Virus record (IMG/VR): IMGVR_UViG_2778261151_000002
Coordinates: 1-5,669 of that record
Source: a virus
Taxonomy: Duplodnaviria; Heunggongvirae; Uroviricota; Caudoviricetes
Strand: one strand, 5' to 3'
DNA length: 5,669 bases
How positions within the stretch are numbered: the stretch's first letter is position 1; the number at the start of each line of letters is the position of its first letter. A model generated the notes under the pieces. That model was given only the letters and a program-made list of their open reading frames with translations, did not search any database and was not told where the DNA came from. This document shows, one piece after another, positions 1 through 5,669 of this stretch. Made by a program: the position numbers and the translations under genes.

Positions 1-296
1 CGCGTTGTTTCCGGTATATCGACTTTGATGTACGGGTTAATTTGTCTGGCGACAGTGGCAAGGTCTTTATTCAGGAGAGCTTTGCATTCTGCTTCGGTAT
101 ACGTTTTACCAGGCATGATGTCTTTTCCGGTGTGTCCGTGACATACAGTCCATACACCAATGATATCTTTGTATGGTATGTAGCTGACACCTTCCAGACC
201 ATCGTTACCACCTGGGCCAGTGATTAACACAGATGCTATAGCAACAGCCCCGCCACCAATAGCAACTGCAACAGCCTTGCGTAATGATGGCGACAT
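1..296 (-). CDS. R: SAR endolysin (phage-21 R-type lysozyme), N-terminal ~98 aa only; 3' end runs off the window
   Basis: Manual minus-strand translation from ATG 296..294 gives [98 protein letters not shown]... Hydrophobic Gly/Ala-rich N-terminus fits a signal-anchor-release domain, followed by an E-x8-D-x5-T lysozyme catalytic triad. Start overlaps the holin stop (TAATG). Not in the ORF track because no stop lies within the window. Confidence 0.85.
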
Positions 297-511
297 TATT
301 CACCTCTCGCAGCCTTACGCTTATCTTCTCTTATTTTGAAATACAGATTCGTCAGATAAGTCAGAAGCCCCAGAAGCAGACTTCCCAGCACACCAATCGC
401 AGCCCACTGTGATGGACTGACCTGATCAAGCCACTGTAAAAACCAGTAGCCGGCACTGCCTGCGGAGGTGCCGTAGGCAATGCCCGTTGATATTTTGTCC
501 ATGGATTTCAT
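296..511 (-). CDS. S: Class II holin / pinholin, phage-21 S-type (71 aa), with dual-start motif MKSM
   Basis: ORF 296..589 trimmed to ATG at 511..509 ([71 protein letters not shown]). Two predicted TM segments and a charged C-terminus. Strong SD GGAGGTG 6 nt upstream. Second Met at codon 4 matches the antiholin/holin dual-start arrangement known for S21. Confidence 0.9.
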
Positions 512-627
512 AGCCTCACCTCCGCAAATAACGGATGGCGTAGTTCTTATATTGGGAAGGGAAAAAGAAGGCCGCAGCGTAACTGTCACTGATGAATTCA
601 GGATAGCCAGTGGCTACGGCTCAGTTA

Positions 628-703
628 TGGTGCTGGTTAACGGACTTGAACCGCTACCCATTCGCTTACAAGGCGACTGCTCTACCATTGGAGCTAAACC
701 AGC
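628..703 (-). tRNA. tRNA, manual fold gives anticodon UGU (Thr); 76 nt with encoded CCA
   Basis: Minus-strand read: acceptor GCTGGTT/AACCAGC (7 bp), D-arm GCTC-CAATGGTA-GAGC, anticodon arm GTCGC-CTTGTAA-GCGAA (U33, anticodon TGT, A37), 5-nt variable loop, T-arm AGCGG-TTCAAGT-CCGTT, discriminator A, CCA. Isotype assignment is by hand and needs tRNAscan-SE. Confidence 0.75.
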
Positions 704-708
704 ATATT

Positions 709-783
709 TGGCGGGACAGCGTGGACTCGAACCACGATAAGAAGGTTAACAGCCTTCCGTAATGACCTTTATACGACTGACCC
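709..783 (-). tRNA. tRNA, manual fold gives anticodon GUU (Asn); 75 nt with encoded CCA
   Basis: Minus-strand read: acceptor GGGTCAG/CTGTCCC (6 of 7 bp, U-U at 4:69), D-arm GTAT-AAAGGTCA-TTAC, anticodon arm GAAGG-CTGTTAA-CCTTC (perfect 5 bp, U33, anticodon GTT, A37), 4-nt variable loop, canonical T-arm CGTGG-TTCGAGT-CCACG, discriminator G, CCA. Separated from the other tRNA by 5 nt. Confidence 0.7.
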
Positions 784-784
784 C

Positions 785-809
785 AATAAAAAATCCCGAA
801 ACCGTTATG
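785..809 (-). terminator. Possible tR'-like late terminator remnant (T-tract with conserved 3' arm only)
   Basis: Minus strand reads GCATAACGGTTTCGGGATTTTTTATT, which matches my recollection of the 3' half of lambda tR'. I could not find the complementary 5' arm (CCCGAAAC) upstream, so a stable hairpin is not evident. Confidence 0.3.
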
Positions 810-933
810 CAGGCTCTATTCCTATGTGCTCTCGAGTTTATGATGCGCATGTCAGCGCGCTTAGAACTTAAAGATGAGGTGGGTAAAAAACCGAAAGAAT
901 GTGAACGGATATAAATCTGCCATTCTTGAGTCA

Positions 934-962
934 AATTTACCCAACTTTATTCAAAAAGTCAA
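934..962 (-). promoter_or_regulatory. Late promoter pR' with Q-utilisation (qut) region, lambda type
   Basis: Minus strand immediately after the Q stop: TTGACT (962..957), 17-bp spacer TTTTGAATAAAGTTGGG, TAAATT (939..934), then TGACTCAAG. This is near-identical to my recollection of lambda pR' -35/-10 and the intervening Q-binding element. Confidence 0.8.
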
Positions 963-1004
963 TATCATGCCGTTAATATGTTGCCATCCGTGGCAATCAT
1001 GCTG

Positions 1005-1628
1005 CTAACGTGTGACCGCATTCAAAATGTTGTCTGCGATTGACTCTTCTTTGTGGCATTGCACCACCAGGGCGTCATACAGCGGCTTAACAGTGCGTGA
1101 CCAGGTGGGTTGAGTAAGGTTTGGGATTAGCATCGTTACAGCGCGATATGCTGCGCTTGCTGGCATCCTTGAATAACCGACGCCTTTACATCTTCCGCAC
1201 TCTTTCTCAACAACTCTCCCCCACTGCTCTGTTTTTGCTATATCAACTGCCCGGCCTGTACCGTGGCAATCTCTGCATCTTGCGCCCGGCGTCGCGGCAC
1301 TACGACAATAATCCGCATAAGCGAATGTTGCGAGCACTTGCAGTACCTTTGCCTTAGTGTTTCCTTCGAGCTTTGCCACACCACGGTATTTCCCCGATAC
1401 CTTGTGTGCAAATTGCATCAGATAGTTGATAGCCTTTTGTTTGTCGTTCTGGCTGAGTTCATGCTTACCGCAAAATGCAGCCATTCCGAATCCGGCTTGT
1501 GATTGCGCCATCCCCATAGCAGCCATCACATCAGTACCGGAAAGAGAGTCAGAAGCCGTAGCCCGTGGTGAGTCGCTCATCATCGGGCTTTTTGGCGAAT
1601 GAAATTTAGCTACGCTTTCGAGTCTCAT
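1005..1628 (-). CDS. Q: Late-gene antitermination protein Q (lambda-type, 207 aa)
   Basis: Full-length ORF MRLESVAKFHSPKSPMMSDSPRATASDS...CRDCHGTGRAV...ECGRCKGVGY...NAVTR, with the zinc-binding Cys cluster and the length of lambda Q. Start overlaps the ninH stop (ATGA). Lies directly upstream of the pR'/qut sequence. Confidence 0.95.
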   Translation of the reverse strand: MRLESVAKFHSPKSPMMSDSPRATASDSLSGTDVMAAMGMAQSQAGFGMAAFCGKHELSQNDKQKAINYLMQFAHKVSGKYRGVAKLEGNTKAKVLQVLATFAYADYCRSAATPGARCRDCHGTGRAVDIAKTEQWGRVVEKECGRCKGVGYSRMPASAAYRAVTMLIPNLTQPTWSRTVKPLYDALVVQCHKEESIADNILNAVTR

Positions 1629-1813
1629 CGTCTTCCCCTCTTGCCCTGTTTGACCATCAGGACGCCGTTAACTATTACGTGACGCTCGCCTTTGCTGTCT
1701 CGGTTGTACTTGAGCACTGTTCCTCTTGCGCAGGAAAGCATCCTCGCCACTTCGGTCTGATTGCCTCGTGTCTGGATAAGAAGCTCTGGTATCGTTTGAA
1801 TTGTGGCGTTCAT
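1625..1813 (-). CDS. ninH: NinH-like small DNA-binding protein (62 aa)
   Basis: MNATIQTIPELLIQTRGNQTEVARMLSCARGTVLKYNRDSKGERHVIVNGVLMV... resembles lambda NinH (GNQTEVARRL...RGTV..KY...H.IVN.VLMV) as I recall it. Position immediately upstream of Q as in lambda. ATGA overlaps on both sides. Confidence 0.8.
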   Translation of the reverse strand: MNATIQTIPELLIQTRGNQTEVARMLSCARGTVLKYNRDSKGERHVIVNGVLMVKQGKRGRR

Positions 1814-2172
1814 ACGTTCTCCAGTTCGGTGATTTTTATTCCAAGCCTTCCGCCTGGTACTTTCACACCACGAATTACGCGAATGTCATCGAATTGCTCG
1901 TCGTCTTCCGCAAATCCGGCGTGGATAAGAGAGTCGAGTAGCCCCTTCAGGATGTTGTCGAGGTCGCGGCGGCGGGAGTCTGGAACGTCTGCGATGACTT
2001 TGATGCGGAGTCGTGCTTTGGTGAAAATATCTAACTTGAGTTGGCGGATGATTTGCTGAACGTCTTTTCGGTATTTCTGGCCTTTATCGCTGATGTAGTA
2101 TCGGCTTCCCCGTCTTCGCCAGTAGGTGTTCAGCGACGGCGGGTATGGAAGCGTGAATCTGTACTCATTCAT
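1810..2172 (-). CDS. rusA: Holliday-junction resolvase RusA (120 aa)
   Basis: MNEYRFTLPYPPSLNTYWRRRGSRYYISDKGQKYRKDV...DSRRRDLDNILKGLLDSL...GGRLGIKITELENV matches the RusA family pattern (LPxPPS.N, RRRDLDN catalytic acidic cluster) and length. Occupies the slot held by rap/ninG in lambda. Confidence 0.9.
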   Translation of the reverse strand: MNEYRFTLPYPPSLNTYWRRRGSRYYISDKGQKYRKDVQQIIRQLKLDIFTKARLRIKVIADVPDSRRRDLDNILKGLLDSLIHAGFAEDDEQFDDIRVIRGVKVPGGRLGIKITELENV

Positions 2173-2939
2173 GCAGCCTCCCCTGTTACTTTCAGCATTC
2201 CGTTATCGAGCAGCTTTCTGGTCAGCCACTGTTGACCACGCCCGGTGATTTTTGTGGTGAACGATATCTGTATTCCGTGATTTGTGTTGACCGCTGTTTC
2301 TTTCACTGTGAAATAGCCGCGATCCATATATTCCTGCATTGGCACATTGCGCCGGGAACCTGAAGCAATAAGGATTTTGTGATCACGCATCCACGCAAAC
2401 AGTTTGTTTGGGCCAATACCAACAACCTTTGCAAAGTTTCCAATCAAAATTCCGCTGGCCTCGCCAACGCGATCGGCAAACTCAACTTTAGGTGCGGCAA
2501 TCGCGAGTTGTTGCTCCAGCTTCACTTTCTGCTCATATTCGTTTGCCCACGCTCTGGCGGCTTCAGCAGGGTTTGTGAAGTCGGGCAAGGCTGACTTATC
2601 TTCTTTTTGGCCACGAAAATAATTGCGAACAAGCTCACGTTGCACTCTCCACGCCGTCTCGTCGCGCAGGGTTTTAACCAGCATCAAATAGCCTGATTCA
2701 GTGAAAACTCGCATGCCACGAGGAGGAATTTCAAAACCCCTTCTAAAGGTATTTTCATGAAAATCAATAAAATATGTATCTTCCCTGTCTATGAAATACT
2801 CAGAGTTTCGCGCATAGCCATTTTGAATAGTGGCTACTGGAACCCCGTGAATATCAGCAATCATTTGATACGTAACAACACGCTCGCCATTAAACTCAAT
2901 CGGCACGATTTCTGCGTTGGCAATAATTACGGCATTCAT
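2169..2939 (-). CDS. Phage antirepressor-like protein, ORF6N (KilA-N-like) N-terminal domain + KilA-C/ANT C-terminal domain (256 aa)
   Basis: N-terminus IEFNGERVVTYQMIADIHGV...PRGMRVFTESGYLMLVKTLRDETAWRVQRELVRNYF fits the ORF6N pattern (P..FTE.G..ML...L....A). C-terminus FADRVGEASGILIGNFAKVVGIGPNKLFAWMRDHKIL fits the KilA-C/ANT domain. Start ATG overlaps the upstream stop (ATGA at 2936..2939); stop overlaps the rusA start. Confidence 0.8.
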   Translation of the reverse strand: MNAVIIANAEIVPIEFNGERVVTYQMIADIHGVPVATIQNGYARNSEYFIDREDTYFIDFHENTFRRGFEIPPRGMRVFTESGYLMLVKTLRDETAWRVQRELVRNYFRGQKEDKSALPDFTNPAEAARAWANEYEQKVKLEQQLAIAAPKVEFADRVGEASGILIGNFAKVVGIGPNKLFAWMRDHKILIASGSRRNVPMQEYMDRGYFTVKETAVNTNHGIQISFTTKITGRGQQWLTRKLLDNGMLKVTGEAA

Positions 2940-3190
2940 GCAACACCTCCTTCAACGACAATAATGCTGTCGCGCTTACCTTGTTCGCCTTCGAAGACGT
3001 AATGCTCGTACTGAACATTGAACCCTAAGTTATTGATTCTTTCGGAAACCTCAATTTGAGGAAGCCGGATAACTCCACTTTTAACCAGCGTTTCGATGGT
3101 ACGTTTCACATTGTCATGACGCTTACCCACCAACTCAGCGATTTCAATGCTGGTCATTTTGATGGCGTTGCTATTTATCAGCTCGTTCAT
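2936..3190 (-). CDS. Small Rha-family-like phage regulatory protein (84 aa), stand-alone N-terminal-domain-only form
   Basis: MNELINSNAIKMTSIEIAELVGKRHDNVKRTIETLVKSG... has the KRHDNV-R-I motif typical of phage Rha N-terminal domains. Start chosen at ATG 3190..3188 (SD GAGAGGA about 7 nt upstream) rather than the ATG at 3196, whose spacer is too short. Stop overlaps the Ant start. Confidence 0.55.
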   Translation of the reverse strand: MNELINSNAIKMTSIEIAELVGKRHDNVKRTIETLVKSGVIRLPQIEVSERINNLGFNVQYEHYVFEGEQGKRDSIIVVEGGVA

Positions 3191-3220
3191 TGTCATGTCC
3201 TCTCATATTGAAAATTCAGC

Positions 3221-3246
3221 AATAAAAAACCCAGCCGAAGCTGGGT
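3221..3246 (-). terminator. Rho-independent terminator (minus strand) immediately downstream of the Roi-like gene
   Basis: Minus strand reads CCCAGC-TTCG-GCTGGG followed by TTTTTTATT: a 6-bp GC-rich stem, UUCG tetraloop and U6 tract. The plus strand has no T-tract after the hairpin, so it is unidirectional. Confidence 0.8.
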
Positions 3247-3264
3247 CGTTGCGTTGGCAATCTG

Positions 3265-3969
3265 TCAGTAGTGATGTAGTGAAGGAGGTAATTCTTTGTT
3301 CTTAAGTCTTACCCATGCAGAAAGATTCGTTGGTCCGTCTGGCTCATTAATATCAACATCTCGTGTGTGATTGATTAAAACGTCTCTCGCCATTCCGATA
3401 ACATACGAGAACTCATGACCGTAGTCGTGGCATCTGCCGGAATAGTTAGACTGAATTTGTCTTAGCGCCGGATACAGTTCGCGGAATAATGCCTGTGAGC
3501 GGTTGGCATAATCCCACAACCATACCAGACTGTTTGCATCTTTTGCAGAAAGCTCGCTGGTTTTCTTCTCGTGATGACCTGCGCTTTTCGAAGTCTGGCT
3601 GAAATAGCAGTCTTCCAGTTTTTCGAACACGTCCCATGCCTGATCGGTTTCGAGCATCTTCGCGTGACGGGCTGCGCCTCGTTCTGTCCAGAGGATGAGC
3701 GAGCGGGTTTTCGGGGAAATTTGTAACCCTCTTAAAGATGGTTGCAAATTTTGTGAGTAGTTTAAAGCTACCCGCAATTCTTTAAGGTCATTACCAACAA
3801 CTTTGAAAAAGTGTTTCCCTTCAACGAAGCGTACTTTGTTCTCATGATGATTCTGGCGAATACGCACCGGCTCAGTGCCGTAAAGCTGCGCCAAAAGTTC
3901 AGTGGTAATAACAGGTATCTGGTTATGGGTGATCGGGGAGAGAGTTTCAACAGCAATTTGAGTTGTCAT
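3265..3969 (-). CDS. Roi-like DNA-binding protein: ORF6N (KilA-N-like) N-terminal domain + C-terminal domain of unknown function (234 aa)
   Basis: N-terminus [37 protein letters not shown]...[35 protein letters not shown] fits the ORF6N pattern and recalls HK022/HK97 Roi. C-terminal ~110 aa has no motif I recognise. Strong SD GGAGGTG 6 nt before ATG 3969. Flanked by intrinsic terminators on both sides. Confidence 0.7.
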
Positions 3970-4130
3970 AGTGACACCTCCGGTAGATGTTTCAGAACAT
4001 CACCACCTTCAGGTGCTAATCATCGGGTGGCGAGACGTACAGGGTTAGCACTACCGGATCTACCAACCGGCCAGCCTTTCGGCTGCCCCATACGCCCCAC
4101 CATAATTCAGATGTGCGTGCGCATACGACA

Positions 4131-4154
4131 ATAAAAAACACGCTTGCGGCGTGT
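4131..4154 (-). terminator. Rho-independent terminator (minus strand) upstream of the Roi-like gene, downstream of the ninE/antisense-TA region
   Basis: Minus strand reads ACACGC-CGCAA-GCGTGT followed by TTTTTTAT (6-bp stem, 5-nt loop, T-tract). Fits the position of a nin-region tR-type terminator. Confidence 0.75.
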
Positions 4155-4290
4155 GTCTGTCGCGGTAGTTATCCGGGGTGCTAATCCCGACGCCAGATTT
4201 TGCTGGCGTATGAGGAATATAGCCCCGGATATGTGTTGTCGTCAACTACAGGCCTTGAATGCATATAACGATTTTGTTATGTTGATACCT

Positions 4291-4620
4291 ATGAACTACA
4301 CTATCGAATACTACAGTGAAGATGTAAGGCTGGAAGTCGATCGGCTTCCATTGAGTATGCGTGCCCGATACCAACATCTCGTTGAACGTATGAAGATATA
4401 TGGCAGCAATCTCGGAGAACCTCACACCAGCGCCTTTGGTGACGGGCTTTTCGAACTCAGAATTAAAGGCAACGATGGGATCGCGCGTGTTTTTTACTGC
4501 ACTCTGACAGGGAAACGCATCATCATGCTGCATAGTTTTGTAAAGAAAACGCAGAAAACACCGCCAGCCGAACGCAAGAAAGCTGAAACCAGAATGAAGG
4601 AGGTTAAGCATGACTGGTAA
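4291..4620 (+). CDS. RelE/ParE-superfamily toxin-like protein (Gp49/HigB-like, ~109 aa)
   Basis: MNYTIEYYSEDVRLEVDRLP...GDGLFELRIKGNDGIARVFYCTLTGKRIIMLHSFVKKTQKTPPAERKKAETRMKE matches the Gp49-like/HigB-like pattern (F.LR......R..Y......I..L..F.KK.QKTP..E...A). ORF-track ORF 4144..4620 trimmed to an internal ATG. Alternative ATG at 4279 (MLIPMNYT...); neither has a clear SD. Stop TAA overlaps the antitoxin gene by 11 nt. Confidence 0.75.
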   Translation: MNYTIEYYSEDVRLEVDRLPLSMRARYQHLVERMKIYGSNLGEPHTSAFGDGLFELRIKGNDGIARVFYCTLTGKRIIMLHSFVKKTQKTPPAERKKAETRMKEVKHDW

Positions 4621-4918
4621 ACGCACTCTCCCCACCATGACACACGACGAAATGGCAGCCAAATGGATGGAAGACCCGGCTTTTAAAGCAGAATACGACG
4701 CTATCGCTGACGAATTCGCACTGCTTGATGAAATGCTGGCAGCACGCAAAGAAGCTGGCTTAACTCAGGCTGAAGTTGCCGAGCGAATGGGAACAAAAGC
4801 GACCGCGATCACCAGAATGGAAAGTAATCTCGCATCAGGTATCAGCGGCCCATCATTTGCCACACTAAAAAAATTCGCCCGCGCTACTGGAAAAAAACTC
4901 CAGATCCGCTTCGTTTAA
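4610..4918 (+). CDS. HTH-XRE antitoxin-like protein (HigA-like, 102 aa)
   Basis: MTGKRTLPTMTHDEMAAKWMEDPAFKAEYDAIADEFALLDEMLAARKEAGLTQAEVAERMGTKATAITRMESN...FATLKKFARATGKKLQIRFV has a helix-turn-helix (LTQAEVAERMGT...ITRMES) and the conserved C-terminal L.IR.V tail seen in antitoxins partnered with Gp49/HigB-like toxins. Strong SD AAGGAGGT 6 nt before the ATG. Overlaps the toxin gene. Confidence 0.8.
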   Translation: MTGKRTLPTMTHDEMAAKWMEDPAFKAEYDAIADEFALLDEMLAARKEAGLTQAEVAERMGTKATAITRMESNLASGISGPSFATLKKFARATGKKLQIRFV

Positions 4919-4959
4919 CCACACCGCGCCGTCATTCTGGCGGCGCACCGGATAAATAG

Positions 4960-5136
4960 TCATTTCCTCGCACGATGTCTTAGCCACCGGATATCCCACA
5001 GGTGAGCCGTGTAGTTGAAGGTTTTTACGTCAGATTCTTTTGGGATTGGCTTGCGTTTATTTCTGGAGCGTTTCGTTGGAAGGTATTTGCAGTTTTCGCA
5101 GATGATGTCGGTGAAACTTCGTCGCTGTCGTCTCAT
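4960..5136 (-). CDS. ninE: NinE-like small protein (58 aa)
   Basis: [58 protein letters not shown] resembles lambdoid NinE as I recall it. Start ATG overlaps the ninB stop (ATGA at 5133..5136). The ORF-track version (from 5196) uses an upstream GTG that overlaps ninB; an alternative in-frame ATG at 5154 cannot be excluded. Confidence 0.7.
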
Positions 5137-5573
5137 GCCGCCCTGTCTCCCCATCGCGCTTTCCACTCCAGAGCCAGTCGCGCTTCGTCTGACCACTTAA
5201 CGCCACGCTCTGTACCGAATGCCTGTATAAGCTCTAATAGCTCCGCAAATTCGCTTACACGCATCCTGCTGGTTGACTGGCCTATTACCACAAAGCCATT
5301 CCCGGCAAGGTTAGGAACAACGTCCTGCTGCTTTAATGCTGCGGTAAACACACACTTCCAGCTTTCTGCATCCAGCCAGCGACCATGCCATTCAACCTGA
5401 CGAGAGACGTCACCAAGGCAAGCCCAAAGCTTTCGATTCTGGTCTAAGCTGCGGTTGCGTTCCTGAATGGTTACTACGATTGGTTTGGTTGGGTCTGGAA
5501 GAATTTGCTGTACTGCGTGAATAGCGTTTTGCTGATGTGCTGGAGATCGAATTTCAAAGGTTAGTTTTTTCAT
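5133..5573 (-). CDS. ninB: Recombination protein NinB (Orf family, 146 aa)
   Basis: [76 protein letters not shown]...[16 protein letters not shown] is essentially lambda NinB as I recall it. True start at ATG 5573 with SD GGGAGAGGGAAG upstream; the ORF-track start at 5591 is an upstream TTG. Confidence 0.95.
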
Positions 5574-5669
5574 GACTTCCCTCTCCCCCAAAGTAAGCGG
5601 CTCGCCAGAACCGTATTGATATTTACTGAGAAGTCAGATCAACTTTCCAGGGCAACAGATCGCGTACCC

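Follow-up and report, generated by a model that had tools for sequence, protein, structure and literature searches.

Why does a lambdoid phage carry two tRNA genes at the start of its late transcript, ahead of the genes for lysis? The question was raised by a stretch of tailed-phage DNA of 5,669 nucleotides (IMG/VR record IMGVR_UViG_2778261151_000002), the whole of which is called the window here. A sequence-only reading of the window had described two tRNAs on the late transcript and regarded the locus as the toxin-free version of the architecture known from Stx-converting phages. The tRNA genes, the operon in which they lie, their relatives and their anticodon arms were analysed in turn.

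Two tRNA genes in the lambdoid late operon

ARAGORN detected exactly two tRNA genes in the whole window, Thr (TGT) and Asn (GTT), and both were also found with the Rfam model RF00005, at 61.5 bits (E = 6e-12) for tRNA-Thr and 55.3 bits (E = 3e-10) for tRNA-Asn, where the gathering score is 29. The gene for tRNA-Asn (anticodon GUU, 75 nt) occupies positions 709..783 and that for tRNA-Thr (anticodon UGU, 76 nt) positions 628..703, both with encoded CCA ends and separated by a gap of 5 nt (704-708). The anticodons, the CCA ends and the close packing given in the sequence-only reading agreed with both ARAGORN and the sequence. Both genes lie on the minus strand, which that reading did not mention. 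The spacer of 116 nt (627..512), counted from the 3' end of tRNA-Thr to the ATG of the holin gene S21 at 511, was as it had stated, and the range 512..783 consists of the two tRNAs (628-783) and this spacer.

Both sequences showed the elongator tRNA features of RF00005, namely the cloverleaf, a 7-nt anticodon loop (CUGUUAA in tRNA-Asn and CUUGUAA in tRNA-Thr) with U33 and a purine at position 37, and a T-loop of the TTCRA type (TTCGAGT and TTCAAGT, respectively). The identity elements recognised by AsnRS and ThrRS are well established, and they were found here as G34, U35, U36 and the discriminator G73 in tRNA-Asn, and as G1-C72, C2-G71, G35 and U36 in tRNA-Thr. Both are probably working elongator tRNA genes, with charging and use in translation predicted from these identity elements; for the Thr sequence, rescue of ACA decoding has been published.

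The U-U mismatch in the acceptor stem of the GUU tRNA was real, corresponding to U4·U69 (linear columns 4:68), and tRNA-Thr contains another non-canonical position, the unpaired G27·A43. Together with modest z-scores in single-sequence folding (-1.7), these could be taken as signs of decaying or non-functional remnants, and the sequence-only reading had indeed seen the U-U mismatch as a ground for doubting function. The comparison of variants drawn from approximately 118 viral loci, however, answered this doubt. U4·U69 was kept in 20 of the 21 tRNA-Asn variants while the neighbouring pairs covaried, indicating that the mismatch did not result from decay, and G27·A43 was unpaired in all 17 tRNA-Thr variants. 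Compensatory changes were observed at three base pairs of tRNA-Asn and five of tRNA-Thr, and none of 500 shuffles reached the observed covariation score for either gene, although the sequences are related and the D-arm of tRNA-Thr was fixed by the search pattern. The proportion of paired cells was 94% for tRNA-Asn and 94.7% for tRNA-Thr, and sliding the 3' partners lowered these values to 35-56% and 19-46%, respectively. The tRNA sequences were 99-100% conserved across phages of Escherichia, Shigella and Salmonella. As published rescue assays moreover show the Thr sequence to be active in vivo, the remnant explanation is already contradicted for tRNA-Thr, and for the pair we consider it extremely improbable.

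The position of the pair on the late transcript, between a Q-dependent promoter and the holin gene, was also as the sequence-only reading had it. The gene for a late antiterminator Q of the lambda type (207 aa; Pfam PF03589, E = 1.3e-57; PHROG 127) is located at 1005..1628 on the minus strand, which is also the strand of all the features described below. It is followed by the late promoter pR' (934..962; TTGACT-17-TAAATT), with the -35 element at 962-957, the -10 element at 939-934 and a lambda-type Q-binding region in the spacer. The segment 1060..920, covering the 3' end of Q and pR', was 97% identical to Q-pR' of lambda, and the alignment of pR' to those of lambda and HK446 contained two mismatches. 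Transcription would start at about position 927, and the AAGAAT that comes next would correspond to AACGAT, the sigma-dependent pause element of lambda. The possibility that the tRNAs have a promoter of their own was considered and rejected, as pR' was the sole promoter-like site detected in 480-1060. On the other side of the pair, S21 (296..511) encodes a dual-start (Met1/Met4) pinholin/antiholin of 71 aa, which matched the Pfam family 'Bacteriophage P21 holin S' (PF04971) with E = 1.1e-35, and is preceded by the ribosome-binding site GGAGG at 523-519. The 5' part of an R21-type SAR endolysin gene follows (1..296; Pfam PF00959, E = 6.8e-17) and runs off the window; in sibling prophages its annotation is lysozyme RrrD. 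Among the open reading frames of the window, none of substance and no toxin gene was found between the tRNAs and the holin gene.

The interval between pR' and tRNA-Asn contains a rare variant leader (819..919), unrelated to the 6S-RNA leader of lambda and HK446, with no similarity to lambda in the alignment. Of 5,426 E. coli genomes, 19 contained this leader, and it was found in no phage record. In AR_0058 it stands ahead of a gene for an HNH_3+AP2 endonuclease. The leader is followed by the 3' half of the lambda terminator tR' (786..818), identical to lambda 44749-44781 at 33 of 33 positions, in which the 3' arm of the hairpin and the U-run are present and the 5' arm has been replaced. The fold of 850..784 had a free energy of -9.6 kcal/mol (z = +0.15), compared with -26.9 kcal/mol in lambda (z = -6.6) and -20.2 kcal/mol in phage 21. 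At 97 of the 102 other loci, tRNA-Asn follows 3-4 nt after the end of a T-run terminator belonging to the type of phage 21 or that of lambda, and all these 97 loci retained the strong tR' hairpin, at -19 to -28 kcal/mol. A simple terminator scan with a loop limit of 8 nt found no terminators in this interval of the window or in its sibling FDAARGOS_943; since such a limit is blind to the long-loop hairpins of this region, folding was relied on instead. In FDAARGOS_943, an insertion of 46 nt in the leader folds at -20 kcal/mol with a z-score of only -1.2, an observation that touches on the idea of a replacement terminator.

Behind tRNA-Thr, folding detected a long imperfect hairpin (620-571) with the U-rich tail CUUCUUUUU (570-562), together spanning 562..620. 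The free energy was -23.4 kcal/mol (z = -4.1), and the counterparts in HK446 and phage 21 gave -27.7 and -25.5 kcal/mol, respectively. The element was 91% identical to lambda 44945-45003, where the tRNAs are absent, while the U-rich tail was restricted to cassettes of the S21 type. The hairpin was 97% paired, and no compensatory change was found among 19 variants. The hairpin and its tail may represent a second terminator or an element for processing or stabilisation.

Relatives of the pair and the late region of Stx phages

Both tRNAs matched those annotated in phages 21 and Sf6 (OL657228, AF547987) at 100% identity, the order in these phages being annotated as pR', qut, tR', tRNA-Asn, tRNA-Thr and holin. 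The window showed the homologous arrangement, with Asn(GUU), a gap of 5 nt and Thr(UGU) in the same slot between pR'/tR' and the holin gene. The pair is the same module as that of phages 21, Sf6, SfI, BTP1, Kapi1, mEp506 and HK446, and is in this sense already known. The conserved hairpin after the tRNAs and the lysis cassette are likewise of the kind found in phage 21. In contrast, Q and pR' are here of the lambda type, as in HK446, rather than of the Q21 type, and the variant leader with the tR' hairpin lacking its 5' arm sets the window apart from the module of phage 21 and Sf6. Among the 5,426 complete genomes of E. coli, 369 (approximately 7%) contained the pair, which also matched 186 phage records. 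N4 and the P1-like phage D6 likewise carry adjacent genes for Asn(GUU) and Thr(UGU), and the Thr gene of N4 is homologous to that of the module (86% identity). The scan of genome representatives found the Asn-Thr junction at three loci, too few for taxonomy beyond Enterobacteriaceae. Lambda contains 163 bp of unrelated DNA between the same two flanks, which suggests that the tRNA pair itself is the variable insert; the notion that these 163 bp derive from a decayed tRNA pair was dropped, as no similarity was found.

The same slot is occupied by tRNA genes in Stx phages. As the sequence-only reading had stated for Stx phages, 933W carries ileZ-argN-argO followed by stx2AB at the equivalent position relative to Q/pR' and S, and the Ile/Arg isotypes differ from those in the window. 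At both loci, tandem tRNAs follow Q/pR' and precede a class II holin gene. The window could thus be viewed as an empty, toxin-free tRNA-plus-cargo slot of interest mainly as an insertion hotspot, and inserts do occur, namely an HNH endonuclease gene after tRNA-Thr at one locus, the only insert observed next to the pair, and the endonuclease gene after the variant leader in AR_0058. The likeness to the Stx architecture, however, turned out to be a positional analogy. BLAST against the Q-to-S interval of 933W (19.5-27.5 kb) matched the holin gene alone, at 72%, and homology to the Stx late region in the sense of the same architecture minus the toxin was rejected. 933W has Ile, Arg and Arg isoacceptors, another type of Q, the toxin operon and approximately 3 kb of further genes before S, several terminators and what may be a promoter dedicated to the tRNAs, whereas the window has other isoacceptors and no stx reading frame. 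Among the 186 phage records matching the pair, no named organism group begins with 'Stx' (one group is unnamed), while 173 Stx-named records matched other parts of the window. The hotspot claim did not hold beside this pair either, since the slot is seldom filled: in about nine out of ten of the approximately 96 loci whose downstream DNA extends far enough, a holin gene comes directly after the tRNAs, within 110-360 nt. We regard the empty-slot explanation as highly unlikely.

Anticodon arms and tRNase resistance

P2 OLD kills by cutting the host tRNA-ThrU, and the tRNA-Thr of phage 21 (tRNA-Thr21) protects against the toxicity of P2 OLD and resists cleavage in vitro, resistance being due to a shortened anticodon stem and altered CNG motifs at positions 28-30 and 40-42 (PMC12445682). 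The tRNA-Thr of the window does not differ from tRNA-Thr21 and is the sequence shown to resist P2 OLD and to rescue OLD toxicity, the rescue having been obtained by plasmid expression. It has the UGU anticodon and the short stem, and U28-C-G30 and C40-G-A42 (UCG/CGA) replace the CUG/CAG motifs. Both resistance features, the unpaired 27:43 and the C28U/G42A changes that remove the CNG motifs, are those published for the nuclease-resistant tRNA-Thr(UGU), a group that comprises tRNA-Thr21, tRNA-Thr6 and the copies of T4, Bas32, Bas33 and HK446 (PMC12445682; bioRxiv 10.64898/2026.07.10.737580). The Thr(UGU) tRNA of HK446 acted as a strong counter-defence for HK97, HK542 and Bas34 (bioRxiv 10.64898/2026.07.10.737580).

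The second nuclease of relevance is AriB of PARIS, which cuts Lys(UUU), Thr(UGU) and Asn(GUU), with U39, A41 and U16 being important for cleavage (PMC12409363). The host thrU and asnT tRNAs contain both CNG motifs, UAAUC and U16, positions 36-41 being UAAUCA in Thr and UAAUCC in Asn. The corresponding positions are UAAGCG in the tRNA-Thr of the window and UAACCU in its tRNA-Asn, which has A28-A-G30 and C40-U-U42 instead of CNG motifs, and neither tRNA has U16; positions 39, 41 and 16 are thus changed in both. Judged by sequence, every published cleavage determinant is missing from both tRNAs. The pair shares two of the three anticodons of the anti-PARIS set of T5, and the same determinant positions are changed, position 39 being G in the tRNA-Thr of the window and in the Thr and Asn tRNAs of T5, and C in the tRNA-Asn of the window. 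Unlike the T5 set, the pair lacks a tRNA-Lys and its sequences are unrelated to the T5 copies; T5 is virulent and carries early genes, whereas the phage of the window is temperate and the genes are late. A gene for tRNA-Lys(UUU), the prime target of AriB, was found neither in the window nor in 38 loci scanned with ARAGORN.

The anticodon arm was constant at 117 of 118 loci for tRNA-Thr and at 94 of 102 for tRNA-Asn. An anti-nuclease role is suggested for tRNA-Asn as well, on three grounds: OLD and PARIS/AriB each have the host Asn(GUU) among their targets, as a secondary one; the two CNG motifs, U39 and U16 are all missing from the phage version; and the Asn and Thr genes are tightly linked. 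The G39 shared by the Thr tRNAs of N4 and the module does not constitute independent evidence, because the two genes are homologous. Our literature search, which was incomplete in coverage, found no study treating the Asn and Thr pair of temperate phages as a unit against PARIS or OLD.

A probable lytic tRNA supply and competing explanations

We consider it probable that the locus is a working tRNA pair forming the first unit of the lambdoid late operon, and that it provides a tRNase-resistant supply of Thr(UGU) and Asn(GUU) in lytic growth. From the anatomy of the operon, RNA polymerase modified by Q would proceed from pR' through the leader, tRNA-Asn, tRNA-Thr and the hairpin into S21/R21, and RNase P together with 3' trimming would release the tRNAs with their CCA ends already encoded. 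The pair would then supply tRNAs with anticodon arms unlike those of the host at the positions recognised by the Toprim tRNases of competing P2-like prophages and P4-like satellites. Added capacity for ACA codons would be a second and compatible benefit. Several facts do not fit easily with this explanation. The pair has no tRNA-Lys(UUU), although bypass of PARIS needed the Lys tRNA of T5 (PMC12409363). A phage Thr tRNA alone neither rescued lambda from OLD nor relieved recB toxicity, and HK446 also encodes the protein inhibitor Oad2, the authors doubting a defence role of its tRNA (bioRxiv 10.64898/2026.07.10.737580). As the tRNAs lie behind the late terminator, they should appear only once Q acts, whereas OLD is triggered by early functions. 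In addition, tRNA-Asn has regained both CNG motifs at three loci and U39 at two, D6 retains both CNG motifs in its Thr tRNA and U39 in its Asn tRNA, and the enrichment of Asn codons is small.

Codon usage could in principle account for the pair with no link to defence, through supplementation for ACA and AAC/AAU. E. coli has a single gene for Thr(UGU), thrU. In the late genes that follow the pair (314 ORFs), ACA made up 11.7 of every 1000 codons, an approximately 1.8-fold enrichment over the 6.5 of a sample from E. coli K-12; the value for the late genes of lambda, which lacks the tRNAs, was 8.1. The SfI paper likewise gave 17.3 versus 7.1 for ACA, and the capsid gene of phage L uses AAC for 24 of its 25 Asn codons. 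Asn codons as a whole, however, were enriched only about 1.2-fold (42.3 versus 35.6 per 1000), and no bias for Asn was seen in SfI. Codon supply also leaves unexplained why the invariant anticodon arm differs from that of the host exactly at the nuclease determinants, and OLD toxicity was rescued by the phage tRNA-Thr but not by extra host tRNA-ThrU (PMC12445682). Furthermore, higher use of ACA could have arisen because the tRNA is present, and not the other way round. Codon supplementation on its own is thus an unlikely explanation. Still more doubtful, to the point of being very improbable, is an adaptation to lysogeny, in which the tRNA would offset a host tRNA gene disturbed by integration or otherwise benefit the lysogen. 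This was suggested for HK446 in bioRxiv 10.64898/2026.07.10.737580; thrW is the integration site of P22-like phages and of SfI, and the terminator ahead of the tRNAs looks weakened in the window, which could allow constitutive expression from pR'. On the other hand, thrW encodes Thr(CGU) and not Thr(UGU), integration rebuilds thrW, and the Asn partner, overlooked in the HK446 preprint, is left without explanation. The strong terminator directly upstream at 97 of 102 loci indicates that expression should need Q, that is, lytic growth.

A more specific form of the tRNase-resistant supply can be put forward tentatively. The Asn-Thr pair may be a minimal, co-selected kit of two tRNAs directed against OLD of P2 and AriB/PARIS of P4, in which the tRNA-Asn would be resistant and needed as well, and which in the window may even form a constitutive operon expressed in the lysogen. 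Without the 5' arm of tR', and with tRNA-Thr followed by a strong hairpin and its U-rich tail, the pair may become a short constitutive tRNA operon under pR'. If this is true, expression of the pair in the lysogen would weaken abortive infection by tRNases within the very cell that harbours the prophage.

The occurrence of the two genes is in itself routine, given that the same genes are annotated in classic phages and carried by about 7% of complete E. coli genomes. The value lies in joining this old annotation to the results of 2024-2026 on tRNase-resistant phage tRNA-Thr, and in the recognition of Asn(GUU) as the constant neighbour of the Thr gene, bearing the anticodon of the second target common to OLD and PARIS. 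The defective tR' in the lineage of the window offers a natural test of the expression of these tRNAs in lysogens, and the pair bears on the question of why temperate phages retain one or two tRNAs.

A known tRNA pair between Q and the holin

In the 5,669 bp of the window, ARAGORN detected two tRNA genes and no others, tRNA-Thr with the anticodon TGT (628-703, minus strand) and tRNA-Asn with the anticodon GTT (709-783, minus strand), which scored 61.5 and 55.3 bits, respectively, against the Rfam tRNA model (gathering score, 29). The genes were separated by 5 nt and both encoded CCA, and 116 nt lay between the 3' end of tRNA-Thr and the ATG of the next gene, S21. A sequence-only reading had proposed two such tRNAs (UGU and GUU, 5 nt apart, CCA encoded, a spacer of about 116 bp), with a U-U mismatch in the acceptor stem of the GUU tRNA, which corresponds to U4·U69. 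ARAGORN, Rfam and the sequence confirmed this observation, and the interpretation attached to it was partly supported. The strand had been omitted there; the whole window reads from right to left.

In this direction, ninB and the remaining nin region lay upstream of the gene for the 207-aa Q antiterminator (1628-1005; Pfam PF03589, E = 1e-57). Q was followed, all on the minus strand, by a promoter-like site of the pR' type (TTGACT-17-TAAATT, 962-934), a late leader of ~140 nt between pR' and the tRNAs, the tRNA pair, a long hairpin and its U-rich tail (620-562), the gene for the 71-aa phage-21 pinholin S21 (511-296; PF04971, E = 1e-35) and the start only of an R21-type lysozyme gene (PF00959). 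No promoter-like site other than that at 962-934 was found in the interval. Q, pR' and S21 agreed with the proposed location of the tRNAs between a Q-dependent promoter and the holin. The insertion point, which the sequence-only reading had left to alignment, was located by comparison with lambda. Lambda Q-pR' was 97% identical to window 1060-920, the end of lambda tR' matched 818-786 at 33 of 33 positions, and lambda 44945-45003 was 91% identical to 626-568. Between the blocks 818-786 and 626-568, the window carried 159 bp with the tRNA pair, whereas lambda carried 163 bp of unrelated sequence.

Megablast of the interval matched 186 phage records. For both phage 21 and Sf6, the curated record lists pR', qut, tR', tRNA-Asn, tRNA-Thr and holin in that order, and both window tRNAs were 100% identical to the copies in these phages. 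PGAP has annotated the pair in E. coli prophages, and 369 complete E. coli genomes out of 5,426 carried it. In SfI, and likewise in Sf6, ST64T and p21, tRNA genes for Asn (GUU) and Thr (UGU) were described in tandem downstream of Q (PMC3636060); the pair was reported in the same position in phage L and Sf6 (PMC8022706) and in P22-like prophages (PMC2629481). This phage tRNA module is thus already known and has been annotated widely.

Context of the module and the damaged tR'

A viral-contig scan anchored on the D-arm of tRNA-Thr gave more than 119 loci, 118 of which were usable. A T-run terminator ended 3-4 nt 5' of tRNA-Asn in 97 of the 102 Asn-carrying loci; all 97 were strong hairpins, 83 of the phage-21 type (median MFE, -21.9 kcal/mol) and 14 of the lambda type (-28.0 kcal/mol). 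Because both types end at the T-run before tRNA-Asn, the module moves between Q/terminator types with the T-run as the junction. The array was modular, Asn-Thr being the common form. The same tRNA-Thr was also seen in Asn-Phe(GAA)-Thr-Arg(UCU) and Ser(GCU)-Thr-Arg(UCU)-Met(CAU) arrays (IMG/VR contigs L014, L072 and L023).

About nine in ten of the ~96 loci with enough downstream DNA had a holin 110-360 nt after tRNA-Thr, and the holin directly after the pair was of the lambda-S type, a 67-aa class II holin or S21. The sole clear insert downstream of tRNA-Thr among these loci was an HNH endonuclease in the IMG/VR locus L107; its ORF (PHROG 953) started 146 nt after tRNA-Thr. In E. coli AR_0058 the pR'-to-holin slot was occupied by an HNH_3+AP2 endonuclease gene (L135 1693-2184). 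The protein genes between pR' and holin in these two relatives, L107 and AR_0058, were HNH homing-type endonucleases, not toxins.

The sequence-only reading had presented the interval as the toxin-free version of the Stx-phage architecture. The slot for the tRNAs was indeed the same as in 933W, in which Q, pR', terminators, ileZ-argN-argO, stx2AB and ~3 kb of other genes precede S, but nucleotide similarity between the 933W interval and the window was confined to the holin gene (72%). Names beginning with 'Stx' were absent among the named organism groups of the 186 matching records (one group being unnamed); 173 Stx-named records matched other parts of the window. Since the interval lacked other similarity to 933W and Stx-named matches, and most loci passed straight to the holin, a relationship was rejected, and the Stx likeness is a positional analogy.

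Directly 3' of tRNA-Thr, an imperfect hairpin of ~50 nt was detected (562-620, minus strand; -23.4 kcal/mol, z = -4.1). Such a downstream hairpin was common to ~100 loci and conserved, with z of about -4 to -5 (also L128:1037-1110 in HK446 and L001:1367-1440), and it occurred at lambda 44945-45003, where there are no tRNAs. It showed no compensatory changes, and only in S21-type loci was it followed by a U-rich tail (CUUCUUUUU). Together with this tail, the hairpin could be an effective stop before the lysis genes; it may be a terminator, a processing site or an mRNA 5' stabiliser.

In lambda, tR' forms a long hairpin (-26.9 kcal/mol, z = -6.6): its 5' arm (AUCCCGAAAC...) base-pairs with ...GGUUUCGGGAU, which precedes the U-run. 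Of this structure, the 3' arm and the U-run alone were retained in the window (-9.6 kcal/mol, z = +0.15), and the 5' arm with most of the leader (919-819) was swapped for unrelated sequence. The full hairpin was present in all 14 other lambda-type loci, and a strong hairpin in 97 of 97 comparator loci. The variant leader was rare: 19 E. coli genomes out of 5,426 had it, and no phage record did. In AR_0058 it preceded the HNH_3+AP2 endonuclease gene, which was followed by a lambda-type holin; TAGAGCCTG pairs there with a downstream CAGGCTCTA. In the window and in RMDEC465, the sequence resembles that of a recombinant, with the joint at the shared TAGAGCCTGC. In the closest sibling prophage, that of E. 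coli FDAARGOS_943 (98.9% identical; L006 ~9500-9550), the late leader contained a GC-rich insertion of 46 nt, which may be a replacement terminator; 8 nt more of the tR' remnant were missing, and ninB carried IS600.

The nin region of the window contained other elements. Rfam models detected an isrK-like Hfq-binding sRNA (4133-4209, 80 bits), a C4 antisense RNA (4023-4107, 72 bits) and the a1b1 target of C4 (4170-4222), all on the minus strand, with antirepressor-like genes downstream, namely an ORF with a P22AR C-terminal domain (3265-3969) and an Ant-like ORF (2169-2939). The set resembles an immI antisense switch of the P1/P7 style. Two overlapping ORFs on the plus strand (~4290-4918), opposite to the phage genes, corresponded to the RelE/ParE-family toxin and helix-turn-helix antitoxin of an annotated sibling prophage, and are by this correspondence a putative type II toxin-antitoxin pair.

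Function of the tRNA pair

The 17 distinct Thr variants showed changes on both sides of five base pairs, for example the acceptor pairs 3:70 and 6:67, which switched between U-A and C-G (9 and 8 variants), and 94.7% of cells were paired as compared with 19-46% when partners were slid. The 21 distinct Asn variants had three covarying pairs and 94% of cells paired. The U-U mismatch had cast doubt on the function of tRNA-Asn. This doubt was not borne out: U4·U69 is a conserved feature rather than decay, because it was unpaired in 20 of 21 variants, including a lineage in which the neighbouring pairs 6:67 and 7:66 had both switched. Synthetase identity elements are G34-U35-U36 and G73 for Asn, and G1-C72, C2-G71, G35 and U36 for Thr. 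All were present by sequence.

Two roles were weighed, codon supply and replacement of host tRNAs cut by defence nucleases. In 314 distinct late ORFs located downstream of the pair, ACA reached 11.7 per 1000 and made up 21% of Thr codons; a set of 37 E. coli K-12 genes had 6.5 per 1000 (12.5%), and the lambda late genes, which have no tRNA, had 8.1 per 1000. The codon-usage comparison suggested by the sequence-only reading thus held for ACA, but Asn codons rose only to 42.3 from 35.6 per 1000 in E. coli K-12. These counts reproduced the result for SfI, in which the ACA bias was clear and the Asn bias was not (PMC3636060). The enrichment of ACA speaks for simple codon supply and to that extent counts against the defence reading; supply is held to be a second benefit compatible with defence.

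As for defence, killing by P2 OLD, which classically excludes lambda, results from two cuts that OLD makes at paired CNG motifs in the anticodon stem of host tRNA-Thr(UGU); OLD cleaves Asn(GUU) more slowly. Phage Thr(UGU) tRNAs rescue from OLD, and tRNA-Thr21 of phage 21 resists cleavage in vitro; for resistance, the stem must be shortened and the CNG motifs must be altered as well (C28U/G42A in Thr21) (PMC12445682). AriB of PARIS cleaves the host tRNAs Lys(UUU) and Thr(UGU), and Asn(GUU) less strongly, at 40|41 within U36-A-A-U39-C40, with U39, position 41 and U16 as determinants, and three T5 tRNA variants jointly neutralise it (PMC12409363). At 27-31/39-43, host thrU has ACUGA/UCAGU and window Thr has GUCGC/GCGAA with 27:43 unpaired; positions 28-30 and 40-42 are CUG and CAG (both CNG) in the host and UCG and CGA in the window, and 36-41 are UAAUCA and UAAGCG. 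Host asnT has GCGGA/UCCGU, CGG and CCG (both CNG) and UAAUCC at these positions, and window Asn has GAAGG/CCUUC, AAG and CUU, and UAACCU. U16 is present in both host tRNAs and absent from both window tRNAs. Window Thr matched the published resistance features exactly and was identical in sequence to the tested tRNA; window tRNA-Asn is predicted to be nuclease-resistant. The determinant-region arms were kept in 117 of 118 loci for Thr and 94 of 102 for Asn.

Several points count against the defence role. A tRNA-Lys, required against PARIS, was found neither in the window nor in the 38 loci scanned with ARAGORN, and the tRNA genes are late whereas OLD is triggered early. The Thr(UGU) tRNA of HK446 gave strong counter-defence for HK97, HK542 and Bas34 but not lambda, which Thr alone did not rescue from OLD, and HK446 additionally carries the protein inhibitor Oad2 (bioRxiv 10.64898/2026.07.10.737580). 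The function of the Thr member was nevertheless experimentally established in 2025-2026, and because of this literature its anti-nuclease role is held with good confidence; that of Asn is moderately likely.

HK446 was said to encode 'a single' Thr tRNA (bioRxiv 10.64898/2026.07.10.737580), and its GenBank record (JQ086372) has no annotated tRNA, whereas ARAGORN found both Asn and Thr (L128 881-955 and 961-1036); the Asn partner was therefore overlooked. Our literature search found no paper handling the Asn-Thr pair as one unit. Asn(GUU) and Thr(UGU) genes also adjoin in P1-like D6 (L138 2425-2578) and in N4 (L137 1337-1586), unrelated coliphages with very small tRNA sets, in which not all arms lack the determinants; N4 tRNA-Thr was 86% identical to that of the window.

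Follow-up and report, generated by a model that had tools for sequence, protein, structure and literature searches.

The 84-aa open reading frame (ORF) lying ahead of an antirepressor-type gene in the window, the whole 5,669-nt stretch of viral DNA analysed here, is very probably what remains of the 5′ end of a roi gene, a stump orphaned when a different N-terminal module with its own start was spliced in. The stump occupies positions 3190..2936 on the minus strand (86 aa when the upstream ATG at 3196 is taken as the start) and consists of Roi residues 1–79 followed by EGGVA and a stop codon, with the sequence GKRHDNVK at residues 22–29. The neighbouring gene (2169..2939, minus strand; ORF list and Pfam) encodes a 256-aa chimeric protein of the Roi class, with an ORF6N N-terminal domain and a KilAC C-terminal domain. 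The first-pass annotation had described both, a KRHDNV-bearing ORF and an ORF6N plus KilA-C protein, and both are present, with the domains confirmed by Pfam. It had also regarded the short stand-alone Rha protein as an unusual, dedicated partner of the Ant-like protein. This view did not hold, as the ORF corresponds to the first 79 codons of roi running into a spliced-in ribosome-binding site and start. With the 84-aa gene read as a roi leftover, the 'pair' is thus no new two-protein regulatory module but a commonplace scar left by the shuffling of phage genes.

The 84-aa ORF matched 553 phage records in tblastn searches, and the top matches sit at the start of ~240-aa genes annotated as roi, 'DNA-binding protein Roi' or 'anti-repressor'. 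Residues 1–79 are 92–96% identical to the N-terminus of the ~240-aa Roi proteins of HK620, H-19B and Stx phages, the amino acid identity to Roi of H-19B, HK620 and others being 94.9% over this region. At the nucleotide level, blastn aligned window positions 3211..2953 with nt 1–235 of HK620 roi and its leader (91.9% identity). This roi-derived block (2953..3211, minus strand; blastn, alignment and tblastn) comprises the 5′ leader, a Shine-Dalgarno sequence (GAGG, 3202..3199), the start codon at 3190 and codons 1–79 of a Roi-type protein, that is, of its Rha N-domain. A second roi block begins further downstream: the 363 nt at the 3′ end of the 256-aa gene (2535..2173) match HK620 roi nt 357–719 with 96% identity. 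The block as a whole (2169..2535, minus strand) encodes the end of a roi-type linker and the KilAC (ANT) domain, the C-terminal half of the 256-aa protein, and was defined by nucleotide and amino acid identity and by Pfam. Its nucleotide identity to roi of HK620, S51 and WGPS8 is 96.1–97.2%, and its product is 96% identical to the same region of the Rha-type protein P0123.

Between the two roi blocks, a foreign stretch of 417 nt (2536..2952, minus strand) takes the place of 121 nt of roi, as seen by blastn and by base-level alignment against roi. The replacement starts exactly at AAGGAGGT-N5-ATG: the Shine-Dalgarno sequence AAGGAGGT (2952..2945) is followed by a 5-nt spacer and the ATG at 2939, then by the ORF6N domain and the start of the linker, so that the foreign block encodes residues 1–134 of the 256-aa protein. 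The sequence across the junction is GTCGTTGAAGGAGGTGYTGCATGAATGCC. The last five codons of the stump (EGGVA) and its TGA are supplied by the Shine-Dalgarno sequence and ATG of the incoming gene. A single Rha–Ant polypeptide, which the first-pass annotation had proposed looking for in homologous prophages, does exist: it is Roi itself, of ~240 aa with Rha and KilAC domains, found in hundreds of phage records. In the window the single ~240-aa frame expected in the ninF-roi-(ybcO)-rusA slot is interrupted and divided between the 84-aa and 256-aa ORFs. As the slot and both end blocks are those of roi, comparison of the sequences identifies the locus as a rearranged derivative of that gene.

The 4-nt overlap of the two ORFs, together with the Shine-Dalgarno-like element ahead of the stop codon, might also be read as a single gene for a Rha–ORF6N–KilAC protein expressed by programmed ribosomal frameshifting, or as one gene split by a sequencing or assembly frameshift. 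The sequence ..GGT GTT GCA TGA, however, contains no slippery heptamer. The identical junction is present in 31 independently assembled related loci, and no three-domain homologue occurs among the best 120 of 177 and the best 120 of 1526 proteins matched. The 256-aa ORF moreover has a complete ORF6N domain from residue 1 onward, a feature shared by the proteins P0122 and P0174. With no slippery site, a recurrent junction and no fusion homologue among the matches listed, a frameshift of either kind is exceedingly improbable and already effectively refuted.

Pfam and TIGRFAM profiles were used to determine how much of each domain is present, full membership of the Rha family being taken as a match of the whole domain model (about 91–108 positions) above the curated cut-off of PF09669 (Phage_pRha) or TIGR02681. 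The 84-aa ORF scored 30.3 bits against a Phage_pRha cut-off of 29.9, covering only profile positions 1–27 of 91, and failed TIGR02681 with 21.2 bits against 45.95; neither model was matched in full. The 84-aa ORF is thus a fragment of a Rha family member and not a complete member. The domains named by the first-pass annotation were recovered in full for the 256-aa protein, and only in part (27 of 91 positions) for Phage_pRha. ORF6N (PF10543) scored 41.4 bits against a cut-off of 27.8 at residues 14–89, over profile positions 4–85 of 86, and ANT/KilAC (PF03374) scored 114.8 bits against 25.3 at residues 142–244, over positions 1–106 of 108, placing the protein in both families.

Intact Roi proteins align to Phage_pRha over residues 12–99, covering positions 1–91 of 91, and the stump lacks residues 80–99 of the domain. 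In an AlphaFold2 model of intact Roi, residues 11–100 have pLDDT values of 83–95 and helices are predicted at 68–82 and 84–102. In the stump, helix 3 is accordingly cut short and the conserved helix 4 is missing altogether. Conservation of the missing helix, SPEFTARLVDRWRELE, extends to relatives from Xanthomonas, Pseudomonas and Klebsiella. Since these elements are absent, the stump is most likely a non-functional fragment. A sequence search of the PDB with intact Roi gave no match at E <= 1, and Foldseek comparison of the Roi model, half of which is of low confidence, gave nothing in the PDB at E <= 0.001.

The stump and the 256-aa gene are followed on the minus strand by rusA (2172..1810), ninH (1813..1625) and Q (1628..1005), all three identified by Pfam. 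The set (1005..2172) is joined by ATGA overlaps, and all four overlaps (stump/256-aa gene, 256-aa gene/RusA, RusA/NinH and NinH/Q) could be read directly from the sequence, in agreement with the first-pass annotation. Upstream of the stump lies a 234-aa gene (3265..3969, minus strand) with ORF6N and P22AR_C domains (Pfam and annotation), which is the 'Ant' of Stx phage annotations and a separate gene of the same broad class. Between this gene and the stump, a scan combined with folding detected an intrinsic-terminator-like hairpin (3228..3247, minus strand) with an 8-bp G+C-rich stem, a UUCG loop and a U-run (-16.1 kcal/mol, z = -2.1). An identical hairpin precedes the intact roi of strain S51, and it is presumably a nin-region terminator read through by N-modified polymerase. 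In HK620 the annotation of the corresponding slot reads ninF-roi-HkbD-rus-ninH-Q; tR2 precedes it and pR'/qut follows Q. The gene order given earlier is thus right, but the 'Q operon' in which the pair was placed is not a separate unit: the locus belongs to the pR delayed-early operon, as its nin region, and Q is where that operon ends.

These arrangements suggest the following course of events. In an ancestor of this prophage, a module for an ORF6N-type N-terminus, equipped with a Shine-Dalgarno sequence and ATG of its own, would have been joined into roi after codon 79, continuing into the roi-type linker and KilAC domain. One product would be the 256-aa chimeric Roi-class protein, ORF6N plus KilAC, translated from its own strong Shine-Dalgarno sequence. 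The other would be the old roi start with codons 1–79, whose translation probably continues, since the ribosome-binding site and ATG of roi have stayed intact. The stump frame would run through the new Shine-Dalgarno sequence (E-G-G-V-A) and stop at the TGA of the ATGA created by the new start codon, and as it closes at the incoming start, both the ATGA overlap and the apparent pairing would be by-products of the junction. Both genes are part of the pR delayed-early transcript, ahead of Q, and their expression would be expected to follow N-mediated read-through of the hairpin at 3247..3228. The stump tail ..GGAGGTGTTGCATGAATG resembles the end of a KilAC gene, ..GGGAGGCTGCATGAATG. Because of this resemblance we also considered an internal deletion of the first gene in a tandem [Rha-KilAC][ORF6N-KilAC] pair as the possible origin, which is inseparable from simple replacement and would lead to the same conclusion.

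Among the related loci examined, 31 share this junction. The roi 5′ alleles that carry it are of two types, HK620/H-19B and HK022/HK97 (the second stump allele is 90% identical to residues 1–79 of HK022 Roi), and it is combined with two ORF6N alleles. A junction shared by 31 loci on different roi alleles therefore fits one founding event, which would later have been reshuffled by homologous recombination with intact roi genes. The junction would in this way have been carried onto several roi alleles. One further locus (L018) carries a 77%-related ORF6N and linker with a different KilAC domain, behind a Rha–KilAC gene broken at another point; that gene has an in-frame stop in its helix-turn-helix motif and an apparent frameshift in an A-run. 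This locus is an independent junction with a visibly decayed stump.

Of 5426 complete E. coli genomes only 4 contained the ORF6N block, in each case adjoining the stump, and the best match to the block among phage records had 46% amino acid identity. The ORF6N domain of the neighbouring 234-aa gene was considered as the source and rejected, the two being only 25% identical. When the block was sought elsewhere, GTDB species genomes gave matches only to the conserved linker motif PDFTNPAE, IMG/VR only four identical copies, and one metagenome scan only three more carriers of the same junction. No locus with this ORF6N subfamily and without an upstream Rha stump was found in the E. coli genomes, GTDB, IMG/VR or the metagenome scan.

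The alternative that the 84-aa product is a genuine small Rha-type helix-turn-helix protein, translationally coupled with its Ant-like partner in a regulatory, anti-defence or exclusion pair, draws on the maintenance of the ORF. It is open in all 31 junction loci, in about six protein variants, and stays open even in FDAARGOS_944 and VL40, where a frameshift and IS1, respectively, interrupt the 256-aa gene. The ATGA overlap, start codon and good Shine-Dalgarno sequence are kept, as is the helix-turn-helix part of the domain. Some 100 blocks of the assembly collection list exactly this 84-aa protein, in the same context at each of the ten places shown. RefSeq is inconsistent on its status: in one genome PGAP lists a CDS (WP_001004004.1), which favours a real gene, and in two others, FDAARGOS_943 and VL40, it marks a pseudogene ('Rha family transcriptional regulator, incomplete, missing C-terminus', 237 nt), which does not. 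The 256-aa protein is named 'phage antirepressor Ant' (WP_001344365.1).

The statistics lend the stump little help. Variation within the clade amounts to at most 6 differences, so that dN/dS has no power and gives no sign of constraint, and the low ratios of 0.10–0.20 against intact roi alleles reflect divergence older than the junction. From two independent disruptions in the 771-nt neighbour, about 0.7 would be predicted in the 255-nt stump, and zero would be expected about half of the time. Recombination with intact roi alleles would also keep refreshing the stump. Because there are few differences, few disruptions are expected and recombination can intervene, the openness of the frame, the kept Shine-Dalgarno sequence and start, and the lack of any stump-free ORF6N locus among those searched are weak evidence for function. 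Against a dedicated pair stand also the make-up of the ORF itself (Roi residues 1–79 and read-through of the next gene's Shine-Dalgarno sequence), the loss of the conserved last helix, the decay of the independent stump in L018, and the strong Shine-Dalgarno sequence of the downstream gene, which needs no coupling. With PADLOC, neither the 84-aa nor the 256-aa protein matched a defence-system model (E <= 0.001). We consider a true protein pair very unlikely.

The 256-aa gene itself is clearly maintained. Between the window and a related locus (L020) it shows 15 synonymous and 3 non-synonymous changes (pN/pS 0.06), and is under purifying selection. The chimera is the functional gene of the slot, of the Roi/AriS type. 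For this protein 'antirepressor' is a family label, its functional sense being suggested by family names; a literature search for experimental evidence of antirepressor activity in Roi-type proteins found none, and we know of no Roi-type protein with repressor-binding activity.

The stump might instead be kept for its DNA, through cis sites (for IHF or Roi) or through a translation start coupled to ninF that serves the downstream nin genes. A consensus scan located the IHF site AATCAATAACTTA on the minus strand within the stump (3026..3038, roi nt 153–165), one of 2 matches in the window against 0.28 expected. This perfect consensus is at the same position in HK022- and HK620-type roi alleles despite their amino acid divergence and is retained in both stump alleles; at both independent junctions, those of the window and of L018, the resident gene has retained its 5′ part. 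Roi of HK022, as Clerget and Boccard are said to have found in 1996, binds within its own gene beside an IHF site. The match nevertheless lies in coding sequence that is constrained anyway, and with the Rha N-domain gone a Roi operator would be left without its cognate binder unless a co-resident phage supplied one. A functional role of the site may be suggested from the consensus, and maintenance of the stump for its DNA appears unlikely. A related and quite speculative idea, to which we give little credence, is that the stump encodes a truncated helix-turn-helix mini-protein that interferes with the full-length Roi of other lambdoid phages, whether co-resident or superinfecting, or that its IHF/Roi operator places ORF6N-KilAC and rusA-ninH-Q under the Roi of other phages. 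If true, the scar would be a cross-talk or exclusion element, and the open frame in every carrier would be explained.

The known protein closest to this locus is Roi of HK022, HK97, HK620, H-19B and Stx phages (240–241 aa, Phage_pRha plus ANT/KilAC), which occupies the same slot, from ninE/ninF to ybcO/rusA-ninH-Q. The stump is Roi residues 1–79 (92–96%) and the last 121 residues of the 256-aa protein correspond to its KilAC domain (96% at the nucleotide level), whereas here the gene is split, the Rha domain truncated and orphaned, and KilAC placed behind a foreign ORF6N with its own start. HK022 Roi is likewise said, again after Clerget and Boccard (1996), to combine a variable N-domain regulator with a host-directed KilAC effector.

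The architecture of a variable N-domain and a C-terminal KilAC, which Pfam finds in the 256-aa protein, is that of AriS-like regulators. AriS of Listeria phage phi10403S is a two-domain KilAC regulator, in which the variable N-domain provides phage-specific regulation and KilAC is a host-directed effector; AntA/B, Bro-N and pRha domains alternate on a constant KilAC, and the activities of the two domains have been tested and are separable (Azulay et al. 2022, PMC9043618). Gp07 of phi11 is Bro-N plus KilA-C (PMC5944126). The shared plan is an exchangeable N-domain on a constant ANT/KilAC, and the window shows such an exchange at the DNA level with the displaced module still visible. ORF6N is, however, absent from the N-domains listed for AriS-like proteins (PMC9043618), and the likeness here is one of domain architecture alone. 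By analogy the 256-aa protein may act like other two-domain KilAC regulators; in the dual-function AriS-like proteins the SOS response of the host is inhibited by KilAC, and the N-domain controls genes of the phage itself.

P22 Ant and P1 Ant1/KilA gave their names to the ANT/KilAC and P22AR_C domains. The 256-aa protein shares KilAC with them and the upstream 234-aa protein P22AR_C, but the domain combinations differ from that of P22 Ant, and any binding of a repressor by either protein is hypothetical. Iyer, Koonin and Aravind reportedly described in 2002 the shuffling of KilA-N, Bro-N, ORF6N, Rha, KilA-C and P22AR-C modules. In the model attributed to Hendrix and Juhala, mosaic junctions in lambdoid genomes are said to arise by illegitimate recombination followed by selection. 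The junction in the window does not differ from these in any essential way: it is an intragenic joint near a domain boundary, with flanks 92–97% identical to other phages and a displaced remnant left in place, and it is a clean, datable case in which the intermediate, the stump, is present. It opens no new mechanism and makes no long-standing question testable. Short 'Rha family regulators' adjoining Ant-like prophage genes should be viewed with caution, as they can be stumps from module exchange. Elsewhere roi is frequently broken in different ways, by a nonsense mutation at codon 50, giving a 49-aa and a 159-aa ORF, and by frameshifts, internal in-frame deletions and other junctions; the family phrog_15709, of 59 positions, matches Roi residues 1–52.

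The window lies in a lambdoid prophage and covers its nin region, which makes up the distal part of the pR delayed-early operon. Taken in order of transcription, the minus strand encodes NinB (5591..5133), NinE (ending at 4960), a 234-aa ORF6N + P22AR_C protein (3969..3265), an 84-aa ORF (3190..2936), a 256-aa ORF6N + KilAC protein (2939..2169), RusA (2172..1810), NinH (1813..1625) and a lambda-type Q (1628..1005); genes for tRNA-Asn(GTT) and tRNA-Thr(TGT) (783..628) lie between Q and a class II holin gene. HK620 and HK022 have the same gene order, ninE-ninF-roi-(ybcO-like)-rusA-ninH-Q. ATGA overlaps were read from the sequence at all four gene junctions from the 84-aa ORF through Q. A strong intrinsic-terminator-like hairpin (3247..3228, minus strand; GACCCAGC-UUCG-GCUGGGUU followed by a U-run) is located just upstream of the roi start, and probably acts as a terminator of the nin region that N overrides; an identical hairpin precedes an intact roi in strain S51. 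Stx phages carry ileZ-argN-argO upstream of stx at the position of the two tRNA genes. On the other strand, a toxin-antitoxin pair (4144-4918) occupies the space between ninE and the ORF6N-P22AR_C gene. It consists of a Gp49/RelE-ParE-like toxin gene (4144..4620) and an HTH_3 antitoxin gene (4610..4918), overlapping by 11 nt; the listed 158-aa toxin ORF has a TTG start, and toxins of 109–155 aa are called in related loci. At this spot, three related loci (L010, L011 and L015) have a different pair, HigB/HigA, and strains S51 and WGPS8 have nothing. As its content varies among related prophages, the spot is an exchangeable moron slot.

The first-pass annotation had read the 84-aa Rha-like ORF and the antirepressor-type 256-aa gene as an unusual coupled pair. 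Its description of the two ORFs was accurate: the GKRHDNVK motif of the 84-aa ORF, the domains and the overlaps are all present. The match of the 84-aa ORF to Pfam Phage_pRha was borderline (30.3 bits against a cut-off of 29.9) and covered only positions 1–27 of the 91 in the profile. A translated search with the ORF as query, covering 50,697 phage records, gave 553 matching records, and in the best of these its residues 1–79 were 92–96% identical to the start of genes of approximately 240 aa. These genes are named roi, 'DNA-binding protein Roi' or 'anti-repressor', and occur in H-19B, HK620, HK140 and many Stx phages. Intact Roi contains a full Phage_pRha domain (residues 12–99, profile 1–91 of 91) followed by ANT/KilAC (residues 126–228), and is the single Rha-Ant polypeptide that the annotation had suggested looking for among homologues.

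Alignment at the DNA level located the junction precisely. Window positions 3211..2953 align to the HK620 roi leader and nucleotides 1–235 (92% identity), and positions 2535..2173 to roi nucleotides 357–719 (96%). Between these blocks, 417 nt (2952..2536) stand in place of 121 nt of roi. The insert begins with AAGGAGGT, followed by a 5-nt spacer and ATG, and codes for the ORF6N domain. The last roi-homologous base is 2953. Beyond it, the 84-aa ORF runs in its old frame through the incoming Shine-Dalgarno sequence, which supplies its final codons (E-G-G-V-A), and it stops at the TGA within the ATGA created by the new start codon. The pairing and the overlap thus both result from a single recombination joint, and the coupled unit proposed by the annotation was not upheld.

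To see what the truncated product (the stump) has lost, we modelled the intact Roi protein P0144 with AlphaFold2 from a 70-sequence alignment. The N-terminal domain was predicted confidently (pLDDT 83–95 for residues 11–100), with a strand at 11–13, helices at 14–21 and 25–37, strands at 45–52 and 58–67, and helices at 68–82 and 84–102. The C-terminal half of the model was unreliable, and a Foldseek search of the PDB with this model returned nothing significant. Similarity of the stump to Roi stops at residue 79, so that the last part of helix 3 and the whole of helix 4 are absent. The sequence of helix 4, SPEFTARLVDRWRELE, is conserved in relatives as distant as those of Xanthomonas and Pseudomonas. 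The stump also scored below the threshold of the NCBI Rha model (21.2 versus 45.95 bits). PGAP labels it 'Rha family transcriptional regulator, incomplete, missing C-terminus' (237 nt) in strains FDAARGOS_943 and VL40, and the same ORF is a CDS (WP_001004004.1) in FDAARGOS_944.

The 256-aa gene (Pfam ORF6N, 41.4 bits; ANT/KilAC, 114.8 bits) is a chimera of two blocks. Residues 1 to approximately 150, comprising ORF6N and linker, are about 77% identical to P0174, a related protein whose KilAC domain is only distantly related. Residues 115–256, comprising linker and KilAC, share 96% identity with P0123, a protein with a very different N-domain of Rha type, and are essentially identical to the HK022 Roi C-terminus. 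The ORF6N block is rare, being present in 4 of 5426 complete E. coli genomes, and its closest counterpart in phage records has 46% amino acid identity. It is not a copy of the ORF6N domain of the neighbouring 234-aa gene (25% identity). Purifying selection acts on the 256-aa gene: comparison with that of the related locus L020 gave 15 synonymous and 3 non-synonymous differences. Roi and the 256-aa protein map to the same coordinates of phrog_63, 'anti-repressor Ant'. A match to the IHF consensus, TATCAAATGATTG (2858-2870, minus strand), falls where the conserved VVTYQMIAD motif of ORF6N is encoded, and may be due to chance or a by-product of coding constraint.

We suggest that the 256-aa protein would be the working Roi-class product of this prophage, made as a delayed-early product from its own Shine-Dalgarno sequence, and that translation of the stump would be incidental, its product being probably unstable or inert. 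Two-domain KilAC proteins that have been tested offer an analogy: the N-domain, which is exchangeable, may provide phage-specific regulation while KilAC acts on the host. In AriS, one such protein, the KilAC domain inhibits SOS, and N-domains in the family alternate among AntA/B, Bro-N and pRha (PMC9043618). This is a textbook case of a mosaic joint formed at a domain boundary, and the protein family concerned is known to exchange its N-domains. The stump was already flagged as a pseudogene in RefSeq, and the swap is an ordinary case of such exchange; replacement of Rha by ORF6N at the roi position of lambdoid phages seems not to have been reported before.

The exact 84-aa protein is indexed in approximately 100 blocks of the assembly collection, with unchanged context at every place inspected. 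All 31 related loci share the junction sequence and an open stump ORF. Stumps were found on roi alleles of both HK620/H-19B and HK022/HK97 type; P0068, the second stump allele, shares 59% identity with the stump of the window and 90% with HK022 Roi residues 1–79. Each of two ORF6N alleles (77% nucleotide identity to each other) pairs with either stump type. A single junction with differing flanks is the pattern expected of one founding joint later moved by homologous recombination; the final ~45 nt of the stump (YVFEGEQGKRDSI), which are conserved, can provide a patch for crossover. The FDAARGOS_944 genome (NZ_CP065613.1) carries two copies of the stump + ORF6N cassette; in the one at 3.57 Mb, loss of 1 nt from an A-run near window position 2608 shifts the frame of the 256-aa gene. 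In VL40 the gene is cut by IS1.

That the stump is open in every carrier, including these two in which its neighbour is disrupted, could mean that its product still functions. Its Shine-Dalgarno sequence and start are good, and no members of the ORF6N subfamily were found without an upstream Rha stump. However, the stump varies by at most six differences within a clade, two independent disruptions in the 771-nt neighbour predict only ~0.7 in 255 nt, so that zero is unremarkable, and recombination with intact roi genes would repeatedly repair it. The arguments for function therefore carry little weight. Alternatively, the DNA might be kept for a cis-acting role: a perfect IHF consensus at roi nucleotides 153–165 is conserved in both roi allele types and in both stump alleles, and HK022 Roi reportedly binds inside its own gene beside an IHF site (work attributed to Clerget and Boccard, 1996). 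We consider it unlikely that the stump has an interference or operator function.

At locus L018 (positions 1-620), the P0174 gene, of the same ORF6N subfamily with a different KilAC, is likewise directly preceded by a Rha-KilAC gene, which is cut elsewhere, in the linker; this junction is independent of that in the window. In the single short Logan contig available, the upstream gene appears to have an in-frame stop within the conserved HTH motif (SSREIA*LTGKRHDNV). Its frame also seems to be shifted at an A7 run; eight As there would restore ..EQKKQLALQRVEF.. and an ATGA overlap. At face value this gene is a decaying pseudogene. The roi gene itself is frequently disrupted. In some cases, including Stx-phage contexts, a nonsense codon at position 50 splits it into ORFs of 49 aa (Rha) and 159 aa (ANT only). 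This split was seen in several lineages (L155:1662-2384, L156 and L159), one adjoining a Shiga-toxin (RIP) gene, and an in-frame deletion variant, P0057, breaks at this codon too, a short way before the IHF-consensus site. Frameshifts, internal in-frame deletions and other novel joints were found in the protein database and related loci. In P0133 (203 aa, protein database), residues 1–52 of the upstream ORF6N-P22AR_C protein are fused to the Roi linker and KilAC by a deletion joining the two neighbouring genes, which again marks the slot as a hot spot of rearrangement between domains. A 155-aa ORF directly upstream of the second-allele stump joins Roi residues 1–32 to an unrelated DUF559-like segment (L020:2502-2969; L019, L021-L024, L027 and L150; truncated to 92 aa in L026). 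Its DUF559/PD-(D/E)xK endonuclease-like match is marginal (Pfam E = 0.0012, below cut-off), and it may represent a homing-endonuclease-like insertion into roi that left another stump. PHROGs contains a 59-position family matching Roi residues 1–52.

Follow-up and report, generated by a model that had tools for sequence, protein, structure and literature searches.

The two neighbouring ORF6N-headed genes in the analysed DNA, a stretch of 5669 nt hereafter called the window, probably form a mosaic pair of modular antirepressor-type regulators, in which the 256-aa gene is of the phage HK022 Roi type with its Rha-N head swapped for an ORF6N head. The window corresponds to the nin region of a lambdoid prophage of E. 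coli/Shigella and has its genes on the minus strand, in the order ninB, ninE, a toxin-antitoxin pair, the Ant-like gene (234 aa), a Rha stump, the Roi-like gene (256 aa), rusA, ninH and Q (Table 1). The pair lies in the delayed-early (nin) region, between ninE with its toxin-antitoxin insert and rusA-ninH-Q. Both proteins already carry annotation in public databases. The reading frames of the two genes are neighbours as originally described, but they are 325 bp apart, with a terminator-like hairpin as well as a Rha-N ORF of 86 codons in between. The hairpin starts 18 nt past the stop codon of the Ant-like gene, and its sequence is kept in E. coli S51. No arc or mnt homologue was found within the window, and a search for operator-like repeats common to the two genes gave nothing convincing.

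Table 1. Positions of the features in the window and the basis of their assignment.
Feature	Position	Strand	Basis or content
Ant-like gene, 234 aa	3265..3969	(-)	ORF6N head aa 12-105 + P22AR_C tail aa 134-206
ORF6N domain of 234-aa protein	3655..3936	(-)	Pfam PF10543, 70.4 bits (72.4 for the isolated head)
P22AR_C domain of 234-aa protein	3352..3570	(-)	Pfam PF10548, 98.9 bits
Terminator-like hairpin	3228..3247	(-)	GACCCAGC-TTCG-GCTGGGTT, then TTTTTT
Rha-N stump, 84-86 codons	2936..3196	(-)	Pfam Phage_pRha, 30.3 bits
Head cassette, 417 nt for 121 nt of roi	2536..2952	(-)	blastn breakpoints, three-way alignment
Chimeric Roi-like gene, 256 aa	2169..2939	(-)	ORF6N aa 14-89, linker LPDFTNPAEAARAWANEYEQK, KilAC/ANT aa 142-244
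Roi-derived 3' part (KilAC tail)	2173..2535	(-)	97% nt identity to roi of HK022 and E. coli S51

Both proteins had been proposed to begin with a DNA-binding domain of the ORF6N/KilA-N type, and the ORF6N assignment was borne out, as the scores of 41.4 bits for the 256-aa protein (43.6 bits for its isolated head) and 70.4 bits for the 234-aa protein lie above the Pfam gathering score of 27.8 bits. The N-terminal 110-125 aa or so of the two proteins aligned significantly in BLASTP (E = 6.6e-9, 25% identity over 119 columns), in Smith-Waterman comparison (z = 13, with none of 500 shuffles reaching the real score) and, for the heads, in hhalign (probability 98.7%, E = 2.3e-16, 108 columns). The head models likewise agreed in the order of their secondary-structure elements, as compared by element order and shared PDB matches. 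The KilA-N part of the assignment was not supported: neither isolated head matched KilA-N (PF04383) or Bro-N at E <= 10, and no APSES/KilA-N structure was present among the fold matches listed for the heads. The signature P..FTE.G..ML, thought to be shared, occurs in its literal form only in the 256-aa protein (PPRGMRVFTESGYLML), its (F/W)TE.G core being found in both. At 25% identity the heads are not recent paralogues, and the original term 'paralogous' overstated the kinship of what are distant family members united by mosaic recombination. The head of the 256-aa protein is in fact closer to heads in Clostridioides, Elizabethkingia and other E. coli phages (39-46% identity) than to that of its neighbour. 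As only three proteins were found to be close relatives of this head, AF2 had a shallow alignment to work with for the 256-aa protein and gave a model of only moderate quality. Searching by sequence revealed no solved structure for either protein.

The C-terminal halves are unrelated, as the original prediction had stated (hhalign probability 0.1%, no Pfam cross-match at E <= 10). The 256-aa protein ends in an ANT/KilAC domain (PF03374, 114.8 bits; gathering score 25.3), and the half of the 234-aa protein that had been called unknown is Pfam P22_AR_C (gathering score 22.4), with 88% identity to residues 197-300 of P22 Ant; no ANT/KilAC match was obtained in the 234-aa protein at E <= 10. A remote homology between KilAC and P22AR_C was considered on account of a BLASTP match (40% over 37 aa, E = 1.8e-4, z = 5.2), but was overruled by hhalign and Pfam, and the match was put down to a short motif, GP.NL.AW.R, that agrees locally by chance. 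Nor did the sequences support a homology of Rha-N with ORF6N: both cover the same positions of the PHROG 63 profile, but BLASTP detected nothing and the hhalign probability did not exceed 2%; both may nevertheless be winged helices.

Judged by its sequence, the 234-aa protein belongs to the Ant class of phages phi24B and 2851. Its tail is 91% identical to the Ant proteins of phage 2851 and epsilon34, and P22AR_C was modelled as a long helical hairpin (AF2 helices 142-171 and 176-203, block-mean pLDDT 73-83). P22 Ant itself carries a P22_AR_N head (149.7 bits) where the 234-aa protein has ORF6N, and the first 130 aa of the latter gave no alignment with P22 Ant. The exact 234-aa sequence is present on 97 contigs. 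Heads of this type were found in 140 of 150 representatives, joined to many different tails, most of them without a Pfam match. Homologues of the 234-aa protein with at least 84% identity vary mainly at aa 31-50, where three discrete alleles occur. Ant-like homologues also contain varying numbers of copies of a 10-aa unit; no tandem DNA repeats were found in the Ant-like gene of the window.

The best structural matches of the heads were MerR-like winged helices (pSK1 Par, RacA and the MerR family) and the Dachshund/Ski domain, so that a winged helix akin to those of MerR and Dachshund is predicted for ORF6N. In the 234-aa protein, an insert of two helices (aa 59-82) separates the central strands (aa 54-58 and 90-94). 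The winged-helix fold so modelled suggests DNA binding, and the variable segment of the 234-aa head coincides with the winged-helix element that usually reads DNA. In the predicted second helix of the helix-turn-helix (HTH), the two heads of the window have 3 of 18 residues in common, compared with 11 of 18 between the 256-aa protein and another natural allele of the 234-aa family. The two heads are distant homologues that most likely differ in specificity, and the earlier suggestion of related DNA targets is mildly disfavoured by this comparison. We also considered that ORF6N heads might recognize proteins instead of DNA, the two genes being antirepressors directed against the repressors of different resident prophages in inter-prophage competition. 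P22 Ant does work through binding of a repressor protein (cited in PMC3064807), the aa 31-50 alleles look like a diversification of specificity, heads of the 234-aa type are joined to very many different C-termini, and an ORF6N protein occupies the ant position beside icd in a P1-like plasmid. We nevertheless regard this reading as rather unlikely, given the predicted similarity to DNA-binding winged helices and the location of the variable segment in the usual DNA-reading helix. HK022 Roi, the donor of the KilAC tail, is moreover said to be a DNA-binding protein.

The derivation of the 256-aa gene from roi was traced at the nucleotide level. Residues 126-256 of the protein are 93% identical to residues 111-241 of HK022 Roi and completely identical from aa 146 on, and nearly all close relatives of this tail are 240-aa Rha+ANT proteins. 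Relative to HK022 Roi, the chimera has lost residues ~81-110, and the first half of its linker is of another type. The cassette that replaces 121 nt of roi contains the sequence AAGGAGG, an ATG 7 nt downstream of it, the coding sequence of the ORF6N head and the beginning of a type 2 linker. On the other side of the cassette, positions 2953-4100 of the window are 89% identical to the 5' part of the S51 roi gene together with the Ant-like gene, and the DNA of the Rha stump is collinear with S51 roi as far as position ~2953. The stump is thus made up of the ~80 initial codons of a Roi-type gene, 66% identical to residues 1-80 of HK022 Roi, and five codons contributed by the cassette; its TGA overlaps the ATG of the 256-aa gene (ATGA). 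It is annotated by PGAP as a pseudogene with a 'missing C-terminus'. A programmed frameshift joining the stump to the 256-aa ORF was considered and rejected, as inspection of the ATGA overlap revealed nothing like a slippery sequence.

By these breakpoints, the fragment that recombined into roi brought with it a ribosome-binding site, a start codon, the ORF6N domain and the initial part of the linker. Its right-hand crossover is in the conserved linker where KilAC begins and its left-hand junction within the Rha head, so that the old head survives as an 84-86-codon ORF whose stop overlaps the new start. No donor of the cassette was found, the nearest heads being those of proteins P0054 (68% identical) and P0241 (64%). 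The exchange could have taken place by insertion of the cassette into roi; alternatively, a former tandem pair, Rha-KilAC followed by ORF6N-KilAC, could have undergone a deletion within its upstream gene. Across the last codons of the stump and the junction, 15 of 19 nt agree with the sequence in which the KilAC gene ends and meets rusA, a likeness that may be due to chance.

Related loci revealed that such exchanges are not confined to the window. The KilAC tail, at 98-100% identity, carries an ORF6N, a Rha type 1, a Rha type 2 or a KilA-N head, and a second tail type was found with ORF6N and Rha type 2 heads. The linker LPDF.NPAEAARAWA.EYEQK is common to all proteins of this head-by-tail matrix except two Roi-type ones with a Rha type 1 head. 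As one and the same KilAC tail occurs with ORF6N, Rha and KilA-N heads, heads have been exchanged on a constant tail. The domain shuffling that had been predicted is therefore real, although its direction is not that of new effectors on a common DNA-binding scaffold. Locus L028 shows an independent, analogous junction, in which a truncated Rha ORF precedes an ORF6N-KilAC gene; L029 has the junction of the window with a different Rha allele in the stump; and in L030 the roles are reversed, a Rha-KilAC gene being preceded by a truncated ORF6N that overlaps it through the same ATGA.

Normally the Ant-like gene has a Rha-KilAC gene beside it and not an ORF6N-KilAC gene, hence the adjacency of two ORF6N genes is a by-product of head exchange and not of tandem duplication. 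Local duplication of one ORF6N gene, with acquisition of a new effector by one of the copies and with related DNA sites serving different outputs, would account for two significantly alignable ORF6N heads in neighbouring genes on the same strand. It would also fit the remark in a paper of 2012 that Ant and the downstream Roi are of 'similar predicted conformation' (PMC3430580). It is, however, largely refuted by the breakpoints, as the 256-aa head arrived as a cassette inside roi, whose own Rha head persists as the stump. The low identity of the two heads, the closer kinship of the 256-aa head to those of other bacteria and phages and the divergence in the second HTH helix also speak against it, as does locus L006, in which the chimeric unit occurs without an Ant-like gene upstream, and we consider a duplication highly improbable.

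The cassette was detected in 4 of 5426 complete E. coli genomes, each time together with the Rha stump, and in two of these four the gene is damaged, by a frameshift in L004 and by an IS1 truncation in L007. IS600 or IS66 elements are located inside or beside ninB in the host prophages. Given the damaged copies and the IS elements, the 256-aa gene may be one that a defective prophage can do without. The same observations, together with the rarity of the cassette and the pseudogene annotation of the stump, would suit the view that the 256-aa gene and the stump are non-functional debris of a decaying prophage, their ORF6N/ORF6N adjacency being biologically meaningless. This is decidedly unlikely in view of the exact 256-aa ORF, of which 164 contigs from E. 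coli and several Shigella species carry an intact copy, and of the 90% cluster of the protein (24 members), in which 12 of the 15 members listed are full length. Furthermore, the cassette brings a canonical AAGGAGG-N7-ATG start, and the ORF6N-KilAC frame is kept intact both in a diverged version of the protein (P0002, 89% identical) and in a relative of 50% identity (P0054). The gene neighbourhood was the same in all ten places listed.

Comparison with characterized systems places both genes beside known regulators and sets them apart at the same time. The succession of Ant and Roi has been pointed out as a trait of Stx phages (PMC3430580). The phi24B ant gene, like the 234-aa gene, is located just upstream of a roi-type gene and Q. 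Its product has the P22 Ant C-terminus, and its deletion lowers late expression from pR' after induction, which does not imply CI as the target of Ant (PMC3064807). P22 ant lies in immI under the control of Arc, Mnt and sar, and full-length members of its family combine P22_AR_N with P22_AR_C; the 234-aa gene, in contrast, encodes an ORF6N head and lies in the nin region, flanked by a toxin-antitoxin pair and a roi-type gene. HK022 roi occupies the same place as the 256-aa gene, between the nin genes and rusA/Q. Its product has a Rha head and KilAC in one polypeptide, unlike the window, where Rha is a separate ORF and ORF6N sits on the tail. Clerget and Boccard (1996) reportedly described HK022 Roi as a DNA-binding protein with a site in its own gene and a growth phenotype in IHF mutants.

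In Listeria, AriS inhibits the SOS response through its KilAC domain, while AntA/B, Bro-N and pRha domains alternate at its N-terminus (PMC9043618). AriS-like regulators thus exhibit the same pattern as the ORF6N/Rha/KilA-N set described here, a conserved C-terminal ANT/KilAC domain with alternating heads, although they belong to a different host phylum (Firmicutes), are remote in sequence and lack ORF6N among the heads reported (PMC9043618). In P1-like plasmid prophages, a 332-aa ORF6N-headed protein is encoded directly downstream of an icd-like gene, at a position that we take to be the ant site of P1 immI. The DNA of this gene is 69.5% identical to the cassette over 184 nt; its product has a 240-aa tail without a Pfam match, unlike the proteins of the window. 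Head and tail swapping in phage regulators is a well-described phenomenon: Iyer, Koonin and Aravind in 2002 are said to have found that KilA-N, Bro-N, ORF6N, KilA-C, P22AR-N/C and Rha heads and tails recombine freely, and the Pfam families ORF6N, P22_AR_C and ANT presumably stem from that work. Compared with the shuffled regulators of that study, the window displays the exchange at the nucleotide level: the breakpoints, the shared linker and the remains of the old head can all be recognized.

By analogy with these relatives, both genes of the mosaic pair would be read from pR, with N antitermination carrying transcription past the hairpins. The Ant-like protein, a phi24B/2851-class Ant with a putative ORF6N winged-helix head and the conserved P22 Ant C-terminal domain, may speed derepression and late-gene expression via P22AR_C, probably by binding a CI-type repressor. 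The KilAC protein may act on DNA or on a host target, such as the SOS response or cell division (cf. AriS and phi11 Gp07), and the heads would provide target specificity.

The practical value of these results is small and they do not define a new kind of system. They correct how a very common prophage locus is to be annotated, in that one gene has the P22 Ant C-terminal domain and the other is a Roi derivative, and provide a clean nucleotide-level example of a head swap in a phage regulator via a conserved linker, with the displaced head left behind as a small ORF. A further and very unlikely reading is that the stump is retained as a stand-alone winged-helix protein, in competition with the full-length regulators of the Roi/Rha type that co-resident or superinfecting lambdoid phages encode. 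Prophages would then arrive at such decoys by displacing heads repeatedly, and the second-HTH-helix alleles of the Ant-like head would mirror the same arms race between prophages. The second HTH helix of the Ant-like head is the site of natural allele differences and is as such relevant to Stx-type phages, in which Ant affects the timing of late-gene expression and hence toxin expression.

The 256-aa (Roi-like) and 234-aa (Ant-like) proteins both begin with an ORF6N domain and carry unrelated C-terminal halves. Against a curated Pfam cut-off of 27.8 bits, ORF6N matched them with 41.4 and 70.4 bits, respectively, and the isolated heads (N-terminal domains) gave the same outcome. The two heads aligned significantly with each other by BLASTP (E=6.6e-9, 25% identity over 119 columns), scored 13 standard deviations above 500 shuffles by Smith-Waterman, and gave an hhalign probability of 98.7% (E=2.3e-16, 108 columns) when profiles of six sequences for the 256-aa head family and 130 for the 234-aa family (the window's head plus 129 of the best 150 representatives of 50% clusters) were compared. 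The C-terminal half is an ANT (KilAC) domain in the 256-aa protein (114.8 bits), and in the 234-aa protein, where the original prediction saw an unknown domain, it is the known P22_AR_C domain (98.9 bits). Residues 131–234 of the latter are 88% identical to residues 197–300 of P22 Ant and 91% identical to Ant of phages 2851 and epsilon34. KilAC and P22_AR_C were not related to each other (hhalign probability 0.1%; no Pfam cross-match at E<=10). Based on these comparisons of heads and tails, the core of the original prediction holds. The supposedly shared signature P..FTE.G..ML is literal in the 256-aa protein, but only its (F/W)TE.G core is common to both, and the genes, although neighbours, are separated by 325 bp that hold a hairpin and an 86-codon Rha-N ORF (the stump).

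The minus-strand genes of the window make up the nin (delayed-early) region of a lambdoid prophage; the toxin-antitoxin (TA) pair is on the plus strand. Terminator-like hairpins on both sides set the Ant-like gene off from the rest of the nin transcript in the manner of a separate insert. Window 2100–4050 is 99.7% identical to the chromosome of E. coli FDAARGOS_943, in which PGAP annotates the 234-aa ORF as 'P22AR C-terminal domain-containing protein', the 86-aa ORF as a 'Rha family transcriptional regulator' pseudogene without C-terminus and the 256-aa ORF as 'phage antirepressor Ant'. At the TA site, sibling prophages (loci L018 and L025–L027) have a HigB-like (PF05015) plus HTH_3 pair, indicating that TA cassettes are swapped at one position.

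Features of the window in gene order
Feature	Position	Strand	Remarks
ninB	5133-5591	-	first in gene order; then ninE
TA pair, Gp49/RelE-like + HTH_3	4144-4918	+	between ninE and Ant-like gene
Terminator-like hairpin	4138-4154	-	upstream of Ant-like gene
234-aa ORF (Ant-like)	3265-3969	-	ORF call, Pfam
Terminator-like hairpin	3228-3247	-	downstream of Ant-like gene
86-aa ORF (Rha-N)	2936-3196	-	ORF call, Pfam
256-aa ORF (Roi-like)	2169-2939	-	ORF call, Pfam
rusA, ninH, lambda-type Q		-	after 256-aa ORF, in that order; gene map
tRNA-Asn(GTT), tRNA-Thr(TGT)	628-783	-	after Q, before holin; same in many Stx-type/lambdoid prophages
P21-type holin			after Q and tRNAs; gene map

When the nucleotide sequence was set against E. 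coli S51 and phage HK022, the 256-aa gene proved to be a Roi-type gene whose Rha head has been displaced by an ORF6N head. Window 2173–2535 corresponds to the 3' part of roi at 97% identity, and 2953–4100 to the 5' part of S51 roi, the intergenic hairpin and the Ant-like gene at 89%, so that the 417 nt in between (the cassette) stand in for 121 nt of roi. Likewise, the stump protein is 66% identical to residues 1–80 of HK022 Roi, and the 256-aa protein, in residues 126–256, has 93% identity with Roi 111–241. The left junction (...GACAGCATTATTGTCGTTG / AAGGAGGTGTTGCATGAATGCC) indicates that the incoming piece carries its own Shine-Dalgarno sequence and ATG, the old frame ending at an ATGA overlap. 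The head cassette could have been inserted into roi, or the arrangement could have arisen by an internal deletion inside a former tandem pair. The stump/ORF6N junction (window 2933–2951, coding strand, AGGAGGTGTTGCATGAATG) and the KilAC/rusA junction (2166–2184, AGGGGAGGCTGCATGAATG) are alike at 15 of 19 nt, so that the stump's last codons might derive from the end of a KilAC gene that once lay upstream. This likeness hints at the deletion route, but may be due to chance or to convergence of overlapping start signals.

Among proteins closely related to the tail (∼90% identical across the C-terminal half), almost all are of the 240-aa Rha+ANT kind. In a segment-wise comparison of seven proteins, the roi-type tail (98–100% identical) was found under ORF6N (window), Rha type 1 (HK022 Roi, P0010), Rha type 2 (P0003) and KilA-N (P0005) heads, and a second KilAC tail type under ORF6N (P0054) and Rha type 2 heads (the 223-aa protein of L030). 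Thus, the domain shuffling that had been proposed does occur, but it is the heads that move while the KilAC tail stays constant, rather than tails on a common DNA-binding scaffold. The linker LPDF.NPAEAARAWA.EYEQK is common to all these proteins except the Roi type, and since the portion beyond EYEQK travels with the tail, the crossover falls within the linker. Locus L029 has the same junction as the window with a different Rha allele in its stump, and in L028, ORF6N-KilAC is preceded by a truncated Rha ORF that includes the linker. The metagenome contig L030 (4001–5094, in a pL operon adjoining kil and cIII) is a mirror image of the window arrangement, in which a truncated ORF6N ORF of 141 aa, without the last helix, overlaps by ATGA with a complete Rha-KilAC gene (223 aa). 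In the E. coli protein P0013 (203 aa), a deletion fusion, residues 1–52 of the Ant-like ORF6N head are joined to the Roi tail, showing that the two neighbouring genes can be merged by deletion.

The AlphaFold2 model of the 234-aa protein was good (mean pLDDT 80, head mostly >90) and that of the 256-aa protein moderate (mean 67, head block means 55–87). The two predicted heads agreed in the order of their elements (strand, strand, helix, helix, strand, strand, helix, helix), with an additional two-helix insert between the two central strands in the 234-aa model. P22AR_C was predicted as a long helical hairpin and KilAC as a helix-turn-helix, a beta-hairpin and a helix. Foldseek gave no significant match in the PDB for either model; its non-significant retrievals common to both were the Ski/SnoN/Dachshund homology domain (3eq5, 1sbx, 1l8r) and winged-helix regulators. 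As KilA-N/APSES was absent from the listed structure matches and from the profile matches of both heads, ORF6N is better called a predicted MerR/Dachshund-like winged helix than 'KilA-N-type'.

In a set of 120 homologues with at least 84% identity to the 234-aa protein (P0121–P0240), variation was concentrated in residues 31–50 (window 3820–3879), the predicted second HTH helix, with almost invariant flanks. Three discrete alleles occurred, the window's in 54 sequences, AEVKNIQNNYARNAERFIE in 26 and TEINNIKVNYTRNSERFVE in 25. In this predicted helix the window's two heads have 3 of 18 residues in common, whereas a different natural allele of the 234-aa family agrees with the 256-aa head at 11 of 18, so that related DNA targets for the two heads, as originally suggested, are mildly disfavoured. 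The homologues (P0124, P0126, P0202) also differ in copy number of a 10-aa unit, SQNLRVTLSN, in the helical insert (residues 60–83, window ∼3720–3790), so that the protein is 226, 234, 244 or 250 aa long; the window's copy of the gene has no DNA tandem repeat.

Parts of the region were matched in 1730 of 5426 complete E. coli genomes, the best-matching records having a P22AR_C or Ant gene paired with a KilAC gene. It is common for a KilAC gene to follow an Ant-like gene, and the pairing had already been remarked in Stx phages (PMC3430580). The ORF6N cassette was found in four of the 5426 genomes, each time with the stump and once without the Ant-like gene. In a larger assembly collection, the exact 256-aa protein occurred in 164 contigs of E. 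coli and Shigella, its neighbourhood being constant in 10 of 10 places among the matches listed. The 234-aa head is very widespread (1967 representatives of 50%-identity clusters); in the best 150, Pfam detected ORF6N in 140, P22_AR_C in 23, ORF6C in 8 and ANT in 2, most tails having no Pfam match. A 332-aa ORF6N protein, its tail without Pfam match, is encoded directly downstream of an icd-like gene on the P1-like plasmid p702_18_3 (L034, 1835–3048), in the position that ant occupies in P1 immI; over a stretch of 184 nt, its DNA matches the window's head cassette with 69.5% identity. Sibling prophages also showed decay: IS600 splits ninB in FDAARGOS_943 (L001, 7558–9265), and the ORF6N-KilAC gene is cut by IS1 in L007 (1770–2467) and split by a frameshift in L004 (3070–3764).

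Given their position in the pR transcript upstream of Q, both genes would be expressed delayed-early, once N lets polymerase pass the hairpins. What the proteins do we infer from tested relatives. HK022 Roi, a tested relative of the KilAC protein, reportedly binds DNA and has a growth phenotype linked to IHF. Two further tested relatives of that protein are phi11 Gp07, for which growth inhibition by the KilA domain is described, and Listeria AriS, in which the KilAC domain suppresses the SOS response and the head alternates between families (PMC9043618). The closest tested relative of the Ant-like gene, phi24B Ant, has the same P22 Ant C-terminus; its deletion lowered pR' late expression after induction to ∼27–56% of wild type and left superinfection unaffected, and P22 Ant itself is cited there as binding and inactivating repressor (PMC3064807). 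By analogy with these relatives, the tails may be taken as conserved activity modules and the heads as specificity modules.

The two ORF6N heads are genuine but nothing unusual: descriptions of the domain families, of their shuffling and of Ant next to Roi already exist, and public databases carry annotations for the exact proteins. Modest new information is provided by the nucleotide-level view of how a head was displaced from a KilAC tail and its stump survived, and by the allelic hot spot in the Ant-like head.

Follow-up and report, generated by a model that had tools for sequence, protein, structure and literature searches.

Cassettes that place an antirepressor gene under the control of small RNAs are already known from two experimentally studied systems, namely immI of the phages P1 and P7 and the isrK–anrP locus of the Gifsy-1 prophage of Salmonella. 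The immI locus (genes c4, icd and ant1/ant2) is repressed by c4 via the target sites a2 and b2 (PMC12197685). Its arrangement, which recurs in the locus described here, runs from a promoter through the sites a1 and b1 and a terminator-like hairpin to the antisense RNA C4, followed by a2, by b2 placed over the first ribosome-binding site (RBS), and by the antirepressor. In both, the short complementary elements that set specificity lie at the same places of C4, with a' in the 3' junction and b' in the loop of hairpin 2. The C4 RNA of P1 and P7 is cut from a precursor transcript by RNase P.

The second system is the isrK-orf45-anrP-isrJ operon of Gifsy-1 in Salmonella Typhimurium (Hershko-Shalev et al. 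2016, PMC4825925), which has the same type of promoter as our locus. There, the homologous promoter is needed for anrP transcription, and read-through of the IsrK terminator, translational silence of the resulting transcript, activation by IsrK in trans and prophage induction by the antirepressor have all been demonstrated (PMC4825925). IsrK and STnc1160, the Gifsy-1 C4, are highly expressed from the prophage, the latter as a stable RNA species (PMC7067206). Related cassettes are found in Shiga-toxin phages (VT2-Sakai ant/orf34 and Phi24B ant), where, as here, the cassette sits between ninE and roi and ends with the same downstream terminator. Phi24B lysogens express ant at a low level (PMC3064807). 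Ant aids induction in this phage, its deletion bringing late-promoter activity after induction down to ~30% of wild type. Finally, Ant of the P22 immI inactivates a c2/CI-type repressor, a role that the protein described here would share.

We analyzed a stretch of viral DNA of 5,669 nucleotides (henceforth, the window) and found that a region of ~1 kb on its minus strand, 4245..3221, is very probably an antirepressor cassette of this P1-immI/Gifsy-1 isrK-anrP type under small-RNA control. An initial annotation of the same DNA had singled out a gene between two terminators; this is the 3' two-thirds of the cassette. The peculiarities of the present version are the lack of icd, of a coupled orf45 and of IsrJ, along with a position in the nin region; beyond these, nothing unexpected for the specialist is left in the window.

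Layout of the cassette and its protein product

On the minus strand, the cassette shows the order promoter, a1/b1 small RNA (IsrK) with its terminator, C4, a2/b2 and ant. Its features are as follows:

4216..4245, minus strand: PisrK-like promoter (-35 TTGACG at 4245..4240, 18-nt spacer, -10 TATATT at 4221..4216)
4133..4209, minus strand: IsrK small RNA (Rfam), presumed equivalent of the P1-type immI a1/b1 leader
4178..4184, minus strand: site a1 of IsrK, UUAGCAC, in the hairpin-2 loop and complementary to C4 element a'
4163..4168, minus strand: site b1, CUACCG, in IsrK, complementary to the C4 hairpin-2 loop (b')
4131..4154, minus strand: IsrK terminator, the upstream terminator of the initial annotation (stem 4154..4138 of 6 pairs, 4 of them G-C, a 5-nt loop, then UUUUUUAUU)
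4023..4107, minus strand: C4 antisense RNA, homologue of STnc1160 (Rfam)
4020..4103, minus strand: upstream open reading frame (ORF) of 27 aa inside C4 (translation)
4066..4058, minus strand: C4 loop element b', UUGGUAGAU, in the hairpin-2 loop
4051..4045, minus strand: C4 junction element a', GUGCUAA, in the 3' junction
4013..4019, minus strand: site a2, UUAGCAC, identical in sequence to a1, just past the 3' end of C4 and complementary to a'
3988..3980, minus strand: site b2, AUCUACCGG, forming 9 bp with the C4 loop (3975..3988 together with the Shine-Dalgarno sequence)
3981..3975, minus strand: Shine-Dalgarno (SD) sequence of ant, GGAGGUG, 5 nt before the AUG and overlapped by b2
3265..3969, minus strand: ant, 234-aa putative antirepressor (Pfam: ORF6N at residues 12-105, C-domain of the P22 antirepressor at 134-206)
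3221..3247, minus strand: cassette terminator (stem 3247..3228 of 8 pairs, 5 of them G-C, a UUCG loop, then UUUUUUAUU)

From the promoter-like site to the ant AUG, Rfam recovers isrK (RF01394; 80.4 bits against a gathering score of 50, E = 1e-16), c4-a1b1 (47.2 bits at 4222..4170; gathering 46.7) and C4 (RF01695; 71.8 bits, gathering 45, E = 4.5e-13), in this sequence and all on the minus strand. The order in Gifsy-1 is identical (isrK, c4-a1b1, C4, then anrP). The P1 record gives c4-a1b1, a match to isrK that stays below threshold (35 bits) together with a terminator, C4, the annotated a2 and b2, and icd-ant. P1 further differs in having icd (73 aa), translationally coupled, between b2 and ant, a C1 operator on one promoter, and a plasmid rather than a lambdoid prophage.

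The ORF6N domain of the 234-aa protein had been recognized in the initial annotation, and the Pfam match agrees. The remainder had been described as belonging to no recognizable family, with a remote-homology search proposed; here, Pfam finds the family, P22_AR_C (PF10548; 98.9 bits, E = 2e-28). The last 104 residues (131-234) share 87.5% identity with P22 Ant, and the full length matches PHROG 377 ('anti-repressor Ant'; E = 6e-82). At the level of sequence, these matches settle the C-terminal domain, and by homology the protein is an Ant-type antirepressor, as is the product of immI. It is 85% identical to VT2-Sakai Ant, and its N-domain is 67% identical to that of Gifsy-1 AnrP; a sequence search for relatives with a solved structure found none.

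There are also differences from each of the known systems. P22 Ant has P22_AR_N as its N-terminal domain and is controlled by the sar RNA, Arc and Mnt, whereas the present protein has ORF6N instead of P22_AR_N and a C4-type RNA, with no Rfam match to sar in the window. The C-domain of AnrP is of another type than the P22-type domain seen here, and P1 Ant1 features a KilAC domain but neither ORF6N nor P22_AR_C. Relative to VT2-Sakai and Phi24B, the a and b elements that set specificity differ in the window, its Ant N-domain has lost 10 residues, a toxin–antitoxin pair is inserted on the upstream side, and the roi locus on the downstream side is rearranged.

The protein had initially been called Roi-like, which would make it a DNA-binding regulator or exclusion factor rather than an antirepressor. 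ORF6N does belong to the KilA-N/Bro-N group of DNA-binding-type domains, but the protein has neither a Rha nor a KilAC domain, and its C-terminal 104 residues are those shared with P22 Ant. The Roi homologue is instead the next locus: the KilAC match (90%) falls on the neighboring 256-aa gene at 2939..2169. VT2-Sakai Roi, which is composed of Phage_pRha and ANT, was itself tried as an identity for the 234-aa protein and rejected, as neither domain is present in it. Given also that Gifsy-1 AnrP, with which it shares the N-domain, induces the prophage, we consider a Roi-like function improbable and treat the protein as an antirepressor below.

Promoter, IsrK and the two terminators

The promoter upstream of IsrK scores 10 of 12 consensus matches in our scan and would start transcription at ~4209. 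Among 41 distinct homologues, its TTGAC and TATA.T motifs show little or no variation, unlike the spacer and the upstream flank, which vary; homology to other loci starts 0-3 nt from the -35 box. It lies outside 3970..4130, the stretch in which no sigma-70-like site had been found by eye; our consensus scan likewise finds none there. This stretch lacks a promoter because it encodes the C4 antisense RNA and its targets.

IsrK displays the expected layout of hairpin 1, hairpin 2 with a1 in its loop, b1 and terminator. It is 87% identical to Gifsy-1 IsrK, with compensatory changes in 5 of the 7 pairs of hairpin 1. Thus, as in Gifsy-1, an IsrK small RNA with its own promoter and Rho-independent terminator is found directly 5' of an antirepressor operon.

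The 234-aa gene (3969..3265, minus strand) is indeed flanked by two intrinsic terminators at the positions originally reported. The upstream one has a folding energy of -13.8 kcal/mol (z = -3.05 versus shuffles) and a U-run without variation across all 41 distinct homologous leaders; compared with the Gifsy-1 IsrK terminator, a single position of the stem-loop differs, and this lies in the loop. The downstream one begins 17 nt past the ant stop codon (-16.1 kcal/mol, z = -2.9 versus shuffles), and 23 of 31 distinct downstream regions show its hairpin ACCCAGCUUCGGCUGGGU with U-run at an unchanged distance from the stop. The window as a whole contains 9 terminator-like sites versus 5.8 +/- 2.4 in shuffles, a total not above chance, so it is for their conservation and not for their count that we take both terminators as real. 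In place of this plain UUCG terminator, Gifsy-1 has IsrJ after the gene; no Rfam match to isrJ was found in the window at E <= 1, whereas Gifsy-1 itself scores 100 bits. The cassette also lies after Q in Gifsy-1 but before Q, in the nin region, here.

These observations bear on the initial reading of the gene as a moron, i.e., an accessory gene insulated by its terminators, transcribed from a promoter in 3970..4130 and making protein from the repressed prophage with a host phenotype. Some of it stands: both terminators are real, the homologous RNAs are expressed in lysogens, and the unit is autonomous and portable, with a promoter and a terminator of its own in the early/nin region here and after Q in Gifsy-1. 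However, the conserved promoter is upstream of, not between, the two terminators. The upstream terminator is therefore no insulator: it sits inside the unit, 3' of the promoter at 4245..4216, and terminates the IsrK RNA, and transcription of ant requires its read-through. We suggest that it acts as a leaky attenuator separating IsrK from C4-ant. The strong SD sequence of the initial annotation is confirmed as GGAGGUG, but it is the target of the antisense RNA, so that transcription in a lysogen does not imply that Ant protein is made. Indeed, homologous units are transcribed in lysogens, yet the Gifsy-1 operon remains untranslated at rest, and its product, an antirepressor, triggers induction. 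A moron serving the host is thus highly improbable, and the unit reads as a phage regulatory module for lysogeny and induction.

C4, its targets and the control of ant

C4 displays the fold of its family, comprising a long basal stem, two hairpins and a single-stranded 3' junction, with a folding energy of -43.5 kcal/mol (z = -3.8) and a conserved CCACC at the 3' end of the basal stem. It is 86% identical to Gifsy-1 STnc1160, and a1/b1 and a2/b2 are in the same places in both loci, with the loop target overlapping the SD GGAGG. As in immI, its two elements match one upstream pair of sites (a1, b1) and one downstream pair (a2, b2), the latter over the RBS of the first regulated gene, here the SD of ant. 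The specificity elements themselves differ from those of Gifsy-1: element a is UUAGCAC here versus UUGGCGU there, and the b' loop is UUGGUAGAU versus UCGGUGAU.

In the single sequence, such short complementarities are weakly above chance, with 2.6% to 24% of dinucleotide-shuffled targets matching as well (RNAduplex); the best is b2 with the C4 loop (-10.6 kcal/mol, 2.6% of shuffled targets equally good). The case therefore relies on comparison of homologues. Searching with the Ant protein, we found 85 loci that carry the complete leader directly upstream of ant, with homology beginning at the -35 box, and 41 distinct homologous sequences formed the set for covariation. In their alignment, the combined structure is 97% paired, compared to 36-45% when the partners are slid against each other. 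Changes on both sides are seen in 21 pairs versus 10.6 +/- 1.4 in shuffles, and none of 500 shuffles attained 21. These pairs include 5 of 7 pairs of the a':a2 helix (98.5% of cells paired) and 5 of 7 of the a1:a' helix (97.9%). In C4 itself, the stems hold 10 compensatory pairs altogether, 5 in the basal stem and 5 of 5 in hairpin 1. The pairs G28-C162 and G31-C159, proven in Gifsy-1 by compensatory mutation (PMC4825925), map exactly onto a1 and a'.

For b', column-wise counting of pairs is impossible, as the target shifts relative to the SD between types, and we used an alignment-free longest-run method. The 41 homologues present 10 junction types and 12 loop types in 17 combinations. Runs between junction and target are 7-8 bp in cognate pairs versus a mean of 3.2 bp in non-cognate ones, none of which reaches 7; those between the C4 loop and IsrK (b1) average 5.8 bp versus 3.7 bp. 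Across all 23 distinct combinations of loop and leader, the C4 loop target ends -3 to 16 nt before the ant AUG. Thus, the C4 elements covary three ways with both sets of target sites, with at least 17 specificity combinations among the 41 homologues.

From these data, together with the experiments on the homologous systems, we propose the following mechanism. The sigma-70 promoter at 4245..4216 would start transcription near 4209, and most transcripts would end at the first terminator, yielding a 77-nt IsrK that carries a1 and b1. A read-through fraction would give a transcript of ~985 nt that contains C4, a2, b2 and ant and ends at the second terminator. C4, probably processed out of this transcript, would expose b' in its hairpin-2 loop and a' in its 3' junction for pairing with b2 and a2; this pairing, likely the repressing step in this allele, would keep ribosomes off the ant RBS, so that a quiescent prophage makes no antirepressor. 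The a1 and b1 sites of IsrK could pair with a' and b' within the read-through RNA, and the abundant short IsrK could do so in trans, freeing the RBS. Ant would then bind and inactivate the prophage repressor, its likely target, whose gene lies outside the window, and thereby promote or accelerate induction.

Two Gifsy-1 results suggest that this simple scheme, in which C4 represses and IsrK acts as a decoy, is incomplete and that folding in cis also matters: constitutive STnc1160 failed to counteract IsrK and instead strengthened growth arrest, and a1 mutations in cis also increased translation (PMC4825925). When the entire read-through leader is folded, IsrK and the C4 region are predicted to pair with each other in cis at minimum free energy (MFE), much as in 'structure A' of Gifsy-1, and the pairing of the ant SD is only partial (unpaired probability 0.32). 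Cofolding C4 with either the leader or IsrK in RNAcofold showed no gain, or just -2.8 kcal/mol, a null result that does not count against the interaction because the program cannot represent loop–loop (kissing) pairs.

This fold, along with the retention of both in-frame AUGs of orf45 (4103 and 4091), would suit the mechanism demonstrated for Gifsy-1 in its literal form, wherein repression is by the cis fold, IsrK in trans opens the orf45 RBS with coupling to ant, and a separate C4 does not repress. The short ORF itself, however, fits poorly. Starting with an AUG at 4103..4101, it stops 50 nt before the ant AUG, while Gifsy-1 orf45 (45 aa) is coupled and overlaps the antirepressor start (AUGA), an overlap absent here. 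Among the 41 homologues its length ranges from 3 to >54 aa, neither frame nor stop is conserved, and the 45-aa form with a stop overlapping the AUG is seen in Gifsy-1 only; a coupled ORF like orf45 or VT2-Sakai orf34 was thus sought in this set and not found to be conserved. A coupled leader gene like icd of immI is likewise absent, as ant directly follows b2 and this sole upstream ORF is uncoupled. In this allele, the 27-aa ORF is therefore unlikely to serve for coupling, and since Gifsy-1 requires orf45 coupling, details may differ between the two. Moreover, the Rfam model assigns the AUGG to the conserved stem of C4, and the literal mechanism leaves unexplained both the covariation of a2/b2 with C4 and the constant overlap of b2 with ant initiation. 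We therefore regard it as quite unlikely for this locus and favor repression through pairing of C4 with a2 and b2.

It is also conceivable that C4 acts mainly on transcription, like the P4 CI RNA or the icd/Rho polarity of P1, with pairing leading transcripts to end early, either at the IsrK terminator or through Rho acting in the untranslated leader, rather than blocking ribosomes. C4 and P4 CI do share one Rfam clan, and the Gifsy-1 authors raised the possibility themselves. In that system, IsrK in trans increased a transcriptional fusion 8-fold, yet the translational fusion rose 139-fold (PMC4825925). Polarity would anyway arise as a secondary effect of lost translation, and the loop target tracks the SD or the AUG in every variant, which points to ribosome occlusion. 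A primarily transcriptional role is thus unlikely, if somewhat less so than the strict Gifsy-1 scheme, and occlusion of the ant RBS by C4 remains our preferred reading.

Distribution and wider implications

The comparative data connect two systems that had been described separately, P1 c4 and Salmonella IsrK, and show that a coupled upstream ORF is not a general feature. They lead us to the tentative proposal, which may or may not hold, that IsrK and the P1-type immI a1/b1 leader are one thing, namely a small RNA, ended by a terminator, that imitates the target of C4 in the mRNA and competes with it for C4. If so, all such cassettes would be a single three-partner RNA switch, made up of a decoy small RNA, an antisense RNA and a ribosome-binding site, and the orf45 coupling of Gifsy-1 would be a lineage-specific addition. 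The two short elements would then reassort freely to give many mutually orthogonal 'addresses' (~20 combinations in a larger set of 120 sequences), so that each of several prophages sharing a cell could govern an antirepressor of its own.

Of 5426 complete E. coli genomes, 1422 (about a quarter) carry such antirepressor cassettes, at up to 6 places per genome, as do most of the Shiga-toxin phages searched. The best E. coli match to the window (FDAARGOS_943, 99.9%) departs from it upstream of ninE. The prevalence of the cassettes suggests a bearing on when toxin-carrying prophages switch on. Annotation of IsrK and C4 is absent from all the phage and E. coli records inspected, in which the region looks like an intergenic leader. 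For annotation in general, the lesson would be that a terminator–gene–terminator arrangement with no visible promoter can conceal a small-RNA switch.

A separate observation concerns the published compensatory double mutants of Gifsy-1. These are still derepressed, with 224 and 327 units versus 4 (PMC4825925), as would follow if a' needed to pair as well with a2, which was left unmutated, and they fit a2 as a third partner.

Gene identity and transcription signals

The product of the 234-aa ORF (3969..3265, minus strand), ant, combines two Pfam domains, ORF6N (residues 12–105) and the P22 antirepressor C-terminal domain (residues 134–206, E = 2e-28), and is matched over its full length by PHROG 377 'anti-repressor Ant' (E = 6e-82). 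It is 85% identical to Ant of the Shiga-toxin phage VT2-Sakai; over residues 131–234 it shares 87.5% identity with the classical P22 Ant, and its N-domain is 67% identical to AnrP, the counterpart in the Salmonella prophage Gifsy-1. In VT2-Sakai, ant is followed by roi, a gene with Rha plus KilAC domains; the KilAC part of roi corresponds (90%) to the neighboring 256-aa gene of the window and not to the 234-aa gene. Thus, the initial annotation of the gene as Roi-like, with a C-terminus of no recognized family, was mistaken on both counts. The Shine–Dalgarno (SD) sequence is GGAGGUG, 5 nt upstream of the AUG.

Searching with the protein alone recovered 124 loci. In 85 of them the complete leader immediately precedes ant, and homology starts at most 3 nt from the −35 box. 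The distinct leaders number 40 (41 including Gifsy-1), and come from Escherichia, Salmonella, Pectobacterium, Serratia, Izhakiella and Limnobaculum. The two terminators said to flank the gene are both minus-strand intrinsic terminators, with folding z-scores against shuffled controls of −2.9 (downstream) and −3.05 (upstream). They are credible because of their conservation and not because of the number of such sites, since the nine terminator-like sites across the window are not above chance (5.8 ± 2.4 in shuffles). All 41 distinct homologues keep the U-run of the upstream terminator unchanged, and 23 of the 31 distinct downstream regions have the downstream hairpin at the same offset.

A search of the window against all Rfam families returned three matches exceeding curated thresholds, every one on the minus strand, and the last hairpin of the isrK match is the upstream terminator. 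Of the sigma-70-like sites in the window, the best is at 4245..4216, and its predicted start, about 7 nt past it, is the first base of the isrK match. Hence, the promoter lies upstream of the first terminator rather than between the two, as had been supposed; none was seen in 3970..4130 because C4 and its targets occupy that stretch.

Features of the cassette (window coordinates)
4245..4216, minus: promoter (TTGACG, 18 nt, TATATT)
4222..4170, minus: c4-a1b1 (Rfam 47.2 bits, threshold 46.7)
4209..4133, minus: isrK (Rfam 80.4 bits, threshold 50)
4184..4178, minus: a1, UUAGCAC, loop of IsrK hairpin 2, complementary to a'
4168..4163, minus: b1, CUACCG in IsrK, complementary to b'
4154..4138, minus: upstream terminator stem, 6 pairs, then UUUUUUAUU
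4107..4023, minus: C4 antisense RNA (Rfam 71.8 bits, threshold 45)
4103..4101, minus: AUG of the orf45 equivalent, 27 aa (second in-frame AUG at 4091)
4066..4058, minus: b', UUGGUAGAU, C4 hairpin-2 loop
4051..4045, minus: a', GUGCUAA, C4 3' junction
4019..4013, minus: a2, UUAGCAC, immediately 3' of C4, complementary to a'
3988..3980, minus: b2, AUCUACCGG, overlapping the SD, complementary to b'
3247..3228, minus: downstream terminator stem, 8 pairs, UUCG loop, then UUUUUUAUU, 17 nt past the stop codon

The promoter elements TTGAC and TATA.T are invariant or nearly so among the 41 distinct homologues. Directly before the −10 box, the spacer (4238..4222) holds a nearly invariant CCGGGGC, while its remainder varies; this motif could be where a regulator of IsrK transcription binds.

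Covariation of the pairing elements

The elements, named after those of P1 (a', 3' junction of C4; b', loop of its second hairpin), change together with their sites among the homologues. In the specified structure, 97% of cells are paired, versus 36–45% with partners slid by 1 to 3 columns, and both partners vary in 21 pairs, compared with 10.6 ± 1.4 in shuffles, none of which (0 of 500) gave as many. In a':a2, five of the seven pairs are compensatory, likewise in a1:a', and compensatory changes also occur in the C4 stems and IsrK hairpin 1. A comparison free of alignment columns distinguished 10 types of junction and 12 of loop, which make up 17 combinations: each junction forms a Watson–Crick run of 7–8 bp with both its own sites, versus a non-cognate mean of 3.2 bp, with none reaching 7. 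The downstream loop target shifts relative to the SD by type, always staying within the ant initiation region, with its end falling, over all types, between 16 nt ahead of the AUG and 3 nt inside it. The b' loop type of the window was absent from every other locus fetched, and single-sequence pairing energetics are weak for the window's elements; the predicted fold of the whole leader favors IsrK–C4 pairing in cis.

Related systems and a proposed mechanism

Gifsy-1 presents the same Rfam series: isrK, c4-a1b1, C4, antirepressor and isrJ. There, anrP is driven by the isrK promoter, a fraction of the transcripts extends past the IsrK terminator, and the long RNA, although made, is not translated; translation rises 139-fold with short IsrK in trans, and AnrP induces the prophage (PMC4825925). 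Processing of the stretch that Rfam calls C4 yields the stable RNA STnc1160, which when made constitutively failed to oppose IsrK (PMC4825925). Transcription of both IsrK and STnc1160 from Gifsy-1 is high under every condition tested (PMC7067206). The pairs G28–C162 and G31–C159, proven by compensatory mutation (PMC4825925), fall, numbered from the IsrK start, within a1 (nt 26–32) and a' (nt 158–164); the experimentally proven Gifsy-1 helix is the helix covarying here. The double mutants were still derepressed (224 and 327 units versus 4; PMC4825925), suggesting that a' must also pair with the unchanged a2.

In the P1 immI region, c4-a1b1 is followed by an isrK match that falls below threshold and has a terminator at its end, then by C4, the a2 and b2 of the P1 record, icd and ant1. 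As summarized in PMC12197685 and the P1 record, c4 RNA of P1/P7 pairs at the ribosome-binding site, blocks antirepressor synthesis and sets heteroimmunity. The ant of Phi24B is weakly expressed in lysogens (PMC3064807); its deletion lowers post-induction late-promoter activity to ~30% of wild type. The P1 a1/b1 leader (12231..12312) matches Rfam isrK at 35 bits (E = 1e-5, below threshold), its 3' end being a hairpin and U-run, and the record terms a1 and b1 merely 'putative' target sites; P1, too, may release an IsrK-like sRNA.

Unlike P1, the window cassette is without icd. Unlike Gifsy-1, its equivalent of orf45, the coupled upstream ORF there, stops 50 nt before ant; among homologues, this ORF ranges from 3 to >54 aa, and only Gifsy-1 has the 45-aa form with a stop overlapping the AUG. 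The Rfam search found no IsrJ match in the window. The Gifsy-1 cassette comes after Q, that of the window between ninE and the roi locus.

We propose that transcription from 4245..4216 would yield IsrK and stop at 4154..4131, with read-through producing C4, a2, b2 and ant and ending at 3247..3221. Pairing of C4 with a2 and b2 would occlude the ant SD; IsrK, bearing decoy copies of these sites, would when abundant pair with C4 and relieve the block, and Ant would then inactivate the prophage repressor. The sequence and its comparison with homologues support IsrK production and termination, read-through to ant and the pairings, as does experiment in homologues; we infer C4:a2/b2 as the repressing pairing in the window allele, C4 processing and the target of Ant. 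The unit is probably transcribed in lysogens. Of the initial reading as an autonomous, insulated moron, the autonomy stands but the insulation does not: this is a known kind of RNA-controlled antirepressor cassette, of which the window copy is a new, uncharacterized example.

Genomic setting and spread

The window covers the part of a lambdoid prophage that runs from nin to lysis, with the minus-strand order NinB, NinE, cassette, Rha-family fragment, ORF6N-KilAC gene, RusA, NinH, Q, two tRNAs, holin and endolysin. Between ninE and the cassette promoter, on the opposite strand, lies a toxin–antitoxin pair (4291..4918, plus): a Gp49/RelE-ParE-type toxin (109 aa) and an overlapping HTH antitoxin (102 aa). 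As the pair diverges from PisrK, both promoters must share ~80 bp. Among the fetched loci, only L004–L007 have this neighbor, in 100% identical form, and their C4 specificity elements are unlike the window's.

The roi locus (3196..2169, minus) has undergone rearrangement. It starts with an 86-aa Rha-type N-terminal fragment, which the closest RefSeq genome annotates as a pseudogene; next comes the 256-aa ORF6N and KilAC protein, which shares 90% identity with VT2-Sakai Roi over its C-terminal 132 residues. Two antirepressor-like genes thus stand in tandem, the C4 module preceding the first only. Between Q and the holin gene are tRNA-Asn(GUU) and tRNA-Thr(UGU) (783..628, minus), with a promoter-like TTGACT, 17 nt, TAAATT upstream (962..934, minus), where the late promoter pR' is expected; the lysis genes code for a class II holin and an RrrD-type lysozyme. 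The closest genome, E. coli FDAARGOS_943 (5284..7515 of the fetched locus), is 99.9% identical over the cassette and unlike the window upstream, where its ninE and ninB are separated by a DNA methyltransferase gene and an IS600 insertion splits ninB. The two prophages are related, not identical.

The cassette is common: it is present in 318 phage records, and of 5426 complete E. coli genomes 1422 have it, at up to six places per genome. An IsrK-motif pattern scan of viral contigs added 120 modules with ~20 loop/junction combinations, whose cargo proteins have the ORF6N N-domain in common and at least two different C-domains. Where modules share a contig or genome (locus L139, 3965..7400; IMG genomes 2519899560, 2703718801, 2778261453 and 2579779049), at least one specificity element differs in five of seven cases, too few to judge avoidance between co-resident copies; two genomes hold identical pairs. 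The two modules of L139, 3.2 kb apart, share a junction type and differ in loop type. In five loci (L042, L065, L068, L069 and L070), nhmmer found a second, weaker C4-leader match (query 135–320) directly before ant and ~760 nt downstream of the first match, past a full module and a truncated ant ORF (111–121 aa); these may be tandem or partly duplicated cassettes.

Follow-up and report, generated by a model that had tools for sequence, protein, structure and literature searches.

Our results suggested that a plus-strand gene pair in the window (the whole 5,669-nucleotide stretch of phage DNA analysed here) is probably a conventional and active type II toxin-antitoxin (TA) operon, composed of a gp49 (HigB-like) toxin and an XRE helix-turn-helix (HigA-like) antitoxin and forming a self-contained moron in the lambdoid nin region. 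The pair is already annotated, since the NCBI pipeline and RefSeq name it a type II RelE/ParE toxin-antitoxin system, in line with the suggestion of a first-pass annotation of this DNA that it may be a conventional type II TA pair. Taken only as a TA pair, it adds little that is new: the family and some characterised members were known before, and annotation pipelines already name it. Toxin and antitoxin, in this order, stand on the plus strand among minus-strand nin genes. As the first-pass annotation had described, and as Pfam searches and annotated relatives agree, the surrounding phage genes (NinB, NinE, the ORF6N/P22AR_C protein, a Rha fragment, ORF6N/ANT, RusA, NinH and Q) are all encoded on the minus strand. 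ninE (4960-5136, minus strand; Pfam NinE, E 1e-42, with PGAP and gene-caller coordinates in L004 and L094) is convergent with the antitoxin gene, with 41 nt between the two.

The toxin gene (4291-4620, plus strand, stop codon TAA at 4618-4620) encodes 109 residues from the start that PGAP also chose, and its Pfam and PDB matches point to a gp49/HigB-like mRNA interferase of the RelE superfamily. Against Pfam Gp49 (PF05973) the protein scored 90.3 bits (cut-off 23.9, E 8e-26) over model positions 3-90 of 90, while the antitoxin matched HTH_3 with 43.5 bits (cut-off 23, E 3e-11) through its C-terminal residues 44-98; the profile searches proposed in the first-pass annotation were in this way both positive. 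Moreover, the two proteins match chains A and B of one solved HigBA complex, 6AF3, the toxin matching 6af3_A (HigB, E 1.5e-5) and the antitoxin 6af3_B (HigA, E 1e-3), and it is from the sequence match to 6af3_A only that we infer a RelE/BECR fold for the toxin. The gp49 family has been listed as ribosome-dependent mRNases with a toxin-first order (PMC11980606). RNase activity and toxicity of the S. pneumoniae HigB depend on residues R68, R73, F90 and K92 (PMC7984235), which in the alignment correspond to R57, R66, F83 and K85 of the window toxin. All four residues needed for HigB RNase activity are in this way kept, and the equivalents of these positions are invariant in 78 of 79 relatives.

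The antitoxin gene (4610-4918, plus strand) encodes a protein of 102 residues from ATG 4610 to the TAA at 4916-4918, classed as a HigA-like XRE helix-turn-helix protein on its HTH_3 and PDB matches. It overlaps the toxin gene by 11 nt (4610-4620), and the toxin-first arrangement is also found in relatives. Its Shine-Dalgarno (SD) sequence, AAGGAGG (4597-4603, plus strand), lies within the toxin gene, 6 nt before the antitoxin ATG, and has an anti-SD duplex energy of -12.4 kcal/mol. The coordinates and the Pfam results agree with the first reading of the locus as a Gp49/HigB-like toxin placed first, an 11-nt overlap and an XRE antitoxin with a strong SD. Both genes are under strong purifying selection, as judged from their dN/dS values (toxin 0.02-0.18, antitoxin 0.02-0.04).

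Locus comparison showed that the pair is optional cargo, with presence/absence polymorphism and sharp boundaries. The portable module spans 4232-4946, as defined from the breakpoints in POCJ13-type loci, from the different contexts and from Stx2a_F451. POCJ13-type loci share 4228-4946 only, the right breakpoint is at 4946 in every context, and at the empty site of Stx2a_F451 homology stops after 4231 and restarts at 4963. In Stx2a phages ninE is joined directly to the next element and the site is empty, as it also is in many EHEC prophages; the pair is present in 31 of 5426 complete E. coli genomes, and at least 8 distinct right-flank contexts hold this module. These findings bear out the earlier view of the pair as acquired cargo, and the comparison among prophages, suggested at that time as a way to see whether this is a variable cargo site, indicates that it is. 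A target-site duplication was considered and rejected: CCGGATA is present at 4225-4231 and at 4948-4954, but a simple insertion does not account for all the differences at the empty site of Stx2a_F451. Because of this, and since the -35 of the neighbouring isrK promoter lies in the TA-side segment, the module is not a transposon-like insertion.

The right end of the module is marked by a GC-rich hairpin with a 9-bp stem (4926-4946), located between the convergent antitoxin and ninE genes, which is conserved and coincides with the right breakpoint in all contexts. A TTT run follows the hairpin in relatives and is lacking in the window. We rejected the hairpin as an intrinsic terminator, since in the window there is no U-run and its folding energy is unexceptional (z = -1.2). 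Note that what stands out about this hairpin is its conservation at the module boundary.

The first-pass annotation had placed the pair between ninE and a 'Roi-like' gene. The placement holds, but the pair does not abut the latter, an ORF6N/P22AR_C antirepressor-like gene by Pfam (3265-3969, minus strand): about 310 bp separate them, and these hold two RNA elements that had been missed, both with Rfam matches above the gathering score. One is an isrK/c4-a1b1 element (4133-4222, minus strand; RF01394, 80.4 bits, gathering 50; RF03163, 47.2 bits, gathering 46.7) and the other a C4 antisense RNA (4023-4107, minus strand; RF01695, 71.8 bits, gathering 45). They stand upstream of the antirepressor-type gene, which this isrK/C4 leader would serve. 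A consensus scan (10/12) places the divergent leader promoter on the minus strand, with the -35 TTGACG at 4245-4240 and the -10 TATATT at 4221-4216, and its predicted transcription start (~4209) coincides with the 5' end of the Rfam isrK match. The TA and isrK promoters are arranged back-to-back (~82 bp), with ~80 bp between their predicted transcription starts. The analogy with lambda that had been drawn, in which ninC/ninD would occupy the position of the pair, is wrong: in lambda these genes lie between ninB and ninE, and the TA pair is on the other side of ninE from that slot, which in relatives is occupied by Dam, NUMOD4 or NinD.

We then placed the toxin start at ATG 4291. The 109-residue form is matched from its first residue by homologues of many phyla, and in 40 of 77 homologues the open reading frame offers no possible start before this codon. 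As the first-pass annotation had noticed, no SD precedes either candidate ATG of the window toxin, the anti-SD duplex energies being +0.6 kcal/mol for ATG 4291 and +0.3 for ATG 4279. Among relatives the median is +0.5 kcal/mol upstream of the toxin and -8.7 upstream of the antitoxin (p = 2e-19). A predicted promoter precedes the toxin on the plus strand, with a -35 TTGAAT (4255-4260) 17 nt upstream of an extended -10 TGtTATGTT (4275-4283) whose conserved hexamer ends 7 nt before the ATG. The -10 hexamer (TATGTT, TATCTT or TATATT) is invariant or nearly so among all close alleles, in each of which it ends 7 nt before the ATG; the spacers between the two have eight different sequences, every one exactly 7 nt long. 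The TTG of the -35 is kept in the alleles of L001, L003, L008, L009 and L010. Overlapping the -10 is a palindrome, ATAACGAT|TTTGTTAT (4265-4280), presumably the operator bound by the antitoxin. It is the sole perfect ATAAC-N6-GTTAT in the window, is conserved in close alleles and forms a perfect 8+8 palindrome in L001 and L003, and a palindrome is found at this position in 62 of 76 relatives, compared to 24 in shuffles.

Taken together in the relatives, an operator, a -10, an invariant 7-nt spacer and an ATG without SD imply a leaderless toxin mRNA, and on balance we favour this reading. Across the family the offset of the -10 to the start codon peaks at 6-7 nt. A -10-like hexamer 4-8 nt before the start codon was found in 38 of 76 relatives (12.9 +/- 3.1 in shuffles), a -10 at leaderless distance in 16 of the 18 relatives with at least 60% identity, and a complete -35/-10 in 26 of 77 (3.0 in shuffles). 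The suspicion of leaderless initiation voiced in the first-pass annotation, which had left the start ambiguous, is in this way supported by the comparison of relatives. Several points count against it, however. The geometry does not hold for the whole family, since N15-like gp49 genes have an SD and the homologue on plasmid p3ABAYE has its -10 farther upstream; half of the distant relatives have no -10 at leaderless distance; the plus-strand promoter scores 8/12, below the threshold of a generic scan, and was not reported there; and leaderless translation is rare and inefficient in E. coli. Lambda cI and paaR2 are examples of leaderless genes. A LexA box, sought by eye in the divergent promoter region, was dismissed, as it is only a degenerate TTGT-N8-ACAG that is not conserved in other alleles.

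From these features we propose how the operon may work. The weak sigma-70 promoter (TTGAAT, 17 nt, TGtTATGTT) would start transcription at or next to A4291, and the 109-residue toxin would therefore be translated inefficiently, from a leaderless mRNA. The antitoxin would be translated efficiently through its own SD, giving antitoxin excess in a toxin-first operon. A dimer of the antitoxin would bind 4265-4280 and repress the operon, the palindrome overlapping the -10; as in the A. baumannii HigBA2, the toxin would probably serve as co-repressor. If the supply of antitoxin stops, free toxin would cleave mRNA on the ribosome and growth would arrest. The work on the A. baumannii HigBA leaves open how toxin-first operons maintain antitoxin excess (PMC5906591), and the succession of operator, -10, 7 nt and ATG without SD, set against the strong SD of the antitoxin, is a concrete candidate answer.

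Another possibility could be that the toxin starts at the upstream in-frame ATG (4279-4281, plus strand), as a 113-residue protein made from a leadered mRNA by SD-independent initiation, with a promoter further upstream; the -10/ATG geometry would then be a by-product of the operator sequence. This ATG is kept in most close alleles, PGAP picked the 113-residue form in L006 and L009, and in L003, L009, L148 and L149 the 4291-equivalent is ATA, leaving the upstream ATG alone. We consider this reading unlikely, and ATG 4279 probably not a start codon. It lies within both the palindrome and the predicted -10, its equivalent in L008 is followed by TAA at codon 3, the homologues align from the shorter form, and 40 of 77 have no earlier possible start. 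Read from the sequence, no better upstream promoter is present either: TATAAC at 4264-4269 lacks the final T and an acceptable -35. The ATA alleles (L003, L009) were also considered as a sign of toxin decay or as evidence against the 4291 start, and rejected, with a dN/dS of 0.13 and an allele group that is mostly ATG; since 10 others of that group have ATG, ATA looks like a derived, minority loss of the start codon. Such losses in some alleles, and the fact that the host prophages are often degraded and IS-rich, could also suggest that the pair is an inactive remnant, or that the HTH protein alone is functional, as a stand-alone transcription factor. This is very improbable: both open reading frames are intact, all key toxin residues are present, dN/dS is far below 1 in both genes, and the assembly collection contains the identical 109-residue toxin in 245 blocks.

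The other two alternatives accept a functional TA pair and concern its role. Its proximity to the IsrK/C4 antirepressor cassette raises the possibility that the two are coupled, so that TA state and control of prophage induction influence each other: the antitoxin or the TA complex, bound 56-71 bp upstream of the isrK start, could modulate the isrK promoter, or the antirepressor could act on the HTH antitoxin and inactivate it. All 49 close relatives in viral contigs, and every genome locus examined, have a C4-family RNA upstream of the toxin and on the strand opposite to it, with the isrK 5' end (or C4) at most ~180 nt from the toxin ATG in 41 of the 49. This linkage holds while both outer flanks vary, across 9 left-flank and 8 right-flank clusters and for toxin alleles as distant as 73% identity; between the isrK 5' end and the ATG of the toxin there remain 76-82 nt, despite differing intervening sequence, and in POCJ13 the isrK -35 travels with the TA module. 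Were this subfamily of gp49-HigA pairs a standing, functionally coupled partner of C4/IsrK cassettes, and not free-floating cargo, the toxin:antitoxin ratio would follow from a leaderless toxin mRNA, and prophage induction control and toxin release would be wired together. We judge such coupling quite improbable, and more so than a start at ATG 4279. No second copy of the operator is present at the isrK promoter, the six other matches in the window having 2 mismatches each and lying elsewhere. TA-less phages, L002 among them, carry an identical isrK promoter and -35, so the cassette needs no TA pair, and it is very often found without one (a junction probe that contains it matched 3133 of 5426 genomes, compared to the 31 with the pair). 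In POCJ13-type loci 2 kb are inserted between cassette and pair and the TA genes are still there; moreover, the linkage could reflect one ancient capture that then spread by homologous recombination in the conserved leader. That this TA subfamily is almost always found beside C4/IsrK leaders could mean that the conserved leader is a recombination handle for cargo, or hint at cross-talk between a TA system and the control of prophage anti-immunity. As for a main role in anti-phage defence, by abortive infection or superinfection exclusion, it is possible, though we doubt it. An infecting phage that stops host transcription or destabilises the antitoxin would free the toxin, which would halt translation before the invader finishes. 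Cargo genes expressed in lysogens typically have their own promoter, opposed to phage early transcription, and the pair has its own promoter in that orientation. The toxin C-terminus matches the C-terminal 50 residues of the PADLOC model NsnC (E 9e-10), and in E. coli O112ab:H26 a gp49-family HigB that belongs to a toxin-antitoxin-chaperone (TAC) module has a role in abortive infection (PMC11980606). However, no system model in PADLOC-DB v2 matches the whole pair; matches are partial or weak, as with the capH-like and other generic HTH models, and NCBIfam and PADLOC gave no specific system or equivalog. The SecB-like chaperone gene that characterises TAC modules is absent after the antitoxin, where the next gene is the convergent ninE, and the closest characterised relatives stabilise plasmids and are not shown as defence systems (PMC5906591). 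Most likely, the module acts by addiction and stabilises its carrier DNA, with an abortive-infection effect as a possible by-product. The exact toxin is kept in IS-flanked prophage remnants of ~4 kb (L091, L095, L097); that the module survives in such tiny remnants, in Shigella-type genomes, agrees with a view of TA systems as addiction elements, and retention in decayed prophages is compatible with addiction without proving it.

Comparison with known systems places the pair among characterised HigBA loci. The A. baumannii HigBA, with its GP49-domain toxin, is toxic in E. coli, has RNase activity and is autorepressed by HigA with HigB as co-repressor; higA lacks an internal promoter of its own, and the system keeps an otherwise unstable plasmid stable (PMC5906591). 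HigBA1 and HigBA2 share with the window pair the Pfam toxin family, the toxin-first order and an XRE-HTH antitoxin (PMC5906591), but are plasmid-borne, whereas ours is in a prophage. A homologue on the Acinetobacter plasmid p3ABAYE is 65.7% identical to the window toxin and differs in length from the published HigB1/2 (357 bp against 330 bp). Its -10 lies ~24 nt upstream of the start, so that this copy is not leaderless, and it has no isrK/C4 neighbour. With the S. pneumoniae HigBA (6AF3/6AF4), whose HigA binds palindromes in its own promoter (PMC7984235), the pair shares the match to both chains and the four functional residues; the relationship is distant (E 1.5e-5 and 1e-3), and that locus is chromosomal, Gram-positive and encodes a toxin with a longer N-terminus.

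The same module is found in the Shigella phages POCJ13 and 75/02 Stx (gp23/gp22), with 92% DNA identity over 4228-4946 and the same promoter, operator and hairpin, annotated in RefSeq as a type II RelE/ParE toxin and a transcriptional regulator. Unlike that of the window, which follows ninE, this module is placed between ninB and the replication genes, ~2 kb from a C4-like RNA and antirepressor, with only the -35 of the isrK promoter left. Phage N15 gp49, the namesake of Pfam Gp49, forms with gp48 a toxin-first pair opposed to its neighbours; these proteins and Gp49 of phiKO2 are likewise phage-borne, with 46% identity over residues 15-105. N15 gp49 was considered as a leaderless gene and rejected: it has a clear SD (caggaggttatactATG) and its mRNA would be leadered, which makes the leaderless geometry subfamily-specific, and it has no C4/isrK neighbour.

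A leaderless first gene has been demonstrated, by 5'-RACE and N-terminal sequencing, in paaR2-paaA2-parE2 of a cryptic lambdoid prophage of E. coli O157:H7 (PMC8630535). That TA locus also has a compact divergent promoter region, but its proteins are unrelated, it consists of three genes (with a ParE toxin and a separate regulator), and leaderless translation there concerns the regulator and not the toxin. The window neighbourhood, with C4, c4-a1b1 and isrK before an antirepressor-type gene, resembles immI of P1/P7 (c4-icd-ant) and the Gifsy-1 isrK-orf45-anrP locus, for which, as described, no divergent TA pair is reported; in Gifsy-1 the gene upstream of isrK is the co-oriented antQ (PMC4825925). 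Finally, Gp49/HTH_37 modules of Tn3-family transposons have the same toxin family and toxin-first order and lie directly beside the region that controls their element's own genes (res site, promoters), although the host is a transposon unrelated to phages and the antitoxin belongs to another HTH family (PMC7157771).

The window, read on its minus strand, spans a lambdoid prophage from the nin genes to the lysis genes and is 99.98% identical to three other loci (L094, L096 and L099). As in L096, its final 77 bases (5593-5669) match the terminus of an IS66-family element, which thus interrupts the prophage just upstream of ninB. NinB (5591-5133) and NinE (5136-4960) overlap by 4 nt (5133-5136) with no gene in between. 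Also on the minus strand lie an antirepressor-like ORF6N/P22AR_C gene (3969-3265), a truncated Rha-family gene (2936-3196) whose match to the Phage_pRha model is limited to the first 27 positions and whose equivalent PGAP calls a pseudogene in FDAARGOS_943 and VL40, then ORF6N/ANT, RusA and NinH genes, the Q antiterminator (1628-1005), tRNA-Asn and tRNA-Thr (783-628) and a holin-like ORF (296-589). Between Q and holin, Stx phages have tRNAs along with the stx genes; in the window, no toxin gene is found in this slot. Two plus-strand ORFs sit between NinE and the antirepressor-like gene, exactly where the first-pass annotation had placed them: a toxin ORF with two in-frame ATGs (4279 and 4291) and a stop ending at 4620, and an antitoxin ORF (4610-4918) convergent with ninE. 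Their 11-nt overlap (4610-4620) and the strong Shine-Dalgarno (SD) sequence of the antitoxin (AAGGAGG, 6 nt before ATG 4610; -12.4 kcal/mol) had also been described correctly. The module is real and its interpretation was right in outline.

The proposed Gp49/HigB-like toxin and HTH antitoxin were both recovered in Pfam, as Gp49 (PF05973; E 8e-26, 90.3 bits, cut-off 23.9) and HTH_3 (E 3e-11), respectively. In the PDB, the two proteins matched the two partner chains of the Streptococcus pneumoniae HigBA complex, 6AF3 (toxin to chain A, E 1.5e-5; antitoxin to chain B, E 1e-3). RNase activity and toxicity of the S. pneumoniae HigB require R68, R73, F90 and, less so, K92 (PMC7984235). When 79 family members were aligned with the S. 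pneumoniae HigB fragment using MAFFT, the counterparts in the window toxin were R57, R66, F83 and K85, positions invariant in 78 of the 79 sequences. Between enterobacterial alleles, pairwise dN/dS was 0.02-0.18 (toxin) and 0.02-0.04 (antitoxin). Within the RelE/ParE superfamily, gp49 proteins form a recognised branch, characterised by toxin-first order and ribosome-dependent mRNase activity (PMC11980606). The GP49-domain HigBA pairs of A. baumannii are toxic in E. coli and act as RNases; HigA is an autorepressor with HigB as co-repressor, and an unstable plasmid was stabilised (PMC5906591). Membership of the pair in this known toxin-antitoxin (TA) family is well supported by these sequence comparisons. 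As the first-pass annotation had allowed, it is an ordinary, conventional type II pair, annotated already in RefSeq: the identical toxin (WP_024258354.1, with its start at ATG 4291) is a 'type II toxin-antitoxin system RelE/ParE family toxin' and the identical antitoxin (WP_000147081.1) a 'helix-turn-helix domain-containing protein'.

The distribution of the module agrees with the earlier proposal of acquired cargo. At megablast sensitivity, it is confined to 31 of the 5426 complete E. coli genomes, and to 3 if at least 99% identity is required; the assembly collection has the exact 109-aa toxin in 245 blocks. The site is empty in Stx2a-converting phages and many EHEC prophages, in which ninE is joined directly to the next element. 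Flank clustering of 68 loci gave 9 left-flank and 8 right-flank clusters. An e14/ymfL-type prophage also holds the module, and the Shigella phages POCJ13 and 75/02 Stx have it, at 92% identity, between the replication genes and ninB. Using blastn against nine loci, the right edge was always window position 4946, the final base of a hairpin with a 9-bp stem (4926-4946) between the convergent antitoxin and ninE genes, while the left edge was 4228-4232 in the POCJ13-type phages. The pair is not a conserved core constituent of an invariable site, and on this comparative evidence it is variable cargo. The analogy with lambda ninC/ninD did not hold: that slot is the ninB-ninE interval, where relatives have a Dam methylase, NUMOD4 or NinD gene.

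An identical TA pair was present in L091 (CP000034.1, Shigella dysenteriae Sd197), L095 and L097, within IS-bounded prophage remnants of ~4 kb beside an integrase gene, with the content NinB-NinE-TA-ORF6N-Rha/ANT. Its survival there is compatible with, though no proof of, an addiction effect. Note that L007 (E. coli JNEC-KY176) has an additional gene (4697-5002), an orphan 'HigA family addiction module antitoxin', inserted between the antitoxin stop and the terminal hairpin. In the POCJ13-type loci L001, L006 and L007, a ~2-kb insert encoding 141-aa and 223-aa proteins without Pfam match, plus a DUF805 protein, separates the pair from a C4-like RNA.

The toxin start had been considered ambiguous between ATG 4279 and ATG 4291. 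Indeed, neither has an SD (anti-SD energies +0.3 and +0.6 kcal/mol, respectively), but the ambiguity was settled on 4291 by comparison with relatives. The predicted plus-strand TA promoter has a -35 (TTGAAT, 4255-4260), a 17-nt spacer and a -10 (TGtTATGTT, 4275-4283), and the palindrome ATAACGAT|TTTGTTAT (4265-4280) spans spacer and -10. ATG 4279 falls within both palindrome and -10; ATG 4291 is 7 nt past the -10. We compared 80 homologous loci of many phyla (one-genome-per-species contigs, 38-89% identity). For most homologues the alignment begins at residue 1 of the 109-aa protein, and the 4291-equivalent codon is the earliest possible ORF start in 40/77. In L008, a TAA follows two codons after the 4279-equivalent ATG.

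These upstream regions also strengthen the suspicion of leaderless initiation. Of 76 non-identical regions, 38 had a -10-like hexamer ending 4-8 nt ahead of the start codon, versus 12.9 +/- 3.1 in 500 shuffles (maximum 24), with a sharp peak of the offset at 6-7 nt; at 60% identity or more, 16 of 18 relatives had such a hexamer. A full -35/-10 (at least 8/12) was found in 26/77 relatives versus 3.0 in shuffles (maximum 9), and a perfect inverted repeat at the same position in 62/76 versus 24. Among close alleles, the spacer from -10 to ATG is always exactly 7 nt across eight differing sequences. Anti-SD energies of the toxin upstream regions had a median of +0.5 kcal/mol (8% at or below -6), versus -8.7 kcal/mol (77%) for the antitoxin (Mann-Whitney p = 2e-19). 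Counter-examples exist: N15-like gp49 genes (45-48% identity) have an SD (AGGAGG), and in the p3ABAYE homologue the -10 lies ~24 nt upstream. With moderate confidence, and from promoter geometry, we regard translation from ATG 4291 of a leaderless or near-leaderless mRNA as most probable. Such translation has been proven for paaR2, a gene of another TA locus, in a cryptic O157:H7 prophage (PMC8630535); we found no statement of it for gp49-type toxins in the literature. The A. baumannii HigBA study saw no internal higA promoter and called the means of antitoxin excess unknown (PMC5906591). A leaderless toxin, if true, would account for such excess in a toxin-first operon.

The 310-bp stretch 5' of the toxin had been read as plain intergenic DNA. 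It has minus-strand Rfam matches, all above gathering score, to c4-a1b1 (4222-4170), isrK (4209-4133) and C4 antisense RNA (4107-4023). Together they are the leader of the ORF6N/P22AR_C gene, of the P1 immI/Gifsy-1 IsrK kind of antirepressor control (PMC4825925). A sigma-70-like promoter (10/12; -35 TTGACG 4245-4240, -10 TATATT 4221-4216, minus strand) would start isrK at ~4209, the 5' end of the Rfam match. The TA and isrK promoters are thus back to back, with -35 hexamers 9 bp apart and predicted starts ~82 bp apart.

In every exact-toxin locus, including two that lost C4 and antirepressor by rearrangement, the isrK 5' end is 82 bp from the ATG. The same arrangement occurs in PhiR5_2 and SCU-104, which have a different right flank, as well as in TUM9812, which is another type of prophage and has Rha genes, and in further loci; in Edwardsiella ictaluri, the C4-like sRNA-Xcc1 and a Rha gene lie ~330 nt from the toxin. 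Among 49 close relatives (at least 72% identity) in viral contigs, isrK or C4 is within ~180 nt of the toxin in 41; the other eight have sRNA-Xcc1 at ~330 nt (5), isrK at 550 nt (1) or the RNA at ~1950 nt (2, of the POCJ13 type). The divergent orientation of RNA and toxin is constant in 49/49. Since the POCJ13 module retains the -35 of the isrK promoter, it derives from an adjacent arrangement. This linkage could reflect functional coupling of the pair to the isrK/antirepressor cassette, with the operator centred ~63 bp upstream of the isrK start. However, the cassette very commonly occurs where the pair is absent, the isrK promoter is the same in TA-less phages, and no second operator copy occurs near that promoter in the window, making coupling quite improbable. 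The simplest reading is a single old capture beside the leader, then spread by homologous recombination in the conserved leader, with the other break at the hairpin. As side observations, inverted lysis and terminase genes have taken the place of C4 and antirepressor through a rearrangement in L092, L093, L107 and L112, with TA pair and isrK intact, and the whole isrK-C4-Rha cassette is tandemly duplicated beside the pair in L008 (2774-3951) and L114 (2081-2925), where the PGAP Rha CDSs overrun the RNA elements and are probably over-extended.

In the lysogen, the TA operon would be transcribed from its own weak, autorepressed promoter, opposing phage early transcription. The antitoxin, produced in excess, would repress via the palindrome, its predicted operator, and hold the toxin, a putative ribosome-dependent mRNA endonuclease, in complex. 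If the DNA were lost or expression arrested, the toxin would be freed and growth would stop. Retention of the carrying segment would thereby be favoured, consistent with survival of the module in heavily decayed prophages. An anti-phage role by abortive infection, proposed by analogy with a gp49-type HigB that acts so in a toxin-antitoxin-chaperone (TAC) module (PMC11980606), is a real but less likely alternative: no chaperone gene lies beside the pair, so it is no TAC module, and none of the PADLOC defence-system models fits it. What gives the pair modest added interest is that its toxin is probably leaderless and that it is tightly linked to the C4/IsrK antirepressor leader.

Finally, four loci (L003, L009, L148 and L149) have ATA at the 4291-equivalent position. 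Ten others of the same 73%-identity allele group keep ATG, so the four seem to have lost the start codon secondarily, a likely derived silencing of the toxin. The two halves of this allele, toxin and antitoxin, differ greatly in dS (1.7 versus 0.5), suggesting that it is of mosaic origin.
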